Source of the DNA: a virus
Length of the DNA stretch: 64,000 nt
UHGV virus genome: UHGV-1366171
Reading direction: 5' to 3' (one strand)
Notes under the pieces: model-generated
The model's database searches: none
Told to the model about the DNA's origin: nothing
Seen by the model: the letters and a program-made list of their open reading frames with translations, nothing else
Translations under genes and position numbers: made by a program
Shown here: piece after piece, positions 1 to 64,000 of the stretch
Layout: each line of letters starts with the position of its first letter
Numbering within the stretch: position 1 is the stretch's first letter

Positions 1-26
1 ATATAGAAACCGATGGTTATAAAAAT

Positions 27-500
27 ATGGAAGAGATAAATAACCAAACTAAAACCGAAGGTTATTTTGAAACACAAGAAGTAATTGGAGAAATAAAACT
101 CCAAAAAAAACCTAATGAAAATGTAAATGAAAATGTTAATGTAAATGAAAATGATAAAAAAACATATATGTGTGGTTTTGAACGTGTATGGAATGCATAC
201 CCAAGAAAAAAAGAAAAGGCCAAGGCCTATAAGTGTTATATGGCACGTTTGGCGGATGGATTTTCGGAAGACGAATTGGAGACAGCAGTTAAAAGATATG
301 CTGATGAGTGCAAAAAGAATCACACAGAGGAGCGTTATATCAAACTTGGTGCTACATTTTTAGGCCCTAACACTCCGTTTGTTGATTATCTAGGAGGAAT
401 GAAGGATGAACCTGAGAGAAAAATTGGAAAGCTTACATTCTCTGAGGAACTTAGACAAGCCGCAGAATCTTACAACGGAGATTTCGACGGATTTGAGTGA
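27..500 (+). CDS. phage replisome organizer, conserved phage C-terminal domain (ORF open to window start, probably 5'-partial)
   Basis: Motif ...FERVWNAYPRKK...YIKLGATFL...PF typical of the phage 'conserved C-terminus' replisome-organizer family; no in-frame stop between position 3 and 27. Confidence 0.5.
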   Translation: MEEINNQTKTEGYFETQEVIGEIKLQKKPNENVNENVNVNENDKKTYMCGFERVWNAYPRKKEKAKAYKCYMARLADGFSEDELETAVKRYADECKKNHTEERYIKLGATFLGPNTPFVDYLGGMKDEPERKIGKLTFSEELRQAAESYNGDFDGFE

Positions 501-1227
501 GTGTCCTGTATGTGGCGGAATCGGTTGGATAATAAGCATTAATGAGTTTGGGCAAAAAGAAGCGGTGTCTTGTAAATGCCGAGAAAACATACTTTTGAAA
601 CAAAGAATATCATTCGCTGATATTCCGCCGGTTTATAAAGAAACTCGACTTAATAACTTTACACTAAGTGCATATCAAAATCCGTCTGAAAAGAGGATTG
701 CTACAGCAGCCTGTAAGAAAATAAAAACATATCTCGATTATTTTAGTGAATATAAAAAATCTGGATTAGGCCTGTATCTGTATTCGGAGACAAAGGGAAG
801 CGGAAAAACAAGAATGGCTGCTAGTCTTGCAAATAAGTTTTTGGATGATGGTTATGTGGTTAAATTTGCTACAAGTTCTCGCATTCTGAATGCAATCAAA
901 AAAACTTATGACAAAGACAGTAAACAAAAAGAAAATGAGCTTTTGGAAGATTTGGCGACGACAGATATCTTGTTTATTGATGATTTTGGAAGTGAAAATC
1001 TCACAGGCTGGGTAAATGATAAATTTTATCACATTATTAACGAGCGATACATAAACAAAAAGTTGACTTTTTTCACAAGTAATGTAGCTGTTGAGCACCT
1101 TGATTATGATGATCGGATAAAAAGTCGAGTACAGGATATGACTTATCAGATACCATTTCCAGAGGAGAGCGTGCGACAGACGCAGGCAAGGGAGCGGAAT
1201 AAAAAATTGCTTTCTGAAATTTTGTAA
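406..1227 (+). CDS. DnaC/IstB-like AAA+ helicase loader with N-terminal CxxC zinc finger
   Basis: Walker A GSGKT, Walker B FIDDFG, N-terminal CPVCGG...CKC; RBS AGGAGG 392-397; overlaps upstream gene by ~95 nt. Confidence 0.7.
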   Translation: MNLREKLESLHSLRNLDKPQNLTTEISTDLSECPVCGGIGWIISINEFGQKEAVSCKCRENILLKQRISFADIPPVYKETRLNNFTLSAYQNPSEKRIATAACKKIKTYLDYFSEYKKSGLGLYLYSETKGSGKTRMAASLANKFLDDGYVVKFATSSRILNAIKKTYDKDSKQKENELLEDLATTDILFIDDFGSENLTGWVNDKFYHIINERYINKKLTFFTSNVAVEHLDYDDRIKSRVQDMTYQIPFPEESVRQTQARERNKKLLSEIL

Positions 1228-1284
1228 CTAGAATTAAAAATATATATCATACTAGGGATTGGAGAGTACCAGAAGGAGAAATAT

Positions 1285-1572
1285 ATGAAAATTAATCTTG
1301 ACGAGAAATATTTTGTTGAAACAGATCGGTTAAATTATATTTTGAAAGAGAGAGGCACATCAAGGAAGAGCGGAAGAGAGGTAGAGCGTACAATCGGGTA
1401 TTATGGTAGTATGACAACTTTGGCGGAAAGATATCTAGAAGAGCGACAAAAAGCGATTATGGACGATTCTACGGTTAATCTGGATGAATATGTAAAATTG
1501 GTTGAGGAAAGCAATCAAAAGGCTGTATCGAGATTATACGATGTTTTACGGCTATATCCAAAGAAAGGGTGA
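1285..1572 (+). CDS. hypothetical phage protein
   Basis: ORF with RBS (GGAGAA) 8 nt upstream; no recognisable motif. Confidence 0.4.
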   Translation: MKINLDEKYFVETDRLNYILKERGTSRKSGREVERTIGYYGSMTTLAERYLEERQKAIMDDSTVNLDEYVKLVEESNQKAVSRLYDVLRLYPKKG

Positions 1573-1934
1573 TAAGAATGATAGAGATTGAAAACATGAT
1601 TGATGAACGGCAGCAGAAGCTTCGCCAGATCGCAGATCACTACCAGGAAAAGCAGCTTTGGAAGCTGGCAGAGGAGTGCGGTGAGCTGGTCCAGGCATTG
1701 AGCAAGTATGTATTGACAGGGGACAAGTGCCCTGCGATTGAAGAGATCGCAGACGTAAAGAATGTGGCCCCGCAGGTGGAATATTTGTTAGAGATTGGGG
1801 ATGATGTGGAGCTGATGATGGAGTATAAGCTTGACCGTACAATCAAAGAGATGGAAAAGCGGCAAAAGAAAGTCTTAGAAAAACTGAACTGCGGAATAAC
1901 AGGTATGAGGAACTGGAAAAACAAGGACGCTTGA
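1569..1934 (+). CDS. MazG-like nucleotide pyrophosphohydrolase
   Basis: KLAEECGELVQAL ... EEIADV resembles the EExxE...ExxD metal-binding signature of small phage MazG proteins; ATGA overlap with previous gene. Confidence 0.45.
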   Translation: MIRMIEIENMIDERQQKLRQIADHYQEKQLWKLAEECGELVQALSKYVLTGDKCPAIEEIADVKNVAPQVEYLLEIGDDVELMMEYKLDRTIKEMEKRQKKVLEKLNCGITGMRNWKNKDA

Positions 1935-2179
1935 TAGTTCTTCCCGTTGCTGTCGGAAGTACTGTATACGAAATCATTGAAGAGTCTGTACCGTATCACC
2001 ATTTTTACATAAACAGCTATACAGTAGAGGATGTATCAGCAAAAGCTGTGATGTATGGTGGAGATTGGACAGATTTAAGCTACCCCAATTTATATTTTAG
2101 CTTGGCAGATGCAGAAAAGGCTTTGAAGAAAAGAAAGCAGGGGAATTCTCTATACAACGGAAATATTGGAAATATATAA
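1931..2179 (+). CDS. hypothetical protein
   Basis: translationally coupled ORF in operon. Confidence 0.3.
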   Translation: MIVLPVAVGSTVYEIIEESVPYHHFYINSYTVEDVSAKAVMYGGDWTDLSYPNLYFSLADAEKALKKRKQGNSLYNGNIGNI

Positions 2180-2618
2180 AATGAATGGAGAAAGAAAAAT
2201 GAGTAATAAGCTGAGGAGAAAAGTAAAATCATCGGGATATCCAATGAATGTCGCAAATTTTACTCTAAATCAAATATCAGATTTGACAAAATGCAGAGTA
2301 GATTCTCTTAAATTTTGGTGTGAAGCTAGAGAAAAAGAATTTGAAGATATTTATCAAAAAGAGGCACGAGAAAAACTAGAGAAAGCAGAAGACTATATTG
2401 CAGTGGCGAACATTTTGATTACTCTGGTTGCCATTAAAATGACTTGGGGATATACAAAGGCCAATCAAAGGTTACTCGAAAATTATAATGCGGCAACAGA
2501 GTATGTATCCAGAAATGGCATTGAAAAAACATATCAAGAATTGCAAAAGCAAATGGGAATTGAGTTAGAATTTGATTCAATGGATATTAACAAAGAATTT
2601 GGTTTTGGAGAATACTGA
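2166..2618 (+). CDS. hypothetical protein
   Basis: ORF, RBS-like GGAGAAAG upstream. Confidence 0.35.
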   Translation: MEIYKMNGERKMSNKLRRKVKSSGYPMNVANFTLNQISDLTKCRVDSLKFWCEAREKEFEDIYQKEAREKLEKAEDYIAVANILITLVAIKMTWGYTKANQRLLENYNAATEYVSRNGIEKTYQELQKQMGIELEFDSMDINKEFGFGEY

Positions 2619-2619
2619 T

Positions 2620-2838
2620 ATGAGGAAAATTAGTGAAATGTATAAAAGATCAGGAGGCTCATCATGGAGACATAATTGTGAAGAATGCAAACACTTCCAT
2701 CAAAATGGAAAAAAACTAAGATGTGATCTGTTTGAATCAGATGTATGTTGGAAATCAAATTATGTGGCTTGTAAATTTTTTGAAGAACCGGTACCGGAAG
2801 AAATTAATGGGCAATTAAATATCTTTGATATTTTGTAA
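2620..2838 (+). CDS. hypothetical Cys-rich small protein
   Basis: CEECKHF...C..C..C motifs; internal ATG with RBS GGAGAA chosen over track start 2572. Confidence 0.3.
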   Translation: MRKISEMYKRSGGSSWRHNCEECKHFHQNGKKLRCDLFESDVCWKSNYVACKFFEEPVPEEINGQLNIFDIL

Positions 2839-2846
2839 AATTAGAA

Positions 2847-2893
2847 AGGAGTCGGAGCCGCTGGCCAGCGAAGGGACGTCCCGGCTCCTTTTT
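2847..2893 (+). terminator. Rho-independent terminator
   Basis: GAGTCGGAGCCGCTGG...GGGACGTCCCGGCTCCTTTTT GC-rich hairpin followed by T-run. Confidence 0.6.
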
Positions 2894-2898
2894 AAAAT

Positions 2899-4116
2899 AT
2901 GGAAGATCGTGATTTATTGCAGTATGCTCTTGAACATGATATGATAAGTATGTCATATATTCAGGAACAAGTAAACATGAACAAAAGAAAGGAAATATTA
3001 GAAAAACACCCGTATAAAATTTGGGAAGGAAAAGACGGAAAATGGAGAACATATATTCTCGATGAAAATGGGAAAAGAATTTTAAAAAAGCTTTCGACGA
3101 AAAAAGCAGTGCAAAATATTATTGTGAGTTATTACGAGAATATAGAAAAAGCAAAGACTGAAGATTATAGCTTTCATTCATATTTTCAAAAATGGAAAGA
3201 AAAGCAGGTTTCTTATGGAGTTTCAAATAATACGTTGACAAAGTATGATTCGGATTATAAGCGATATTTTGAAAATTCGAAATTTGAAAAACTTGATATA
3301 AGAAAAATCAATGAAGAAGATATTACCGCTTTTGTTATTCAGCAAATCAAAAAGCTGAACCTCAAAGAAAAAGCGGGAAAATCGCTTATGGGATATATAA
3401 ACGGAGTTTTTAAACACGCGAGAATAAAAAGAATAATATCAGAAAACCCTTGCGAATACGTCGAAACAAGAAACTTTTCGAAGTTTTTTAATCGGGATAA
3501 AAAAAACCCTGAAGAAAGAACCATTAATACTAACGATTTGAATCTTTTATTGAAACAATTATATATTAGCCAAACCCAAAAACCTCATTATATACCGAAT
3601 TATGCGGTAGAATTAGCTATATATACCGGAATGAGAATTGGGGAAATAACTGCATTAAGGTGGGAAAATATTCGCGAAGATCTGGGGGTTATTGTAATAT
3701 GTTGCTCCGAAAAGCACGATAGAATAACTAAGGAATACATCGTTGATTCTACAAAAACCAGAAAAGAACGTCAATTCCCTATTACTCAAAAAATTTCAAG
3801 CTTACTTTATAAAGTGAAAAAAATAGAAATGCAGTATGGATTTCTTGGCGAATACATATTCCAGAATGAAAACGGAAAACTCCATTCTTCTTCTATCGCT
3901 CATTGTATACGTTATAGGTGTATACAGGCCGGAATTCCAGAAAAAAGCATCCAATCACTAAGGCGAACATTAAATTCAAAATTAAGATGTGCTGGTGTGT
4001 CAAGCATTGTTGCAGCATCAATGCTTGGACACACAGAAGAAGTTAATGCTTTAAATTATAGTTATGATATTTCTGAAATGGATTATAAAAGAGAGATATT
4101 ATCCGAGATTATTTGA
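2899..4116 (+). CDS. tyrosine site-specific integrase (phage integrase family)
   Basis: C-terminal catalytic region LAIYTGMRIGEITALRWENI ... LRRTLNSKL ... LGHTEEVNALNYSY (R, K, HxxR, Y nucleophile context). Confidence 0.8.
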   Translation: MEDRDLLQYALEHDMISMSYIQEQVNMNKRKEILEKHPYKIWEGKDGKWRTYILDENGKRILKKLSTKKAVQNIIVSYYENIEKAKTEDYSFHSYFQKWKEKQVSYGVSNNTLTKYDSDYKRYFENSKFEKLDIRKINEEDITAFVIQQIKKLNLKEKAGKSLMGYINGVFKHARIKRIISENPCEYVETRNFSKFFNRDKKNPEERTINTNDLNLLLKQLYISQTQKPHYIPNYAVELAIYTGMRIGEITALRWENIREDLGVIVICCSEKHDRITKEYIVDSTKTRKERQFPITQKISSLLYKVKKIEMQYGFLGEYIFQNENGKLHSSSIAHCIRYRCIQAGIPEKSIQSLRRTLNSKLRCAGVSSIVAASMLGHTEEVNALNYSYDISEMDYKREILSEII

Positions 4117-4128
4117 CTTAGGCAATAA

Positions 4129-4150
4129 AAAGGTAATCACGGGTAATCAA
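4129..4150. repeat. GGTAATCA direct repeats (2 copies), candidate integrase arm-type sites
   Basis: aGGTAATCAcgGGTAATCAaaa immediately 3' of the integrase gene. Confidence 0.4.
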
Positions 4151-4210
4151 AATGTTTGATAATCAAAAAAACGCGAAATCCTTGATTTTACAAGAAAAAA
4201 CGCGTTTTTA

Positions 4211-4245
4211 TGCATGGACCTGGCGGGAATCGAACCCGCGTCCAT
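4211..4245 (-). other. tRNA/tmRNA 3'-end fragment (T-arm GCGGGTTCGATTCCCGC), probable att core
   Basis: Reverse complement reads GGACGCGGGTTCGATTCCCGCCAGGTCCATGCA; no D-arm or anticodon arm upstream, so only the 3' portion is present. Confidence 0.5.
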
Positions 4246-4275
4246 ATCTGGAAATACCTATAAAACAAGGGTTTT

Positions 4276-4310
4276 TTGTATGAGGTAATCAAAAGGTAAT
4301 CAAAAAGGTA
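4276..4310. repeat. GGTAATCA direct repeats (3 copies)
   Basis: gaGGTAATCAaaaGGTAATCAaaaaGGTAATCAgac flanking the tRNA-like fragment. Confidence 0.4.
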
Positions 4311-4417
4311 ATCAGACATATGTTCGATTTAAGTTAAAGATAAGAGGAGGAAATCCTGAATATATGACATCGCAAAGGAATTTTGCGGTGATTTTTTGCA
4401 TTATGGGAGGATTTTCT

Positions 4418-5092
4418 ATGGCTGAACGATATACGAGATATTCAACAGTAAATGATGTGATGAAAGAATTTTTGATCTATGGAGCAGAATTGACGAAAAT
4501 GGGGTATCCAATACTTCCGATGGTACAAACCGTACCATCTAACACCGTAGATTTTTCCGAAAGCTTATCGAGAAAATTGAAGGGACATAAACGATTGAAT
4601 GTGAATTTCTTTGTGGACGATGAAAAATTTGAACGTTTGTACTCAGCACCAGATAGATATATAGAACATCTTAAATGTTTTGAATCAATTTGTGGTCTTG
4701 ATTTTTCCATTGATACACAGATGCCGCTTGTTATGCAGATGTGGAATAAGTACCGAAGCATGGCCTTAGATTGGTATTTAACTTTACAGGGCATTAAAGT
4801 TATCCCAAATGTAAATATTGTCCCGTATGAGGGGCGAAAATGGCTTTTAGATGGGATTCCTAAATATAGTACAGTATGTTGCAGTACAAACGGAAGAATA
4901 AGGTCTAAAAGAGCTAGAGAAGAATTTTGTGACGGTTTTTATCAGATGTGTAGCAAATTAGAACCAACAAGAATTATAGTTGTGGGGAGGCTGCCAGATG
5001 AATTGAGGGATTTAACAAAAGTTATAAATCTTAAAGCAAGAAATCAAAGAATGAATGAAAGATTCGGAAAGGATAAATATGGGGACAAGTAG
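4418..5092 (+). CDS. hypothetical protein (DUF4417-like)
   Basis: Start moved to ATG 4418 with RBS GGGAGG; family assignment from memory of DUF4417 profile, not verified. Confidence 0.3.
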   Translation: MAERYTRYSTVNDVMKEFLIYGAELTKMGYPILPMVQTVPSNTVDFSESLSRKLKGHKRLNVNFFVDDEKFERLYSAPDRYIEHLKCFESICGLDFSIDTQMPLVMQMWNKYRSMALDWYLTLQGIKVIPNVNIVPYEGRKWLLDGIPKYSTVCCSTNGRIRSKRAREEFCDGFYQMCSKLEPTRIIVVGRLPDELRDLTKVINLKARNQRMNERFGKDKYGDK

Positions 5093-5224
5093 TGAGAATA
5101 ATGAGCGATATAAACGAAGAAGGAAAGAGCAAGAAGAAAGATCCGAAAAAACACGTCGTCAGTTAGAGCAAATGATTAAGGATAGAATATTGACAAAATA
5201 AATTTTTCGATTTTTGTGCAAATT

Positions 5225-5266
5225 GACAGCTCAAGTTTATACACTGTGTATACATATAGGCGCTAT
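5225..5266 (+). promoter_or_regulatory. promoter-like TTGACA with overlapping 15-bp palindrome TATACACTGTGTATA (operator-like)
   Basis: perfect inverted repeat TATACAC-T-GTGTATA at about 5250-5264 overlapping the -10 region. Confidence 0.3.
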
Positions 5267-5710
5267 TGTACAAAATTTGATCTATAAGGTGCTTTTTCTC
5301 CTGTAGGTTTTTTGCCCGTTTTTTAATTTCGATATTTTTTATATATCAGGCCGATTCTTGTTCTAAACTGAAACGATAAACAGAACAGCGCATTCTTTAC
5401 GTACTCCAAAACTTATGCTGAACACGTTAAACGGCTCTAAAATCGTTTGTAACTCGTTTGGACATTATAACCTACCTATGCGATCAAAAAACGGCTAAAA
5501 GCCCTTTAAACACTTATAGCATAGCATTGTAATATATGGTTGTCAATGTACATTTTTATGGTCCATGTCGTTTTAATTTGCCTTATATAGCGTTTTTGAA
5601 ATGTAACGTTGCTTTCCGGTGATTGCGTTTTAAACATCTCAAAATAGGGAATACACGCTTGTAGAACCGTGCCGGCCGGAATTGAACCAGCTAAAAAGCA
5701 CCAGAGCACA

Positions 5711-5733
5711 GGAAAAAGGCAGGGGAAAACCTG
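5711..5733 (-). terminator. Rho-independent terminator of minus-strand gene 5735..6028
   Basis: GGCAGG-ggaaaa-CCTGCC hairpin; T-run on minus strand. Confidence 0.5.
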
Positions 5734-5734
5734 C

Positions 5735-6028
5735 CTAAAGTAAACCATATTCACGACACACACTTTCAAGCCATGCTGTATAATGTCGCGTCCATTTTTG
5801 AGATGTATTTTTTAACATTTTACCGGATAAATTCATTCTTTTTAGCGATACATCAGAAAATTTTGTTGTTGTATCGCTTGTTTTTTCAATTTTTGCCGAT
5901 ATTTTTACGCTGTCATTTATGGCTGTGAATATATCGTCGCGTCTGTCTATATGTAAGGTTAGCTTTTCCTCATCATAAATATTTATGTTATTACCATTCT
6001 TTTTTATTTCCATTCTGGAAACCTCCAT
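5735..6028 (-). CDS. hypothetical protein
   Basis: minus-strand ORF with GGAGG RBS (plus-strand AACCTCCATTTTTT) and downstream terminator. Confidence 0.45.
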   Translation of the reverse strand: MEVSRMEIKKNGNNINIYDEEKLTLHIDRRDDIFTAINDSVKISAKIEKTSDTTTKFSDVSLKRMNLSGKMLKNTSQKWTRHYTAWLESVCREYGLL

Positions 6029-6081
6029 TTTTTAATTTTATCACATGAACAATCCTGGCGCAATGCCAGGAAAGTCGGTTA

Positions 6082-6339
6082 CTATGAAATTTTTAAATAT
6101 TTTTTAGACGCAGCTATAACATCATCCGTACAACCACAATCTAATATTTTTCGTGCGAGTGTATTAATGCGGTATTTTGATAGACAACAAAAAGCGCGGA
6201 TATAATCACATGATGCGCGGCCCGTCCATATATACCACGATAGATCACCGGCCAGGTTTTCAGCAGTCCTGCTGTCTGAAATATGCCACAATGCCATTTT
6301 TAAAGCAAAAATTGTATTTTCAATTTTTTCGCGACTCAT
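6082..6339 (-). CDS. hypothetical protein
   Basis: minus-strand ORF with purine-rich RBS. Confidence 0.35.
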   Translation of the reverse strand: MSREKIENTIFALKMALWHISDSRTAENLAGDLSWYIWTGRASCDYIRAFCCLSKYRINTLARKILDCGCTDDVIAASKKYLKIS

Positions 6340-6382
6340 ATTTTCACTTTCTTCCCTTTTCCCTGGGAGCTAGGATATACAA

Positions 6383-6425
6383 AAGGCACCGGACGGAATC
6401 GAACCGCCCGCAATGGCTCCAGCGT
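6383..6425 (-). other. second tRNA 3'-end fragment (T-arm GGCGGTTCGATTCCGTC + acceptor 3' strand), different from the 4211 fragment
   Basis: reverse complement ...GCGGGCGGTTCGATTCCGTCCGGTGCCT; no matching 5' acceptor strand within 100 nt. Confidence 0.45.
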
Positions 6426-6768
6426 GCTTATTTTCCAATAATTTCAAGGTAATGGTTGGCGGTTATGTGGCTAGTCACAAATAAAATCCCCTTGCACACC
6501 TGTCACAATAATCATTTTCCCATCGCGTCGTCTATACACAATTCCGCAACCGTGCGAAAAAGAAGACCACACAAGCCATCCAGGAGGCGTGACTTTTTAT
6601 TTGTTGGCTGGGAAATAGGAAAAGAGTTCTAAGACTTTCATTTTAATAAAAGTTTCGCTGTGATCTTGTCCAGTTCTCGAAAGCTCTTTTCAATTTTCTT
6701 CATTGACTTTTCCCGCTTTTTTAAAGCTTTCTGAAGCTTTTGATCTGGTGCAAATTGTAACTTTAACA

Positions 6769-6866
6769 TTGATTTTTACCTTTTCACCCTGTTATAATGG
6801 GTTTTCCTTTCTTTTTGATTGGTGCCGCTGGTTTAGCTACTCAGGCCGTTCAGCGGCTTTTTTGTT
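6769..6866 (+). ncRNA. candidate short transcript (consensus promoter directly followed by intrinsic terminator)
   Basis: TTGATT-N17-TATAAT at 6769-6802, then CCGCTGG...CAGCGG hairpin + TTTTTTG at about 6826-6866. Confidence 0.25.
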
Positions 6867-6938
6867 TGTTCCTCCGCTCTGCATTTTTCCAGGCTTGCGA
6901 CTAGCTTCGGCTGCATTAGAGGGCCGGACGTGTCCGGC

Positions 6939-7148
6939 TTAATGTCCGCAGTCAAATTCTGGTGTATCTTCAGCAAGTTTTCTAATATTTTGATTAAGTG
7001 TATGTTTTTCATTGTATTTTAAAGTTTCCACTTTTTTCGTTGCGCGGTTAAAAACAGTTGATGAACCGGTAGCAATATCGCTATCAAGTACTTTACAGAT
7101 TTGAATTGTTCCGTTTACCATTTTCCCAACATATACAGATTTTAACAT
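6939..7148 (-). CDS. hypothetical small protein
   Basis: minus ORF, GGAGG RBS (plus CCTCC at 7156-7160), terminator hairpin GCCGGACGTGTCCGGC at its 3' end. Confidence 0.45.
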   Translation of the reverse strand: MLKSVYVGKMVNGTIQICKVLDSDIATGSSTVFNRATKKVETLKYNEKHTLNQNIRKLAEDTPEFDCGH

Positions 7149-7221
7149 CTTTCTACCTCCTATTGTTTGGCTTTTAATGATTGTTTTTGTGTTCCTTTGA
7201 TGATTATATTATAGCATAATT

Positions 7222-7324
7222 AAGCGCTAATTCAATATGTAATAACTAACAAATTAAACACTAATATTAGGCTGAAAATTGTGCGCTTTTATTAAACGCT
7301 AATGCTTGACTATTAAACACTAAT
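7222..7324. repeat. reiterated 12-bp motif TTAARCRCTAAT (4 copies) upstream of DUF4160 operon
   Basis: TTAAGCGCTAAT 7222, TTAAACACTAAT 7254, TTAAACGCTAAT 7293, TTAAACACTAAT 7313. Confidence 0.6.
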
Positions 7325-7334
7325 ATATTATAAT
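7306..7334 (+). promoter_or_regulatory. consensus sigma-A promoter with operator motif in spacer
   Basis: TTGACT-attaaacactaatatat(17)-TATAAT. Confidence 0.6.
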
Positions 7335-7364
7335 ATAGGCACAAACAGAAAGGGAGTGAACGAA

Positions 7365-7616
7365 ATGCCAGAAATAAGCAGATTTTACGGAATAGTAATA
7401 AAGATGTTCTTCAAGCCAAAAGAACATGAACCAAGTCATATACATGCTTTATATGGCGAGTATGTCGGAATTTTTGACTTGCAGAGCATGGAAATGACAG
7501 AGGGAGACTTACCAAAGAAAGCGCAGGAGCTTATAAAGGAATGGCTTTATAAGAATCAAGAAGAACTTTTAAAAATGTGGGAAACTCAAAAATTAAGGAA
7601 ACTGCCGCCGTTATAA
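7365..7616 (+). CDS. DUF4160 family protein
   Basis: MPEISRFYGIVIKMFFKPKEHEPSHIHALYGEY matches the DUF4160 N-terminal signature; RBS GGGAG. Confidence 0.6.
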   Translation: MPEISRFYGIVIKMFFKPKEHEPSHIHALYGEYVGIFDLQSMEMTEGDLPKKAQELIKEWLYKNQEELLKMWETQKLRKLPPL

Positions 7617-7644
7617 GCGGCTTTTTCCCGTGGGAGGTGGCGAA

Positions 7645-7896
7645 ATGATACCAAGAATAAAGAGCGTAAAACCACATGAAAATTATATTTTATATGTTAT
7701 TTTTGATGATGGGAAAGAATGCTTGTATAATGTAAAAGAAGATATAGACAGCATAGAACAGTATAAGGATTTGGAAACAATACAAGGACTTTTTGAACAA
7801 GCACAGCTTGACGAAAGTCGAACGTGCGTTTTTTGGAATGAATATATTGATCTAGCAAGTGACACAATATATGAATACGGGAAAGAGGTTGAATAA
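7645..7896 (+). CDS. DUF2442 family protein
   Basis: MIPRIKSVKPHENYILYVIFDDGKE... classic partner of DUF4160; RBS GGGAGGTGG. Confidence 0.6.
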   Translation: MIPRIKSVKPHENYILYVIFDDGKECLYNVKEDIDSIEQYKDLETIQGLFEQAQLDESRTCVFWNEYIDLASDTIYEYGKEVE

Positions 7897-8093
7897 TGGC
7901 AGATAAGAAGAAAATTGATCCAGAATTAAACCGGGCAAGAGTCAAGGCAACTATGGCAAAAAGAGACAGAATAAATATAATTTTGCCAGAAGGTACAAAT
8001 GACAGAATAGATGCTTTAGGGTTTAAGCGGTCCGATTTTGCAAAAACGCTAATTTTAACGGAATTAGACAGATTAGAAAAGATGAAAAAATAA
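7896..8093 (+). CDS. ribbon-helix-helix (CopG/Arc-like) DNA-binding protein
   Basis: beta-strand INIILPEG followed by two helices; ATGA overlap with upstream gene. Confidence 0.45.
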   Translation: MADKKKIDPELNRARVKATMAKRDRINIILPEGTNDRIDALGFKRSDFAKTLILTELDRLEKMKK

Positions 8094-8136
8094 ACACTAA
8101 TTTTTTAGATAACTATTGACAATTAAACACTAATAT
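8093..8136. repeat. TTAAACACTAAT motif, 2 more copies
   Basis: AAACACTAAT at 8093 and TTAAACACTAAT at 8125. Confidence 0.55.
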
Positions 8137-8140
8137 GATA
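8112..8140 (+). promoter_or_regulatory. second consensus promoter with same operator in spacer
   Basis: TTGACA-attaaacactaatatga(17)-TATAAT. Confidence 0.6.
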
Positions 8141-8198
8141 TAATAAAGACAGTTTAAGGAAGGGCAAGACCTTAGCAGAAAGAAAGGAGTAAACCAGA

Positions 8199-8363
8199 AT
8201 GGAGGAAGTAAGGGAAATGACAGAAAAAGAAATGCAGACAGTTAAAATGTCCACGCTGTACGAATTGAGATTGATTTTTACACAAGGGGAAAAGAAACAG
8301 TACAGCACTGAAGAAATTGTAGAACTCTTAGATAAAATAGCGACAGCAAAAGACCAGAAATAA
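8199..8363 (+). CDS. hypothetical small protein (54 aa)
   Basis: RBS AAAGGAG 8183-8189; below ORF-track cutoff. Confidence 0.35.
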   Translation: MEEVREMTEKEMQTVKMSTLYELRLIFTQGEKKQYSTEEIVELLDKIATAKDQK

Positions 8364-8532
8364 GGTAATCAGGGAGGGCGGGCTTGCCACCGCTCCCCAC
8401 ATGAAATTATGAAAAGGGGAAAAACAATGAAAACGATAGAAACGATTGAGAATTACAGAAAAGGTACAACGATAGATCTTTATTGTAATTATGGAGTCCT
8501 GAACTCAGAAAAAATGAATGTGTACACATAAA

Positions 8533-8760
8533 ATGATCGAAAAATATACACATTACGGTGTTAATGTAGTGTATCAGATAATAGATACATTTAAAAATAA
8601 TAATTTTAGACAAGAGCTGAAAGAAAATGGTATAGCATGGACTGATTTGCCAATTCTCGATACGGATGTTTTAACATACGTAAAAGACGGCATCACAAAA
8701 TATGCCTGCATCAAAAAGGGCGCCGAATATGCGGAGAGAGTCTATACCTATGCCACTTAA
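8533..8760 (+). CDS. hypothetical protein
   Basis: ORF (internal ATG chosen). Confidence 0.3.
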   Translation: MIEKYTHYGVNVVYQIIDTFKNNNFRQELKENGIAWTDLPILDTDVLTYVKDGITKYACIKKGAEYAERVYTYAT

Positions 8761-17571: not shown

Positions 17572-17733
17572 TATGTGGTTTAGGTATTTAATATCATTCA
17601 TTGATGTTTTAATGGTTTTTTGCCTGATATATTTTATGAATGGATTGTCCTGGGAAGATAATAAAGCCTCTATTTTAGGATTCGGAATAATGTTTTTCAG
17701 TTATATAGCGAGTATTGCTCTAATGTGGATATA
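17572..17733 (+). CDS. small two-TM membrane protein (53 aa)
   Basis: MWFRYLISFIDVLMVFCLIYF...; below ORF-track cutoff. Confidence 0.3.
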
Positions 17734-17743
17734 AGGCTTATTT

Positions 17744-17832
17744 TGGGCTATCGCCAAGCGGTTAAGGCACCGGGCTTTGACCCCGGAAGAGAAGGAACGC
17801 TCTTTACGCTGGTTCGAATCCAGCTAGCCCAG
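17744..17832 (+). tRNA. class II-type tRNA (long variable arm) with apparent UUG anticodon
   Basis: TGGGCTA-TC-GCC/AAGCGGTTAA/GGC-A-CCGGG/CTTTGAC/CCCGG-21 nt variable arm-GCTGG/TTCGAAT/CCAGC-TAGCCCA-G; T1-A72. Confidence 0.45.
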
Positions 17833-18054
17833 TTGGTTTCTGATTTTGGCATAGAAACTTTCTCCACCACCTACGGCGCAAGGCTGTGACAAAAGGAGAT
17901 TCAAATGCTCCGGGTGGTTTTGTCCGACTACTGTTTGAGGACGTAAAATAAAAGAACAGCGTGTAGATTGGCGGTAAGGCGATACGATTCTAAATACCGC
18001 ATGGTGCCTAAAGCAGCACGATAAATAATGCAAAAACGGGAGAAATCCCGTTAC

Positions 18055-18128
18055 GGATCATTAGCTCAGATGGTGAGAGCCGTTGCCTCATAAGCAGAAG
18101 GTCGTAGGTTCGAGTCCTACATGATCCA
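18055..18128 (+). tRNA. tRNA-Met/Ile2 (CAT)
   Basis: GGATCAT-TA-GCTC/AGATGGTGA/GAGC ... loop CTCATAA ... GTAGG/TTCGAGT/CCTAC-ATGATCC-A. Confidence 0.75.
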
Positions 18129-18187
18129 TTCCGCCATAGCTAGTACCCTTTGGCTGTCAGGTACGGCAGCGGCTATGGTAGGAACCA

Positions 18188-18270
18188 CGAGACGTAGCTA
18201 AATTGGCAGAGCACTGAAAGCCGGATACAACTATGTACAGAAGACGGCGGTTCGAATCCGCCCGTCTCGA
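18188..18270 (+). ncRNA. tRNA-like RNA: perfect acceptor (CGAGACG/CGTCTCG), D-arm and T-arm but no foldable anticodon arm
   Basis: 32-nt central segment CTGAAAGCCGGATACAACTATGTACAGAAGAC gives no 5-bp/7-nt anticodon hairpin. Confidence 0.4.
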
Positions 18271-18464
18271 TTTTACCACTTAGCAGGATGGGTATACCTG
18301 CTACGAAATCCTGTGAAAAAACTTTTCTAGAGAGATAAGACCAAAGGTCGTGAGGAGCAGTAGTCGGTGATTCTGGAAGATTCCCGGAAGTATGAGATGC
18401 AAAACGCCGTAAGTCTGTGGTACCTGCGACACGTTAATTGCATGGTGGTTTTATAAGGGAATAC

Positions 18465-18536
18465 GCCGATATAGTTCAATGGTAGAACGCTACACTTGTA
18501 ATGTAGATGCTATTGGTTCGAGTCCGATTATCGGCT
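18465..18536 (+). tRNA. tRNA-Thr (TGT)
   Basis: GCCGATA-TA-GTTC/AATGGTA/GAAC-G-CTACA/CTTGTAA/TGTAG-ATGCT-ATTGG/TTCGAGT/CCGAT-TATCGGC-T. Confidence 0.75.
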
Positions 18537-19026
18537 TTCGTATGGAGACTTGTGCAGATACCAATTCGCGGAATGGCAAACAGAAACTAGTGCTCTATAC
18601 GTAAATTACAGCAATTCAGATGGCCGGTACATCGGCGGCGCAATAAGCCGTGAATGGTTGCTGATAAGACTGAGATCCAGGAACTAAGGCGCGTATAATG
18701 TTGCCTGGAGGGAAAATATCAAATGGGTTTGGCCACCAGGAGATATGTTTTTCGGTAAAGTGCGGGGGTATTTTATCATGCTCAGTCTTTAATCTATCTG
18801 CCAAGTGCAGAAAAGGAATCCGGTTTTCGTATGACGATTACTGGTTTTAGCTCATGTACCAAGTGCACAAGGAGCATTCGACGCAGATGATGATAAAATA
18901 TGCGTTTGAGGTGAAAATCAACCTATGCAGTCTGCGGATTGCATAACCGTGATAGGCGATATTATATACCGGCATCGTTTGAAAAGAAATCCGAGTAAAA
19001 GCCAACTTTTCTTACCTTGTCGGTTC

Positions 19027-19100
19027 CGGGATGTAGCGTAGTTTGGTAACGCGCCTAATTTGGGATTAGGAGATCGTCGGTTCAAATCCGGCCATTCCGG
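19027..19100 (+). tRNA. tRNA-Pro (TGG)
   Basis: CGGGATG-TA-GCGT/AGTTTGGTA/ACGC-G-CCTAA/TTTGGGA/TTAGG-AGATC-GTCGG/TTCAAAT/CCGGC-CATTCCG-G; C1-G72 as in bacterial tRNA-Pro. Confidence 0.75.
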
Positions 19101-19289
19101 TTGCGGCAATGTACAAATGGCATGAAACGTGAGGATTGATTTGTATTCCATTTTATGAATTGCGTGGATTGCTGTTTCGTTGTACGCATAGTTCTGATTC
19201 AACATTCAAAGTTCGGTACGTGGCCGCACAGACAGGCAAATGCCAGATGTTGATTAGCCCCACACAGCCCTTGTGGACAAAAATGGGCA

Positions 19290-19451
19290 TGGATAGTGGC
19301 GGAAGTAGACGCTAAGGGCAAGCATACATAGGGAGAACAGCGTAAGCCGACTGCAGGGCAGTCAAAAAGGCCATAGCAGTAACCCTGAATTATACTAAGG
19401 GGTTATATTAGATTCGGGGTGTGCGTGTGGGTATCAAATCCCACCTATCCA
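19290..19451 (+). ncRNA. tRNA-like RNA with about 100-nt insertion in place of the anticodon/variable region
   Basis: perfect 7-bp acceptor TGGATAG/CTATCCA, D-arm-like GCG/GAAGTAGA/CGC, T-like arm GTGGG/TATCAAAT/CCCAC abutting 3' acceptor. Confidence 0.35.
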
Positions 19452-19501
19452 TTCCTTAGAACTGCAATCTGAGGAAATTTGTTTATTTTCTTTCAAAGGT
19501 T

Positions 19502-19621
19502 CTGGCAGAGGTTTCAATGGACGAAACGCTCATCCGCAGGCTAATAATACTTGGTAAATAGAAGCCATTCAAGGGGATGGCTTCCGGGGACAGAAATGGG
19601 GAGTTCGATTCTCCCCTGCCA
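19502..19621 (+). ncRNA. tRNA-like RNA with expanded centre (contains 8-bp hairpin GAAGCCAT/ATGGCTTC)
   Basis: perfect acceptor CTGGCAG/CTGCCAG, T-arm GGGAG/TTCGATT/CTCCC, D-like GTTTC/AATGGAC/GAAAC. Confidence 0.35.
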
Positions 19622-19874
19622 GATCGGGTGCATTGTTGTAGACAGCACTCATTTCATTACGCCAAGCCGCCTCACTATCGCTACGGTGGGGCGATATTTA
19701 AAGAGATAAATGAGGAGAATTAGATGGTGTCGCCGGTTATTAATCAGTGTTACATACAACATAGTGATTTGAGAAACTGTCAAAAAGAAATTCTAATTAC
19801 ATATCAAACATTGAACGGAGGAAGATTTGCAAAACAGGTTTTGTGTAATTATAGACGAGTGGAGAAGAAAATAA

Positions 19875-20051
19875 ATGGGAAAAGCAAAACGTAAACCAAG
19901 GCCACAGCCAGCAAGATGGTATTGGTGGGATAGCGATAATTGCTGGGATTGTAAAAATCGGAATAATTGCAATCAGTGCAAAAGAATGAAGCGGCAGAAG
20001 ACTTATAAACGTGAAAAAAAGGAGAGAAAGCAGAAGTATGAGCATGACTGA
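19875..20051 (+). CDS. hypothetical Lys/Cys/Trp-rich mini-protein (58 aa)
   Basis: MGKAKRKPRPQPARWYWWDSDNCWDCKNRNNCNQCKRMKRQ...; RBS GGAG. Confidence 0.25.
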   Translation: MGKAKRKPRPQPARWYWWDSDNCWDCKNRNNCNQCKRMKRQKTYKREKKERKQKYEHD

Positions 20052-20295
20052 AATTATAGATGGTATGACACATGAAATGGTGGGAAGCGATAGTTTTGAA
20101 CAATTTATGAATAGACCATTACCTCATAACGGACAGGCGTACATACAGAGGGATTATAAAACTGGAAAAGATTATATTTGTTGTCCTTTCTGCGGAAAGA
20201 AGAACTTTCCATTAACGCCCGGAGCGCATATCACAGGGCAGAAGTTTAAGTGCAAGGGATCAAATTGCCGGGAGATTTTTGAGGTGAATGTATGA
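20038..20295 (+). CDS. hypothetical Zn-ribbon protein
   Basis: CCPFCGKK...CKGSNC; RBS AAAAAGGAGAGAAAG. Confidence 0.45.
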   Translation: MSMTEIIDGMTHEMVGSDSFEQFMNRPLPHNGQAYIQRDYKTGKDYICCPFCGKKNFPLTPGAHITGQKFKCKGSNCREIFEVNV

Positions 20296-20531
20296 ACAAG
20301 AAAGTGATAGGAATTGTACTGATTTTGGCAATCTGCTTTGGATTGACGGGGTGCATAAAAGGAAATAGACTAGAAAACCAAGAAAACACATCTTGGTATG
20401 GCATATTAAATGATGGTTCTTGCTTTGTATATACATTTAAAGATGAAGAAACGGGAGTATGGTACATTTCAACATCTGAAGGCATCACGCCAAGATTGAA
20501 CGCAGATGGAACATTGTATGTGAGTGAATGA
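20292..20531 (+). CDS. small lipoprotein
   Basis: signal peptide MNKKVIGIVLILAICFGLTGC (lipobox LTGC). Confidence 0.55.
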   Translation: MNKKVIGIVLILAICFGLTGCIKGNRLENQENTSWYGILNDGSCFVYTFKDEETGVWYISTSEGITPRLNADGTLYVSE

Positions 20532-20577
20532 ACCTGTAAGGATTTCTTACAAGTTGGGAGGAAAAGATAAAAGCCCG

Positions 20578-20739
20578 TTATTTTCCAACGGACTTTAAAT
20601 ACATATCAATAGCTTTATCAAGTAATTTGCTTATGGGAATAGATGTTTCTTCCGAATAAGATTTTAAACGAGAATATAGTTCTTTATCAATAGCGTTAGA
20701 TATTGCTATGCGATTTTTTAAACCACGATTTTCTTGCAT
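20578..20739 (-). CDS. ribbon-helix-helix regulator (paralog 2), 53 aa
   Basis: MQENRGLKNRIAISNAIDKELYSRLKSY... about 70% identical to the 10503..10664 product; RBS AGGAGG. Confidence 0.6.
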   Translation of the reverse strand: MQENRGLKNRIAISNAIDKELYSRLKSYSEETSIPISKLLDKAIDMYLKSVGK

Positions 20740-20775
20740 ATAGAATCCTCCTTTGATTTGATAATTATATCATAT

Positions 20776-20830
20776 CTTTCAACTACTTGCAATTCAGTTT
20801 TAAATATGATATACTACAAGCAGTTGAAAG
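20776..20830 (+). promoter_or_regulatory. promoter (TTGCAA-N17-TATACT) bracketed by 14-bp inverted repeat CTTTCAACTACTTG / CAAGCAGTTGAAAG
   Basis: 13/14 complementary arms flanking -35 and -10; operator-like. Confidence 0.5.
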
Positions 20831-20856
20831 TAGTATTCTAAAAGGAATGTGGTTTA

Positions 20857-22056
20857 ATGAATGAAGAAGATAAGGGAGACCAAGAAAGGATGCTAAAGAG
20901 TTACAAGACGGAAATCAATCCAACTATGGAACAAATACATAAAATCAATAAAACAATTGGCACTTGCCGTTTTGTATACAACTTTTATCTTGCCCGCAAC
21001 AAAGAAGTTTATGAAAAAGAGAAGAAATTTGTATCTGGAATGGAGTTCTCAAAATGGCTAAATAATGTTTATTTAAAAGAGAATCCAGAGTATGTATGGA
21101 TAAAAGAGGTTAGCACAAAATCGGTAAAACAAAGCATTATGAATTCCGAAAGATCTTTTAAGAGATTCTTCAAAGGACAGTCCGGTTTTCCTAAATTCAA
21201 GAAGAAAGGAAAATCGGATGTAAAAATGTATTTTATGAAAACAAATTCTCAGACAATAATAACATGCGAAAGACACCGAATCAAAATATCGACACTCGGA
21301 TGGGTTAGATTAAAAGAAAAGGGATATATTCCTTGGGATTCAAATACTTACATTATCAAGAGTGGTACTGTTTCTTGTAGAGCTGGACGATATTATGTAT
21401 CAGTCTTGGTTGAGCAACCAGAAAGAGAAAGACTACAATTACAAGATTTTGGATTTGGAATTGACCTTGGTGTTAAAAATTTTGCGGTTATAAGCAATGG
21501 GCTTGTAAAGAAAAACATCAATAAAACAAATAAGGTAAAAAAATTAGAAAAACAACTAAAACGAGAACAACGGTGTCTTTCTAGGAAATACGAAAGTTTA
21601 AAGAAGAATAATAAGAAAGGAGAGTCTTCCAGAGAAAATATTCAAAAACAAATATTAAAGGTGAAAAGGCTTTATTGCAGGATAGACAATATCCGCACTG
21701 ACTACATCAATAAAACAATAGCTGAGATTGTGAAAACCAAACCATCTTATATCGCTGTTGAAGATTTGAATGTATCAGGTATGATGAAGAACAGGCATCT
21801 TTCGAAGGCTGTTGCATCACAAAAATTTTATGAATTTAGAGTGAAATTGGAAGCAAAATGCAAAGAATATGGAATTGAATTGAGAATTGTAGACAGATGG
21901 TATCCATCCAGTAAACTTTGCCATGAATGTGGTTGTATCAGGAAAGACTTAAAACTTTCTGACAGAGAATATGTGTGCGAATGTGGATATCATGCAGATA
22001 GAGATTATAATGCAAGTCTTAATTTAAGAGATGCCACATCCTACAAAGTAGCATAA
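20857..22056 (+). CDS. tnpB: TnpB (IS200/IS605-family OrfB, RuvC-like + C-terminal zinc finger)
   Basis: N-terminal OrfB_IS605 region (KTEINPT...GTCRFVYN), C-terminal CHECGC...CECGYHADRDYNASLNL zinc finger. Confidence 0.8.
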   Translation: MNEEDKGDQERMLKSYKTEINPTMEQIHKINKTIGTCRFVYNFYLARNKEVYEKEKKFVSGMEFSKWLNNVYLKENPEYVWIKEVSTKSVKQSIMNSERSFKRFFKGQSGFPKFKKKGKSDVKMYFMKTNSQTIITCERHRIKISTLGWVRLKEKGYIPWDSNTYIIKSGTVSCRAGRYYVSVLVEQPERERLQLQDFGFGIDLGVKNFAVISNGLVKKNINKTNKVKKLEKQLKREQRCLSRKYESLKKNNKKGESSRENIQKQILKVKRLYCRIDNIRTDYINKTIAEIVKTKPSYIAVEDLNVSGMMKNRHLSKAVASQKFYEFRVKLEAKCKEYGIELRIVDRWYPSSKLCHECGCIRKDLKLSDREYVCECGYHADRDYNASLNLRDATSYKVA

Positions 22057-22421
22057 ACAAGCATTTGCAGGTATGTACCGATGGCTAGTCGGGAATTGAC
22101 GACTGTGGAGTGTACAAGAACTTGTGAGTAGTATCTGTATTTACTCAGGGCGAAAGCATATACAGAGAAGCAGTAAGAAATGTTCGCAAGAACTTTCAAT
22201 ATCTCGATATGGATATCTTTGTTCATATTTTGAGTAGCAGCCAAGCGTAAGCGGAGATTGAAAAATTTTTATATTCACAGAATCGAGATGAAAAAATGTA
22301 AAACAAGCAAAATCTTCTATGTAAATAGAAATAGAAGTTAAGTAAAATAAGATGAAATAGTAAAATGAGAGTCATTTGAGAGCCAAATTTCTTACTAAGT
22401 AGGGAAGGAGGCTCTTTTGTT

Positions 22422-24131
22422 TTGCGAGAAGGAACGCTTGAATGGTACAAAAAAATTTTTTCGGAAATCTTAAAAGACGACATGACACAATACCAAAACC
22501 AAATAGATAGCTGGCAGCTTCTTTTGAATATGAAGCAAGATTTAGGTTTTGAGGATAAAGAAATTCGTGATTATGCTATGAAGATCAGCCAGTACACACA
22601 CAAGATGGCTGACTATGTAGCAGGGCAGACGGGAAGCGGAAAGTTTAATGATTTGTACTATAAATTGTTATTGTTGGAAGCTCAAAATTATCAAGTGGAT
22701 AGCGGACTTCTATATCTGGAAAAAAATAGAGTTCCCAAGGAACGATTTTATGAGCCGCGCCGAGAGGTTTTTATAAAGCACCAAATTATCCAGTCATTAC
22801 AGGATTTGATGGATGATAAACTTGATATTTTTGCTTTGAGCGTTCCACCGGGTTGTGGTAAATCAACTCTGGAAGATTTTTTCTTATCCCTTGTTGGTGG
22901 ATGGTTCCCAAATGATTTTAACCTATCCTCAGCGCATAGTAGCATTTTGACCCATTCCCTTTATGATGGCGTATTGGAAATTATAAATGACCCGGTAGAG
23001 TATACATGGCATGAAATATTTCCTAATGTAAAGCTGACTGGAACAAATGCTAAGGAAACCACAGTAAACCTCGAAAGGAATGGGCGATTTAAAACATGGA
23101 CTTTTCGTTCCATAGATGGTTCGTTGACGGGAGCCACAAGATGTAATCGTTTTTTGACAGCAGATGACTTGGTATCTGGAATTGAAGAAGCACTGAACAA
23201 GTCACGCCTGGAAACACTTTGGACAAAGGTTGTGAATGATCTTCGTTCCAGACGACTTGAAGGGTGTAAAGAAATCTATATTGCCACAAGATGGTCTGTC
23301 CATGACCCGATTGGAAAACTACAACAGCTATATGAAGGAAATCCCAAAGCCAGATTTATTGCGGTTCCGGCTTTGAACGAAGATGGCGAGAGTAACTTCA
23401 TGTTTGCGGTGAATGGATTTTCAAAGAAATACTTCATGGACGCTAAGGAATCTATGGATGATCTATCCTTTAAATGCCTGTATCAGCAACAGCCGATTGA
23501 GCGAGAGGGATTACTATTTCCTACAGATGAACTGCGCCGCTTTTTCTTCAATCGGGAGCAAGTACCGGAAAAGCAGACAGAGTTTATTATTATGCCAGAG
23601 CGGACGCCTGATGCTATATGGGCGGTGTGCGATACAAAGGATACAGGAGCGGATTTTGAATCTTTACCGATTGCATATCAATTTGGAGAAGATTTTTTTA
23701 TACCGGATGTAGTATTTGATGACACAACAGATTATGACACATTGGATATGAAATCCGCTAATATTTTGATTCGACACAATCCCCATAAGATAAGGTTTGA
23801 ATCAAATAGTGCAGGAGGCAGAGTCGCGCATAATGTTCAAAAATTGATAGATGGAAAATGTCGAGCACAGATCGAGCCTGAGAGAACACAAGCGAACAAA
23901 GAAACCAAAATATTAGTCAATTCTGATTGGATTAAAAAACACTGTATATTTTTAGACCCAAGTTTATATACGCCAAAATCAGACTATGGTTTGTTCATGG
24001 AAAATGTGGTTACATATACAGTCAAAGTTAAGCCGCCACATGATGATGGGCCAGACTCTCTGGCAATGCTTGCAGAATATGTAGCAAGGCCAGTGCAAAA
24101 ACCAACAACAATAATCAATAGTCCGATTTGA
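22422..24131 (+). CDS. terminase large subunit
   Basis: TTG start with RBS GGAAGGAGG; ATPase region SVPPGCGKST; 569 aa typical TerL size and position before portal. Confidence 0.7.
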   Translation: MREGTLEWYKKIFSEILKDDMTQYQNQIDSWQLLLNMKQDLGFEDKEIRDYAMKISQYTHKMADYVAGQTGSGKFNDLYYKLLLLEAQNYQVDSGLLYLEKNRVPKERFYEPRREVFIKHQIIQSLQDLMDDKLDIFALSVPPGCGKSTLEDFFLSLVGGWFPNDFNLSSAHSSILTHSLYDGVLEIINDPVEYTWHEIFPNVKLTGTNAKETTVNLERNGRFKTWTFRSIDGSLTGATRCNRFLTADDLVSGIEEALNKSRLETLWTKVVNDLRSRRLEGCKEIYIATRWSVHDPIGKLQQLYEGNPKARFIAVPALNEDGESNFMFAVNGFSKKYFMDAKESMDDLSFKCLYQQQPIEREGLLFPTDELRRFFFNREQVPEKQTEFIIMPERTPDAIWAVCDTKDTGADFESLPIAYQFGEDFFIPDVVFDDTTDYDTLDMKSANILIRHNPHKIRFESNSAGGRVAHNVQKLIDGKCRAQIEPERTQANKETKILVNSDWIKKHCIFLDPSLYTPKSDYGLFMENVVTYTVKVKPPHDDGPDSLAMLAEYVARPVQKPTTIINSPI

Positions 24132-24149
24132 TTAAGAGGAGTGATATAG

Positions 24150-24563
24150 ATGGATAAAAGAAAATCAAGTTTAAAAAATTACGGAATTTCTAGTAAGCGT
24201 TATAAAGAACTTTGCGGATTTTGTGAGCAATATCCAGAATGGAAGGAAGAATTGGCATATAATGTGAATACTGTAAAAAGCCAACAAATAGGTAATGTTT
24301 CTTATGGAAGTAAAAATAATATAAGTAATAAGACAGCCGATCTTGCATTGAAACGAGTGTTTTTGCAAAAAAAAGTGGACTTGATAGAAAAGACAGCTAA
24401 GGATGCGGCAGGGGAATTATGGAATGAAATCATTAAATCGGCATGTTATGAGCAACCGTTCTGGTATCTTAGAGATATTTCAGAAATACCGATCAGTCGG
24501 TCAGCTTTTTATGATTATAGGCGGTATTTTTTCTTTTTGTTGAATCAACGAAAAGATACATAA
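24150..24563 (+). CDS. hypothetical protein between TerL and portal
   Basis: ORF with RBS AGAGGAG. Confidence 0.4.
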   Translation: MDKRKSSLKNYGISSKRYKELCGFCEQYPEWKEELAYNVNTVKSQQIGNVSYGSKNNISNKTADLALKRVFLQKKVDLIEKTAKDAAGELWNEIIKSACYEQPFWYLRDISEIPISRSAFYDYRRYFFFLLNQRKDT

Positions 24564-24629
24564 AAATGAGTACCAACGATGTTTAAAATGATGGTATAAT
24601 GATATTATCAAATATTACAAATAAAAGAA

Positions 24630-24665
24630 AGCACTTGGCGAGTCCAGGTGCTTTTTGTTGGAAAT
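24630..24665 (+). terminator. Rho-independent terminator
   Basis: AAAGCACTTGGCGAGTCCAGGTGCTTTTTG. Confidence 0.55.
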
Positions 24666-24822
24666 TGTAAAAGTGGAAAAAACAAGAGAAAACAGATTGA
24701 AAGATTATAGAAGAATAAAAGGAAAGAAATGGGTAGACATACCAACCAAATTTGAAAAGCGTGTGTCGGGTTCCGGGGTCCAATTTGGCGGAAAGTATGT
24801 AAAAACATAATGGGTGGTAAGA

Positions 24823-26343
24823 ATGAAACTTGCAGGAAGAAGAAAGATATTAACAGATGAAAAACAAATAACAGAAAAAAATATTATTCCTGTTCTTCAA
24901 AAAGCATATTCTAAGCATCGGATAAACGCCTGCGAAATGCAATTTCTTATAGATTATGAAATTGGTGTGCAGCCATTACCATACCATAAAATTGTGCGCC
25001 CAGAAATAAATATCCAAACTACCGACAATATGGCTAACTATGTGACAGAGTTTAAGAAGGGATATTTTTGGGGGATTCCTCCTATTTATACGCAGAGAGG
25101 AAATCAAGAACCGCATGATACAGATGAGGATATAGACAGTTCCGGGATTTCAGCTTTAAATGAAATGATGCTGAATGGAATTTGCATAGGTGCAGAAAAT
25201 CAGAAATTAGCAGATTTTGTGGAAAAAACAGGTATAGGGCATAGGTTGATTGGTGTTAAAACAGAATGGGAAGATGAAAAAATTCAGAGTTCCTATGTAA
25301 ATGTCAACACTTTGGATTCCAGATTTGCCTTTTGTGTCTATCATAATGGTGTCGGGCAAAAGAAGGTTTTGGGTGTCACCTATGTTAAAAGTGGGACAAA
25401 GAATTTGTTTACCTGTTTTACTGACAAGCAGCGGTTTGAGATTGAGGCAGGGAAAATTGTAGATATCCGGGCAAATCTGCTGGGCATGATTCCAGTTGTG
25501 GAATATGAACGCGCGGTTGATAGGACAGGTTGCTTTGAGCGGCAAATTGACCTTATGGACAACCTCAATTCCTTGGTGTCAAGCGTAGCGAATGATGCAG
25601 TGCAGCGAACGCAAGAAATCTGGTGGGCGCATAACACGGACTTTCCAGTAAACCCAGAAACGGGAGAGGAGGTTACTCCTAAGAGCGGACAATGGGTGAA
25701 AACGTATAGCGCAGAAGGGAAAGACGCAAAGATAGCTCCTTTGTCGAGCACATTGGATTCGGCTCCGGTTTTAGAGAATATCACAACGACACGCAATGAG
25801 ATTTTGAAAAGGTGTTTTGTTCCAATGCAATACTCATCCGAAGGAGGAGGAAGTACCGGGATAGCCACGGACACTATGTCGGGATGGAACGCTACAGCAG
25901 TTGACGCGGCTAGGGAAGAACAGCTTGTACAGGGCGCAGCCAGAGAAGAACTAAAATTGATATTGCGGGCAATAAGTTTTGCGTCAACAGATAAATTGCC
26001 ATCGGATAATCCTTTGAGGAAAATTCATCATACTGATATTAATATCCACTTCGTCAGACAGAAAAATTATGACTTGAATAGTAAAATAAATGCAAGCGCA
26101 GCGGCAGTCAATATAGGCGTACATCCTAGATGGGCGTTACAGATGGGCGGCGGCGTGTGGCCGGATATTGAGCAAGTATGGCTTGATAGCAAGGATACTA
26201 TGGAAGCATACCAGAAGTCTTTGTTTGACAAGGATAAGGAAAATGAAGCACCAGAACGGCTGACACAGGATGAATCAGACCAGACAGAAAATAGCCCTGG
26301 TGTAGATGGGATGCAAACAAATAATTCAAAGCAAATAGTTTAA
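24823..26343 (+). CDS. portal protein
   Basis: about 500 aa after TerL; acidic C-terminus; SPP1-type portal size; ATG with GGGTGG RBS (alt GTG 24814). Confidence 0.6.
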   Translation: MKLAGRRKILTDEKQITEKNIIPVLQKAYSKHRINACEMQFLIDYEIGVQPLPYHKIVRPEINIQTTDNMANYVTEFKKGYFWGIPPIYTQRGNQEPHDTDEDIDSSGISALNEMMLNGICIGAENQKLADFVEKTGIGHRLIGVKTEWEDEKIQSSYVNVNTLDSRFAFCVYHNGVGQKKVLGVTYVKSGTKNLFTCFTDKQRFEIEAGKIVDIRANLLGMIPVVEYERAVDRTGCFERQIDLMDNLNSLVSSVANDAVQRTQEIWWAHNTDFPVNPETGEEVTPKSGQWVKTYSAEGKDAKIAPLSSTLDSAPVLENITTTRNEILKRCFVPMQYSSEGGGSTGIATDTMSGWNATAVDAAREEQLVQGAAREELKLILRAISFASTDKLPSDNPLRKIHHTDINIHFVRQKNYDLNSKINASAAAVNIGVHPRWALQMGGGVWPDIEQVWLDSKDTMEAYQKSLFDKDKENEAPERLTQDESDQTENSPGVDGMQTNNSKQIV

Positions 26344-26478
26344 TTACAGTCGGGAAACCGGCTGTTTTTATATGCCCCAGAGAAGGGGCTATACAAATAT
26401 CGCAAACGGTAGAGAAACCGTAAAACGCAAAATAAGGAAGACAGAGAAGTCTATAATCGCAGAAAGGTAGGAATTTAT

Positions 26479-27075
26479 ATGGCGGAGAACATTGAATCAA
26501 CAACAATGGCTGAAACTGAAAGTCAGGTCATCGAAACCCCAGGGCATGATACACCAACGGTAGAAGAACTGATGGCTGAACTGGCGAAGGAACGGGCAGA
26601 AAAGGCTAAATTGAAAAATTCATTTGATACAGCTTCTTCTGAGCTTTCCAATGCTAAAAAGCAGTTAAAAGCTAAAATGACAGCCGAGGAACAAGAGGCA
26701 GAGGCAAAGAAAGCCGCCGATGAAGCCAAAGATGCCAGAATCCAGGAACTTGAATCCAAATTCCGAACGATGGACTACAGCAAGCGGTATATGGGAATTG
26801 GCATGGATGAAAAGACAGCAGAGTCATTGTCCGAATTAACTGGAGAGTTGACTGATACAGATAAGTTTTTCTCTGCTTTAGGAAAATTTGTACAGGCAGT
26901 AAAAAAGCAGTCCGGTGAGGATGCACTTCAAACATATTTGAAGGATAACCCGGATATTAAGGCCGGCAGCGGGGCTACAAGCAAGGATGAGGCCTCTATC
27001 CAGTTTGCTACAAATCTGGCATCGCAAAAGGCCGGGCGTGGAATCAATGAAGATTTATTAAAAAGATTGCTATAA
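26479..27075 (+). CDS. scaffolding protein
   Basis: acidic, coiled-coil rich (EELMAELAKERAEKAKLKN...), between portal and capsid. Confidence 0.55.
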   Translation: MAENIESTTMAETESQVIETPGHDTPTVEELMAELAKERAEKAKLKNSFDTASSELSNAKKQLKAKMTAEEQEAEAKKAADEAKDARIQELESKFRTMDYSKRYMGIGMDEKTAESLSELTGELTDTDKFFSALGKFVQAVKKQSGEDALQTYLKDNPDIKAGSGATSKDEASIQFATNLASQKAGRGINEDLLKRLL

Positions 27076-27088
27076 GGAGGATGAGCAA

Positions 27089-27514
27089 ATGGCAAGAGGA
27101 GATATGAAAGTTGATACCTTAACTTATGTTTCCGAGCCCACGATTTTAAATCGTAAGGAAAAAGAAGCGATCGCAATGACGATTGATTTTACTAGTGTCA
27201 CGGATACAAATAAGGTGACAGGAGAAAAAGTGGTGAAGGCTGGAACACCCGTTGATAAGAACGGTAAGCCGCAGAAAACCACACCGTTTACTGGAGCAGT
27301 AGGAATTCTTTATCGGGATACTTATGAATCCAGGCCACAGGGGGCACTTTTGAAAAAAGCTTACATACATACGAAAAGGGCACAGGACAATAGCGGATGC
27401 ACATATGATGCAAAACTGGTAGCGGCTTTGGTAAATGCTGGCTGCCGCATTGTATTTGAGGAACCCGGAGTTGTTGGGACTATTCCAGACGCAGCCAGCG
27501 GAGGAGGCGCTTAA
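27089..27514 (+). CDS. head-associated protein (unknown function)
   Basis: position between scaffold and major capsid. Confidence 0.35.
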   Translation: MARGDMKVDTLTYVSEPTILNRKEKEAIAMTIDFTSVTDTNKVTGEKVVKAGTPVDKNGKPQKTTPFTGAVGILYRDTYESRPQGALLKKAYIHTKRAQDNSGCTYDAKLVAALVNAGCRIVFEEPGVVGTIPDAASGGGA

Positions 27515-27586
27515 TAAATTTGCCGACTAATAAAATTTGAAGTTAGTTGCTGACCCCTAAAAGTTTACGGGGTGGAAAGGAGAAAA

Positions 27587-28654
27587 ATGAAGTTATCTGA
27601 TGTTTTTACGGCGAAAGCAATCGCCGCTTACATTACAAATGACCCGAGTAGCAATCTTCCCTATTATGGGGAAGTATTTTTTCCGGCAATTAAAAAGACC
27701 GGAGTTGATTTGAAATGGATTAAGATTAGAAAAGGGCTTGGCGTTGCCCTGAAACCGTCCGCATTTGATTCTATGGCTACCATTCGCACCAGAGGCGGAT
27801 TTAAGGCAACAAAAGAGCAAATGCCCTTATTTAGGGAGTCGATGCAGATTGACGAGACTGACATGCTGGAGATTCAGAGAGCGCAGGATTCCAATGACCC
27901 TTATGTCCAGGATGTGCTTAGACACATTTTTGATGATGCAGCAGAATTGACCCTTGGCGCTGATATTTCTGCTGAGAAGATGAGAATGAATCTACTGGCA
28001 CCTATCAATGGCACTATGCAGATTTCTGTTGGAATGGCAGACAACACAATTTACAACTATAAATATGACGAGGATGGAACATGGAAATCGGAACATTATG
28101 TAGAACTGACTGGAACGGATACTTGGGACAAACCAGAAACAGCAAAGCCATTGAGTGATATCGCAGAGGGTACCGCATATCTGGCAAATCTTGGTTTTAA
28201 ACCTAGATTTGCGATGATGACTACGAAAACGTTTAATTATCTGATTGACAATGAGCAGATGATGAACGCAATGATTACCGCTTCTGGTGTAAAAAATGCA
28301 TATCTGGATGCAAAGGGAACTAGGGACTTGTTTGAATTAAAAACAGAGCTTCAGCTTATCAAAAACGATAAGAGATATACAGATTTTGATGGCACGGACA
28401 AGAACTTCTTCCCTGATGATTATGTAACTATTATCGGTGATGGAGTCCTGGGTAATACATATTACGGCACAACACCAGAGGAAAGAACGCTGCTGGGAGA
28501 TTCTACAGTAGATGTATCTATCGTGAAGAATGGTATTGCGATTGCAAAGAAAACAGATTATGGTCCGCCTGTGCTGGTGTCTACCACGGCTTCACAGATT
28601 TGTTTGCCATCCTTCGAGGGAATGGATGCTATCTATGTAATCAAAGTGAAATAA
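27587..28654 (+). CDS. major capsid protein
   Basis: 355 aa, follows scaffold; RBS GGAAAGGAG; preceded by hairpin CCCC..GGGG. Confidence 0.6.
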   Translation: MKLSDVFTAKAIAAYITNDPSSNLPYYGEVFFPAIKKTGVDLKWIKIRKGLGVALKPSAFDSMATIRTRGGFKATKEQMPLFRESMQIDETDMLEIQRAQDSNDPYVQDVLRHIFDDAAELTLGADISAEKMRMNLLAPINGTMQISVGMADNTIYNYKYDEDGTWKSEHYVELTGTDTWDKPETAKPLSDIAEGTAYLANLGFKPRFAMMTTKTFNYLIDNEQMMNAMITASGVKNAYLDAKGTRDLFELKTELQLIKNDKRYTDFDGTDKNFFPDDYVTIIGDGVLGNTYYGTTPEERTLLGDSTVDVSIVKNGIAIAKKTDYGPPVLVSTTASQICLPSFEGMDAIYVIKVK

Positions 28655-28667
28655 CGGAGGTCAAGCT

Positions 28668-28931
28668 ATGAAGTATGACCATAAAGTAAAGTTCGGCGGG
28701 GTTTTGTACCTCGCCGAAGAAGAAGTTCCAAATGACGAAAAAGAAGAGCAGATAATGCCTTTTGATGATACGGATATTGCGTTTGAAGGTTCTGACGAGA
28801 AATATACATACGAGGATTTGAGCGCAATGACCGTCAAGGATATAAGAAAGTTGGCGGAAGATAATGGAATTATGATTACTAAAGTTATTAAAGATGAAGT
28901 GATTGGGGAATTTCTTTCCCAACAAATATAA
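28668..28931 (+). CDS. hypothetical head protein
   Basis: ORF after capsid gene. Confidence 0.35.
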   Translation: MKYDHKVKFGGVLYLAEEEVPNDEKEEQIMPFDDTDIAFEGSDEKYTYEDLSAMTVKDIRKLAEDNGIMITKVIKDEVIGEFLSQQI

Positions 28932-28937
28932 AGGCAG

Positions 28938-29276
28938 GTGAGCAGAGTGGAGTTGGAAATACTTCAAGATTTGAAAAATTATTTTGGAGATGATTATGAG
29001 GAAGAGCAGGAATCTACTCTGCTCTTTTGCATCAAACGTTCAATAAAATCTTTTAAAAATAAAAGGAACTATCCTAGCGCTTATCCCCAAATTATGATTG
29101 AGAAGGATATGGACAAGTATTATTCTTGTCTCTTGGATTTGTCTTTATATTGGGCCATAAAACAAGGATATGAATTTCAAGGTTCTCATTCTGAAAATAG
29201 TACAAACCGATCTTGGGAAAGTGAATCGGAGATTTATTCTTTGCACAATGTTATTCCAATAGCAAGAATTTTATAG
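28938..29276 (+). CDS. head-tail connector/adaptor-like protein
   Basis: about 110 aa, position after capsid; weak resemblance to gp6-type connector. Confidence 0.35.
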   Translation: MSRVELEILQDLKNYFGDDYEEEQESTLLFCIKRSIKSFKNKRNYPSAYPQIMIEKDMDKYYSCLLDLSLYWAIKQGYEFQGSHSENSTNRSWESESEIYSLHNVIPIARIL

Positions 29277-29407
29277 TTTTTGCAGTAAAAGCCGGTGCGT
29301 GGTTAAGGTAATTCCCTCCCGCTTTAATCGCAGGGTGCCAACAATGAGTGTGGTTGGGGAGTTGGCAAAATTAAAAAAGGGAGAGAAGAAAAAGAAGAGG
29401 TGTTTAA

Positions 29408-29719
29408 ATGGGATGTGAAAATAATTGCGTGAATGAACACCGATTAAAAAAAATCGAAGAAGATTTTAAGGAATTTAGAGATAAGAACTCTAAAGATCAT
29501 AAAGAGTTTTTTAATCGACTGGAAGATGTTGAGAAAGACATGATTTCTTCTAAAAGCGACAGGGAGCACATTAATGAGAAATTAGACGAAATCAGCGGTA
29601 ATGTTAAGGTTCTTATGGAAAAACCTGGGAAAAGATATGAAACGATTGCTACAAGTGTTTTGACAGGAATAATCGGAGCGTTAATAGGATTTATCGCAAG
29701 CGGTGTTTTTCCGATGTAG
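29408..29719 (+). CDS. XhlA-family (haemolysin XhlA-like) membrane protein
   Basis: coiled-coil N-terminus + single C-terminal TM (TSVLTGIIGALIGFIASGVF), about 100 aa. Confidence 0.5.
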   Translation: MGCENNCVNEHRLKKIEEDFKEFRDKNSKDHKEFFNRLEDVEKDMISSKSDREHINEKLDEISGNVKVLMEKPGKRYETIATSVLTGIIGALIGFIASGVFPM

Positions 29720-29748
29720 CTAGATTCCATTTCAGGGAGGGAAGTGGA

Positions 29749-30000
29749 ATGGATTTAAAAAGAAATTTTTATAAGGAATTTATAAAAGAAGAAATTGATT
29801 TTTATTTGAGGGAGGCAAACTTTGATGAAAGGGAGCGCTCCCTCTTTTTGTATAGAAATAGTAAAATTCCATTGGAAGAAGTAGCAGAAAAAATGAATTG
29901 TAGCGTTAGCACTATTAACAGAATAAATCGAACGATGAAAACAAAGATCATCAAAACAGCACCTAAATATTATAGAGGAATTTCAGAAAATTGGAAATGA
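29749..30000 (+). CDS. small HTH regulator (sigma region-4-like)
   Basis: C-terminal HTH MNCSVSTINRINRTMKTKI. Confidence 0.4.
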   Translation: MDLKRNFYKEFIKEEIDFYLREANFDERERSLFLYRNSKIPLEEVAEKMNCSVSTINRINRTMKTKIIKTAPKYYRGISENWK

Positions 30001-30094
30001 CATATTGGTGATAGAAATGTGACAGTTTTATGGAATGGTGAATAACGGTCCCGTCATTTAAAATTAAATCATAAAGACAGGGGAGGAAAACGTT

Positions 30095-30604
30095 ATGCAA
30101 CCATTTCCGACATATCAAAACTTCGGATATCAGCCACAGTATGGAGGATATCAACAGTATAATCCTTTACAACCGCAATATGACAGATTGGCTCAGATGC
30201 AGACACAGTATAATCAGCAACAGTTATATAACCAACCTGTTCAGCAGGCTCAAACTCCTGGTCTGAATGGAGAAATTGTGGATGGCCTGGACGTGGTAAA
30301 GGCGAAGAATGTTGACATGAGCGGCCAGCCTACCTTTTATCCAAAATCCGATTTGTCAGAAGTATATGTAAAAAGGCTTATGGCAGATGGAACAAGTCAG
30401 ATTATTACATATAAGGCAGTTCAGCCGGAAGATGAAAAGCAAAAGGAAGATCAATCGTATGTTGATATTCAGATGCTTAATTCTATGCTTGGACAAGTTA
30501 AAGCAGAGATATTACAGGGAATTGGCGGAGAACTATCTGAGATTAAACAGATGATTACACCGATAGAATCTCCTAAAGTGCAGAGGGGAGGTAATCAGAA
30601 ATGA
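30095..30604 (+). CDS. Q/Y/P-rich low-complexity protein
   Basis: N-terminal 60 aa almost only Q, Y, P, N, G (prion-like composition). Confidence 0.45.
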   Translation: MQPFPTYQNFGYQPQYGGYQQYNPLQPQYDRLAQMQTQYNQQQLYNQPVQQAQTPGLNGEIVDGLDVVKAKNVDMSGQPTFYPKSDLSEVYVKRLMADGTSQIITYKAVQPEDEKQKEDQSYVDIQMLNSMLGQVKAEILQGIGGELSEIKQMITPIESPKVQRGGNQK

Positions 30605-30852
30605 TGAATATGCAATTTAACCCGATGCAACTTATGCAAATGATGAAAAATGGAGGAAACCCTCGTCAAATGCTTATAAACATGATGAAACAACAGGCCG
30701 GAAATAATCCTGTGATGTCAAATGCTTTACAGATGATGGAAAAAGGAGATTCCAAAGGCTTAGAACAGCTTTGTAGGAATCTTGGGAAAGAAAAGAATGT
30801 TGATATAGATCAAATGATGAATCAGATAAAAAATCAGTTTGGAATGAAATAA
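30601..30852 (+). CDS. Met/Gln/Asn-rich small protein
   Basis: about 20% Met: MMNMQFNPMQLMQMMKNGGNPRQMLINMMKQQ. Confidence 0.45.
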   Translation: MMNMQFNPMQLMQMMKNGGNPRQMLINMMKQQAGNNPVMSNALQMMEKGDSKGLEQLCRNLGKEKNVDIDQMMNQIKNQFGMK

Positions 30853-30931
30853 ATTAAATCGCTACAACAATTAAAAGAGCCGCGGAACTTTTGATTTTGT
30901 AAATATAAAAATCAATAAGGAGGTAATCTCT

Positions 30932-31651
30932 ATGATGAGTGAGGGATTATCAGCGAGTGATGTTGCAGTTTTAACTGGCAACACTAATAACCGTGGCTGT
31001 AATGATGGCTTTGGATGGGGCGGAGAATGGATTTGGATTATTCTTCTGTTCTGCCTGTTCGGCTGGGGAGGCTTCGGCGGAGGCTGGGGTGGAAATGGTG
31101 GTGGATTTAATACACCTTCCGCGAATGGTGCTTTAACCAGAGCCGAAATGTTTGAGGGTTTCCAGGGACAGGGGTTCAACGATCGCCTGACAGGAATCCG
31201 TGATGGACAGTTTGGAATCGAACAGTCTTTGTGTAACGGATTTAATGGTGTGCAGCAGGGATTTAACTCTATTGCAACACAGATGGCAAATTGCTGCTGT
31301 GATTTAAAACAGGGGCAGGGCGAAATTTCCTATAATATCGCAATGCAGACCAATAGCTTACAGAACACCATGAATCAGAACGCAAACGCTCTCCAGAGTC
31401 AGCTTTGCAATGGATTTAGAGATGTGATTGATGCACAGAACGCAGGAACACAGAGAATCGTTGACCTGATTACTCAGGACAAGATTTCTTCTCTCCAGAC
31501 TGAACTTCAGTCCGCGCAGCTTCAGCTTGCTAACGCAAATCAGACGACGAATATCGTTAATGCTTTACGCAGCCCGGCTCCTATTCCGGCTTATACGGTT
31601 CCTAACCCATACGCTTATACAGGGTGCGGATGCGGGACTTGCGGCTGCTAA
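30932..31651 (+). CDS. Gly/Trp-rich membrane protein with Q/N-rich body and C-terminal CGCGTCGC
   Basis: GFGWGGEWIWIILLFCLFGWGGFGGGWGGNGGGF; terminal GCGCGTCGC. Confidence 0.45.
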   Translation: MMSEGLSASDVAVLTGNTNNRGCNDGFGWGGEWIWIILLFCLFGWGGFGGGWGGNGGGFNTPSANGALTRAEMFEGFQGQGFNDRLTGIRDGQFGIEQSLCNGFNGVQQGFNSIATQMANCCCDLKQGQGEISYNIAMQTNSLQNTMNQNANALQSQLCNGFRDVIDAQNAGTQRIVDLITQDKISSLQTELQSAQLQLANANQTTNIVNALRSPAPIPAYTVPNPYAYTGCGCGTCGC

Positions 31652-31863
31652 TGAGAAATCAGCAGTTGTTTGATAATCTCCAGATTTATGACACAGTTTT
31701 GCAGCTTATGACATTCTTGTGGGCTGCGGACGATGCAAGTAATACTGATATTATTGAGGAATTACAGAAACAAAATTCTAAATATCTGGAAACGATTATC
31801 AGACAGAACAAAAAAATAATAAGCATGTTGGAAACGCAAAGTTCCATATCTACACCTAAGTAG
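31624..31863 (+). CDS. hypothetical protein
   Basis: ORF overlapping previous gene end. Confidence 0.25.
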   Translation: MRMRDLRLLMRNQQLFDNLQIYDTVLQLMTFLWAADDASNTDIIEELQKQNSKYLETIIRQNKKIISMLETQSSISTPK

Positions 31864-31937
31864 TCTTGCGAAAATAACGAAAAGGGGTAGACGTGGTAAG
31901 TTTATCCCTTTTCTTCATTGGAAAGGAGATAAAGAAT

Positions 31938-32357
31938 ATGGCTGAATTTACAAGCCCGTTTGTTCAGAGGATAGCGGCTGGGCAGAATGCAGTGTTGTTA
32001 GAAGATCCTGTTAAAAGTAGATGTGTAAATCATCGTGCAGGTTCTGGTCTGGTTTGTGTGGCAAATAGCGGAAACGACTGTAATCCTGCGAGATATAGAG
32101 TATATGGAAAGGCAAATATAGCTATTCCAACTGGCGGAACAGTTGGAGCGATTTCGCTTGGATTATCATTAAATGGAGAGGTGTTACAGACATCCCTTGC
32201 AACGGTTACTCCGGCAGCAGTAGAAAATTTCTTTAATGTCTCTTTTGAAGAAATTGTTTGCGCTGGGAAGTGCCAGGTAAACTTGGCAATAACCAATCCC
32301 AACACCCAGGCAATCGAAGTTGAAAATTTAACGCTTATTGTAGAGCGTGAGTGCTAG
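31938..32357 (+). CDS. beta-rich protein, possibly BclA-C-terminal/C1q-like fold
   Basis: G/S/T/V/N-rich beta pattern ...GTVGAISLGLSLNGEVLQTSLATVTPAAV...NLAITNPNTQAIEVENLTLIV; similarity from memory only. Confidence 0.3.
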   Translation: MAEFTSPFVQRIAAGQNAVLLEDPVKSRCVNHRAGSGLVCVANSGNDCNPARYRVYGKANIAIPTGGTVGAISLGLSLNGEVLQTSLATVTPAAVENFFNVSFEEIVCAGKCQVNLAITNPNTQAIEVENLTLIVEREC

Positions 32358-32368
32358 GAGGTGTCGGT

Positions 32369-33133
32369 ATGCATGAATTGATTAAGAAGATTGAAGATAT
32401 TGCTAAACAGGATATTGAGTGCATGGCAGCGAAGGGGTACGATCACATTGATCGGAAATGTTTTGGCGAGGCTGTAGATGTTTTGAAAGATGCTATGCAG
32501 ATGAAATACTTTGTGGCGGAAACCATGAAAGCTTGTCTGGAAACTGAGTACATGAAGGAGATTAAAATTCCGAACAAAATCCATGAAGGCGAGCTGACAG
32601 AGAGAATGTTAGAGGAATACGATTCAAACCCGGATTTTGGAGTGATGGGAAATGGTAGATATGGTTATAGAGGACGTGCAGCAAATGGACGGTTTGTCCA
32701 TCGCTCTGGTCGAGGACGTTCCGCTGGATATACCCCGTATCTTCATATAATGCCGGAGATGGATGAGTATGATGGAATGTACGATGAAATCCCTTATCCG
32801 ATGACTGGCTATCGTATGGGTTATACAAGCGGAAGAAACGGAAACTACAGTGGAAATATGTCGAATACCGGAGGCGGTTCCGATAATGGCAGATATGGAT
32901 ATGATGGTATGAACAGACCTTCCAGATACGGCGAATCTTATGATCGCATGTCTGAGTATAGACGCCACTATACAGAGTCCAAAAATCCAGAGGATAAAAA
33001 GCACATGGAGGAATACATGAAACGTTATGCGAAAGACTTTATGGATTCTTTCAGCGAGGTAAAGGCTGACGCTGATCCGGCGGCATGGCAGGCATTGAAG
33101 CAGGATATGGTTAAATTTGTCCAGAGTATGTAA
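32369..33133 (+). CDS. Gly/Tyr/Arg-rich low-complexity protein
   Basis: GNGRYGYRGRAANGRF...GRNGNYSGNMSNTGGGSDNGRYGYDGMNRPSRYGESYDRMSEYRRHY. Confidence 0.45.
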   Translation: MHELIKKIEDIAKQDIECMAAKGYDHIDRKCFGEAVDVLKDAMQMKYFVAETMKACLETEYMKEIKIPNKIHEGELTERMLEEYDSNPDFGVMGNGRYGYRGRAANGRFVHRSGRGRSAGYTPYLHIMPEMDEYDGMYDEIPYPMTGYRMGYTSGRNGNYSGNMSNTGGGSDNGRYGYDGMNRPSRYGESYDRMSEYRRHYTESKNPEDKKHMEEYMKRYAKDFMDSFSEVKADADPAAWQALKQDMVKFVQSM

Positions 33134-33215
33134 ATAAGGAAACAGAAGGGCTTGTTGCTTTAGAGCAACAGGCTCTTTTGAATATAAAAAGAAAGATAGA
33201 AAGGTAGGAATAAAG

Positions 33216-33545
33216 ATGATTTTACAGATTAGCAAGGGTAACAAAAAAATTTATCAAGAAGCGGAAAGTATTTCGTTATCTAAGGTGGATTTATCTGAAA
33301 TGCCAAAAATCTCAAAAGACGATTTGTTAGAGGTTTTGAATTTAGAAGTAAACCCAGAGAATAAGATGTACTTTGATATGGATGGAGTAATGTCCGATGA
33401 AGAAAGACTTAATGCTGAAAAGGCGGTTAAGGTGGCTGTGCTTTTAGATGGAGAAATTTCTCATAATAATAAGACTTTGATTTTTTCAGGAAATACAACG
33501 ATTTACCTTTTAAACAGTAATGGAAAGACGATACAGAGATTTTGA
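33216..33545 (+). CDS. hypothetical protein
   Basis: ORF with RBS AGGTAGGAATAAAG. Confidence 0.4.
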   Translation: MILQISKGNKKIYQEAESISLSKVDLSEMPKISKDDLLEVLNLEVNPENKMYFDMDGVMSDEERLNAEKAVKVAVLLDGEISHNNKTLIFSGNTTIYLLNSNGKTIQRF

Positions 33546-33636
33546 GTTGAAAAAGAAAAGATGAAAAGGGCTGGCTTTCTATGAGAGTTTAGCTCTTTTT
33601 GATTACAAAATTTAATTATAAAGGAGATGTGGTAGC

Positions 33637-34320
33637 ATGGTAAGTATTTTTGAAGAACGTAATGTAAGAATAATTTGTAGTAAAAACAGGAGCGAAATAT
33701 GGTTTAGTGCGATTGATGTTGGAGAAGAATTAGGGATCGCAAATATTCGTGATACACTAAGAAATATTGATCGTTCAGAAAAGAAGAAATTTACTAATGA
33801 AATGATTTCGGGTGTCGGAGTTTTCTACACCCGGAATTTTAATTCACCATTGAACAATTACGGAGAAACATTTGTATCTGAAGAAGCTGTTTATAATATG
33901 GCGTTCAGAAGCAACAAACCAGAAGCCAAGCTGTTTACAAAATGGGTAACAAAGGTATTAAAGCAAATCCGTGTAAATGGATTCTATGTTCTGGACGGAA
34001 AAGGAGAAGAGCGGTTAAAGACCAGAGAAGAGACAAAGAAAGTACGCCGGATGGAAACGGACACAATCAAGAAATATGTGGAGTACGCAAAATCGCAGGG
34101 CAGCACCCATGCAGATATGTACTACCAGAATTTCACGAAGCTGGTTCAGAACTGTTTGGGAATCGAAGCCGGGAGAAGAGATGATTTAGACCAGAAAACA
34201 CTTTTGCGGTTGAAGTCTTTGGAAACGCTGATTGATATGCGACTGGAAAATTTATTGAAAACAGACATTCCCTATAAAGATATGTATGAGGATGTAAAAG
34301 AACTGATTCGGAGCATTTGA
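33637..34320 (+). CDS. Bro-N domain antirepressor-like protein
   Basis: N-terminal Bro-N-like RIICSKNRSEIWFSAIDVGEELGI. Confidence 0.5.
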   Translation: MVSIFEERNVRIICSKNRSEIWFSAIDVGEELGIANIRDTLRNIDRSEKKKFTNEMISGVGVFYTRNFNSPLNNYGETFVSEEAVYNMAFRSNKPEAKLFTKWVTKVLKQIRVNGFYVLDGKGEERLKTREETKKVRRMETDTIKKYVEYAKSQGSTHADMYYQNFTKLVQNCLGIEAGRRDDLDQKTLLRLKSLETLIDMRLENLLKTDIPYKDMYEDVKELIRSI

Positions 34321-34694
34321 CAGGAGGAGCTATGCAGGACTGTAAAGTAAATATTTTGGGAACGGAATGGAACATTATTTTTCAGACGATAGAACAGGAC
34401 AAGGCATTTGCTGATTGTGATGGATATTGCGACCCGACAGTTAAGAAAATCCACGTCCGCCTATACACGGATGAAGAAGTGAAAGAACAGAAATTCGGAT
34501 ACGAAAGCAGAGAAGAACATAGAAAGAGGGTTATTCGTCACGAAATTCTACATGCGTTCATGTTCGAGAGTGGTTTGTGGCAAAATAGCTTTTGCGCTGA
34601 TGTTCCGTGGGCTATGGGAGAAGAAATGATAGATTTCTATGCAATCCAGTCTCCAAAAATCTTCAAGGTATTTCAAGAACTGGATATTCTTTAA
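34317..34694 (+). CDS. hypothetical protein
   Basis: ATGA-coupled ORF. Confidence 0.4.
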   Translation: MTGGAMQDCKVNILGTEWNIIFQTIEQDKAFADCDGYCDPTVKKIHVRLYTDEEVKEQKFGYESREEHRKRVIRHEILHAFMFESGLWQNSFCADVPWAMGEEMIDFYAIQSPKIFKVFQELDIL

Positions 34695-34909
34695 GCATTT
34701 TTTAATAAGAAACAGGAAGCATCACGGTTATTAAAATAATCGTGGCATTTCTTTAAATAGAAAATAAAAAAGAGCCTATAGGCTCTTGCCCGACGTTTTA
34801 CATGGAAAGGAATTTCAACTTTTCAAGGGTCTACTGACGGCTTTGCGTTCCCTGTTATTTATATTGATTATATCAGAAATAGTTTAATTGTCAATAAGGT
34901 GGTGATACC

Positions 34910-35296
34910 ATGATAGATGAATTTTATATAAATGGGATTCATTGGAATGTACAGTGGACGAATCCAAGCAATCCTATTTTGGTGGACAGGACAAATGTTT
35001 TGACCTGTGCAGTAACCGACCCAGAAACTATGACGATTTATCTATCAGATCGTCTTAAAGGAGAGTTTTTAAATCATGTGCTTATTCATGAGCTTGGACA
35101 TTGCGTAATGTTCTCTTATGGACTTGTGAATGAAATTCATAGAATGTGCAAGAAACGATTCTGGATTGAAATGGAAGAATTTTGTGCGAACCTGCTTGCT
35201 GATTATGGACGACAGATATTTGGTATAGCCTATTCGGTATTAGGAGAACAGGCGATTCATGTTGTTCCTTATCATATGGAAAAACTTGTTGCGTAG
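34910..35296 (+). CDS. putative zinc metallopeptidase (HExxH)
   Basis: VLIHELGHCVMF motif. Confidence 0.4.
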   Translation: MIDEFYINGIHWNVQWTNPSNPILVDRTNVLTCAVTDPETMTIYLSDRLKGEFLNHVLIHELGHCVMFSYGLVNEIHRMCKKRFWIEMEEFCANLLADYGRQIFGIAYSVLGEQAIHVVPYHMEKLVA

Positions 35297-35306
35297 GAGG
35301 TAATGT

Positions 35307-35711
35307 ATGCATAGAAGTCCAGTAAGAGATAGACAAAAAGTATGGTGGGTTACGATAGAAGAAATCCACGAGGGAATAGATAATATAATAAAATATGGAA
35401 AGCCGGAAATGCGCAAACAAACCGTAAGCGCAACTAGCGGCACACCGGAGGAAATAGCGGCTGGGATTGTACCTAACTATGACCGATATGTTACTCATTA
35501 TAAATCTAAAAGTAAGCCTTTCAATCCAGTTGAGGGAATGGGGGTATTTGTTGATGTAGAGCCTGAGTTGGATGAGACTGGAAATCTGGTTATGGAGGAA
35601 GATGGATATACGCCAGTTACGCCGCCAGATTATCGGCTGGTTAAGATTTTGGACACGAAAAAGGGAAGCGTGGCGAGGTATGGGATAAGCAAAGTGGGAG
35701 GGAATCAATGA
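35307..35711 (+). CDS. hypothetical protein
   Basis: ORF with RBS AGGAGGTAATGT. Confidence 0.4.
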   Translation: MHRSPVRDRQKVWWVTIEEIHEGIDNIIKYGKPEMRKQTVSATSGTPEEIAAGIVPNYDRYVTHYKSKSKPFNPVEGMGVFVDVEPELDETGNLVMEEDGYTPVTPPDYRLVKILDTKKGSVARYGISKVGGNQ

Positions 35712-35914
35712 TGGTCGTTATTAACGAAAAAATTCACTTAGAACCATGCAAATATTGTGGTGGTAGAGCATACATAGATATTTTATTTGATAAACCATAT
35801 ATAAACGCACATCATACAAGAAAATGTAAAATGAGACCGGATACATGGCTACTATCTTCTGAACCATTAAATAAACAAATTAAAGCGTGGAATATGAAAG
35901 TGAAGAAACAGTAA
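35708..35914 (+). CDS. small Zn-ribbon protein
   Basis: CKYCGG...HHTRKC. Confidence 0.35.
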   Translation: MMVVINEKIHLEPCKYCGGRAYIDILFDKPYINAHHTRKCKMRPDTWLLSSEPLNKQIKAWNMKVKKQ

Positions 35915-36456
35915 TGGTACGAAAAACAATGAAAATCAATCTCCTTGATGGCGGAAAATCGTTACAACAGGCAATCCGGCAGATAGAACAGTATAAGAAT
36001 GATTTGTCGAGGAAATGCGAGGAGATTTGTAGGCGGTTATCGGAAATTGGCGTTCAGGTCGCGAATACAGTACTTAGAGAAGGAAAACTAGAGGATTATC
36101 AGCCCTCTACTAAAGTCAGTTATGAAATTGATACCAGTGGAAATATAGTACGGGCAAAGATAATAATTTCTGGCCCGTACATTTTATTTCTGGAATTTGG
36201 AAGCGGTATTCGCTACAGTGGTACAAAAAATCCAAAAGTGGCGGAGTTGGGCTATGGTCCTGGCACATATCCATCAAATGCTCCACAGCAAAATCCGCCG
36301 TATGATAACTGGGAAAGCCCAACAGGGTGGTATTACTATGGAGATGATGGAAAAGTTCATCACACTTTCGGCGTTCAGGCAAAAATGCCTGTGTATCGTG
36401 CATCAGTCGAAATAATGAAAAGTGTTAATGAAGTGGCGAAAGAGATATTTGGCTGA
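35914..36456 (+). CDS. HK97 gp10-like head-tail joining protein
   Basis: FLEFGSGIRY motif; TAATG coupling. Confidence 0.35.
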   Translation: MVRKTMKINLLDGGKSLQQAIRQIEQYKNDLSRKCEEICRRLSEIGVQVANTVLREGKLEDYQPSTKVSYEIDTSGNIVRAKIIISGPYILFLEFGSGIRYSGTKNPKVAELGYGPGTYPSNAPQQNPPYDNWESPTGWYYYGDDGKVHHTFGVQAKMPVYRASVEIMKSVNEVAKEIFG

Positions 36457-36701
36457 TTATTTTTCCACATTTTTATTGATAAAATCTTTAATCGCCATAT
36501 CCAGTATTTTGCTAATCGGTATCATAGTTTTTTGAGAATAAGACTATAGATCGAATTGATGTAAATGGAAACTATTGTCCGGAAAATTGTAGATGGGCCG
36601 ATTGCGAAACGCAGAACTATAATAAAAGAGTCACAAGAAAAGTTGTTATTGATGGAGAAGAAAAGACTTTAAAAGACATAGAAAAAGAATACGGAATTTC
36701 T

Positions 36702-36962
36702 ATGTCAACACTGCGTACAAGGTATATAAGATACAAAAAAGGAATATACACAGTCTCAGATTTGATTTCAAAGGATAAGATTTACAAACCACAAAAGAAT
36801 AACACATTTATAGAAGTGGAAGGAATTACAAAAAGACTATGCGATTGGGAAAGGGAAACTGGAATTGGGAGAAAAACAATTATGAATAGATATAAAAGAG
36901 GGGTTAGAGGGAAAGAACTTTTTAAACCAACATATACCAAAAAAGGAGATGGCGGTAATTAA
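36702..36962 (+). CDS. hypothetical protein
   Basis: ORF. Confidence 0.35.
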   Translation: MSTLRTRYIRYKKGIYTVSDLISKDKIYKPQKNNTFIEVEGITKRLCDWERETGIGRKTIMNRYKRGVRGKELFKPTYTKKGDGGN

Positions 36963-37355
36963 ATGACAATCTTAGAAATGATAAACACAATTTATTCTCA
37001 ATGGACTGACGCAATAAAGGATAAAGTAACCGGATACTCAATGGAAAACAGTGCTACGGTTACAAAATTACCTTACGCCACAATGTACTTTACAGGTATT
37101 CCGGGTAGCGATTGGGATTTAAAGGGAGATGAGGCTGCGGTAACACCGACGGCACAGATTGATATTTACACGAAAGGGCAGAGAGCTTTAACACAAGCAT
37201 ATGAGATTGATGATTTATCACATGCTTGTCTTACCAGTATGGGATTCAGAAGAAGTATGGGGCCGGAATTAATTCAGTCCACAGACCCGTCAATCAAACG
37301 CCTTACGAGTAGGTATACAAGAATTGTTGGCTATGGGGATTCTTTGGAAATATGA
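36963..37355 (+). CDS. hypothetical structural protein
   Basis: ORF abutting previous. Confidence 0.35.
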   Translation: MTILEMINTIYSQWTDAIKDKVTGYSMENSATVTKLPYATMYFTGIPGSDWDLKGDEAAVTPTAQIDIYTKGQRALTQAYEIDDLSHACLTSMGFRRSMGPELIQSTDPSIKRLTSRYTRIVGYGDSLEI

Positions 37356-37461
37356 GTACCTACAAGGTTTAAATATGAATTATAATATAAGATAGAAGGA
37401 ATAAGAAAAGAGGAATCTTGGAAACAAGGTTCCTTTTTTTGCGCAGAAAGGAGGAACACAA

Positions 37462-37692
37462 ATGCAGATCAACGATAAAGTTTACAATATTTTGAAATAT
37501 GTCGCTCAAATTGCACTTCCCGCATTGGGTACATTGTATTTTGCCCTTGCTGGAATTTGGGGATTTCCTTATGGAGAAGAGATCGTTGGAACTATTACGG
37601 CGGTTGATACTTTCCTGGGAGTTCTTTTGGGAATTAGTGCGGCGACGTACAGCAGAAAGAATCAGGCCATTGACAACAAAGAGACGAAATAG
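37462..37692 (+). CDS. small membrane protein, holin-like
   Basis: two hydrophobic segments, charged C-terminus; RBS AAAGGAGGAACACAA. Confidence 0.35.
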   Translation: MQINDKVYNILKYVAQIALPALGTLYFALAGIWGFPYGEEIVGTITAVDTFLGVLLGISAATYSRKNQAIDNKETK

Positions 37693-37935
37693 AAAGGTTT
37701 GGTGATCCTAAATCTATCTCCCAGCATGAGGGTTAGAGTGCAACTGTTTAGAATTTTTGAATAGTTCAAATATTTAACTGATTTTGAACTAACAATTTCA
37801 TGGTTCAATATTTTGAGATTTTTTAGAATATGTAAGACAATGAATAACCACTGTTCCTTATCGGGCGGTGGTTATTTTTAAACCTATCGAAATCGAGAGG
37901 ATTAAACAAATAAACCAGAAAAGGAGATTGAGTTT

Positions 37936-38634
37936 ATGTTAGTAGAAATTGTTGGGAAAAGATATGAGGAAAAGTTAGTTACAACAAGCCTGAGAATAGC
38001 AGAAACATTTACCTACTATGATGAAGAAAGCGGAAGGCAATATACAAGAGAACACAAAGCTGTTCTAAGAGCCATTCGCGATTTAAAATGCAGCGAAAAA
38101 TTTCGCGGTGAACATTATTCACCGTCAGAATACGTGGACGAAAGAGGGAAAAGGCAACCATGTATAATTATGGATAAAGACGGCTTTGTATTACTTGTTA
38201 TGGGATTTACAGACCCGAAAGCAATGTTTTACAAGGAAAAATATATTGAAGCCTTTAATTCCATGGAGTCCGAACTCAAACGTATTTACACAGAACGACA
38301 GCAATGGCAGATTGAAAGAGATAAAGGCGTTGTAATTCGTCATATCTTAACCGATACAATTAAGATGAAAATATCCGACAGTCCACATAAGCGATTTGCT
38401 TATCCTAATTATACTAATTTGATTTATCGAACTTTGTTCGGGAAAACAGCAAAAGAATTAGAGGAAGAATTTGGGGTGAAACCGAAAGAAAATTTAAGAG
38501 ACTATTTTACTGGGGAATCATTATCCCAAGTTCAGGGCATGGAAATGCTTGTAAGTAGCCTTATAAACTGTGGCTGGGGCTACAAAGAGATAAAAGAATT
38601 TATTGAAACAGAATCCAAGAAAATGATAGCTTAA
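37936..38634 (+). CDS. Rha-family phage regulatory protein
   Basis: N-terminal TSLRIAETF...VLRAIRDL pattern of Phage_pRha. Confidence 0.45.
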   Translation: MLVEIVGKRYEEKLVTTSLRIAETFTYYDEESGRQYTREHKAVLRAIRDLKCSEKFRGEHYSPSEYVDERGKRQPCIIMDKDGFVLLVMGFTDPKAMFYKEKYIEAFNSMESELKRIYTERQQWQIERDKGVVIRHILTDTIKMKISDSPHKRFAYPNYTNLIYRTLFGKTAKELEEEFGVKPKENLRDYFTGESLSQVQGMEMLVSSLINCGWGYKEIKEFIETESKKMIA

Positions 38635-38722
38635 TGCAAATTGTATTGAGCTATTTTTTTATTACCGACTACCAGACAGGTAGTCGCTGACCGCATAAAG
38701 TTAGCGGTAGAAAGGAGAAAAT

Positions 38723-39205
38723 ATGGCAGCACCAGGTGTTAGTACACTAGGCGTATTATTCGGTTATGGAGTAGAAACTGTGGCAGGAACAAAGCCAGAA
38801 AAATTTACATTATTGACAAGAATTAATCAGATCGGTGGAATTTCTATTGATGTTGAAACGATTGATGCCTCTGCACTGGAAGATAAAGTAGAAAAAACAG
38901 TTGCTGGTCGAGGAAGTACAGGTGGAACATTCACGGTAACAGTAAATGTTACTGACGAAACATTAGAAGAGTGGGAAGCGTTAATCGAAGCATACAAAAC
39001 AGGAAAAACAGGTGGAAAGTCCACGTGGTTTGAAACTTTTATTCCTACTTTGCAAAAAGCATTTTATGTTGTTGCAGAGCCACCCACTACAATTCCGCAG
39101 CCTGAATTTGACCAAAATGGATTATTGGCAGTAGAAATGACGTTAACGATTAACGATTATAAGGGGCCTGACACACCGATTAAACCGACAGCGGGGGAAT
39201 CATGA
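38723..39205 (+). CDS. major tail protein
   Basis: 160 aa, T/G/V-rich, directly upstream of chaperone pair and tape measure. Confidence 0.5.
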   Translation: MAAPGVSTLGVLFGYGVETVAGTKPEKFTLLTRINQIGGISIDVETIDASALEDKVEKTVAGRGSTGGTFTVTVNVTDETLEEWEALIEAYKTGKTGGKSTWFETFIPTLQKAFYVVAEPPTTIPQPEFDQNGLLAVEMTLTINDYKGPDTPIKPTAGES

Positions 39206-39281
39206 GCTTCTCTCGTTTATCGCTTGACAAGAGAAGCAAGGATGATGAAAGCGAATTGATATTTTAAAGGGAGGATAACGC

Positions 39282-39755
39282 ATGTATAAAATTCTAACAA
39301 TTGGTGGAGAAGATTATAAATTAGAGTACACGATAGAAGCGGCACTATATTCGGATTGTGTGGCGAAGTTATCTAAATTTCTAACGAATATGGGACAAGC
39401 AGAAAACGAAAAGGATATAGAGAAACTTTTAGATGGCGTTTCGAATATACCACAGACCGCATTGACAATTTTTTACGCTGGACTCATGGAAGCACATGGA
39501 ACTCACGCAGATGGAGATGGGAGAGTGCCAGATATCCAGACTGCAAAACGACTGTTAGCGCAATATGCAAAAGAACATGCTGAAGATGATATAGGAAACT
39601 TTTACGGTATCTTGGAGATATGTATTGAGCAAATGGGAGAAGACGATTTTTTCAAATTGGTGGGACTAGACAGGATTATAGCTGCCGGTCAGAAGAAAGT
39701 GAAAAAAGTGCCGAAAGTTCCACAAGATCATCTAAGAAAAGTTTCAGGTCAGTAA
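39282..39755 (+). CDS. tail assembly chaperone (gpG-like)
   Basis: position; acidic. Confidence 0.45.
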   Translation: MYKILTIGGEDYKLEYTIEAALYSDCVAKLSKFLTNMGQAENEKDIEKLLDGVSNIPQTALTIFYAGLMEAHGTHADGDGRVPDIQTAKRLLAQYAKEHAEDDIGNFYGILEICIEQMGEDDFFKLVGLDRIIAAGQKKVKKVPKVPQDHLRKVSGQ

Positions 39756-39793
39756 TTCTTGAAGAATTATACCCACAAGCGATTCGATGTGGA

Positions 39794-40108
39794 ATGACGA
39801 AGAAAACATTTTTTCATTCTACATTGAGGGAAGTTAAATTATACATTGATGCGTTTTACATGGAAAAGGATTATCAGAGTAAATGCATAGAGCATCAGTC
39901 TTGGCTTACTGGTGCATATGTAATGAACGCGGTAGTTGCGGCTTTTAATAAAAAAGCAAAGTACCCAGAAAATCCTTTATTAGAAAACACTAAAACAATT
40001 AAAGAGATAGCGAAGAATAACAATAAATCAGAAGAAGAAATGAATCAGGAGTTACTTTACATGACATTAAGAGTAAGGCAGACTAATGCCAGACTCGAGA
40101 AGAGATAG
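39794..40108 (+). CDS. tail assembly chaperone (gpT-like) / small tail protein
   Basis: position immediately before tape measure. Confidence 0.4.
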   Translation: MTKKTFFHSTLREVKLYIDAFYMEKDYQSKCIEHQSWLTGAYVMNAVVAAFNKKAKYPENPLLENTKTIKEIAKNNNKSEEEMNQELLYMTLRVRQTNARLEKR

Positions 40109-40188
40109 GGCGGGGCAAGAACCCCGCCCTTTTGTTGGTTATCAACGAGATGATAATCATTAACCTCAAAAAATTAGGAGGTAGGTAT

Positions 40189-41688
40189 ATGGGAAGTGGA
40201 AACATTGATAATCTGGATATAAGAATATCCGCCGATGCAAACAAAGCGCAAAAATCACTGGAATCATTAGCGAGGACTTTAGACAAAGTCAACAAGTCAT
40301 TTAAAGGTATGAACACGGTGGCTGTGGGGAATTTTTCAAGAAATGTAAATACTCTTGCAAGTTCTCTCAGGGCTTTGAATGGTTTAAAAATATCAGTACC
40401 CAAAGTATCAGGATTGGCTAAGGAGATGGCAGCATTAAGTAAAGTGGATTTCGCTAAACTTAATGCCGGGATAGAACCAATACGGAATATGGCCTCTGCT
40501 ATTAAATCTATGGAGGGGATAGAAAATATCCAGGTTCCCAAAATAGATACAAAAAATTTAAGTTCTTTGGCGAATGCAGCAAAAAAATTTTCAGATATCA
40601 AAACAGAAAACATGCCGGAGGTTGCGGAAGGACTGAAAAAAATATCTGAATCCATGGAAGTGCTTTCGAAAATAACATTTAGTGATCGGAATTTAAACAA
40701 TGTTATTAATGCACTAAATCGTTTGTTTAAAGCGGATTTTTCGAAATTCAATCCATCGGATTTTGATAAGATCACAAAGTCGATTAGTGCGTTAAGCACG
40801 ATGCCGGATGTGTCAAACAGCATTAATAGATTTGTAGCATCTTTGGCTAGGCTTTCTAATGCTGGAAATAAAATCACGGTAGTATCCGATAAATTACCGG
40901 AATTATCAAGAGCTCTTAGCAAAATGATTCGTGATATGTCAAAAGCCAGAAACATATCGAAATCAACGAATGAATTTGTTTCATCAATCGCACGACTGGC
41001 GAATGCCGGTGACAAGGCCACAAAAACTTCTTTAGGGTTGGGAGTTCTTGCATACGAAACTTTGAATTTTTTCAATGTGATGAAAAACGCGCCGCGTATT
41101 AGCAGTAACACACTGCGCATGGTGGAAGCATTGTCCAGGTTGGCCAGTGCCGGGAATAGAGTTGGCTCGTCAACAAGCGGTGTACAAACTGCATTTAGTA
41201 AATTAACTAATCTGTCTACAAAAGCTGGAAATGTTGTAAAGAAATCCGTTTCTGCGATTGTAAATGCTTTTAAGCAGTTGGGAAATTCTAGTTCTTCTGT
41301 AAATAAGGCTACGTTAAGTTTGAAAAATTTATTATCCACAGCACTTCTTTATAGAGGGGCAACAGGACTTTATAATTGGGCCAAACAAGCTACCATGCTA
41401 GGTTCTAATATTACAGAAGTGGAGAACGTGGTTAATGTTGCGTTTGGTAGCATGGCAAATCAGGCTTATGAATTTGCTTCTACAGCTACAGAACAATTTG
41501 GACTTTCGGAATTGGCTGCAAAACAATACTCGGGAACCATGATGTCTATGTTAAAAGCATCTGGTGTAGCAACAGATTCGGCAGCAGAAATGTCTACAAC
41601 TTTGGCTGGATTAGCAGGCGATTTGGCATCATTTTATAATATTGACACAGATGCAGCATTTTACAAGATTCGTGCAGGAATAGCGGGT
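40189..41688 (+). CDS. tail tape measure protein, exon 1
   Basis: RBS AGGAGGTAGG; repeats of ...ASSLRALNGL.../...VASLARLSNAG...; reading frame continues into 42831 after removal of intervening element. Confidence 0.6.
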
Positions 41689-42830
41689 AGACAATTTGCC
41701 CCTTGTCGCTGTAAGGCGGCATAGAAAATCGACCAAAATCGGTAAAAGCTAAATTGATAAAATGAAAAATATATCGGGTATTTATAAGATAACTAACAAC
41801 GTTAATGGAAAATTTTATATTGGCTCATCGCAAAATATCTCTCGTAGATGGTATGACCACAAAAGGGAACTTCGCATACAGAAACACCATAATAAGTATC
41901 TACAACGTGCTTGGAATAAGTATGGAGAAGAAAATTTTTCTTTTGAGATAGTTGAAGAATGCAAAGTAGAGGAACTAAGTGATCGAGAGCAATTATACAT
42001 CGAAAAATATGTAAACAGTGATTTTTGCTATAATATTTCGATTGACACAATCGCTCCTATGCGTGGGAAAAAACATTCGGAAGAAGCGAAGCGAAAAATG
42101 TCAGAATCCAGAAAGGGATTAATGGTAGGACCGAAAAATCATATGTATGGAAAGCATTTATCAGATGAAGAGAAGAAAAAGCTTTCCTTGGCTTTTTCGG
42201 GAGAGAAAAATCCTATGTATGGAAAACATTTATCCGATGAGTCTAAAAGAAAAATATCGGAGGCTCATAAAGGAACGAAATGTCCAGAATATTTAAAAAG
42301 AAGATATAGACTTGAAATGCTTGGGAGCGGTAATCCGTTTTACGGAAAACATCACAGTAAAAAGTCTTTAGAGTTAATGAGCAAGAATAGAACGGGGCTT
42401 TTAAAAGGAGCAGATAGTCCTGTTAGTAGAAAAGTTGTTAGAATATCCGAGAATACCAATGAAATCAAAATATATGATACGGTAACAGAAGCTGCAAAAA
42501 GCAATAATGCTCAAAGGTCACACATAGCACTTGTGTGCAGGGGAGAAAGAAAACATGCAGGCGGATACCGGTGGATGTATTTTGAAGATTATCAACATGC
42601 TAATACCGAGGTAAGCGATCAGATTGCGAAAGGCTGATTGCCACCGTAACGCGTAGGAGTTGAAAAAATATAATACTCCCAAGAGTGGTTGACAACCATA
42701 ATAGGTAAATATACGAGATATTTTATTTTATGGTTGAAAATGTACGCTGAACCGGGGATGAAGCAACATCCCGTAATGCGAGGAAACTCCCGGAAGCATC
42801 GGATAAAAAGCCGGTGCGGTAACATAATTG
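41689..42830 (+). mobile_element. putative group I intron (1142 nt) in tape measure gene, carrying a GIY-YIG homing endonuclease ORF
   Basis: exon1 ends ...GCG GGT(T) | intron ... (G) | GAA ATC GAA: in-frame fusion gives ...IRAGIAG-EIEPLRQLGVDM..., the conserved tape-measure motif. Confidence 0.55.
41762..42637 (+). CDS. GIY-YIG homing endonuclease with NUMOD3 repeats
   Basis: [18 protein letters not shown]...R...H...E...N; repeats [13 protein letters not shown] / [13 protein letters not shown] / [10 protein letters not shown]. Confidence 0.75.
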
Positions 42831-45800
42831 GAAATCGAACCTTTGCGGCAGCTTGGCGTAGATATGACTGTGGCATCCTTGGAGGCATATGCTTTAGCAA
42901 ATGGAATCACAAAATCGTATATGTCCATGTCGCAAGCTGAGAAGGTAATGCTGCGGTACAATTATTTAATGTCTGTTACATCTGACCAACAAGGAGACTG
43001 GGCCAGGACTTCACAAAGCTTTGCAAACCAATTCCGATTATTAAAACTGAACTTTCAATCTTTATCAGCAACCATGGGACAAGGTTTCATAGCTGTAATA
43101 TTGCCGGTTATACAAGGCTTAAATGCGCTCTTGGCCAAACTCCAAGAGGTAGCAAAAGCGTTTCGGAATTTTCTCTATGTTTTGACAGGATATGAATCAC
43201 CTGGCGGCCAGTCTGGTATTGTAAATGATCTTGCAGGCGTTGGGGATGCATCTGTTGGACTTGATGATCTTGCAGGCGCGGGAGAGGATGCTTCATCTGG
43301 TTTAGACGATGCGACAGAAAGCGCCCAGGATTTAAAGAAAGCATTATCAGTTTTATCGTTTGATGAATTGAATCAGTTATCGTCGATTGATACCTCTTCG
43401 CTGGATTCCAGCGTTGGGGATTTAGGGGATATTAGCGACGGTATTAACAATAGCTTAGGAAATGGCGAACTGGTTCCGAGTGATATTTTCAAGGATACCC
43501 CGGTAGAAAAATATATTTCTGAGTTAGCCGAAAGAATGAGAAAGGCAGCCGAAAAAGAGGACTGGGAAGAACTTGGAAAGATCATTGCAGGGGAAATTAA
43601 CAAAGGACTGAAGAAGATTTACGATGTTATTAATTGGAATAACGTCGGACCTAAGATAACCGCATTTGTAACAGCTTTTACCAGAACTTTTAATAGCCTA
43701 GTTGATAATATTGACTGGAATTTAATGGGGAGAACCATTGGGGCCGGAGTCAATACAATCGTAAATACCTTGAATCTTCTTATTGGGGATGGAGGAATTG
43801 ATTTTACCAATATTGGGACAAAGATTGCCACAGGGTTACGTGGCGCAATCAAAGAAATAGACTGGGGGAACCTGGGTAATCTTTTAGGAAATTACTTTAT
43901 GATTTCTTGGGACATGCTTTCTGGATTTGTGCAGGAGATGTCTAAGGAAGACGGAGCAGGTATTACGGGCTGGGATGAGTTAGGGACTTCATTAGGAGAA
44001 GCTGTCAATGGTATATTCGAGAAGATTGATTTTGGCGAAATTGGAACTACTTTAGTAACCGGAATTAACGGAGCATTTTCAACCCTTAAAAGTTTTACGG
44101 ATGAAGTAGAATGGGACGATCTCGCTACAAATATATCTACAGGAATAAATAATGCCATTCATAATTTCAACTGGCCTGAGAATGGACAAGCGTTAAATCA
44201 GTTTATTGGCGACTTCCTGGGAGCTTTGCTTCAAATAGCACAAGATACAGATTGGGAAGAGTTAGGAAGGGGCATTGGGGAATTTCTAGGAGAGATCGAC
44301 TGGCTTAAACACTTAGGAACGGTTATATCCATAATTGTAGAAACTTTAGGGGGACTATTTGATGGATTAGAAGAATCTGGAATGGCTGGGAAAATAGCAG
44401 CGTTTCTAGGAAAAGCTTTTATTGCGGTAAAAATAGCGAATATAACAGGAATAGGAAGTCTTATCGGAAAAATAGTTTCCCTTATGGGAACACGGTTTAT
44501 GTCCAGGAGTTCTACAGGGAGCTTAGGGCAAAGTATAGGAACATTTATTAATAGAGCTTTTTCTATTGGTGGGTCTTTAGCAAAAGCCGGAGGCGCGGCT
44601 TTAGCAGTTGATTTATTTGGAAAATTGAAGGATGTTATTTCTGGAACCAGAAAAGAAACAATAGAAGCCACTACTGCTTTTACAGTCATAGAAAGAGCAT
44701 TATCTAAATTTGTAGAAAGCGGAGACATTACATTAGACCAATTCTATAAATTAGCTAATGGTGTGAATGATATTAATAATGGGACAAAAACTTTTGATGA
44801 TGTTTTGACCGAAGTGAATTCTACATTAGAAGAAGCAGGGGTTTCTTCAGAAGAATTTCAAAATGCAATTTATGAAGCAACAGAGCAAACAGGAATTAAT
44901 GTTGATAAATTGTCTAATAAAGTGATAGCAGCAATGGAATCAGCAGGATATTCTTTTACTGAAACAAGCGATAAGGTTAGCGAGAATTCTATCAAAATTG
45001 GAAATAATATTATAAATGCGGCGAGCGAAATAGATAAGGCAAAAGGTATTTGGATTCAGGGACTCAATGGATGGGAACAGGTAACTGGGGAAAAAGCTCT
45101 TGGCATTTATGCTGGAATTCAATCAGGCTTATATCCTGAGAACGGACAAGGATATTATGATTTAGGAAATGGCGTACTTGCAAGTTTTGGAAATGGTATT
45201 ACAGAAGGAACAGAGAATTTCAAAACCACGTTAGATACCACATTGCTCCAAGCGTTAAGAGACAAGCTTCCTGAAGGCTATACGTTGGGATATGATAATG
45301 GAAAATTCACTGTTCAGCAATATGAAGCTGGAATTAACGAAGGGGCACTCACATTAGGGGAAACCTTAAACAACGCTACTATCGCAAAGATCAACAGCAT
45401 TCTTCCCCAAGGAAGTATTCTTACATATCAAAATGGACAGTGGACAATACAACAGTATGCTTCGGGCATGAGTCAAAATGGCGAAGGTACGGACTTGGCG
45501 ATTAGTGCTGCTACCATAGACAAAATTAGCGCTATTTTACCAGAGGGAGTTACAATCGCATACAATAACGGAACACAAACGATCGATGGATATAAGAGTG
45601 GACTGAATGATACTGGGGATACAGTTTTTGATTCATTAAAAAGAGTGTTCTTGGATGGAATAAATTTAGATGAAGAATTGAAGGAAAAATATTCCGGTTA
45701 TGCAGCTTTGTCTGTAAAAGGATATAACGAAAAAATAGAAGAGTTAAAATCTGAAACTGAAAACCAAATGGAAGATTTAGCTCATAATGGAATCATGTTA

Positions 45801-46472
45801 CCGTTTGCTGGAATGCTTGAAATTAATTCACCTTCTAGGGTATTTGAAGGATATGGCGAAAATGTATCTGAAGGGTTGGCGAAAGGTATTGATGCAAAGG
45901 CCGATGAACCTACCAGCAGAATAGAAAATATAGGAAGCTCCTTGATAGACATGATTAGCGACACAATGAATAATCTTTCCGACAAATTCAGTGAGGGTGA
46001 GAACTCTGCACAAAATAGCGCGAATTCCATTCAAGATGCTTTTTCTAATTTATATATTCCGCTCCCGCATGTGAACTGGGATTGGAATTATGTCAGTGTA
46101 GGAGACTGGGAGATACCAATTCCTGATTTTTCTATTGATTGGTATAAAACTGGTGGACTTTTTACTAGGGCCACGATTGCAGGAATAGGTGAAGCTGGCA
46201 ATGAGGCGGTTTTGCCATTGGAAAATAAACGGACTATGGGGATGATCGCAGATAGTATCTTAGCTAATGCATCTGTAGGCATGGATGAAAGAATTTTAAC
46301 AGAGGCCGTAGCAAGAGGTGTAGCAATGGCTATGATGAATAATAATCAGAATCAGCCGCCTATTAATGTATACGCAACATTATATACTGAAGATAACGAA
46401 GTTTTAGCTAGGGCAGTACAAAAGGGGCAGGACAGCATAGATTACAGGTTTAATCCTTCGGTAGCTTGGTAA
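42831..46472 (+). CDS. tail tape measure protein, exon 2
   Basis: LEAYALANGITKSYMSMSQAEKVMLRYNYLM...QGDWARTSQSFANQFR hallmark; 1213 aa. Confidence 0.65.
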   Translation, partial: EIEPLRQLGVDMTVASLEAYALANGITKSYMSMSQAEKVMLRYNYLMSVTSDQQGDWARTSQSFANQFRLLKLNFQSLSATMGQGFIAVILPVIQGLNALLAKLQEVAKAFRNFLYVLTGYESPGGQSGIVNDLAGVGDASVGLDDLAGAGEDASSGLDDATESAQDLKKALSVLSFDELNQLSSIDTSSLDSSVGDLGDISDGINNSLGNGELVPSDIFKDTPVEKYISELAERMRKAAEKEDWEELGKIIAGEINKGLKKIYDVINWNNVGPKITAFVTAFTRTFNSLVDNIDWNLMGRTIGAGVNTIVNTLNLLIGDGGIDFTNIGTKIATGLRGAIKEIDWGNLGNLLGNYFMISWDMLSGFVQEMSKEDGAGITGWDELGTSLGEAVNGIFEKIDFGEIGTTLVTGINGAFSTLKSFTDEVEWDDLATNISTGINNAIHNFNWPENGQALNQFIGDFLGALLQIAQDTDWEELGRGIGEFLGEIDWLKHLGTVISIIVETLGGLFDGLEESGMAGKIAAFLGKAFIAVKIANITGIGSLIGKIVSLMGTRFMSRSSTGSLGQSIGTFINRAFSIGGSLAKAGGAALAVDLFGKLKDVISGTRKETIEATTAFTVIERALSKFVESGDITLDQFYKLANGVNDINNGTKTFDDVLTEVNSTLEEAGVSSEEFQNAIYEATEQTGINVDKLSNKVIAAMESAGYSFTETSDKVSENSIKIGNNIINAASEIDKAKGIWIQGLNGWEQVTGEKALGIYAGIQSGLYPENGQGYYDLGNGVLASFGNGITEGTENFKTTLDTTLLQALRDKLPEGYTLGYDNGKFTVQQYEAGINEGALTLGETLNNATIAKINSILPQGSILTYQNGQWTIQQYASGMSQNGEGTDLAISAATIDKISAILPEGVTIAYNNGTQTIDGYKSGLNDTGDTVFDSLKRVFLDGINLDEELKEKYSGYAALSVKGYNEKIEELKSETENQMEDLAHNGIMLPFAGMLEINSPSRVFEGYGENVSEGLAKGIDAKADEPTSRIENIGSSLIDMISDTMNNLSDKFSEGENSAQNSANSIQDAFSNLYIPLPHVNWDWNYVSVGDWEIPIPDFSIDWYKTGGLFTRATIAGIGEAGNEAVLPLENKRTMGMIADSILANASVGMDERILTEAVARGVAMAMMNNNQNQPPINVYATLYTEDNEVLARAVQKGQDSIDYRFNPSVAW

Positions 46473-46541
46473 TTTTTTTGAAAGCCTTGACGAAAATCTC
46501 TTTTTTGTAGTACAATGTATTACAAGAAAGGAGATGAGTTT

Positions 46542-46775
46542 ATGAGCTTTTCAATTAGACTTACCCCAGAAGAAAAATCTCTTGCCGAGAGTTATGCAAA
46601 ACTTCATTCATTGTCTGTTGGCGAGGCTTTTAAAAGGGCATTATTTGAGAGAATCGAGGATGAGTACGATATTGTTGTAGCAGATGAAGCTTACAAAGAA
46701 TACTTGGATAGTGGCTGTAAATCTACTCCTATCGCTGATTTTTGGAGGGAGTTAGACGATGAAATACAATGTTGA
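46542..46775 (+). CDS. relB: RelB/DinJ-type RHH antitoxin
   Basis: MSFSIRLTPEEKSLAESYAKLHSLSV; overlaps toxin gene. Confidence 0.55.
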   Translation: MSFSIRLTPEEKSLAESYAKLHSLSVGEAFKRALFERIEDEYDIVVADEAYKEYLDSGCKSTPIADFWRELDDEIQC

Positions 46776-47013
46776 GTTATCCGACCGGTTTAAGCGAGAA
46801 TTCAAGAAATTGGATAAATACACACAGAAGATTATTAGATCATGGATAGATAAGAATCTTGTCGGGACTGAAAATCCACGCCAGTATGGTAAAGGATTGA
46901 CGGCAAACCGTAGCGGTCAATGGAGATACCGAATAGGAGATTATCGTCTTATTTGCCAGATAGAGGATTCTGAGCTAATTATTCTTGCTTTGTCCGTTGG
47001 ACATAGAAGATAA
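46759..47013 (+). CDS. relE: RelE/ParE-family toxin
   Basis: 84 aa; ...RYRIGDYRLICQIEDSELIILALSVGHRR. Confidence 0.6.
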   Translation: MKYNVELSDRFKREFKKLDKYTQKIIRSWIDKNLVGTENPRQYGKGLTANRSGQWRYRIGDYRLICQIEDSELIILALSVGHRR

Positions 47014-47027
47014 GTTTATGATATGTA

Positions 47028-47062
47028 AGTTTCCCCGGCTTTTATAAGCCGGGGAATTTTTA
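47028..47062. terminator. bidirectional intrinsic terminator
   Basis: TTTCCCCGGCTTTTATAAGCCGGGGAATTTTT. Confidence 0.6.
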
Positions 47063-47064
47063 CG

Positions 47065-47853
47065 TCAGTAACATGATTCATGAAAACGATTGTTACAAAT
47101 CCCTTCTGTCATAAAGTGGCAAATGCTATAATCGCAGTTTTGATATTGTGTCTGGAAATGCTTATCAATCATATCACGGTACATATCAACATCCAGTCGA
47201 TCATCTCTCATTAGATCAGTACCGCATTGAATAGCAGAAACAACACTGTCCATAGATTTCTTGGATAAGCGAGGATGCTCTTCATGGAAGGTATTTATGT
47301 ACGATTGATAATAGTATTCTATGATGTCTATGTAAGGCTGCGGATCATCAGCTGCTACTTTATTACAGGAATTTATAATTTGTTTTTCTAAAATAGACCA
47401 ATCGAAGACAGCGCTACGCTTTGGCGTTGCGCCATTTAATATATCTGTAGTCTTTGTAGTAGTCTCTGTGTAGTCTATGGTATAGGTTTGGTCATTTTGT
47501 CCTTTTCCAATCGTCCAATTTGACCTTATCGTGTGGCCAATTTGGCCATATGAAGAAATGATATTTTCGTAAGTTCCATAGTCAATGGTGTACCATTTTG
47601 TTTGGTCGAATTTGACTTTGTTATAATTTCCAGTCAAAAGAAGTCCCATTTTTTCTAATGACGTAAATGTCCGGCGCAATGTCCTGATAGAAAAAAATGG
47701 GAATTGCTCCTGCCATTGTTCGTAGGTATTATATACCCAGTAATGACCGTCAATATAATCCTGCTTACTTTTTTCTTTAATTTTAAGCCAATAATGCACT
47801 TGCTGTAATATGATGGATTCATTCAATCCTATAATGGTTGCCAAAGTTGGCAT
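47065..47853 (-). CDS. hypothetical protein with N-terminal winged-helix (DnaD/replisome-organizer-like) motif
   Basis: FFSIRTLRRTFTSLEKMGLL. Confidence 0.35.
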   Translation of the reverse strand: MPTLATIIGLNESIILQQVHYWLKIKEKSKQDYIDGHYWVYNTYEQWQEQFPFFSIRTLRRTFTSLEKMGLLLTGNYNKVKFDQTKWYTIDYGTYENIISSYGQIGHTIRSNWTIGKGQNDQTYTIDYTETTTKTTDILNGATPKRSAVFDWSILEKQIINSCNKVAADDPQPYIDIIEYYYQSYINTFHEEHPRLSKKSMDSVVSAIQCGTDLMRDDRLDVDMYRDMIDKHFQTQYQNCDYSICHFMTEGICNNRFHESCY

Positions 47854-47999
47854 AACCTGTAAAGGATGTTCGTCAAGAAGTAAATTACTGATAATAACAC
47901 CTCCTATAGTGATTCGTTGAACCCTTCCTTACCTTCGCAATAAAAAACGAATTTAGAATTATTTTTTATTTGTCCACGTTTTAATCATCCGAAATTATT

Positions 48000-48431
48000 T
48001 TATCCCAAGTGAAGCTCTTTCTTTAATGCTTCTTGGAGAATCTTGGAAAAATTCACATTTTTTTCTAATGCAGCAGTATTAAGCCATGCAGGAATAGTAA
48101 GAGTTTTTTTGACAGATTTTTCAAAATGTTCTTTTGCATAGGAAGCAACGTCTACAGATACCATATTAACGAAAGATTCACATTCTGGCGCTTCTGGGTC
48201 TAACTCTTTTGCGATAACATTCGGGTCAATATCAGATAGTTTAGAAGGACTGGGTACACTTTCTCCGTCCATTTTGCAAGTATGAAGATATCCGGCTAAA
48301 CATTCAATAGCCATTTCCATAGCATTTTCAAAATCATCTCCTTGTGTGGCAAGATAATTTAAATCTGGAAAAACGACAGAATAGCCGCCGTTTTCTTCTT
48401 GAAAAAAACAAGCTGGATAAATTGATAACAT
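48000..48431 (-). CDS. hicB: HicB-family antitoxin
   Basis: MLSIYPACFFQEENGGYSVVFPDL... N-terminal HicB fold signature. Confidence 0.55.
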   Translation of the reverse strand: MLSIYPACFFQEENGGYSVVFPDLNYLATQGDDFENAMEMAIECLAGYLHTCKMDGESVPSPSKLSDIDPNVIAKELDPEAPECESFVNMVSVDVASYAKEHFEKSVKKTLTIPAWLNTAALEKNVNFSKILQEALKKELHLG

Positions 48432-48470
48432 ATGAATATACCTCCTATTATGATAATACAGGCATTGGGG

Positions 48471-48662
48471 CTATTTAAGCCCCGCCTGCTTTTTGATGGA
48501 ATTTTCTGTTTTCTTGGTCAAATCTTTTCCCTGATGAAAAGGGATTGTGACTTTTCCAGGCTTTATCGGATGTGTATAGTGTCTATGTGAGCCTTCCTGG
48601 CTTTTGAAAATCCATCCGTCTGCAAGGATTAGTTTTTCCATCTCTTTTGGTTTTATTGGCAT
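48471..48662 (-). CDS. hicA: HicA-family toxin
   Basis: 63 aa, ...LILADGWIFKSQEGSHRHYTHP. Confidence 0.55.
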   Translation of the reverse strand: MPIKPKEMEKLILADGWIFKSQEGSHRHYTHPIKPGKVTIPFHQGKDLTKKTENSIKKQAGLK

Positions 48663-48928
48663 CTTACTTTTCCTCCTTGCACTATTATAATACCATACTA
48701 TACGTGTTTTGTCAATACGTATAATACAAATGTGTATGGAAATATCATTAAAAGTCTCTTAAAAAGTTTGCAGAATTTTACCGAGTATAAAAGGGTATCG
48801 TGAGAATTTTAAAAAAACTATTGCAATCAAAATCAGGAATTTGCTGAATACTTTTATTACTTTTTCATGAATTTTCTTTCGCTTAAATGGATTTAATGGT
48901 ATAATTTGTAGAGAAGGGAGGAAGAGAA

Positions 48929-50368
48929 ATGGCTTTAATAAAGTGTCCAGGTTGTGGAACTGAAATAAGCGAGAGAGCTGAAGAATGCCCAATTTGTGGT
49001 AGAACTATTTCCAAAAGTAGTAGAGATGAAAACATGATGAAATGTTATAAATGTGGACGTCTTATTCAAAGGGATATTTCGATTTGCCCTTTTTGCGGAT
49101 ACCATTATGGCACATATAAAAACAAAAAAATGAATGAGCCTAATCTTGAAAGGAATTCTTTTTGGCATCGCAGAAAGAAGTGGCCAATATTTGTAGTTAT
49201 ATTGTTATTAATTTGGGTAGTGTCAAAACATGAAACAAATTCAGATAATAAAAGCAATTTAGACCAAGAGGATATATGGCTCGATGGATATACAAATTTA
49301 GATGATTTTGATTATTATATAAATGGTGACGATATACATATTAAAAGATACGAAGGTAATGAAGATAAAATTCGTGTGAATTCTTCTTATAACGGAAAAA
49401 AAGTTGTATCGTTTGAAGATGCTACATTTATGTTTTGCGATGCAATTAGCGTTGTAATTCCAGAAGGCACGAAGCATTTAGATAATCCAACATTTAATAG
49501 TTCTGATATAAAATATATTTTTTTACCATCTACATTAGAGGATGTAGAAGATGAATTTTGGGGATATTTACATAATATTGAAAAGATATACTATGGCGGA
49601 ACAAATGAACAATGGAATAAAATGTGTCAATTTGGAAGAAAAGGCATAGAAGCGAATGAATTATTTTGCAAAGTAGATCCTGATGATCTGGGAACGGAAA
49701 AATCCGAATCATCACCAATCGTTATGCAAGAAGTAGTAGAAAAGGATTCTAAAGATGAAAGTGACAATTCTAGTAAATTAGAAAAAGAGAGTTTATCGTC
49801 AAAAGAACAATTTGTGGAAGATTCTTCGAAATATTTGTCAGCGGATATCGCAAATAAACTGTATACTATTATTACTTCTGATCTAGGATTTGAAAAAGTA
49901 GAGTTTGTTGGAAAAGACAATGTAGGGGACTCGGTGTGGAATGTATATTGTGACGACATTTCTGTATTGGTTGTAGCGAGTGATGATGTATATAGGATAT
50001 GGAGTGGGGACTATACGTTCTATGAAGAAGGGACGGTAGTTACGACAAAACAGCAGATGAATGAAACGTTTGTAAAAGATGAAGATAGAACAAGTTACTA
50101 TGTCATTGCACAAGATATTGTAATGCAATATTTGAAAAATCCGACTTCTGCAAAATTTCCATGGGGTACTGATGAAATTGGATTCGCTAAAAGTGGTAAT
50201 GTTATAGCTGTGCAAGGATATGTAGATGCAACTAACTCTTTCGGAGGGCAAGTCCGAAGCCAATGGACGGTAGAGTTTAGGGTAACAGATTTAGCAGCAT
50301 TATCGTATGAAATTTTGTATGTGAATGTTGATGGACAGTCATCTGGAACATATATTGAATTAAATTAG
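48929..50368 (+). CDS. membrane-anchored protein: N-terminal double Zn-ribbon, one TM, extracellular BspA-type LRR-like region
   Basis: CPGCG..CPICG..CYKCG..CPFCG; TM WPIFVVILLLIWVV; repeats ...FMFCDAISVVIPEGTKHL...IKYIFLPSTLEDV. Confidence 0.45.
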   Translation: MALIKCPGCGTEISERAEECPICGRTISKSSRDENMMKCYKCGRLIQRDISICPFCGYHYGTYKNKKMNEPNLERNSFWHRRKKWPIFVVILLLIWVVSKHETNSDNKSNLDQEDIWLDGYTNLDDFDYYINGDDIHIKRYEGNEDKIRVNSSYNGKKVVSFEDATFMFCDAISVVIPEGTKHLDNPTFNSSDIKYIFLPSTLEDVEDEFWGYLHNIEKIYYGGTNEQWNKMCQFGRKGIEANELFCKVDPDDLGTEKSESSPIVMQEVVEKDSKDESDNSSKLEKESLSSKEQFVEDSSKYLSADIANKLYTIITSDLGFEKVEFVGKDNVGDSVWNVYCDDISVLVVASDDVYRIWSGDYTFYEEGTVVTTKQQMNETFVKDEDRTSYYVIAQDIVMQYLKNPTSAKFPWGTDEIGFAKSGNVIAVQGYVDATNSFGGQVRSQWTVEFRVTDLAALSYEILYVNVDGQSSGTYIELN

Positions 50369-50391
50369 AAAAAGGAGGAAGGATAAAACAA

Positions 50392-50541
50392 ATGAAAAAA
50401 AGGAGAACGATTGATAAAATATCAGGAAAAATAAAGTGTCCATCTTTGCTATGCAGAAGTGCAGATGTTCAAATTATTGGACATGGGCTGTTTTCTACGA
50501 AATATCAATGCAGAAAATGCGGAAAGATTTTTAAAGCATGA
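50392..50541 (+). CDS. Zn-ribbon mini-protein (49 aa)
   Basis: CPSLLC...CRKCGK; RBS AAAAGGAGGAAGG; terminator follows. Confidence 0.35.
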   Translation: MKKRRTIDKISGKIKCPSLLCRSADVQIIGHGLFSTKYQCRKCGKIFKA

Positions 50542-50668
50542 AATAAAATCAACTATATCGAAGTGGGGATTAAAAGTCCTCACTTTTTTTTGAATACTTA
50601 TTGACATCGATAGTGAGTGTGATAAAATATAAATGCAACTAAAAATAATCTTATTTTATGGAGGCAAA

Positions 50669-51142
50669 ATGAAAGTAAGAAAGAAATATGTAGTTCAAAA
50701 GTCTTTTAGAATTGACGAAAAAGTAGAAAGAGATTTGGGAATCTTGGCAGAACTTACGGACCGAAGCCAAAACGACCTTGTAAATGTAGCAATTACGGAA
50801 TTGTTGCAGGATAATAAAGATTATTTTTTACAAGTGGCTGTATTAGAACACTTTATGAGTCAATTAGATAGTGGATATGAAGAGTTTGACCCATTTGATA
50901 TGGGCGGTTTATTTGTTGAGATGAAGTACATTGATACTAACGGGGCGGTTTCTGTTCATTCAGTAGTACATGGCGATGAAGATATAGATGATTATACGAA
51001 GGAGTTTGACTCAGATATTTCTGATGAATTGGAAGAGTATTTAAAAAATTTTTATGTTTACATCAATAGGGAATCAGAGGATGTAAAAGCCTATCTGGAT
51101 AATCGTGTGGATTATAGAGAGTACGTAAAAATAAGAAAATAG
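50669..51142 (+). CDS. hypothetical acidic protein
   Basis: RBS GGAGG 50659-63. Confidence 0.4.
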   Translation: MKVRKKYVVQKSFRIDEKVERDLGILAELTDRSQNDLVNVAITELLQDNKDYFLQVAVLEHFMSQLDSGYEEFDPFDMGGLFVEMKYIDTNGAVSVHSVVHGDEDIDDYTKEFDSDISDELEEYLKNFYVYINRESEDVKAYLDNRVDYREYVKIRK

Positions 51143-51255
51143 AAGTTGCTCCCCGACCAAAGCGAACAACTTCTAACCAAAAAATCAGAGGGATATCCTC
51201 ACATTAAGTATAGCATTTCAGGATATTCCTCGCAACTAAAAATAGGAGGAATTTT

Positions 51256-52089
51256 ATGGAATATAATATGACAATGGTAGACAATGAGATTGTTCCAGTA
51301 TATGAGACCGATAAGGGAGAGAAAATTGTAGACGGTCGAGAGTTGCATGGTGTTTTGGAAAGTAAACAAGATTTTTCCACATGGATAAAGAAAAGAATTT
51401 TTGAGAGTGATGCTGTTGCAGATAAGGACTTTTCCCGCTTCCACAAAAAAATGGAAGCCAATAACGCAACATCTATTGAATACTATTTGAAATTAGATAT
51501 TGCAAAAGAAATAGCTATGCTGGAAAGAAACGAAATTGGTAAAAAGGTTAGAAAACATTTTATTGAGATTGAAAACCGATACAAACGGCAGATTATTGAT
51601 CGTACCCAGCTTTCGCCACAGACACAGTTAATGCTTGCAATGTCGGAGTCCATAGCCAAGACTGAGTTAGAGCAGAAACGTCAGGCAGAACAGCTTCAGA
51701 AACTAGAGGACAAGACAAATAAGCAAACAGAGGTATTACAAAATGTAAAGGACACCTTCTCAAATTCTGATTCAGAAGAAGACACTACTCATTGGATAAA
51801 CAAGTGCATTAATAAGATTGCTGAAAGCTCAAATTTTTCATACTCTTTTGGAAATAGATATTCAGCGGCTAGAAATGAGAGTTATGACCGTCTGACATTA
51901 AAAGCCGGATGTAGATTAGACCAAAAGGTCAGAAACGCTATAGCAAGGGCAGAGGAAAAGGGATATACAAAAAATCAGATTAATGCTATCAACAAATTGA
52001 CTGTAATCATGGCAGATAAACGGTTAAAAGAAATATACATAGGTGTGATTAAGGAAATGATGATAGCATACTGTGTGGAGGTTGCATAG
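51256..52089 (+). CDS. AntA/AntB-type phage antirepressor
   Basis: N-terminal AntA-like ...VDGRELHGVLESKQDFSTWIKKRI. Confidence 0.5.
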   Translation: MEYNMTMVDNEIVPVYETDKGEKIVDGRELHGVLESKQDFSTWIKKRIFESDAVADKDFSRFHKKMEANNATSIEYYLKLDIAKEIAMLERNEIGKKVRKHFIEIENRYKRQIIDRTQLSPQTQLMLAMSESIAKTELEQKRQAEQLQKLEDKTNKQTEVLQNVKDTFSNSDSEEDTTHWINKCINKIAESSNFSYSFGNRYSAARNESYDRLTLKAGCRLDQKVRNAIARAEEKGYTKNQINAINKLTVIMADKRLKEIYIGVIKEMMIAYCVEVA

Positions 52090-52202
52090 TAAAGGTGGAG
52101 ATTTTTCTCCACCTTTTTTAATTTGCCTCTTGACTTTGTACTGACATTTTGATATATTAAGAGTGTTCAAAATGTACTGACAAACTAAAAGGAGGCGATA
52201 TA

Positions 52203-52382
52203 GTGTCACCTAAAATGGGGCAAAAATTAACAGACAATCCAAAGGATAAACGAATCCAAATCAGAATGGACAGTGAGACCCTTGATAAATTAGATTGTCT
52301 GGTCGCTGAACAAAATTCTGATAGGTCAAAGATTATTAGACAAGGAATTGAAATTCAGTACGAAAAAAGAGAAAAAGAGTAA
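52203..52382 (+). CDS. CopG-like RHH protein (59 aa, GTG start)
   Basis: KRIQIRMDSETLDKLDCLVAE; RBS AAGGAGG 52188-94. Confidence 0.35.
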   Translation: MSPKMGQKLTDNPKDKRIQIRMDSETLDKLDCLVAEQNSDRSKIIRQGIEIQYEKREKE

Positions 52383-52667
52383 CCGTATCAAGTTTGGCGA
52401 CCAGAACGATTACTCAATCATCACAACACACCGAAGCGGTTGATATATTTATTATATCTCCCTTTGGTGTAGTTGTCAAACACTGAAAGGAGTTTTATCT
52501 TATGGATAATATTCAGTCTATTCAGACAACTAATTTCCAGACACCTATCGAGATCGCCCTTGGAATAGACGAAAACGGAATGACCGTAGCCAGAAAATTG
52601 CTAAAGAAAAGGATTGACATTTGTTGTTAACTACACTATACTAAATGTAGTTAGCTACAAAGGAGGG

Positions 52668-52850
52668 ATGACCGTGGCTAACAAAAGCAGAGCCGAATAC
52701 TTTAGGGAACGAAGAAAGGAATTTAAGCAATTCAACGTATCATTAAAACGTGAAAAAATCGAAGCACTTGAAGAATGTATTAAATCTCAAGGAAAGACGA
52801 AGGTTGAATGGTTTGAAGAAATCGTTGATAGAGAATTAGGCGAAAATTAA
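52668..52850 (+). CDS. small DNA-binding-like protein
   Basis: RBS AAAGGAGGG; SRAEYFRERRKEF. Confidence 0.35.
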   Translation: MTVANKSRAEYFRERRKEFKQFNVSLKREKIEALEECIKSQGKTKVEWFEEIVDRELGEN

Positions 52851-52971
52851 AAGAATAGGGTATCCGCCAAACCCTGAGAAAGTTACCGGATACCCACCCC
52901 ACAAATAGAGGTATAAATATTATAGCACTGTACCTCTATTTTGGCAAATTCAAAATGGAGGTATTTTTAAT

Positions 52972-53757
52972 ATGAATGATTTAATTATTAAAAATGTCAA
53001 TGTTCTAGGAGATTCTATATTGGCGGCAAAGGACAGCAAAGGCAATATTTGGGTCGGAATTAACGCTTTCTGCCGGGGATTGGATATGAACAAAAAGCAA
53101 AGGGACTGGCAAGTGAAGAGAGTGCAAGATGATAAGACATTATCAAAGGGGTGCCGAGAATTCTCGGCAGGGATATTTGACCCTTCAAATTCCGTATATG
53201 CGTTGCGTCTTGACTTTGTTCCCTTGTGGCTTGCAAAAATCTCTATTACAAATAATATGGAAGATGAACACCCAGAACTCGCCAAGAAACTTCTCAACTA
53301 CCAACTAAAAGCAAAGGATATTCTCGCTAATGCCTTTATTGAGAAAAAACAATCCGAAAACCCTGCCACTCTGCAACAGCAGATTCAACTTATCGCACAG
53401 GGTACTACAGAACTGTATCAGAAAGTAGATACCCTTGCCGAGCGCATGGACAAGTTTGAGCAGGACTTACCACTCCTGCCAGTGAATGCAGATGAACTGT
53501 CCCACACTGTTAAGAAAAGAGTGGTAGAAGTTCTCGGTGGAAAGGACAGTAATGCTTATCATAACAAAAGTATCAGCCAGACGGCATTTAGTGACGCATA
53601 TCGAAATCTGAAATATAATTTCGGTGTTAATTCTTACAAAAACATTAAAAGATGCCAGATGGACATTGCTCTTCGGATTGCAAGAGAATATCAGCCGCCA
53701 GTATTCCTGGAGGAGCGGATTAGAAATTGCAATTCCCAGATGACTCTTGATATTTGA
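52972..53757 (+). CDS. ORF6N/antirepressor-like protein
   Basis: N-terminal ...DSKGNIWVGINAFCRGLDM pattern. Confidence 0.4.
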   Translation: MNDLIIKNVNVLGDSILAAKDSKGNIWVGINAFCRGLDMNKKQRDWQVKRVQDDKTLSKGCREFSAGIFDPSNSVYALRLDFVPLWLAKISITNNMEDEHPELAKKLLNYQLKAKDILANAFIEKKQSENPATLQQQIQLIAQGTTELYQKVDTLAERMDKFEQDLPLLPVNADELSHTVKKRVVEVLGGKDSNAYHNKSISQTAFSDAYRNLKYNFGVNSYKNIKRCQMDIALRIAREYQPPVFLEERIRNCNSQMTLDI

Positions 53758-53781
53758 TTATGATAAGCGGAGGATTTTACT

Positions 53782-54060
53782 ATGAACGCAAGAGAAAATA
53801 ATAATTTAGCAAGTGAAGTAATTACCGATTTAACTAAAAACCTTGTCATGATGGATGACAAAATTCAGGGACTTTACGGGGAAATCTGTGAGGTGAAATC
53901 CATGTTTCAGGCAGTGCATTATGCAACAGTAGAAGGAGGTATTACGCAGGTGGAAGCAGGCGAAGCCCTAACCGCAATCAAAACGATGCTGGAAAATTTA
54001 AAAGATAATGCAGAAGAGATCACGGGATTTAGTAATGGATTGGTTAAGGAGGTAATGTGA
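53782..54060 (+). CDS. hypothetical protein
   Basis: ORF. Confidence 0.35.
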   Translation: MNARENNNLASEVITDLTKNLVMMDDKIQGLYGEICEVKSMFQAVHYATVEGGITQVEAGEALTAIKTMLENLKDNAEEITGFSNGLVKEVM

Positions 54061-54061
54061 G

Positions 54062-54316
54062 ATGAATAGGCTTGAAGCGGAAAAAGTGCTTAATAATCTG
54101 GAATTGGATATAGAAAAGGCTCGACATATGGCGGAGAAAATTATTGAGGAGTATGGATTTGACTGTACAGAACCTAGTAGTTTAGATGATTCGATATTAG
54201 CTTATAACCGTCAAAGCATAGGGATTGAATTGGGAATTTTGACGGATTATATTGATAATATTCGTACAGGATATGATTCTATTTCAAGAGAGATAATGGG
54301 AGCACAAATGCAGTAA
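54062..54316 (+). CDS. hypothetical protein
   Basis: coupled ORF. Confidence 0.35.
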   Translation: MNRLEAEKVLNNLELDIEKARHMAEKIIEEYGFDCTEPSSLDDSILAYNRQSIGIELGILTDYIDNIRTGYDSISREIMGAQMQ

Positions 54317-54848
54317 TGGAAACCGCCATGTAGATTCTAATTGAAATTGCAATGGGGGGTGCTTAATTAAAGGCCTTGGCCGCTGGGATTCTGGCGGCCA
54401 ATCTATTAGAAATTGCTTAGTTGATTTTTTAAGAAGAAGATGTTATATTAGAGATGTAAAAAGGCGTTACCACGTTGACGGTTAGCCTAGAAATTAATAG
54501 TTACTCTTGAAGAGCACTAATACCTTTGCTAGGGGCGGTTAGTGCTTCTTCGTTATATCGTACACAATCTTGATGATTGTAGCTATCATTACCGTATAGG
54601 CAAATAGGCTATCATACGTAATCATGAAGCATCCCTCCAATACATAAGATTTCCCAAAGGATTTCTATGTAAACAGGAAATTCAGTTTTCCTGGCGGAAG
54701 GCTAACCGCCATCGCCCTCCCGACGATAACGCCCGTCTTTATCATAGCAAAATTTTTTGTCTGAATCAATACGCTTTTTGTCTAAATGCGTCGTATGTTT
54801 TTTGTTTTATATGCAAGGAGTATTAAGATAGAAAAGAGAAGGTGCCAT

Positions 54849-55583
54849 ATGTCTAATTCTGAATTTTTAGTTTTTTTGTTAAATAGATTTAAAATAGAAA
54901 GAGCAAGAACCGACCGTTCAGGGGTGTATGCTTATACGCAAAAACTTTTGGCTTATAATTCAAATAAGATCGAAGGCAGCACATTGACTGAAGAACAAAC
55001 AGCTTCTTTGTTTGACACAGGATATTTGCCTAAATCAAACGATTATTATCGAGCGAAAGATGTAGAAGAGATGAATGGGCATTTTCTGATGTTCAATAAA
55101 ATGCTAGATACTTTAGAACAGCCGTTGAACCAGGAATTAATCAAGGAATTTCACTATGAATTAAAGTCAGGGGTATTTGAGGATAGAGCAAATGGATATG
55201 CAATCGGAGATTATAAAAAACGTCCTAATATGATTGGAATGTATCAAACAGTTTCACCTTCAGAAGTTGCGGAGAGAATGACAGAATTACTTGATTGGTA
55301 TTTCACCCAGAAAGTAAATTTAGAAGTCTTAGCTGAGTTTCACATGAAATATGAAAGTATCCATCCATTTCAAGATGGAAACGGAAGAACTGGCCGATTA
55401 ATTGTTTTCAGAGAATGTTTGAGAAATGGTTTGGTGCCTCTCATTATTGAAGACCGGAATAGAAATAGATACCTGGAAGCTTTTAGAGAATATAGAGAAG
55501 AAGGAACAACCCAAAAGATGGTCAACTTATTCTTACAGGAGCAGTCGGATTATAGGGAAAAATGTAGGTATTTTGAGGGATAA
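54849..55583 (+). CDS. Fic/Doc-family protein
   Basis: canonical Fic motif HPFQDGNGRTGR. Confidence 0.75.
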   Translation: MSNSEFLVFLLNRFKIERARTDRSGVYAYTQKLLAYNSNKIEGSTLTEEQTASLFDTGYLPKSNDYYRAKDVEEMNGHFLMFNKMLDTLEQPLNQELIKEFHYELKSGVFEDRANGYAIGDYKKRPNMIGMYQTVSPSEVAERMTELLDWYFTQKVNLEVLAEFHMKYESIHPFQDGNGRTGRLIVFRECLRNGLVPLIIEDRNRNRYLEAFREYREEGTTQKMVNLFLQEQSDYREKCRYFEG

Positions 55584-55586
55584 TAT

Positions 55587-55805
55587 ATGGAAAAAGGCGA
55601 TATTGTGTACATTGTGGAAAACCGCCGAAAGGTGACAGAGGTTGTGATACGTTCAATTACTGGGAATTTGTATACGGTATTGTTGCCGACTGGGGGAGCA
55701 ATACGCCTTCCTAGAGGAAGAATATATAAGACTAGATTGGAAGCGGAAAAGCAGTTGGTATATAAACCTATAAAAAAAGAACGGACACCATACGACTATA
55801 TGTGA
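55587..55805 (+). CDS. hypothetical small protein
   Basis: ORF 4 nt after fic stop. Confidence 0.35.
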   Translation: MEKGDIVYIVENRRKVTEVVIRSITGNLYTVLLPTGGAIRLPRGRIYKTRLEAEKQLVYKPIKKERTPYDYM

Positions 55806-55860
55806 AATGTGAGTACCTACAGAACTGAAAAATGAAGTATAATATAAAATATATGTAATG

Positions 55861-55900
55861 TATAGAAAGCACTTGCCGAAAAGCAGGTGCTTTTTTCCGG
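55861..55900 (+). terminator. Rho-independent terminator (near-copy of 24630-24665)
   Basis: GAAAGCACTTGCCGAAAAGCAGGTGCTTTTTTCC. Confidence 0.55.
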
Positions 55901-55939
55901 CTAATAAATGGATTTAGTCGCTGACCAGAAAGAACGGAG

Positions 55940-56332
55940 ATGGTTGTATTGGAATTAACTAAACAAATAAAAGATGTATTCTTAAAAGTGGACGGGGTAG
56001 CAATGCCCTGTCCTTCGTCATTTACATGGGGTTTGCAAGACATTTCAGCATCGGAATCGGGCCGGACAGACGATACTATTATGCATAAGAACCGGGTGGG
56101 GCAGAAAAGAAAACTCAGTATCGGTTGGAACGCACCAGACTGGGATACGGCTTGTGACATTATACAAGCAGTAAATCCAGAGTACATAGAAGTTGAATAT
56201 CCAGATTTATTAGATCGAAACAAACATGCAGTAAGAACTTTTTATGTCGGAGACAGAAGTTCGCCTTTTAAGTGCTGGTGGATAGGAAATCAGAGAATGG
56301 AAGGCGTCAGTTTCGACTTTATTGAGAGGTGA
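55940..56332 (+). CDS. small tail-component protein
   Basis: position upstream of large tail protein. Confidence 0.3.
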   Translation: MVVLELTKQIKDVFLKVDGVAMPCPSSFTWGLQDISASESGRTDDTIMHKNRVGQKRKLSIGWNAPDWDTACDIIQAVNPEYIEVEYPDLLDRNKHAVRTFYVGDRSSPFKCWWIGNQRMEGVSFDFIER

Positions 56333-59076
56333 ATATCATACTTAATTTATCAAGTGATTTCAAAAAAGAATTAAATAAAGATAATCGGAACTATTTGGAA
56401 TATGTTGATATTACGCTAAAAGACAAAACGGAAATAAAATTAACAAATAAGGAGCTCTGGGGAAATTCTCTTGCTATCAAAGATGCAGTATCATCGGAGA
56501 ACTCTTTTGATATAGGTGCAGCAATTATTAATCAGTGTTCTTTTATAATTAATAATATATATGATAATTATTCAATTTATGATTTTTCAGAGGCTAATGT
56601 TGTAGTTTATGTTGGCATGGAACTTTCAAATGGAACAATAGAGAAAATAAGAAAAGGCACATTTATTGTTGATGAAGCAAAATATAATGGAAGTTTAATA
56701 TCAATTACCTGCTTGGATTATCTATCAAAATTTGATAAAGATTATTCGATTAGTACATTGAAATATCCAGCTACATTACTAGAAATTTATTTAGATGCTT
56801 GCAAAAATTGTGGAATTACATACATAACAGCAAGATTTGATAATGATGATTACGTAGTAAAAGAAAGACCTGATGATTCGGCTCTTACATTTCGCCAAGT
56901 TCTTCAATGGATTTGCCAAATATCCTGCAAATGGGCTAGAATGGATGTTTACGGAAGATTAGCTTTAAAATGGTATGAGCAGGCCACCTTTGAGCAGACC
57001 GGAAATTTAAATGGCGGAACATTCAAAGATCAGCCAGGCGGGAAATTCGAAAATCTTCTTAGCAATTCTGGGACATCTATATATGCGCCAGCTTCAAAAG
57101 GAGTTATTCGAGACTTTATATCTAAAACATTAAAAGCCAATACTACATATACACTTGTGTCCAGTGCGAAAGTGCCGAATGAAAATGCATTTATTCGGGT
57201 ATATGACAAAACCAGCAGTAATATTTTGTGTAATTTTTCAAACGGGCAAAATGGGGTAGAGAAAGTTGTGTTCACAACCCCTCAAAGTGTTTCTGGAAAT
57301 TCTGTAAAATTTGTTGTCTTCGGAAATAGTGGAAGCGGAACAGTAAGTCGATGGGCTTGCTTATACGAGGGAAACGTAGATGCTCCTTTGTACTGGACTC
57401 CTGCGCAGGGAGAGGAACAATATGAAATGGCTGATTGCGCAGATGGCGGAACCTTTGATTTCGATACAGGAGATGTCGTTGATGCCGGGACTTTTGAAGA
57501 TCAGGAAAGTATTCATCACCTGCATTCCTTTTTTTCTGCCACAGTATTTACGGATGATGTAGTGATAACAGGAATACATGTGAAAGAATTTGCCAAAGAT
57601 TCAAAAAAAGCCGGGACTTATGAGTCAGGAGAAGAAGGATATTTGCTTGAGATTTCCAACAATAAATTTATTTTACCTGGAAACGGTCAAGATGTGGCAG
57701 ATTATCTTGGTGAAAAACTGATTGGTCTTAGATTTCGTCCTTTTTCTATTTCCGCATTATCAAACCCTTCTATTGAGGCAGGAGATTGTGCTTATATCAC
57801 TGACCGAAAAAATAACACATACCAGACATTCATTACTAGCTCTACTTTTCAGGTTGGAAATCAACAGAAGTTAAGCTGTGGGGCTGAAACACCGTCCAGA
57901 AACAGTGCATCAAGGTATAGTCAGATCACACAGGCCTATGTCGATAACCGAAATCAGACAGAACAGCAGCTAACAGAGTATGAAAAAATCGTAAATCAGA
58001 TAACCGACGTTATAGCCAATAGTCTGGGTATGTTTAGGACGGTAAAAAGGACAGAAAATGGCGGTGTAATTGTTTACCAGCACAATAAACCGAAACTAGA
58101 AGATTCGGACACGATATGGAAGAAAACGGAACTTGGTTTCGAAGTTTCTACAGATGGTGGAAAGACATGGAATGCAGGTATAGATTCATCAGGAAACGCA
58201 TTTCTTAATGTGCTGGCTGTTATAGGGTTTTATTTCGATTGGGCGAAAGGTGGAACTCTGACACTCGGTGGAAGTTCTAATAAAAATGGGATATTAAGAG
58301 TTCTTAATAGTTCGGGAGGGTTAGTCGGAAAGATAGATCAATCCGGTTCAGAACTCAATGGAAAATTCACGAGCAAGTCTGCAAATGTTTGGGGAGTGGA
58401 ATATATTTCTCTTACAGATGCAATTATTTCTGGCGGTTTAGGTGATACACAATGGACAATTTTAGATTTGGTTGCTCAGTATGAAGATAGACGTCGCCAT
58501 GCTGCATTTTCCTGCGAAAATGGAACGATTCATTTAAAAGGAAATAAAATTTTAATAGAAGGAGACGCAGCAGTAATTGGCTCAAAAAGCCGCATTGTCG
58601 AAACTGATAATTACGAAACAGTTGCTCAATATTGCTATGAGACACCAACCCCAATGTTTGGAGATATAGGAGGCGGCCAGATAAATTCAGATGGGATTGC
58701 AATTATTGACATAGACCCTATATTTGCGAATACGGTCTGTGCAGTGGCTAATTATCATGTTTTTCTCCAGAAGGAAGGGGAAGGAGATATATGGGTTTCT
58801 AAAAAAGAAGGAGATTATTTCATTGTTAAAGGAACACCAAATTTAGAGTTTTCCTGGGAAATAAAAGCAATCCAGCGTAATTTTGAGAGCTATAGATTAA
58901 ATAATGTTGAATTATATTATTTGTACCAAAATGCATATTTAGACTATGACGATGAAATTGATGAAAATATCAATGAATTAGTAGAGGAATCAGACGCAGA
59001 GATTCATGGGATGTTAGATGAAGTTATTTATAAATATGATTTGGAAATGGAGGAATTGATAAATGAAAGCAATTAA
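56329..59076 (+). CDS. large tail protein (distal tail/Tal-like, putative host-recognition)
   Basis: 915 aa, ATGA-coupled; follows tail module. Confidence 0.4.
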   Translation: MNIILNLSSDFKKELNKDNRNYLEYVDITLKDKTEIKLTNKELWGNSLAIKDAVSSENSFDIGAAIINQCSFIINNIYDNYSIYDFSEANVVVYVGMELSNGTIEKIRKGTFIVDEAKYNGSLISITCLDYLSKFDKDYSISTLKYPATLLEIYLDACKNCGITYITARFDNDDYVVKERPDDSALTFRQVLQWICQISCKWARMDVYGRLALKWYEQATFEQTGNLNGGTFKDQPGGKFENLLSNSGTSIYAPASKGVIRDFISKTLKANTTYTLVSSAKVPNENAFIRVYDKTSSNILCNFSNGQNGVEKVVFTTPQSVSGNSVKFVVFGNSGSGTVSRWACLYEGNVDAPLYWTPAQGEEQYEMADCADGGTFDFDTGDVVDAGTFEDQESIHHLHSFFSATVFTDDVVITGIHVKEFAKDSKKAGTYESGEEGYLLEISNNKFILPGNGQDVADYLGEKLIGLRFRPFSISALSNPSIEAGDCAYITDRKNNTYQTFITSSTFQVGNQQKLSCGAETPSRNSASRYSQITQAYVDNRNQTEQQLTEYEKIVNQITDVIANSLGMFRTVKRTENGGVIVYQHNKPKLEDSDTIWKKTELGFEVSTDGGKTWNAGIDSSGNAFLNVLAVIGFYFDWAKGGTLTLGGSSNKNGILRVLNSSGGLVGKIDQSGSELNGKFTSKSANVWGVEYISLTDAIISGGLGDTQWTILDLVAQYEDRRRHAAFSCENGTIHLKGNKILIEGDAAVIGSKSRIVETDNYETVAQYCYETPTPMFGDIGGGQINSDGIAIIDIDPIFANTVCAVANYHVFLQKEGEGDIWVSKKEGDYFIVKGTPNLEFSWEIKAIQRNFESYRLNNVELYYLYQNAYLDYDDEIDENINELVEESDAEIHGMLDEVIYKYDLEMEELINESN

Positions 59077-59263
59077 AATCATCAGTATTATTAATCAAGG
59101 AGGCGAATATGCAGTGACAGCTACTTACAATGAAGTAAATGAAAATGGAGATATTGTCAAAAAAAATGAAAAAGCGCCGACATTTTATGCAGTTGGCGAT
59201 ATTTACGATAAAGTAAAATCAATCGAAAATATTGTGACAGAAAGGCTTTCAGGTGATGCATAA
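59063..59263 (+). CDS. hypothetical small protein
   Basis: ORF. Confidence 0.3.
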   Translation: MKAIKIISIINQGGEYAVTATYNEVNENGDIVKKNEKAPTFYAVGDIYDKVKSIENIVTERLSGDA

Positions 59264-60303
59264 TGGCAATACAAAGTAGAAGAGGAGCATATGCTGATTT
59301 CGACCCCAATAAGATGCTTCCTGGGGAATGGGCGGTAGTAACATCTGGCGATCCGAATGACCCTGATGGAAGAGCAATTTACTTGTGTTATATTGCCGGG
59401 ATTGTTGAACGGATGGCTACATATGAAGATATGAAGAAAAATGTTCAAAGTGCTGCAAAAGGAGAACGCGGAAGCAGATGGGATTATGGAACCAAAATTA
59501 CAGGAACATCAACGTCGGAACAGATATTCAGCAATTCAGGGATTAATGATGCAAATAAAGGAGATTACTATTTAAATATATCAACGGGCTATGTCTATTA
59601 TTGCACGGTGGGCGGATTAGCGTCTGTAGCTAAATGGAAATACATTGGTTCCATTAAAGGACCAACTGGACCGAAAGGCTCCATAGGAAACACAGGTGCA
59701 ACAGGAGCAACTGGTCCACAAGGCCCCGCAGCTACCATTCAGATCGGAACAGTGACCACCGGTAAGCCAGGGACACAAGCAAGCGTGACAAATACCGGGA
59801 CAGAAAATGCGGCAGTTTTGAATTTTGCCATACCAAGAGGTGATACGGGCGCAGTTGAAAACCTGTCTCAGCAGCAGGTGGATTTTTCTGAAGCATCACA
59901 GAGGCAGAACATTCAGTCAGAGGAAACTCTGGCTATTTTATTTGGAAAAATCAAAAAATATTTTTCGGATGTAGAGTCAGAAGTGTTTGAAAAGCTAAAA
60001 CAGGATGCAGAAAGCGAGTCGGCTCAAAGCGGAGCGTTTCTTTTGGGAAACCTAAAAATCCAATGGGGACGTATCGACAATCTGGATGTGCCTGCTTCGG
60101 GTTCTATCCAGACAGATGCGATCACGTTTCCACATGCCTATGGGGCGCCTCCGTTCCTGACTTGTATCCCCTTGGGAAACTATTATCTGGCGGCAAACCC
60201 CACGAATAACGTAAACTTGTCACAGGCATCCTTCCGGGTGCGGGCAGCAGACGGCGCAGCACATAATGATAGGAGTATCCTGTGGTTGGCGATAGGGTAT
60301 TAA
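59263..60303 (+). CDS. tail fibre protein with collagen-like G-X-T repeats
   Basis: GPTGPKGSIGNTGATGATGPQGPA. Confidence 0.55.
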   Translation: MAIQSRRGAYADFDPNKMLPGEWAVVTSGDPNDPDGRAIYLCYIAGIVERMATYEDMKKNVQSAAKGERGSRWDYGTKITGTSTSEQIFSNSGINDANKGDYYLNISTGYVYYCTVGGLASVAKWKYIGSIKGPTGPKGSIGNTGATGATGPQGPAATIQIGTVTTGKPGTQASVTNTGTENAAVLNFAIPRGDTGAVENLSQQQVDFSEASQRQNIQSEETLAILFGKIKKYFSDVESEVFEKLKQDAESESAQSGAFLLGNLKIQWGRIDNLDVPASGSIQTDAITFPHAYGAPPFLTCIPLGNYYLAANPTNNVNLSQASFRVRAADGAAHNDRSILWLAIGY

Positions 60304-60345
60304 AAAGACTGACGTAGTTTTATTTTTTTTGAAAGGAGTGGTTAG

Positions 60346-60966
60346 ATGCCAACCTTACGATTTGTTTTAAAGGGCCAATATATCACCCGGATAGATAGCC
60401 TGGCCCCAGTAGCAAAATCTCGGAATTATTTTTATGCACATTTCGATTTTCAGACACCGGAATGGACGGGTATTAAAACAGCGTTATTTACCCAAGGCAA
60501 GCAGACCAAAGCGGCAGTCTTGGACGACAACAACGAATGTTTAATTCCGTGGGAATTCTGGGACACAGACCGAGAATGTGTGGGAAGCGTATCTGTATTT
60601 TGTGAGGACTTGCGGACAGCAAACGAAGCGTTTGTCAGGATTTTAAAATCCGGCTACACCAAAAGCAGCACTTCCAACCCGCCGTCGCCGGATGTCTATG
60701 AACAATTAATTGGTATCGTAGAAGATACTAAGGAAATAGCGCAGGGTGTTCGGGACGATGCAGATGCAGGAAAGTTTACGGGACCACCAGGTCCGCAGGG
60801 GGAACAGGGGATTCCCGGCATTGTAATCCCAGCAAACGGAATGTTTGCCTTTCGAATTTTAGGGAATAATTTACACTTGATTTATAATTCCGCAGATAAG
60901 CCCCCAGCGGCATATATCAACGAACAAGGGCATTTAATTTTTGGAACGAAGGGAGACAGCACATGA
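60346..60966 (+). CDS. tail fibre-associated protein with short collagen-like segment
   Basis: GPPGPQGEQGIPG. Confidence 0.45.
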   Translation: MPTLRFVLKGQYITRIDSLAPVAKSRNYFYAHFDFQTPEWTGIKTALFTQGKQTKAAVLDDNNECLIPWEFWDTDRECVGSVSVFCEDLRTANEAFVRILKSGYTKSSTSNPPSPDVYEQLIGIVEDTKEIAQGVRDDADAGKFTGPPGPQGEQGIPGIVIPANGMFAFRILGNNLHLIYNSADKPPAAYINEQGHLIFGTKGDST

Positions 60967-63900
60967 CAGAGCAGGAAATGAAGGATTTACTACAGGCGGG
61001 CGGAATCGAGCTTGCCGACCTGGGGCGTGTGGTTGGGCTGAACGCCTACGAGCTGGCAGTACAGCAGGGCTTTGAAGGGACGCTGGAAGAGTGGTTGGAA
61101 TCCCTGAAATATGTGTCAAGCGAGGAATACAAGGAGCTTGTGGTACAGGTGGAAGCGGCGGCGGAAACCATAAAGGAAGCTTTGAAAAGCGCGGACGTTA
61201 AGGTACAGGAGCTTACAGATTTAATCACAAGCGGGTTAAAGAATATAAATGCCGCTGAGGCGGAAGCTTTGGAAACGGTTTCTAAGGCACAGATCACAGC
61301 AACAACAGCGGTAACACAGGCACAAACAACGGCAGAAAAGTCCATAGGGACAGAGTTAGGCAAAGCGCTGGAAAGCATTGCCGCCAAGCTGGCAGAAGCA
61401 ACGTTGGAAGTACAAACGGCAGGAGAGAGCTGGAAGGAACAAATCAAAAGCACAGGTGCAGTGGCGCTGGATGCTATAAGTGATACGAAAGAGAATGTAA
61501 TAAAGTCGGTAACAGACGCTGGCACGGAAGTTAAGTCAGAGATAGAATCTCAGACGGAAACCGCGAAAACAGAAATTGGGACCGCGAAAACAGAGGCAGT
61601 AAATGCGGTATCAAGTGCGGAGACTGGTGCAAAAGAAAGTATTGCAACTGCAAAAACAGAAGCTGTGCAGTCCGTGAACAGTGCAAAAGACAGTGCATTA
61701 AAAGAGATAGCGGAAGACACAAATATACAGCAGATACAGAAAAACACCGAAGACATAAGGAATAAACTAGACAAGAACCAGGGACAGGAAAATGCAGGGA
61801 AAGCTCTTGTTGTTGGGGAAGACGGAACAGTAAAGCCGGGGGAAATCCCAATCAAAGTAGATGATACTCTAAGCCAGACGGGGCAAGCTGCGGATGCGGA
61901 GAAGGTTGGAGCAAGACTGCATGAAATTGATGCTGTAAAATTACGAGGGCCAGTTGAGACAGTCAGCGGGGAAATTTTGCAGATTGAAAATCCATCAGAA
62001 CAGCCGCCAGTAGGGATGAGAGTATATGGTAAGGCCGAACAGAATACAACGACAGGGGCACAGTTACTCAATGCACCAGATAAAACTAATAAAATATTTG
62101 GAGTAACCATGAGTGTTTCTGGGGGGATAGCATCTTTTAGTGGTACGTTGTCATCAAACAATGCAACATTCTGGTTTATTGGAAGTTATAATGGAACGGA
62201 TGTAGTGATGACTTTGCCGGCCGGCAAATACTATATACAGAACTGTTCCATACAAACGCTGGGAAACAGTGCATTAAAAACAGGTGCGATAACCAGTGAG
62301 ACAGAAATACAGATAACAGGTGTTGCGTATACTTACACGGAATCTTCACCAAAAACGATATATCCTATGATTAATGCTGGCTCTTCACCTCTTCCCTGGG
62401 AACCCTATACCGGTGGCCAGCCCAGTCCTAACCCTGATTATCCACAGGAGATTGAGATTCCTGGGAATGATGGAGAAATTAAAGTGGAACTGAAAGCGGC
62501 GAATCTGATGCAGATCACTGAGGCCGTAGAAAAAACGCAATATGGTGTGACGTTCAAGCAAAACGCGGACGGTTCTGTTACAATTAATGGACAAAATACA
62601 GGAGAAGCCAGATCTGTTTATAATCTAATTACGAATGATGCTTTATTGGCAAAACAGTTTGTCAAAATCGGAACATTATGTTTGAGTGGGAACAAGGCGG
62701 GAACAAACGTAACATTACAATGTTGGAATTATGACGGAAATAACAGTGCGGCGAAAGATAATGGGGAAGGAGTTTCTTTTGTTTTTACTAATGTTACAGC
62801 TCCTTATAATATTGCACTTGTTGTTCCGACAAATGAAATAGTAGATAATGTGACTATAAATCCGATGCTTAATGCAGGCACCACGGCCCTCCCTTGGGCG
62901 CCTTATAAGGACCAATCCCTCACCCTCTCCACTCCAAATGGTTTACCTGGAATCCCGGTAAAATCCGGCGGTAATTATACGGATGAGGATGGACAACAGT
63001 GGGTGTGCGATGAGATTGATTTTGTGAGAGGGAAATATATTCAGAGAATAGGAAAGACAAATTTTGTTGAGACGAGTTGGATTAGAAATAATTCCGGCCA
63101 ATATTATACAAACAAAGATTCTGATAAGTATAAAATAGATAGCTTAGTGATATGCTCGCATATGTTGGGAAAAGACACGGGAGCATCAAAAAATACGATG
63201 TTTGTAAATAACAACGGGAACATCAGGCTAAACTATAAAAACACGACAGATACCATTGAATATATTGCGGATATCATGAACGACGCAGTCATGTATGGAA
63301 TTCTTGCCGAACCTATAGAAACCGATCTTTCCCCAGAAGAAATCGCAGCTTACCGGGCATTAAAATTGAATAATCCTGTAACAAACGTCTTTACAGCGGA
63401 ATCTCTCATGCCTGGAATAGAGGTTGATTATGTCCCTGAGACAGAACAATACATAGAAAAGTCCATCAATGAAAATACCCAGAAAGCCCCGGCGATTGTG
63501 GAGAAGGCAAGTGGAGAAATGCTGAATGTTACGGATAGCTCTGATCTGGGACTAAAAGGGCTGAAGGTGTTTGGAAAGGGTGAACAAGCGAAGACAACTG
63601 GGGCGCAGTTATTTCAACCAAAAAAAGAAAACTTAACAACTAATGATGGTTTGACGGGTGTGATAAATTCTGATGGAAGTGTCACTGTGACAGGGACACC
63701 TACCAAACGATATGCACAAGCCTATTTTGAAAATGTTTCAAGTTTCCCAGAAGGCAAATATTTCATATCAGGAGGAAGCCATGAAGTCAGTACATTAACC
63801 TTTCAGGTGGATATAACACGGCAGGATGATACTATAGAATATTTAAGAAACACTGCAATGGAATTTAAAGCGGATGATAAATCAAGAAGAGTTATGATTA

Positions 63901-64000
63901 AATATGATTCACCAGATTTACAGAAAACAAATTATACCATATATCCGATGCTTAACGTGGGCGAAACACAAGCTCCGTATGAACCTTACACCGGCAATCA
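60963..64000 (+). CDS. large tail fibre/receptor-binding protein (3'-partial, continues past window)
   Basis: open frame from ATG 60963 (ATGA coupling) to window end; internal repeats ending YPM(I/L)N(A/V)G..P(W/Y)EPY. Confidence 0.55.
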   Translation, partial: MTEQEMKDLLQAGGIELADLGRVVGLNAYELAVQQGFEGTLEEWLESLKYVSSEEYKELVVQVEAAAETIKEALKSADVKVQELTDLITSGLKNINAAEAEALETVSKAQITATTAVTQAQTTAEKSIGTELGKALESIAAKLAEATLEVQTAGESWKEQIKSTGAVALDAISDTKENVIKSVTDAGTEVKSEIESQTETAKTEIGTAKTEAVNAVSSAETGAKESIATAKTEAVQSVNSAKDSALKEIAEDTNIQQIQKNTEDIRNKLDKNQGQENAGKALVVGEDGTVKPGEIPIKVDDTLSQTGQAADAEKVGARLHEIDAVKLRGPVETVSGEILQIENPSEQPPVGMRVYGKAEQNTTTGAQLLNAPDKTNKIFGVTMSVSGGIASFSGTLSSNNATFWFIGSYNGTDVVMTLPAGKYYIQNCSIQTLGNSALKTGAITSETEIQITGVAYTYTESSPKTIYPMINAGSSPLPWEPYTGGQPSPNPDYPQEIEIPGNDGEIKVELKAANLMQITEAVEKTQYGVTFKQNADGSVTINGQNTGEARSVYNLITNDALLAKQFVKIGTLCLSGNKAGTNVTLQCWNYDGNNSAAKDNGEGVSFVFTNVTAPYNIALVVPTNEIVDNVTINPMLNAGTTALPWAPYKDQSLTLSTPNGLPGIPVKSGGNYTDEDGQQWVCDEIDFVRGKYIQRIGKTNFVETSWIRNNSGQYYTNKDSDKYKIDSLVICSHMLGKDTGASKNTMFVNNNGNIRLNYKNTTDTIEYIADIMNDAVMYGILAEPIETDLSPEEIAAYRALKLNNPVTNVFTAESLMPGIEVDYVPETEQYIEKSINENTQKAPAIVEKASGEMLNVTDSSDLGLKGLKVFGKGEQAKTTGAQLFQPKKENLTTNDGLTGVINSDGSVTVTGTPTKRYAQAYFENVSSFPEGKYFISGGSHEVSTLTFQVDITRQDDTIEYLRNTAMEFKADDKSRRVMIKYDSPDLQKTNYTIYPMLNVGETQAPYEPYTGN

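Follow-up and report, generated by a model that had tools for sequence, protein, structure and literature searches.

The window that we analyzed is a stretch of 64,000 nucleotides of the virus genome UHGV-1366171, and it carries the tRNA gene cluster of a prophage (host Blautia). Within this cluster, we found three RNA genes, A, B, and C, that have the top half of a tRNA and in which the anticodon arm is swapped for other RNA. All three are on the + strand. The same array contains canonical tRNA genes that are identified by both ARAGORN and Rfam, and the 3′ CCA is encoded neither by these canonical tRNAs nor by A, B, or C. The array-carrying prophage is found on hundreds of human-gut contigs. 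The canonical tRNA genes are:

17743-17833, + strand, tRNA-Gln(UUG)
18055-18128, + strand, tRNA-Met
18465-18536, + strand, tRNA-Thr(UGU)
19026-19101, + strand, tRNA-Pro(UGG)

We scanned the window and shuffled windows for a signature made up of a 7-bp acceptor stem and an adjacent T arm. The + strand of the window contains eight such sites, which are five tRNAs, A, C, and an element at 12283-12391; B was missed because of its odd T loop. In the shuffled windows (n = 20, both strands), we found 0-2 sites each, with a mean of approximately 0.35. A and C have a canonical acceptor stem, 5-bp T stem, and 7-nt T loop; in B the stems are canonical but the T loop has 8 nt, a non-canonical feature that is absent from an earlier, sequence-only reading of this DNA. 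A canonical anticodon arm (5-bp stem and 7-nt loop with U33) is present in none of the three. That reading had described three elements with a perfect 7-bp acceptor stem, an abutting T arm, and no canonical anticodon arm, and our analysis confirms both positions and structure; its coordinates were correct for A and B, but C ends at 19622 rather than 19621.

At its default settings, ARAGORN calls none of the three elements. With lowered thresholds and introns allowed, it made marginal calls for A and C only and never called B; we rejected these low-threshold calls as marginal and mutually inconsistent. Rfam searches at gathering and permissive thresholds (E up to 10) found no family that matches B or C, and its intron and ribozyme families had no match between 17000 and 23000 (E up to 10), a region in which the inserts measure approximately 10-113 nt. 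The Rfam tRNA model matches A alone of the three elements, and it does so only by accommodating 21 nt in the place of 11, with three of the five anticodon-stem pairs formed. The earlier expectation that standard tools would not take these elements for ordinary tRNAs is borne out by Infernal with Rfam, which finds nothing for B and C and an enlarged anticodon region in A; with ARAGORN it holds at default settings for the window's own elements but not for a 1-nt variant of A, which is called.

On the array strand of this phage group, we counted 41 tRNA-like elements that are 110-139 nt long and 18 that are 160-189 nt long, as compared to a handful on the opposite strand. A tRNA-like class with a conserved 12-nt loop and covarying stems is present in three phages. 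When we compared the array by BLAST to 50,697 cultured or deposited phage records, only generic tRNA-level matches were returned, and in the literature we found no description of such a tRNA-like RNA class. A promoter and terminator scan of the array was uninformative except for the hairpin after B, and the longest antisense matches of the inserts within the window were 9-11 nt, which is the chance level.

Element A has the following parts, read from the sequence:

18188-18270, + strand, element A, an 83-nt tRNA-like gene (also matched by the Rfam tRNA model, 48.7 bits)
18188-18194 / 18263-18269, + strand, acceptor stem CGAGACG/CGTCTCG, seven Watson-Crick pairs
18197-18212, + strand, D arm
18214-18240, + strand, aberrant central region, either a 21-nt loop closed by a 3-bp stem or a CCG anticodon arm with mismatches
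18246-18262, + strand, T arm GGCGG-UUCGAAU-CCGCC, abutting the 3′ acceptor strand
18270, + strand, discriminator base, A

In A, the insert is an enlarged, poorly paired loop that replaces the anticodon arm; in the alternative fold of the central region, a CCG anticodon arm with G33 is accompanied by a 15-nt variable arm. The copies of A are near-identical (1 of 83 nt differs, between arrays that are 94.6% identical overall), and we found no diverged homologue. The variant with the 1-nt difference, present in the related loci L191 and L193, is called by ARAGORN at default settings as a marginal tRNA-Arg(ccg) with G33 and two mismatches in the five anticodon-stem pairs. The T arm of A is that of tRNA-Met2 of relatives but the 5′ half does not match, suggesting that A is a chimera. 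From these comparisons, A appears to be a weaker case than B and C, with no comparative evidence of selection.

Element B consists of a tRNA-Leu-like shell and a cargo, and it is followed by a hairpin. Its shell was read from the sequence, the element as a whole from the sequence and homologues, and the structure of the cargo core from RNAalifold:

19250-19288, + strand, conserved 39-nt motif UUGAUUAGCCCCACACAGCCCUUGUGGACAAAAAUGGGC directly upstream of B, approximately 90% conserved in L001 and L008
19290-19451, + strand, element B, a 162-nt RNA made up of tRNA-Leu-like shell and cargo
19290-19296 / 19445-19451, + strand, acceptor stem UGGAUAG/CUAUCCA, seven pairs
19298-19313, + strand, D arm, tRNA-Leu-like
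19314-19426, + strand, cargo of type a (from the sequence)
19322-19327 / 19419-19424, + strand, closing helix GCAUAC/GUGUGC of the structured cargo core (core 19322-19424)
19350-19362, + strand, optional hairpin in the loop of the core's GCC/GGC helix
19379-19406, + strand, hairpin of the core
19427-19444, + strand, T arm GUGGG-UAUCAAAU-CCCAC with the 8-nt non-canonical loop
19452-19476, + strand, hairpin between B and C with a covarying 8-9-bp stem and loop GAACUGCAAUC, then a U-rich tract; terminator-like in the scan

The D arm and the T arm of B are 113 nt apart. The B-type D arm, UGGCGGAA...AGACGC, carries what we take to be a tRNA-Leu signature, in comparison with E. coli tRNA-Leu. In seven tRNA-Leu-like shells, the acceptor and T stems all pair while their sequences differ, so that the stems covary. 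The discriminator base is variable (U in the window, A in L001). The window's B has lost both the D-loop GG and the canonical T-loop UUC, and the L166 shell as well as B types a, b, and c are missing elbow nucleotides; given these losses and the 8-nt UAUCAAAU T loop, the tRNA elbow may fail to form in the window's B. We retrieved B homologues with a pattern that requires parts of the shell, so the conservation of the shell partly reflects the search; independent of this pattern are the T-arm identity, the shells of L166, L187, and L001, and the unrelated cargos. When the pattern GGATAGTGNCGGAAGT was run on IMG/VR, it gave 66 matches, among which only L001/L018 and L008 are real B homologues and the remainder are chance. 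A related copy of the 39-nt upstream motif is present in L074, ahead of a different cassette.

In B, the anticodon arm is replaced by a structured cargo of approximately 110 nt, and relatives swap unrelated cargos on the tRNA-Leu-like shell. Cargo types a, b, c, and d sit on one such shell and are mutually unalignable (z ≤ 1.6 versus shuffles), in contrast to the control alignment of type a with its own variant (z = 17). In the loci searched for them, types a-d occur only inside B shells. Further cargos are carried by the B-like elements of L166 (type e) and L187 (type f), the latter of which keeps the B acceptor while its D and T arms differ. These families are small, with 2-4 sequences each for types a, b, and d and a single distinct sequence for types c, e, and f. 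Type a, analyzed with RNAalifold on four sequences, has three compensatory pairs and U-G to C-G changes with no disruptions, and its alignment contains a clean 16-column indel that corresponds to a 13-nt hairpin and flanking A's. Type d has five compensatory pairs and no disruptions; the two sequences of type b have one-sided changes only, with pairing kept.

Element C is downstream of the hairpin. The acceptor stem, D arm, and T arm were read from the sequence and the other parts from homologues:

19502-19622, + strand, element C, a 121-nt tRNA-like RNA with five distinct homologues
19502-19508 / 19616-19622, + strand, acceptor stem CUGGCAG/CUGCCAG
19511-19527, + strand, D arm
19529-19536 and 19585-19597, + strand, invariant core strands
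19537-19553, + strand, hairpin 1
19554-19560, + strand, invariant linker GUAAAUA
19561-19584, + strand, hairpin 2, 8-10 bp
19599-19615, + strand, T arm GGGAG-UUCGAUU-CUCCC

The anticodon arm of C is replaced by a three-way junction with an invariant internal-loop helix (internal loop C-A / G-A-C) and the invariant GUAAAUA linker, and the central domain, which contains hairpin 2, spans approximately 70 nt. The core (CUCAUCCG / GUAAAUA / CGGGGACAGAAAU) is the same in all five distinct versions of C: the core strands and the linker are fixed, while the acceptor stem, the T stem, and both hairpins are free to vary. Across this small family of five distinct sequences, 11 of the 36 pairs are changed on both sides and 98.2% of cells are paired, as compared to 34-55% when the partners are slid as a control. 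The sources of these five sequences are Blautia-type prophages and MAG contigs that bear the labels Mediterraneibacter and Lachnoclostridium. A search with the C-core pattern found only L008 in IMG/VR and gave 15 matches in GTDB genomes, two of which are real; a C covariance model found no members among approximately 70 more distant relatives.

The order of B, covarying hairpin, and C is found in six lineages. The stem of the hairpin covaries in L155, L158, and L163, and L166 has an analogous hairpin between its B-like element and C; the B-hairpin-C unit of L166 is free-standing, has a terminator-like hairpin of its own, and has no neighboring tRNAs. In three lineages, the position of C is taken by a 44-nt acceptor/T-arm minihelix with covarying stems. 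We infer that B and C act as a linked pair.

Comparison with relatives gives evidence of selection on B and C, in the form of covariation and invariant cores, and shows that their inserts are conserved in homologous arrays rather than decaying at random. Judging from these sequences, B and C are probably working non-coding RNAs and not broken tRNAs. The proposal of the sequence-only reading that the elements are tRNA mimics or decoys stands in a general sense, in that B and C are conserved, structured, non-decoding tRNA-like RNAs. The explanation that we favor, with a probability of roughly 0.6, is that the three genes derive from tRNA genes and encode non-decoding RNAs, which are built on a tRNA scaffold and processed by the tRNA enzymes of the host. 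RNase P, RNase Z, the CCA-adding enzyme, and T-loop modification enzymes recognize the top half of a tRNA, and it is this half, the acceptor stem stacked on the T arm plus the D arm, that each element keeps. From their shape alone, the RNAs would be excised from the array transcript by RNase P and RNase Z, would receive CCA, and would be stabilized like the neighboring CCA-less tRNAs. The shell would be a processing and stability module and the insert an effector module that most likely binds a protein or a second RNA. An accessory role in host takeover or counter-defense would be in keeping with the cassette-like swapping seen among close relatives.

A further step, which we propose tentatively and regard as possible but doubtful, is that B shells with swappable cargo and a constant partner C form a natural tRNA-scaffold platform, in which a chassis derived from tRNA-Leu serves for the expression and stabilization of interchangeable structured RNA effectors, used by prophages and by at least one bacterial locus that does not look like phage. 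These effectors may be decoys or aptamers against host defense or tRNA-handling proteins, and an arms race would have left its mark in the swapping of cargo among near-identical phages.

The window also encodes a DUF2828/DUF7788/vWA protein (PHROG name 'RNA-binding protein'), and YrlA-like candidates at 12192-12519 lie directly upstream of this putatively Ro60-like gene. The segment 12192-12300 matches the Rfam YrlA model (RF02553) with 43.3 bits, below the gathering score of 69; the permuted order of YrlA is found in 12192-12300 by this match and in 12423-12519 by eye. The YrlA-like RNAs contain the motif (U/A)ACAGCAA, as do RNAs upstream of DUF2828 genes in 21 of the 22 loci examined, which represent a handful of independent lineages. 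Searches of PDB sequences with phmmer and with a 7-sequence profile of DUF2828 found no Ro60. A single-sequence AlphaFold model (pLDDT 43) was too poor for use, and the homologue search gave close relatives, with at least 83% identity among the 120 matches listed. Since RNAs with (U/A)ACAGCAA regularly precede DUF2828 genes, the idea of a phage Ro60-like ribonucleoprotein is open to direct testing. In the window, A, B, and C all lack the exact motif, and we therefore rejected the idea that a common ACAGCA motif ties B or C to DUF2828.

If A, B, and C were Y-RNA-like cofactors of the neighboring DUF2828 protein, each would join a tRNA-like part to a protein-binding module, as YrlA does. The window does pair such a protein with YrlA-like RNAs, the DUF2828 gene lies inside the tRNA array in 25 of 80 related phages, and an unpermuted tRNA-like family with an expanded anticodon region (F1) occurs in 14 of the 25 DUF2828-positive and 0 of the 55 negative relatives. 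Two cargos of B also come close to the motif, type a with ACAGCG and type b with ACAGCAG. However, these are not the exact motif, and the three elements lie 4-6 kb downstream of the DUF2828 gene. The elements and the gene also occur apart: L157 (the stretch of a 68-kb contig between homologues of the flanking genes) has a 100%-identical C and a type-a B but no DUF2828/YrlA cassette, L155 has B with no DUF2828 within 5.5 kb upstream, and L191 and L193 have DUF2828 and A while B and C are absent from the array region examined. A family with a related shell (F2) is found mostly in DUF2828-negative phages. For A, B, and C, the connection to a Ro60-like system drawn in the sequence-only reading thus finds no support, and we consider a cofactor role unlikely.

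Quite unlikely, in our view, is that the elements are processing punctuation, that is, minimal RNase P/RNase Z substrates that mark the ends of the conserved spacers or of the downstream mRNA and whose inserts have no function of their own. This would suit the spacers being better conserved than the genes between them, the cargo-free 44-nt minihelix that in three lineages stands in C's place directly upstream of the next gene's conserved leader, and the 53-nt spacer after tRNA-Gln, which is itself minihelix-like. Punctuation has no need, however, for the invariant core and linker of C or for the compensatory changes in B types a and d, and it leaves the stand-alone B-C unit of L166 unexplained.

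The sequence-only reading had also offered decaying pseudogenes; that the three elements are tRNA pseudogenes in decay, or recently rearranged ones, we consider very unlikely. The absence of a diverged homologue of A, its chimera-like make-up, and the loss of the canonical D-loop GG and T-loop UUC in the window's B would be expected of pseudogenes, but the covariation and invariant cores of B and C are not. In A, the damage is limited to the anticodon region (7 of 7 acceptor pairs, 5 of 5 T-stem pairs, and canonical loops are intact), and A has changed at a single nucleotide while the arrays around it diverged further. The pseudogene reading therefore falls for B and C and is less firmly answered for A, of which we have undiverged copies only.

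Still less probable is that the elements are unusual decoding tRNAs, or tRNAs from which introns are removed. At low thresholds, ARAGORN offers two readings of A, tRNA-Arg(ccg) and a tRNA-Cys interrupted by a 7-nt intron, and takes C for a tRNA-Leu(caa) whose intron would be 32 nt long; the 1-nt variant of A clears the default threshold as tRNA-Arg(ccg). The model of A, however, has G33 in place of the near-universal U33, mismatches in 2 of its 5 anticodon-stem pairs, and a variable arm of 15 nt, where tRNAs of this type normally belong to class I. The region between the D and T arms of B differs throughout between relatives, with no anticodon arm conserved, and the intron boundaries proposed for C cut through both invariant and covarying structure. 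At approximately 55-113 nt, the inserts fall far short of a group I intron, and none of the Rfam intron or ribozyme families matched them. The idea of intron-containing tRNAs put forward in the sequence-only reading is thus not upheld, since the conserved parts hold no anticodon stem-loop and the inserts are too short for group I.

The least credible alternative, a highly improbable one, is that A, B, and C are tmRNA-like or are aminoacylated carriers that act off the ribosome, the tRNA-Leu-like shell being charged by an anticodon-blind synthetase so that the RNA delivers an amino acid or enters the ribosome: the topology agrees (acceptor, D region, helix-closed long insert, T arm, acceptor), the B-type D arm presumably resembles tRNA-Leu, and LeuRS, SerRS, and AlaRS do not read the anticodon, but position 3:70 is G-C or U-A and not G3:U70, ARAGORN's tmRNA search is empty at default and low thresholds, the unrelated cargos exclude a conserved tag reading frame, the discriminator base of B is not conserved, and B types a-c, like the L166 shell, have lost elbow nucleotides.

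Taken together, these data suggest that A, B, and C are non-decoding RNAs on a tRNA scaffold, and in this form they resemble several known systems. The usual view of phage tRNA genes is that they supplement codons or, in more recent work, that they replace tRNAs which host defenses destroy; here, much of a phage tRNA cluster can be non-decoding RNA on a borrowed tRNA processing part. Like tmRNA (SsrA) in its one-piece form, the elements have an acceptor stem stacked on a T arm, a D region, and a long helix-closed insert in place of the anticodon arm. Unlike tmRNA, they are 83-162 nt rather than roughly 350 nt, have no G3:U70 and no tag frame, and carry exchangeable, unrelated inserts. tRNAs with group I introns also have an insertion at the anticodon region of a tRNA-shaped gene, but the inserts here are 4-10 times too short, have no group I core, and are flanked by no anticodon stem. 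In mascRNA at MALAT1 and in the tRNA-miRNA units of MHV68, RNase P or RNase Z is brought in by a module of tRNA shape, which stabilizes or releases an RNA, and the engineered 'tRNA scaffold' for recombinant RNA holds its cargo in the position of the anticodon arm. All of these bear an attached RNA on a tRNA shell, in the scaffold at the same site as here; they are eukaryotic, viral, or synthetic, whereas the elements described here are natural and bacterial or phage-borne, with exchangeable cargos and a constant partner RNA.

T4 species 1 RNA (rnaC) is a small stable RNA in a phage tRNA cluster with a large non-tRNA body. In its sequence, we found a canonical T arm, CCGGG-UUCGAAU-CCCGG, adjoining an acceptor-like 3′ strand. 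In contrast to A, B, and C, its 5′ and 3′ ends pair imperfectly; it shares no sequence similarity with them and belongs to another host range and phage family. We know of no function, shell-cargo modularity, or partner RNA for T4 rnaC. A, B, and C fit a class of this type descriptively (location in a phage tRNA cluster, tRNA-like T arm and acceptor end, non-tRNA body), with no homology detected.

In YrlA and other bacterial Y RNAs (Rfam RF02553), which are encoded in phages as well as in bacteria, a tRNA-like module is joined to a functional helix (Chen et al., 2014, PMC4201824). The likeness lies in this modularity, a tRNA-like module with T arm, D arm, and acceptor-like stem plus another helix. 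YrlA, however, has a circularly permuted order within a closing stem (T arm, closed acceptor hairpin, D arm) and adjoins a Ro60 gene, whereas A, B, and C follow the normal order, leave their acceptor ends open, are 4-6 kb away from DUF2828, lack ACAGCAA, and occur without the gene. If our reading is confirmed, annotators have grounds to keep odd or pseudo tRNA calls in phage arrays, and experiments in a culturable host, Blautia hydrogenotrophica, have defined candidates in C's invariant core and B's cargo types. A natural, modular tRNA-scaffold RNA class would then join tmRNA, the Y RNAs, and the unexplained stable RNAs of T4.

The window is a temperate phage that encodes an integrase (2899-4116), antirepressors and a Fic protein, along with the large terminase subunit (22422-24131) and a portal protein (24814-26343). 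Because its DUF2828 protein is 100% identical to a protein named by NCBI from Blautia hydrogenotrophica that is present on 563 contigs (the largest of 3.59 Mb), we regard the phage as a common gut prophage of Blautia. The relevant features are:

12114: tRNA-Asn, apart from the array
12192-12300: permuted YrlA-type (bacterial Y RNA family) tRNA-like RNA; Rfam YrlA 43.3 bits, E = 3e-8 in a local search, gathering score of 69 not reached
12311-12396: T-arm-bearing element
12423-12519: second permuted YrlA-type module
12537-13991: DUF2828/DUF7788/vWA protein
17743-19622: tRNA array (tRNA-Gln, Met, Thr and Pro with A, B and C)
18188-18270, + strand: tRNA-like element A
19290-19451, + strand: tRNA-like element B
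19502-19622, + strand: tRNA-like element C

The sequence-only reading had described perfect 7-bp acceptor stems with adjoining T arms, and we found these in all three elements (7/7 acceptor pairs each); its coordinates are correct for A and B, and its end for C is one base short of the true end at 19622. In A, a D arm is present and the T arm is canonical. The D arm of B is tRNA-Leu-like and its T arm has a 5-bp stem and an 8-nt UAUCAAAU loop; a 113-nt insert separates the two arms. C has a GG dinucleotide in its D arm and a canonical T arm, and its central domain, about 70 nt long, contains a hairpin of 8-10 bp. ARAGORN at default settings calls none of them. The Rfam tRNA model matches A at 48.7 bits with a distorted anticodon region (21 nt where 11 are expected, 3 stem pairs kept); B and C have no match in an Rfam scan to E up to 10. 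A scan for 7-bp acceptor stems directly adjoined by a T arm gave 8 sites on the window's + strand and 0-2 in shuffled windows.

We compared the window with related loci on phage, prophage and MAG contigs (L numbers), which came from DUF2828 and terminase searches of IMG/VR, one metagenome scan with the B-shell pattern, one GTDB scan with the C-core pattern, and contigs encoding DUF2828 homologues. In phages at 75-80% terminase identity, tRNA-Gln and tRNA-Met always open the array and variable cassettes come after them, and spacers are frequently better conserved than the cassettes they separate. Long tRNA-like elements on the array strand of relatives number 41 in the 110-139 nt range and 18 in the 160-189 nt range, with only a few on the opposite strand. 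In L193, the host smpB gene (1-342) forms the left flank of a closely related prophage.

The window's tRNA-Gln(UUG) (17743-17833) is 91 nt long, with a 21-nt additional hairpin in the variable region that is unusual for a class I tRNA; its L001 homologue has an additional hairpin of another kind, and in most relatives the tRNA-Gln is normal, at 72-74 nt. The 53-nt spacer that follows (17866-17918) is strongly conserved, is also present in L181, L184 and L187, and folds into a minihelix-like structure with ends ACCACCU/GGGUGGU and a T-arm-like hairpin inside. Another conserved spacer (18600-18670) carries UUACAGCAAU inside a helix of CAGCAAUUCA and UGAAUGGUUGCUG and recurs in L155 and L158, with no DUF2828 gene found near either copy. 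Just downstream of the array, at 19876-20049, a small ORF of about 58 residues reads by eye as very basic, cysteine-rich and zinc-ribbon-like. A RAGATH-18 RNA (22102-22176, 62.2 bits) follows a TnpB gene (20857-22056) with HTH_OrfB_IS605, OrfB_IS605 and Cas12f1-like TNB domains; L157 has a near-identical copy, and TnpB is at other positions in L002 and L187. L155 carries a RAGATH-27 RNA (6795-6879, 84.9 bits, exceeding the gathering score) and a permuted tRNA-like module at about 6920-6980 with no DUF2828 nearby, and L001 a type II hammerhead ribozyme (1038-1104, - strand).

Element B consists of a tRNA-Leu-like shell (acceptor UGGAUAG, D arm GCGGAAGU.AGACGC, T arm GUGGGUAUCAAAUCCCAC) and a cargo between the D and T arms. 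We found the same shell with cargo a in the window, L008 and L160, b in L154 and L155, c in L159 and L163, and d in L001, L158 and L175. These cargo types are mutually unalignable (z ≤1.6 versus shuffles, as compared to z = 17 for type a against its own variant), and none of types a-d was found outside a shell among the loci searched for them. In type a there are 3 compensatory pairs, changes from U-G to C-G and a clean indel, which deletes one hairpin, and in type d there are 5 compensatory pairs; the two type b sequences differ by one-sided, pairing-preserving changes only, and type c is one distinct sequence. The identity of the B shell is partly imposed by the search pattern, a gap covered by shells found independently of it: L166 (cargo e), L187 (cargo f; acceptor shared, D and T arms different), a second L001 shell, the 136-nt F2 family and a 101-nt L008 element. 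These have 7/7 paired acceptors and fully paired T stems with differing sequences. In types a, b and c and in the L166 shell, loss of the D-loop GG coincides with loss of the T-loop UUC, which suggests that the tRNA elbow has been abandoned there.

Element C is known in five distinct versions (window, L175, L160, L166 and L187), and the window's version is identical in L008, L157, L156, L161 and L190. In a model-fitted alignment, 98.2% of cells are paired and 11 of 36 pairs are changed on both sides (5/7 in the acceptor, 3/5 in the T stem, 1 in hairpin 1 and 2 in hairpin 2); when the partners were slid by 1-3 columns as a control, pairing was 34-55% with at most 1 pair changed on both sides. 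An independent MAFFT alignment of four C sequences agrees with this picture. For hairpin 1 there are two forms, CAGG-9 nt-CYUG and a stem of 4 bp with a GAAA/GAAG cap, and hairpin 2 takes three unrelated forms. Four parts are invariant: the D arm, the linker GUAAAUA and two strands, CUCAUCCG and CGGGGACAGAAAU, able to pair as a helix with a C-A / G-A-C internal loop. Because these parts stay the same while the hairpins vary, they are the signature of a putative specific recognition surface.

B and C are linked. Directly after B comes a hairpin whose stem covaries and whose loop is GAACUGCAAUC-like; it is followed by C in six lineages, by a minihelix in three and, in the L001 type, by a tRNA-like element of 76 nt in which a 12-nt loop is conserved. 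The minihelix (L155 7835-7878, L158 and L163) is 44 nt long and consists of an acceptor stem and a T arm, with linker AAUGGCAUAC; both stems covary between lineages. In L166 (3042-3338), a Mediterraneibacter MAG contig, a B-like shell with new cargo, the hairpin and C form a stand-alone unit with a terminator-like hairpin after C, zero tRNAs within 8 kb, and barstar-like and flotillin genes as neighbours. The unit also lies beside a truncated ORF that is by eye a candidate radical-SAM N-terminus. The 12-mer GAACTGCAATCT occurs twice in the window, at 12054-12065 upstream of the tRNA-Asn and Y-like RNAs and at 19459-19470 as the loop of the covarying hairpin after B. In a tRNA-like class of 76-79 nt (L001 16442-16517, L074 2820-2898, L185 13849-13924), the anticodon arm is replaced by a stem of 4 bp whose 12-nt loop, AYACAUGAACUG, is conserved, and covariation is seen in the acceptor, T and inner stems.

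Element A is known from near-identical copies only. Its T arm matches that of the relatives' second tRNA-Met, and its 5' half does not. In L191 and L193, one C-to-U change just 5' of the T stem lets A pass ARAGORN default as tRNA-Arg(ccg), in a model with G33, two anticodon-stem mismatches and a poorly paired 15-nt variable arm. A could be an odd decoding tRNA, or a pseudogene; we lean towards a non-decoding RNA because its defects are all confined to the anticodon region and related phages have other conserved tRNA-like genes with disabled anticodon arms. In L008 (5910-6010; L157 5937-6038), a different 101-nt element occupies A's slot between spacers about 97% identical to the window's; it is tRNA-Leu-like (Rfam tRNA 38.1 bits), with a long variable arm and a 5-bp stem with a 3-nt loop at the anticodon-loop position.

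The idea of mimics for a Ro60-like protein fits other RNAs, and not A, B and C. The 12192-12519 RNAs lie directly upstream of the DUF2828 gene, and in each of them a closing stem precedes ACAGCA(A/G). Of 22 loci examined (window, L001-L005, L075-L153), which represent a handful of independent lineages down to 36-39% protein identity, 21 have 1-3 copies of (U/A)ACAGCAA within 520 nt upstream of the DUF2828 gene, against a background of 0.68 per kb. Placed just 3' of a 7-nt stem strand, the motif is a candidate site for binding by DUF2828 proteins. In sister phages, the DUF2828 gene is inside the array in 25 of 80 loci; F1, an unpermuted tRNA-like family with the motif, precedes it in 14 of these 25 and is present in 0 of the 55 negative loci. 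F1 members are 113-119 nt long, have a canonical D arm and an inner hairpin, contain CUACAGCAAU and in every case lie 165-350 nt upstream of the DUF2828 gene:

L130 4700-4813: F1
L086 2344-2460: F1
L075 4389-4505: F1
11 other loci: F1

In contrast, the exact motif is absent from A, B and C. In the stretch examined, L157 keeps B and an identical C with no DUF2828/YrlA cassette between the flanking gene homologues, and L191 and L193 keep DUF2828 and A with B and C absent from the examined array region. For these reasons the Ro60 link, which fits the 12192-12519 and F1 RNAs, is unlikely for A, B and C. Sequence and structure comparison did not confirm the likeness of DUF2828 to Ro60; the pointers are a vWA/MIDAS motif, the PHROG label 'RNA-binding protein' and the adjoining sub-threshold YrlA match.

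Taken together, the anatomy, conservation, covariation, modularity and linkage of the elements support the tRNA-mimic reading, in its general sense, for B and C. Decaying pseudogenes, also proposed, are rejected for B and C, and intron-containing tRNAs for the elements as a whole. In established tRNA enzymology, the acceptor/T-arm minihelix is the part that RNase P, RNase Z and the CCA-adding enzyme recognise, and in Firmicutes CCA-less tRNA precursors mature through RNase Z and CCA addition. A, B and C would therefore be released from the array transcript in the same way as the neighbouring tRNAs, which also lack CCA, and would accumulate as stable RNAs, with the insert as the probable working part of each. 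Cargo is exchanged between near-identical prophages, which suggests an accessory role, perhaps in counter-defence or host takeover.

Literature searches returned no account of phage-array tRNA-like RNAs built from a shell and an exchangeable cargo. The topology is like that of tmRNA, but tmRNA identity features are missing from the elements; the modular logic is like that of YrlA, but YrlA has a permuted order and is linked to its gene. The closest classical precedent, likewise of unexplained function, is T4 species 1 RNA (rnaC); examined directly, it has a canonical T arm beside an acceptor-like strand and a large foreign body, in a phage tRNA cluster.

Follow-up and report, generated by a model that had tools for sequence, protein, structure and literature searches.

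A tailed gut phage carries, between a small DUF6440-like gene and its terminase gene, a composite cassette in which a TnpB nuclease gene and its guide RNA appear to be kept on the leash of an Arc-like repressor, and in our best explanation, to which we give a probability of roughly 70%, this cassette most likely acts like a free-standing homing endonuclease. It was found in the virus genome UHGV-1366171; the stretch of 64,000 nucleotides that we analysed is called the window here. As judged from the sequence, the first part of the cassette is the gene of an Arc-like ribbon-helix-helix (RHH) repressor, with divergent promoters and an operator packed closely together. The second part comes from the right side of an IS607-type element, has no transposase and consists of an intact tnpB, a RAGATH-18-type scaffold and a 20-nt guide (Table 1). 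The combinations of Arc with TnpB and of RAGATH-18 with TnpB have each been published already; the locus is a new example, not a new system. Comparison with relatives places the junctions of the cassette at 20866/20867 and at about 22366/22367. No deposited phage genome matched 19300–23800 in a megablast search.

Table 1. Features of the Arc-TnpB cassette and its borders (positions in the window)
Feature	Position	Strand	Basis or remark
Terminator-like hairpin over arc stop codon	20570..20596	-	terminator scan: 11-pair stem, then T-rich tail
arc, 53-aa ribbon-helix-helix (Arc-like) repressor gene	20578..20739	-	Pfam and PHROG matches
Predicted arc promoter, TTGCAA-17-TATAAT with TG	20764..20792	-	promoter scan, 10/12 matches
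Operator inverted repeat, left arm CTTTCAACTACTTG	20776..20789		overlaps shared -35
Predicted tnpB promoter, TTGCAA-17-TATACT, extended -10 TG	20787..20815	+	promoter scan
Operator inverted repeat, right arm CAAGCAGTTGAAAG	20817..20830		just downstream of tnpB -10, over expected transcription start
Remnant of displaced HNH gene: RBS and first 10 nt	20841..20866	+	ATG at 20857, 'MNE'
tnpB, 388 aa	20890..22056	+	Pfam domains, homology to PDB 8IAZ
Guide-RNA scaffold, 5' flank	22070..22101	+	conserved block GTATGTACC... with covarying stem
RAGATH-18 motif, scaffold core	22102..22176	+	Rfam RF03064, full-length match
Scaffold 3' flank, 64 nt, to element right end ...TTTTGAGTAGCAG	22177..22240	+	covarying stems
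Guide CCAAGCGTAAGCGGAGATTG	22241..22260	+	hypervariable position among relatives
AT-rich spacer	22261..22366		no match in fetched loci except same-cassette copies
Terminase leader common to relatives	22367..22421	+	94% identical to L302; compared with L188, L302, L079

The identification of the large plus-strand ORF as tnpB, made in the original prediction, is confirmed by three Pfam TnpB domains (HTH_OrfB_IS605, OrfB_IS605 and Cas12f1-like_TNB). An alternative in-frame ATG upstream, at 20857, would give a TnpB of 399 aa; the native tnpB RBS, AAGGGAG, lies at 20873–20879. The protein resembles the ISFba1 TnpB (Ren et al. 2024, PMC11061315; PDB 8IAZ), which is likewise about 390 aa long (E = 8e-169, 69% identity, 266 of 383 aligned residues). 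Its RuvC triad D203/E302/D383 (399-aa numbering) aligns with D194/E290/D371 of ISFba1, and the D/E/D triad is kept in all aligned relatives. The RNA-contacting residues and the zinc-ribbon cysteines are intact, and five of the six residues that contact the target-adjacent motif (TAM) in ISFba1 are conserved. N121 of ISFba1, the reader of TAM position -4, is a T in the window. We considered this exchange as the cause of a TAM change at -4 and rejected it, as relatives bearing the T adjoin GGAG-type flanks.

These residues also bear on the idea that the nuclease is dead and that TnpB, after domestication, now represses transcription under RNA guidance, as TldR does. Such a regulator would fit the lack of a transposase and the purifying selection described below, but neither the RuvC triad nor the zinc-ribbon cysteines have been lost, and the guide is unique in the 64-kb window even when three mismatches are allowed, leaving neither a self-target nor any other site there. 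We therefore rejected this explanation, which is scarcely credible.

The 22057–22421 region behind tnpB had been described as ORF-free, and indeed it has no credible ORF on the plus strand. It had further been proposed to represent an omega-RNA or the right end of an insertion sequence, and this holds for part of it. The Rfam match to RF03064 scores 62.2 bits (gathering score 44.9), and the RAGATH-18 motif identified in this way forms the core of the guide RNA (reRNA or omega RNA) that has been published for IS607-type TnpB proteins. About 60 related loci remain similar in DNA beyond the tnpB stop codon, up to a sharp end at 22239–22244 (about 22240), and the next 20 nt vary. The predicted guide RNA takes up only 22070–22260, i.e. 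about 190 nt or about half of the 365-nt tail. Its layout is that of the ISFba1 reRNA, in which the stop codon is followed by a short gap, a 5' flank, a RAGATH-18 core, a 64-nt 3' flank and a 20-nt variable guide; the published reRNA begins 13 nt past the tnpB stop and its 3' flank is also 64 nt long (PMC11061315).

In an alignment of homologues, 22 of the 41 scaffold base pairs display compensatory changes. The local hairpins of the original prediction fared less well: a single-sequence fold of 22066–22260 was no better than shuffled sequences (z = -0.71), and it is covariation across homologues, and this only, that supports the scaffold structure. Nor is the ATATCTTTC motif said to be repeated from the left end a real repeat. 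The exact 9-mer is found at 20772, while the tail instead has ATATCTTTG at 22213, and the four copies of ATATCTTTC in 64 kb (1.5 expected) are within chance. Further downstream, the terminase leader holds GAGAG..GAGAGCC repeats and a hairpin (22378–22384 / 22410–22415) that encloses an RBS at 22405–22411. An IStron was rejected as an identity for the locus, since no intron family matched at 17000–24000 (E <= 1) or in the whole window at gathering scores.

The absence of a Y1/HUH TnpA had been noted before. It is correct as far as it goes: neither a Y1 nor a serine TnpA is present anywhere in the 64-kb window, tblastn with the TnpAs of two relatives (L002 and L012) found nothing in it, and the gene upstream of tnpB is the RHH gene on the other strand. 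However, the enzyme missing from this TnpB clade is, by comparison with its relatives, the serine (IS607) TnpA and not a Y1/HUH TnpA. The relatives carry a TnpA with Resolvase and MerR domains, and their left end, AAAC(A/T)TTAAGTAAT..., is flanked by AGGAG(G); this left end has no match in the window with up to three mismatches. Similarity of the tnpB segment to relatives begins only at about 20868–20891, some 22 nt upstream of the tnpB start. Autonomous IS607 transposons with a serine TnpA and TnpB, such as L001–L003, L012 and others in other phages, have a homologous tnpB, guide RNA and right end. Unlike them, the window element lacks both TnpA and the left end, so it is incapable of excision or insertion by transposition of its own. 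In this it also differs from the ISFba1-type loci, 80% of which were published with a TnpA (PMC11061315).

Such an element might be nothing but a stranded remnant, a dead-end IS607 fragment that was stripped of its transposase and left end by recombination, that sits passively in the phage and whose guide is the last flank it had. Neither TnpA nor the left end is present, the spacer after the guide is unmatched, the motif beside the natural target (see below) is non-canonical, and one copy of the cassette (L327) is truncated, from which it follows that some copies decay. What makes this reading improbable is the state of the others. Two Arc-linked sublineages with the same junction show a tnpB dN/dS of 0.07–0.10 at a dS of 0.22, which points to strong purifying selection accrued after the Arc junction had formed. 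In addition, all catalytic and RNA-binding residues are kept, the scaffold is intact, and the same Arc-TnpB cassette was found in many samples, with several upstream gene backgrounds and in mosaic phages.

The second pillar of our explanation is the repressor. The divergent RHH gene of the original prediction is matched by Pfam RHH_3 (PF12651, 58.5 bits) and by PHROG 3180 'Arc-like repressor' (E = 3.9e-19), and every one of its 118 homologues encodes about 53 aa. The inverted repeat reported to bracket a promoter at 20776–20830 could also be confirmed, with 14-nt arms around TTGCAA-17-TATACT and its extended -10. The arms are complementary at 13 of 14 positions in the window and, by our reading of the sequence, perfectly so in L066. 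The arc and tnpB promoters have a palindromic -35 hexamer (20787–20792) in common, which is flanked by the inverted repeat and is invariant (TTGCAA) across all eight Arc loci compared, as is the AGTTGAA of the right arm, although the cargo differs. The operator is conserved beside the Arc genes of eight loci whose cargo is TnpB or one of four kinds of HNH, and the tnpB promoter region shares 86% identity over 64 nt with an Arc-HNH locus (L164).

A scan of genome contigs for loci with the RHH gene yielded two only, and an IMG/VR scan for the operator pattern six. In the one new locus with the pattern (L177), the list of ORFs around the match has no RHH-sized gene, and the match probably arose by chance. 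Among the fetched IMG/VR TnpB loci other than the window, the RHH gene is present only in L066, a copy of the same cassette. At other TnpA-less TnpB loci, nine candidate upstream ORFs gave no Pfam match, and no divergent regulator was recognisable.

Arc (RHH) genes have been described in IS605-family elements (Zedaveinyte et al., PMC10690162; Moon et al. 2026, bioRxiv 10.64898/2026.09.24.754181), and ChIP-seq and reporter assays demonstrated that Arc-type RHH proteins repress tnpB promoters (bioRxiv 10.64898/2026.09.24.754181). The window resembles these elements in its small RHH gene divergent from tnpB, in the two predicted divergent promoters between the genes and in oppositely oriented repeats over the -35 and the -10/start region. 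It differs in that its TnpB belongs to the IS607/RAGATH-18 clade and in that arc lies outside recognisable transposon ends, and not within them as a gene inherited with the insertion sequence would. The comparison is one of architecture; the Arc proteins tested in the preprint come from IS605-type elements. Taken together, the conserved operator/promoter architecture and the published work strongly suggest that the tnpB promoter is under RHH control.

It could be argued that the RHH protein is a phage regulator or antitoxin with targets of its own and that its adjacency to tnpB is meaningless. A homologue is indeed called 'post-segregation antitoxin' in one source, and Arc-like proteins have very diverse neighbours. 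Against this, the shared -35 hexamer and the tnpB transcription start are precisely where the inverted repeat lies, Arc gene, operator and promoter travel jointly, ahead of a nuclease cargo, at eight loci or more, and repression of tnpB promoters by Arc has been shown in the related elements cited above. A merely incidental neighbourhood is therefore very unlikely.

The Arc module is not peculiar to TnpB. At the same slot, close relatives of the phage have either no cassette (L079, L082), or Arc with HNH and RtcB (L302–L309, L321), or Arc with TnpB (the window, L066, L320, L322–L326 and L329), i.e. the cassette is polymorphic between conserved genes. The HNH cargo of the sister phages consists of a gene for a 159-aa HNH endonuclease followed by rtcB, with the same Arc protein and operator; one and the same Arc protein (P0006) accompanies TnpB in L320 and L322–L325 and HNH and RtcB in L321. 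The window is 94% identical to the Arc-HNH-RtcB loci L302–L306 at 20527–20866, where the similarity ends. The junction between the Arc module and IS607-type DNA is located 10 nt into the HNH reading frame, whose product starts with MNEAKMRY in the sister phages. From these alignments, the TnpB segment stands in for the HNH and RtcB cargo of the sister phages. The suggestion of an RHH repressor dedicated to TnpB thus has to be given up, because in sister phages it is HNH endonucleases that this 53-aa protein and its operator drive; the proposed RHH control itself is strongly suggested by the architecture.

The guide gives a hint as to what the nuclease may cut. Its nucleotides 1–17 (17/20) recur in syntenic relatives that lack TnpB, in the terminase leader and immediately behind GAGAG; among the matches listed, these relatives are L188, L189, L249, L270 and L296, and every natural guide match on the list lies in such a leader. 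The natural target has the form of GAGAG followed by CCAAGCGTAAGCGGAGA, with GAGAG plus CCAAGCGTAAGCGGAGAGCC as the natural allele (17/20), and divergence of the window from the TnpB-free alleles begins at 22258. An IMG/VR scan for the naive target found nothing beyond the same phage, and neither did one with the spacer at 22261–22366.

We propose the following course of events. By analogy with Arc in IS605-family elements, Arc dimers would bind both operator arms and repress arc as well as tnpB. Once made, the tnpB transcript would be the source of the protein and also of the guide RNA of about 190 nt, which would derive from its 3' UTR. The TnpB-RNA complex would then cut DNA that matches the guide beside a purine-rich TAM, so that the TnpB-free allele of a co-infecting relative would be broken, upon which either the allele would be converted by recombination or the competitor excluded. 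We favour behaviour like that of a homing endonuclease because the natural matches, among those listed, lie in the terminase leader of TnpB-free relatives.

Several points speak against this explanation, among them the truncated copy L327 mentioned above. The flank of the natural target, GAGAG, is outside the published motifs, and the target matches the guide at 17 of 20 positions only, whereas ISFba1 is reported to be mismatch-sensitive. The TAMs of the ISFba1 family are 5'-AGGAG and 5'-GAGGG, and single changes in AGGAG stopped cutting by ISFba1 (PMC11061315). TnpA-bearing relatives adjoin AGGAG(G) or GGGAGG and close relatives sit beside GGAG-type flanks, as opposed to the GAGAG at the TnpB-free alleles of the window's relatives. 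The motif and the exchange of N121 for T, together with the location in a phage and the fusion to a foreign promoter/repressor module, set the window element apart from ISFba1.

TnpB copies that are only 0.036 apart in dS come with two different guide alleles, CCAAGCGTAAGCGGAGATTG and CCAAACTTTGAACAGAAGGG. We dropped the idea of two independent insertions next to GAGAG because of this small distance and because both copies have the same TnpA-less left junction; one deletion, of 18 nt between AGCCAA repeats, could turn CCAAGCGTAAGCGGAGATTG into CCAAACTTTGAACAGAAGGG. The breaks in similarity to TnpB-free alleles, 17 and 21 nt past the right end, could then be scars of cutting by TnpB. An unoccupied allele of the form GAGAG followed by CCAAGCGTAAGCGGAGATTGAAAAA..., if it exists, would mean that the flank is simply ancestral and would contradict such scars.

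It is also conceivable that TnpB serves as a weapon in competition without homing: it would cut related phages or prophages at the terminase leader (localized exclusion), and the cassette would not be copied. The gene whose leader holds the target in syntenic relatives is indeed an essential one for packaging, and the flanks in relatives are mosaic and often just 64–82% identical, which would hinder gene conversion. On the other hand, the cassette occurs in several different upstream backgrounds, as expected from spread by recombination. Expression, TAM and cleavage steps are the same as in the homing explanation and the two are hard to tell apart; we consider exclusion without homing rather unlikely.

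The likeness to the free-standing HNH homing endonucleases of phages, for which intronless homing and localized marker exclusion have been reviewed (PMC13565253), extends to several features. Like them, the cassette occupies a slot between conserved genes, here by the terminase, and is variably present; alleles without the nuclease have a candidate target next to the point of insertion, and the occupied allele lacks the cleavable configuration. The difference is that recognition in the window would depend on a guide RNA and a TAM and not on a protein, and a change in flanking DNA would suffice for retargeting; homing itself is our proposal. Arc with tnpB only, and Arc beside homing endonucleases, have been reported (PMC10690162; bioRxiv 10.64898/2026.09.24.754181). 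What distinguishes the present case from the Arc-containing IS605-family elements is that at one phage locus, with the same Arc and operator, the allele carries either an HNH endonuclease or TnpB. A fuller history can be offered tentatively, at somewhat less than even odds: a transposase-free unit of TnpB and guide RNA may have taken over the slot of an HNH homing endonuclease together with the Arc operator/promoter, and may now be maintained by selection as an RNA-guided homing or exclusion nuclease that can be retargeted through small changes of its right flank.

TnpB is usually regarded as a helper that restores the transposon after excision by the transposase. Here the transposase has been lost, and still TnpB and its guide RNA appear to be kept by strong purifying selection, in the place of a homing endonuclease that works by protein only. 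The cassette would be a natural case for the idea that homing nucleases guided by RNA and those guided by protein can replace each other as cargo, and for that of the Arc module as a leash on which phages keep toxic nucleases in general. Its parts (repressor, operator, 388-aa nuclease and guide RNA) are compact and testable, and the candidate non-canonical TAM GAGAG would, if confirmed, be of interest to genome editing.

The window has the appearance of a tailed-phage genome, with an SPP1-type portal gene downstream of the terminase gene. The tnpB gene and a divergent gene for an Arc-like ribbon-helix-helix (RHH) repressor lie ahead of the terminase gene. The exact TnpB protein is recorded on four contigs only, one of them 90 kb long (JGI metagenome 3300045988), and its context is the same in all four.

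Coordinates of features in and around the tnpB cassette
Feature	Position	Strand	Basis or remark
tRNA genes, six	12115-12187, 17744-17832, 18055-18128, 18188-18270, 18465-18536, 19027-19100		Rfam
arc (RHH) gene, 53 aa	20578-20739	minus	Pfam RHH_3, 58.5 bits; PHROG 3180 'Arc-like repressor'
Predicted arc promoter	20792-20764	minus	TTGCAA-17-TATAAT (promoter scan)
Predicted tnpB promoter	20787-20815	plus	TTGCAA-17-TATACT, extended -10 (promoter scan)
Inverted repeat arms, 14 nt	20776-20789, 20817-20830		13/14 complementary
tnpB	stop at 22056	plus	all three Pfam TnpB domains
Guide-RNA scaffold	22070-22240		
RAGATH-18 RNA, full-length	22102-22176		Rfam, 62.2 bits; gathering score 44.9
Guide	22241-22260		CCAAGCGTAAGCGGAGATTG
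Terminase-leader hairpin GAGAGCC...GGCTCT	22378-22415		encloses terminase RBS AAGGAGG (22405-22411)
Terminase large subunit gene	22422-24131		weak Terminase-T7 RNaseH-like match

Arc proteins 96–98% identical to that of the window occupy the same slot in related phages, between a DUF6440-like gene and the terminase gene, with either of two cargoes. In some loci the cargo is TnpB (L320, L322-L326, L329), in others an HNH endonuclease of 159 aa and, after it, RtcB (L302-L309, L321), and one identical 53-aa Arc sequence (P0006) occurs with both. Over 20527-20866 the window and the HNH/RtcB alleles share 94% identity. Similarity is lost after 20866, which is 10 nt inside the HNH reading frame (both ORFs begin ATGAATGAAG), and picks up again in the terminase leader, at 22367. 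The HNH-RtcB cargo is therefore replaced by the TnpB segment (20867-22366), with repressor, operator and promoter unchanged. Neither cassette is present in L079 and L082, where the slot is empty, and the gap between the DUF6440-like and terminase genes (20532-22421) is a hypervariable cargo slot.

Other RNA-repair genes were seen in this slot. The L188 relative has a putative 312-aa kinase/HD-like protein and a putative 389-aa RNA-ligase-like protein there (both assigned by eye), and the Arc+HNH+RtcB cassette of L303 has an additional RNA ligase (phrog_14301). Five of the six tRNA genes of the window form a cluster immediately upstream of the cassette; together with the relatives' RNA-repair genes, the cluster hints that the phage may counter host defences that cleave tRNA. 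The terminase-leader hairpin may serve to control translation or termination, and L189-type relatives read GCGGAG...CTCCGC at its position, a change that looks compensatory.

The two divergent promoters have a palindromic -35 hexamer in common. One arm of the inverted repeat runs into this shared -35, and the other covers the expected tnpB transcription start. RHH homologues in other phages are paired with divergent HNH genes from several families, and the promoter/operator between them is recognisably homologous to that of the window. Across eight aligned Arc intergenic regions, TTGCAA, the extended -10 TG and the right-arm AGTTGAA are invariant. This RHH gene was not found beside TnpB in the other fetched IMG/VR TnpB loci, except in L066, a copy of the same cassette. 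Arc-like RHH genes adjoining tnpB and also homing endonucleases have been described by Zedaveinyte et al. (PMC10690162). A preprint of September 2026 (10.64898/2026.09.24.754181) reports, from ChIP-seq and reporter assays, that in divergent promoters Arc binds motifs of opposite orientation lying over the -35 and the -10, that it represses the tnpB promoter, and that elements consisting only of Arc and tnpB exist. Since the preprint shows repression of a tnpB promoter by Arc, control of the window tnpB would be an instance of a known mechanism. The original prediction, a TnpB regulated by an RHH repressor of its own, was essentially right but over-specific: the repressor is not dedicated to TnpB, as Arc P0006 also occurs with the HNH+RtcB cargo.

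The TnpB protein is close to that of ISFba1 (IS607-type, PDB 8IAZ; E = 8e-169, 266 of 383 aligned residues identical). Catalytic residues D203, E302 and D383 (399-aa numbering) correspond to ISFba1 D194, E290 and D371. All listed RNA-contacting residues are kept, as are five of the six that contact the target-adjacent motif (TAM), the exception being N121, which is T in the window. The start codon is likely ATG 20890, giving 388 aa, because the ISFba1 alignment begins at residue 12 of the longest ORF and the relatives' tnpB starts there too, with a TTG preceded by an AAGGAG-type RBS. An in-frame upstream ATG, left over from the HNH gene that was displaced, would extend TnpB by 11 residues (MNEEDKGDQER, 20857-20889); it is likewise in frame in L066 and in L324, a further cassette, despite divergence of the sequence. 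Gene callers give 399 or 388 aa depending on the record.

In many relatives, an ORF of about 225 aa overlaps the tnpB start; the one tested, from L002, encodes a Resolvase + MerR-HTH protein, i.e. the IS607 serine transposase. Their left ends start AAAC(A/T)TTAAGTAAT; the adjoining flank is AGGAG(G) or GGGAGG, in agreement with the published AGGAG TAM. In the window we found neither a TnpA homologue nor a left end of this type, and similarity to the relatives sets in just ~22 nt before tnpB starts. By itself the element is incapable of transposition. The IMG/VR relatives L001-L078 have 41 distinct right flanks; in 30 of these, an ORF of ≥60 aa begins no more than 25 nt from the right end (mode 8 nt). 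Judging from these flanks and the AGGAG(G) on the left, such elements tend to be lodged in phage genes between Shine-Dalgarno sequence and start codon, the TAM resembling a ribosome-binding site; the window copy departs from this placement. One phage locus (L013) has two TnpB/guide-RNA copies 3.2 kb apart (4002-5339 and 7252-8589).

The 365 nt between tnpB and the terminase gene hold no credible plus-strand ORF. A covariance-model search confirmed that this tail carries an omega RNA, in the form of RAGATH-18, the core of the IS607-type TnpB guide RNA ('reRNA'; Ren et al., PMC11061315). The tail fits the published layout, in which the reRNA begins 13 nt past the stop codon and comprises a 37-nt 5' flank, a 73-nt motif, a 64-nt 3' flank and the guide. 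DNA similarity to relatives ends at 22239-22244 in ~60 loci (blastn against the fetched TnpB-relative IMG/VR loci), 64 nt past the motif, and in the alignment the following 20 nt are unrelated from locus to locus. The consensus fold of 20 diverse scaffolds (RNAalifold) contains 41 pairs, and compensatory changes occur at 22 of these. The single-sequence fold is no better than shuffles (z = -0.71), so the structural evidence is comparative only. The predicted TnpB, divergent RHH gene, repeat-flanked promoter, lack of TnpA and ORF-free tail largely stand, and a structure visible in the single sequence falls away. The proposed omega-RNA extent (22057-22421) shrinks to scaffold and guide; an AT-rich spacer of 106 nt (22261-22366), with no match outside this cassette, and the terminase leader follow. 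A promoter-like site (TGGATA-16-TATAAT, 10/12 matches, 21984-22011) lies inside the tnpB 3' end, ~55 nt before the guide RNA begins. It could be an internal guide-RNA promoter; it may also be a chance match, since its TATAAT belongs to the codons for D-Y-N in the RuvC-III motif.

The guide has no second match in the window with up to 3 mismatches. We scanned metagenomes with its first 16 nt. Among the matches listed, most extend no further than 16 nt and look like chance, at least two are occupied copies (L232, L295) and at least five are TnpB-free alleles (L188, L189, L249, L270, L296), on contigs of syntenic relatives of the window phage. These alleles read ...AGAGAG/CCAAGCGTAAGCGGAG/AGCCAAA..., immediately upstream of the next gene's RBS, and match the guide at 17 of 20 positions, contiguous from the TAM side. 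The motif beside this candidate target is GAGAG, whereas published IS607-type TnpB TAMs are AGGAG or GAGGG. The N121T exchange is not diagnostic of a TAM change, as relatives with T there adjoin GGAG-type flanks.

L324 carries a second guide allele behind the same Arc-TnpB junction, with a scaffold 93.6% identical to that of the window. The match of its guide, CCAAACTTTGAACAGAAGGG, in L249 is 21 nt long and follows the next GAGAG. We do not count the two guides as independent insertions, because dS between L324 and L320, a copy with the first guide, is only 0.036 and guide 2 would arise from guide 1 by deletion of 18 nt between AGCCAA repeats. Similarity to the TnpB-free alleles breaks 17 nt past the right end in the window (22258) and 21 nt past it in L324, close to the ISFba1 TnpB cut sites at 16 nt (non-target strand) and 22 nt (target strand; PMC11061315). 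Unrelated AT-rich spacers of ~106 nt and ~150 nt, respectively, follow. The breaks could be a repair scar, or they could merely reflect unsampled alleles.

Most likely, Arc would hold tnpB and its own expression low, and the tnpB transcript would give rise to both protein and guide RNA. In co-infecting relatives, the complex would then cut the terminase-leader allele that lacks TnpB. Homing by gene conversion, or else exclusion, would follow, as with the free-standing HNH endonucleases of phages. The non-canonical GAGAG motif and the 17/20 guide match are the weak points of this mechanism. Between two Arc-linked sublineages with a common junction, TnpB dN/dS is 0.07–0.10 at dS 0.22, which indicates purifying selection on the protein since the loss of the transposase. 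Decay also occurs, since one Arc-linked copy is truncated (L327 1860-2849, 329 aa).

An IS607-type TnpB with a RAGATH-18 guide RNA and an Arc-repressed TnpB cassette are both already known. What this locus adds is evidence, at the level of alleles, that a single phage repressor/operator module takes an HNH homing endonuclease and a transposase-less TnpB interchangeably as its cargo.

Follow-up and report, generated by a model that had tools for sequence, protein, structure and literature searches.

A putative mobile group I intron with a GIY-YIG homing endonuclease gene at a conserved site in the tape-measure gene of a gut-metagenome phage

The tail tape-measure gene of a siphovirus-like genome from a gut metagenome very probably carries a mobile group I intron with its own homing endonuclease gene, for which both splicing and homing are predicted. 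The window analyzed is a stretch of 64,000 nucleotides from UHGV virus genome UHGV-1366171, and removing positions 41689 to 42830 from it fuses two open reading frames (ORFs) into a single tape-measure gene of 1,713 codons (40189 to 41688 plus 42831 to 46472). Group I introns in the tape-measure genes of prophages have been known since 2008, including relatives of the family described here; new in this case are the insertion site and the phage. Coordinates of the exons, the intron, the endonuclease cassette, and each RNA helix are collected in Table 1.

The limits of the insert can be placed to the nucleotide. In the window, one ORF ends at 41724, a long ORF in a different frame runs from 42828, and a 291-codon ORF lies between them. 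Exon 1 closes with GCA GGA ATA GCG GGT at 41688, the 1,142-nt insert opens with AGACAA and ends with AATTG, and exon 2 begins with GAA ATC GAA CCT at 42831. When joined, the exons read ...KIRAGIAG followed directly by EIEPLRQLGVDM... in a single frame, with the first stop at 46472. A 235-residue query centered on the junction found 67 homologs, about 25 of which cover 97 to 100% of the query. There is no gap at the junction in a 16-sequence protein alignment, and the residue just before it (G114) is invariant. An intron-less allele (L010) aligns with the joined exons over 292 nt of DNA at 75% identity with 0 gaps. The first-pass annotation of this DNA had placed the insert at 41689 to 42830 (1.14 kb), had claimed that joining 41688 to 42831 restores a conserved tape-measure motif, and had proposed an alignment with uninterrupted homologs; the limits proved exact, the motif ...AGIAG-EIEP... 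(hyphen, junction) is restored in one frame, and the homologs run gaplessly through the junction in both protein and DNA. Because this insert is present in six independent metagenome contigs at 98.9 to 100% identity, it is not an assembly artifact.

Identification of the split gene as the phage tail tape-measure gene, also made in the first-pass annotation, is supported by similarity and by position. The joined segment matches the tape-measure family phrog_1535 (PHROGs, E = 3.5e-49), and the gene order runs capsid, major tail (38723 to 39205), two small ORFs, and then this gene, which places it behind the major tail and chaperone-position genes. Pfam gave no tape-measure domain for the joined gene. 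A megablast search of the whole gene against a phage collection returned no match, so no annotated close relative was at hand. Translation probably begins at ATG 40189, which follows an AGGAGG Shine-Dalgarno sequence, and not at TTG 40132. Read-through from exon 1 meets an in-frame stop (TAG, 41722 to 41724) 11 codons into the intron. The unspliced message had earlier been said to yield a protein truncated at 530 residues; a truncated product still follows, but with the start at ATG 40189 its length is probably 500 plus 11 residues. In database clusters (P0029), gene calling has broken this tape-measure gene into two proteins without names.

The surrounding genome holds several other features. 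Directly after the tape-measure gene is a toxin-antitoxin pair (46515 to 47013), in which a DUF6290 antitoxin-like ORF (E = 2.9e-24) overlaps a ParE-family toxin ORF (E = 1.1e-15). A strong terminator-like hairpin (GGGCGGGG-caagaa-CCCCGCCC-TTTT, 40111 to 40136) separates the small ORF at 39794 to 40108 from the tape-measure start at 40189, an odd spot within a tail operon. A Bro-N domain gene (33637 to 34320) and a Rha-family regulator gene (37936 to 38634) sit amid the head and tail genes, and the same Rha gene is present in a close relative, L004. Two neighboring ORFs (34317 to 34694 and 34910 to 35296) align with one and the same N-terminal stretch of phrog_1233 (function unknown) and look like tandem paralogs. 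Just upstream of the terminase large-subunit gene (22422 to 24131), a TnpB-like gene (20857 to 22176; OrfB_IS605, Cas12f1-like TNB, and HTH_OrfB) lies 46 nt ahead of a RAGATH-18 RNA (62 bits); together they resemble an IS605-type element that carries its guide-RNA region, here within a phage genome. Six tRNA genes are clustered on the + strand at 12115 to 19100.

Table 1. Features of the split tape-measure gene, the candidate intron, and its predicted RNA structure (window coordinates)
Feature	Position	Strand	Description and basis
Tape-measure exon 1	40189..41688	+	500 codons, ends ...AGIAG; ORF listing, phrog_1535 match, homolog alignment
Tape-measure exon 2	42831..46472	+	1,213 codons plus stop, begins EIEPLRQLG
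Candidate group I intron, 1,142 nt	41689..42830	+	Gapless junction versus intron-less alleles; covarying core; family-model hit
Predicted homing endonuclease gene	41762..42637	+	291 aa; GIY-YIG, four NUMOD3 repeats, weak I-HmuI-like NUMOD match
Endonuclease cassette, 831 nt	41759..42589	+	In P5 loop of window copy; absent from ORF-less L081 intron at same gene site
P1	41685..41701	+	Exon GGGU (41685-41688) plus intron AGA pair with UUU-GCCC (41695-41701); U41688·G41698 wobble at 5' splice site
P10 guide segment	41695..41697	+	UUU pairs with GAA (42831-42833), start of exon 2; read from sequence
P2 hairpin	41704..41721	+	UGUCGC/GCGGCA; RNAfold; stop TAG 41722-41724 comes after
P3 5' strand	41729..41734	+	UCGACC, pairs with 42687-42692; 6/6 pairs compensatory, 98.5% of cells paired; also RNAfold
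P4 5' strand, P5 5' strand	41739..41749	+	UCGGUA (41739-41744), AGC (41747-41749); covariation; same RF00028 assignment on ORF-less relatives
P5 3' strand, P4 3' strand	42599..42609	+	GCU (42599-42601), UACCGA (42604-42609); covariation alignment
P6 and P6a hairpin	42610..42645	+	P6 GGU/ACC, P6a GCGAUCAG/CUGAUUGC; 10/11 pairs compensatory, 98.7% paired
P7 5' strand	42651..42655	+	GCGUA, pairs with UACGC 42743-42747; 100% paired; group I pseudoknot with P3
P7.1 hairpin	42656..42679	+	GGAGU/ACUCC, conserved loop UGAAnAAAUAUAAU; 5/5 pairs compensatory, 100% paired
P3 3' strand	42687..42692	+	GGUUGA; covariation alignment
P8 hairpin	42693..42736	+	CAACCAUAA/UUAUGGUUG; 5/5 tested pairs compensatory; RNAfold
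J8/7 and P7 3' strand	42737..42747	+	AAAAUG and UACGC; family alignment, covariation
P9 domain	42752..42816	+	P9 CCG/CGG, P9a GGGAUG/CAUCCC, P9b GAG-GAAA-CUC, P9.2 CAUCGG/CCGGUG with conserved loop AUAAAAAG; 22-sequence alignment
Terminal G (omega-G)	42830	+	Read from sequence; every hand-delimited relative also ends in G

Evidence for a structured RNA comes from relatives of the insert. A BLAST search of phage records aligned the last 230 nt of the insert, at its 3' end, with several split genes: the terminase of phage JCL1032, loci beside HNH endonuclease genes in Staphylococcus phages (ROSA and others), crAss-like phages, and the tape-measure genes of two further phages, BMBtp13 of Bacillus and CBP1 of Caldibacillus. 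In JCL1032 the matching stretch falls within a terminase CDS whose annotation joins two pieces (RefSeq NC_019456). Hand comparison of the insert with these BLAST-related split-gene sequences produced the helix set in Table 1.

At the splice sites, P1 was read from the sequence and is also part of the RNAfold centroid structure of the ORF-deleted intron, and its U·G arrangement recurs in BMBtp13, CBP1, JCL1032, SA2, and CpeS-1181. Exon 1 ends in U41688 and the intron in G42830, in keeping with the U/G rule for group I splice sites that the first-pass annotation had invoked. Several helices of the window copy are short, which counts against the intron reading: P1 has 4 + 3 bp, P10 has 3 bp versus 5 to 6 bp in JCL1032, SA2, and BMBtp13, and P5 has 3 bp, P5 being the weakest helix across the intron family. 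P2 has a counterpart (GCAGUC/GGCUGC) in L081 (IMG/VR UViG_3300029561_000002), a relative with an ORF-less intron at the same gene site, and J6/7 in the window reads GUAAC. An initial hand reading of P7 paired GGCU (in the P6a loop or the 5' region) with AGCC in the AUAAAAAGCC motif; it was rejected because that motif is the loop of the covarying hairpin P9.2 and because GCGUA/UACGC covaries perfectly as P7. For a loop-loop contact between L6a GGCU and L9.2 AGCC, inspection by eye across the relatives found no matching changes.

The core was then evaluated in a 57-sequence alignment made up of the ORF-removed window sequence, seven named phages, and 49 compact contig copies. Over 41 pairs of P3 to P8, with P7 written as a pseudoknot, 97.2% of the pair cells were paired, versus 72.4% in shuffles and 34 to 45% with slid partners. 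Both sides had changed in 33 of the 41 pairs, compensatory cells numbered 583 versus 158 in shuffles, and none of 500 shuffles came up to these figures. The helices keep the order P3-P4-P5-P6-P7-P8, with P3 and P7 crossing in the group I pseudoknot. P7 is nearly invariant in this alignment (G-C, C-G, G-C or A-U, U-A, A-U), which is what one would expect of a catalytic helix; at its third pair, 34 sequences have GC and 23 have AU, with zero exceptions. Since the retrieval patterns constrained the two P7 strands independently, this correlation was not created by the selection of sequences. In the 22 members with a branched P9 domain, 98.7% of the cells in that domain were paired and 15 of 18 pairs were compensatory.

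Folding and model searches agree with the alignment. RNAfold on the ORF-deleted intron alone recovered P1, P2, P3, P4, P5, P6/P6a, P7.1, P8, and the P9 hairpins (z = -4.05). A covariance model (R1) built from 48 relatives, with the window sequence left out, matched 42602 to 42754 over its full length (126.8 bits, E = 9e-27) and had no other match in the window; all 26 modeled core pairs are standard in the window copy. The strict 25-base form of the P7-P7.1-J7.1/3 pattern occurs once in the window, versus none expected by chance, and at least 119 loci with this pattern were found in viral contigs. The group I architecture that the first-pass annotation had suggested around the ORF is supported by covariation across many related phage introns.

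Rfam's own group I model gives a different result. RF00028 had no hit at the gathering threshold in the whole window, none at E ≤ 10 in positions 41400 to 43100, and none on the 3' half of the insert; weak Rfam hits to other families in the window were dismissed as chance. The Intron_gpI search of the insert that the first-pass annotation had put forward as a check was therefore negative, and it is taken here as a false negative: the P3-P7 core is found by comparative analysis although Rfam's model misses it. When applied to the compact, ORF-less SA2 terL intron, RF00028 reached 29.9 bits (E = 4e-6), short of its cutoff of 50 bits, and put P1, P3, P4, P5, P6, P7, P8, and P9 on the same segments as the hand model, with P7.1 as an insertion. 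On the ORF-less L081 intron it scored 23.1 bits (E = 6e-4), also below the cutoff, with the same P2-P6 assignment. Because ORF-less relatives receive significant subthreshold hits and 831 nt sit in the P5 loop of the window copy, the negative result reads as a limit of the model and not as evidence against an intron; Rfam probably misses the window copy owing to this cassette, which a covariance model is unlikely to span. RF00028 does not flag this intron family at the gathering score, a detection gap that a dedicated model such as R1 would close by recovering the copies.

The ORF within the intron encodes, judging by its domains, an I-TevI-like GIY-YIG/NUMOD3 homing endonuclease, as the first-pass annotation had recognized. 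Pfam matches are to GIY-YIG (PF01541, 42.2 bits versus a cutoff of 22.6) and to NUMOD3 (88.6 bits in 4 stretches), with an I-HmuI NUMOD-like domain at 23.6 bits, below the cutoff of 27. The protein also matches the phrog_314 homing endonucleases (PHROGs, E = 7.5e-65) and the I-TevI catalytic domain (1MK0, E = 2.7e-10), with GIY...YIG, RRW, DRE, and YNI (the Tyr, Arg, Glu, and Asn motifs) in register. Its last 16 codons and TGA stop (42635 to 42637) lie inside the ribozyme core, across P5', P4', P6, and P6a, and no Shine-Dalgarno sequence could be recognized for this gene, a point against the mobile-intron reading.

Two relatives outline the history of the cassette. The P5 loop of L081 consists only of AGCUAAAUUGAU joined to UAUCAACAUGCU; the window sequence matches both flanks, which sets the cassette limits at 41759 to 42589. 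In L004 (4109 to 4997), a 13-nt insertion splits the endonuclease of the same intron into ORFs of 139 and 140 aa, while the sequence otherwise differs at only two positions over the 1,331 nt compared, which looks like endonuclease decay within a near-identical intron. Presence and absence of the cassette, together with L004, fit the usual picture in which an endonuclease gene invades a preexisting intron and later decays.

Three other accounts of the split gene were weighed against the mobile intron. The element could be a decayed, nonsplicing relic, with the tape-measure gene a pseudogene in a defective prophage or a nonviable genome, and two observations would suit that account: Rfam does not recognize the RNA, and decay does occur in the lineage, as L004 illustrates. 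The break in L004, however, hits the endonuclease ORF, and in the window copy 26 of 26 modeled core pairs are standard, the family model scores 127 bits over its full length, and both exons are open for 5.1 kb. Identity of 99.9 to 100% in five separate samples also fits a circulating phage, and a relic is accordingly rated improbable.

It is even harder to credit that a free-standing endonuclease gene split the tape measure into two halves that are translated separately and then assemble as proteins, with RNA splicing playing no part. Such an arrangement has a precedent in nrdA of phage Aeh1, which is split by mobE, and here TTG 42828, which is three bases short of the junction, could open an ORF. 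Yet no Shine-Dalgarno sequence precedes this fortuitous TTG, although most genes in the window have AGGAG or GGAGG, and the endonuclease gene lies within a group I fold that is conserved and covaries, not in plain intergenic DNA. In L081 the same gene site holds a form of the RNA that lacks the ORF, which shows that the RNA amounts to more than the flanks of an endonuclease gene. An intervening element of another kind is almost certainly not the answer, the interruption of the gene being the only point in its favor. A group II intron would clash with the lack of any reverse transcriptase/maturase or group II Rfam hit in the window; an intein is excluded because the insert is in a different frame and stops 11 codons in; and a translational bypass would have to span 1,142 nt, far more than the known ribosomal hops.

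With a mobile group I intron as the preferred reading, the expected course of events can be laid out. The transcribed RNA would adopt the P1-P10 structure and bind an external guanosine at P7, which would attack after U41688; the freed exon 1 would then attack after G42830, leaving ...GGU joined to GAA... in an mRNA that would be translated into one tape-measure protein of 1,713 residues. In a coinfection, the endonuclease would cut intron-less tape-measure alleles, and repair would copy the intron into them. We infer self-splicing catalysis, homing, and the endonuclease target from sequence. A speculative variant, to which we give little weight, is that splicing is not constitutive: unspliced message, stopping 11 codons into the intron in P2, might supply a 511-residue N-terminal fragment with a role of its own, or the splicing rate might time or limit tail assembly.

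Copies of this intron family occupy terminase, helicase, head-tail, and tape-measure genes of Firmicutes phages and crAss-like phages, and published splicing data were found for none of its members, a further point against the intron reading. By its sequence, the window intron belongs with the terminase intron of Lactobacillus phage JCL1032 and the element in the head-tail gene cluster of Staphylococcus phage ROSA. The presence of P7.1 between P7 and the P3 3' strand identifies it, at the level of predicted structure, as IA type; a narrower IA1 label rests on the classing of BLAST-related introns by Tourasse and Kolsto (PMC2504315), with only a single P7.1 seen in the window. Deposited records of BMBtp13 and CBP1 carry the tape measure in two or three "tape measure" pieces.

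Individual family members vary in where they carry additional sequence. Long AT-rich stretches follow the P3 3' strand in the viral contigs L017, L022, L025, L026, and L046, where the P8 hairpin is expected, which points to ORF insertion into the P8 loop instead of the P5 loop. In the crAss-like phage cr6_1, the ORF annotated as an endonuclease is upstream of P2, and its reading frame continues to P6a. Another contig (L134, 4578 to 4873) has a related tape-measure gene (P0045) that is interrupted 13 codons downstream of the window's site, after ...GINMSV, by an element bearing R and S-like motifs of the classic group I kind (GUAACGACUAA, GAUAUAGUCU); RF00028 gives it only 21 bits (E = 0.0024), with no gathering-level hit, and the contig ends inside the element. 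The conserved tape-measure stretch around the window and L134 sites may be an intron hot spot.

The closest published setting is that of Bacillus cereus-group prophages, whose tape-measure genes have group I introns at three sites (Tourasse and Kolsto 2008, PMC2504315). Those introns were classed as IA1 or IA2, the TMP-IVS3 set as IA1; a homologous terminase intron, term-IVS1, and a second one, term-IVS2, gave BLAST matches to the JCL1032 and ROSA introns, and homologous introns carry GIY-YIG, HNH, or no endonuclease (PMC2504315). Like TMP-IVS3a/b, term-IVS1, and term-IVS2 (PMC2504315), the window element would be an IA-class group I intron inside a phage tape-measure or terminase gene. Its insertion site differs, lying after the invariant G of ...GIAG-EIEP..., with P1 and the internal guide sequence (IGS) adapted to that site, and its host is a gut-metagenome siphovirus-like genome instead of a B. 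cereus-group prophage. One more insertion site is thereby added, located at the best-conserved motif of a tape-measure protein. BMBtp13 combines two forms, with two introns in a tape-measure gene annotated as three "tape measure" CDSs (L001, 2426 to 2644 and 2947 to 4093): one is canonical and ORF-less (RF00028, 97 bits), and the other is of the window-type family with an HNH endonuclease ORF.

The JCL1032 terminase large-subunit intron shares 77% identity with the window over P4'-P7.1 and has the same helix set, with a 6-bp P1 containing the U·G and a 6-bp P10. Unlike the window copy, it carries no ORF, is compact at about 230 nt, folds its P9 as a simple hairpin, and resides in a different host gene. 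The terminase intron of phage LL-H, which earlier literature cites as already described, was not retrieved by BLAST with the JCL1032 intron. The T4 td intron with I-TevI is alike in being a group IA intron in a phage gene with a GIY-YIG endonuclease in a peripheral loop and a homologous catalytic domain. In T4, the I-TevI ORF is in a P6 extension, and the enzyme binds DNA via a zinc finger and a helix-turn-helix; the window ORF is in the P5 loop and encodes four NUMOD3 repeats, and RNA sequence similarity between the two introns is not detectable. L081 shares the tape-measure site (its exon 2 opens with EIEPLKQLG) and the helices of the window copy, and it is 75% identical over the 3' half of the intron and the start of exon 2. 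It differs in its longer P8 and in being without the 831-nt cassette, and one site thus offers a clean comparison of an intron bearing the endonuclease cassette with an intron lacking it.
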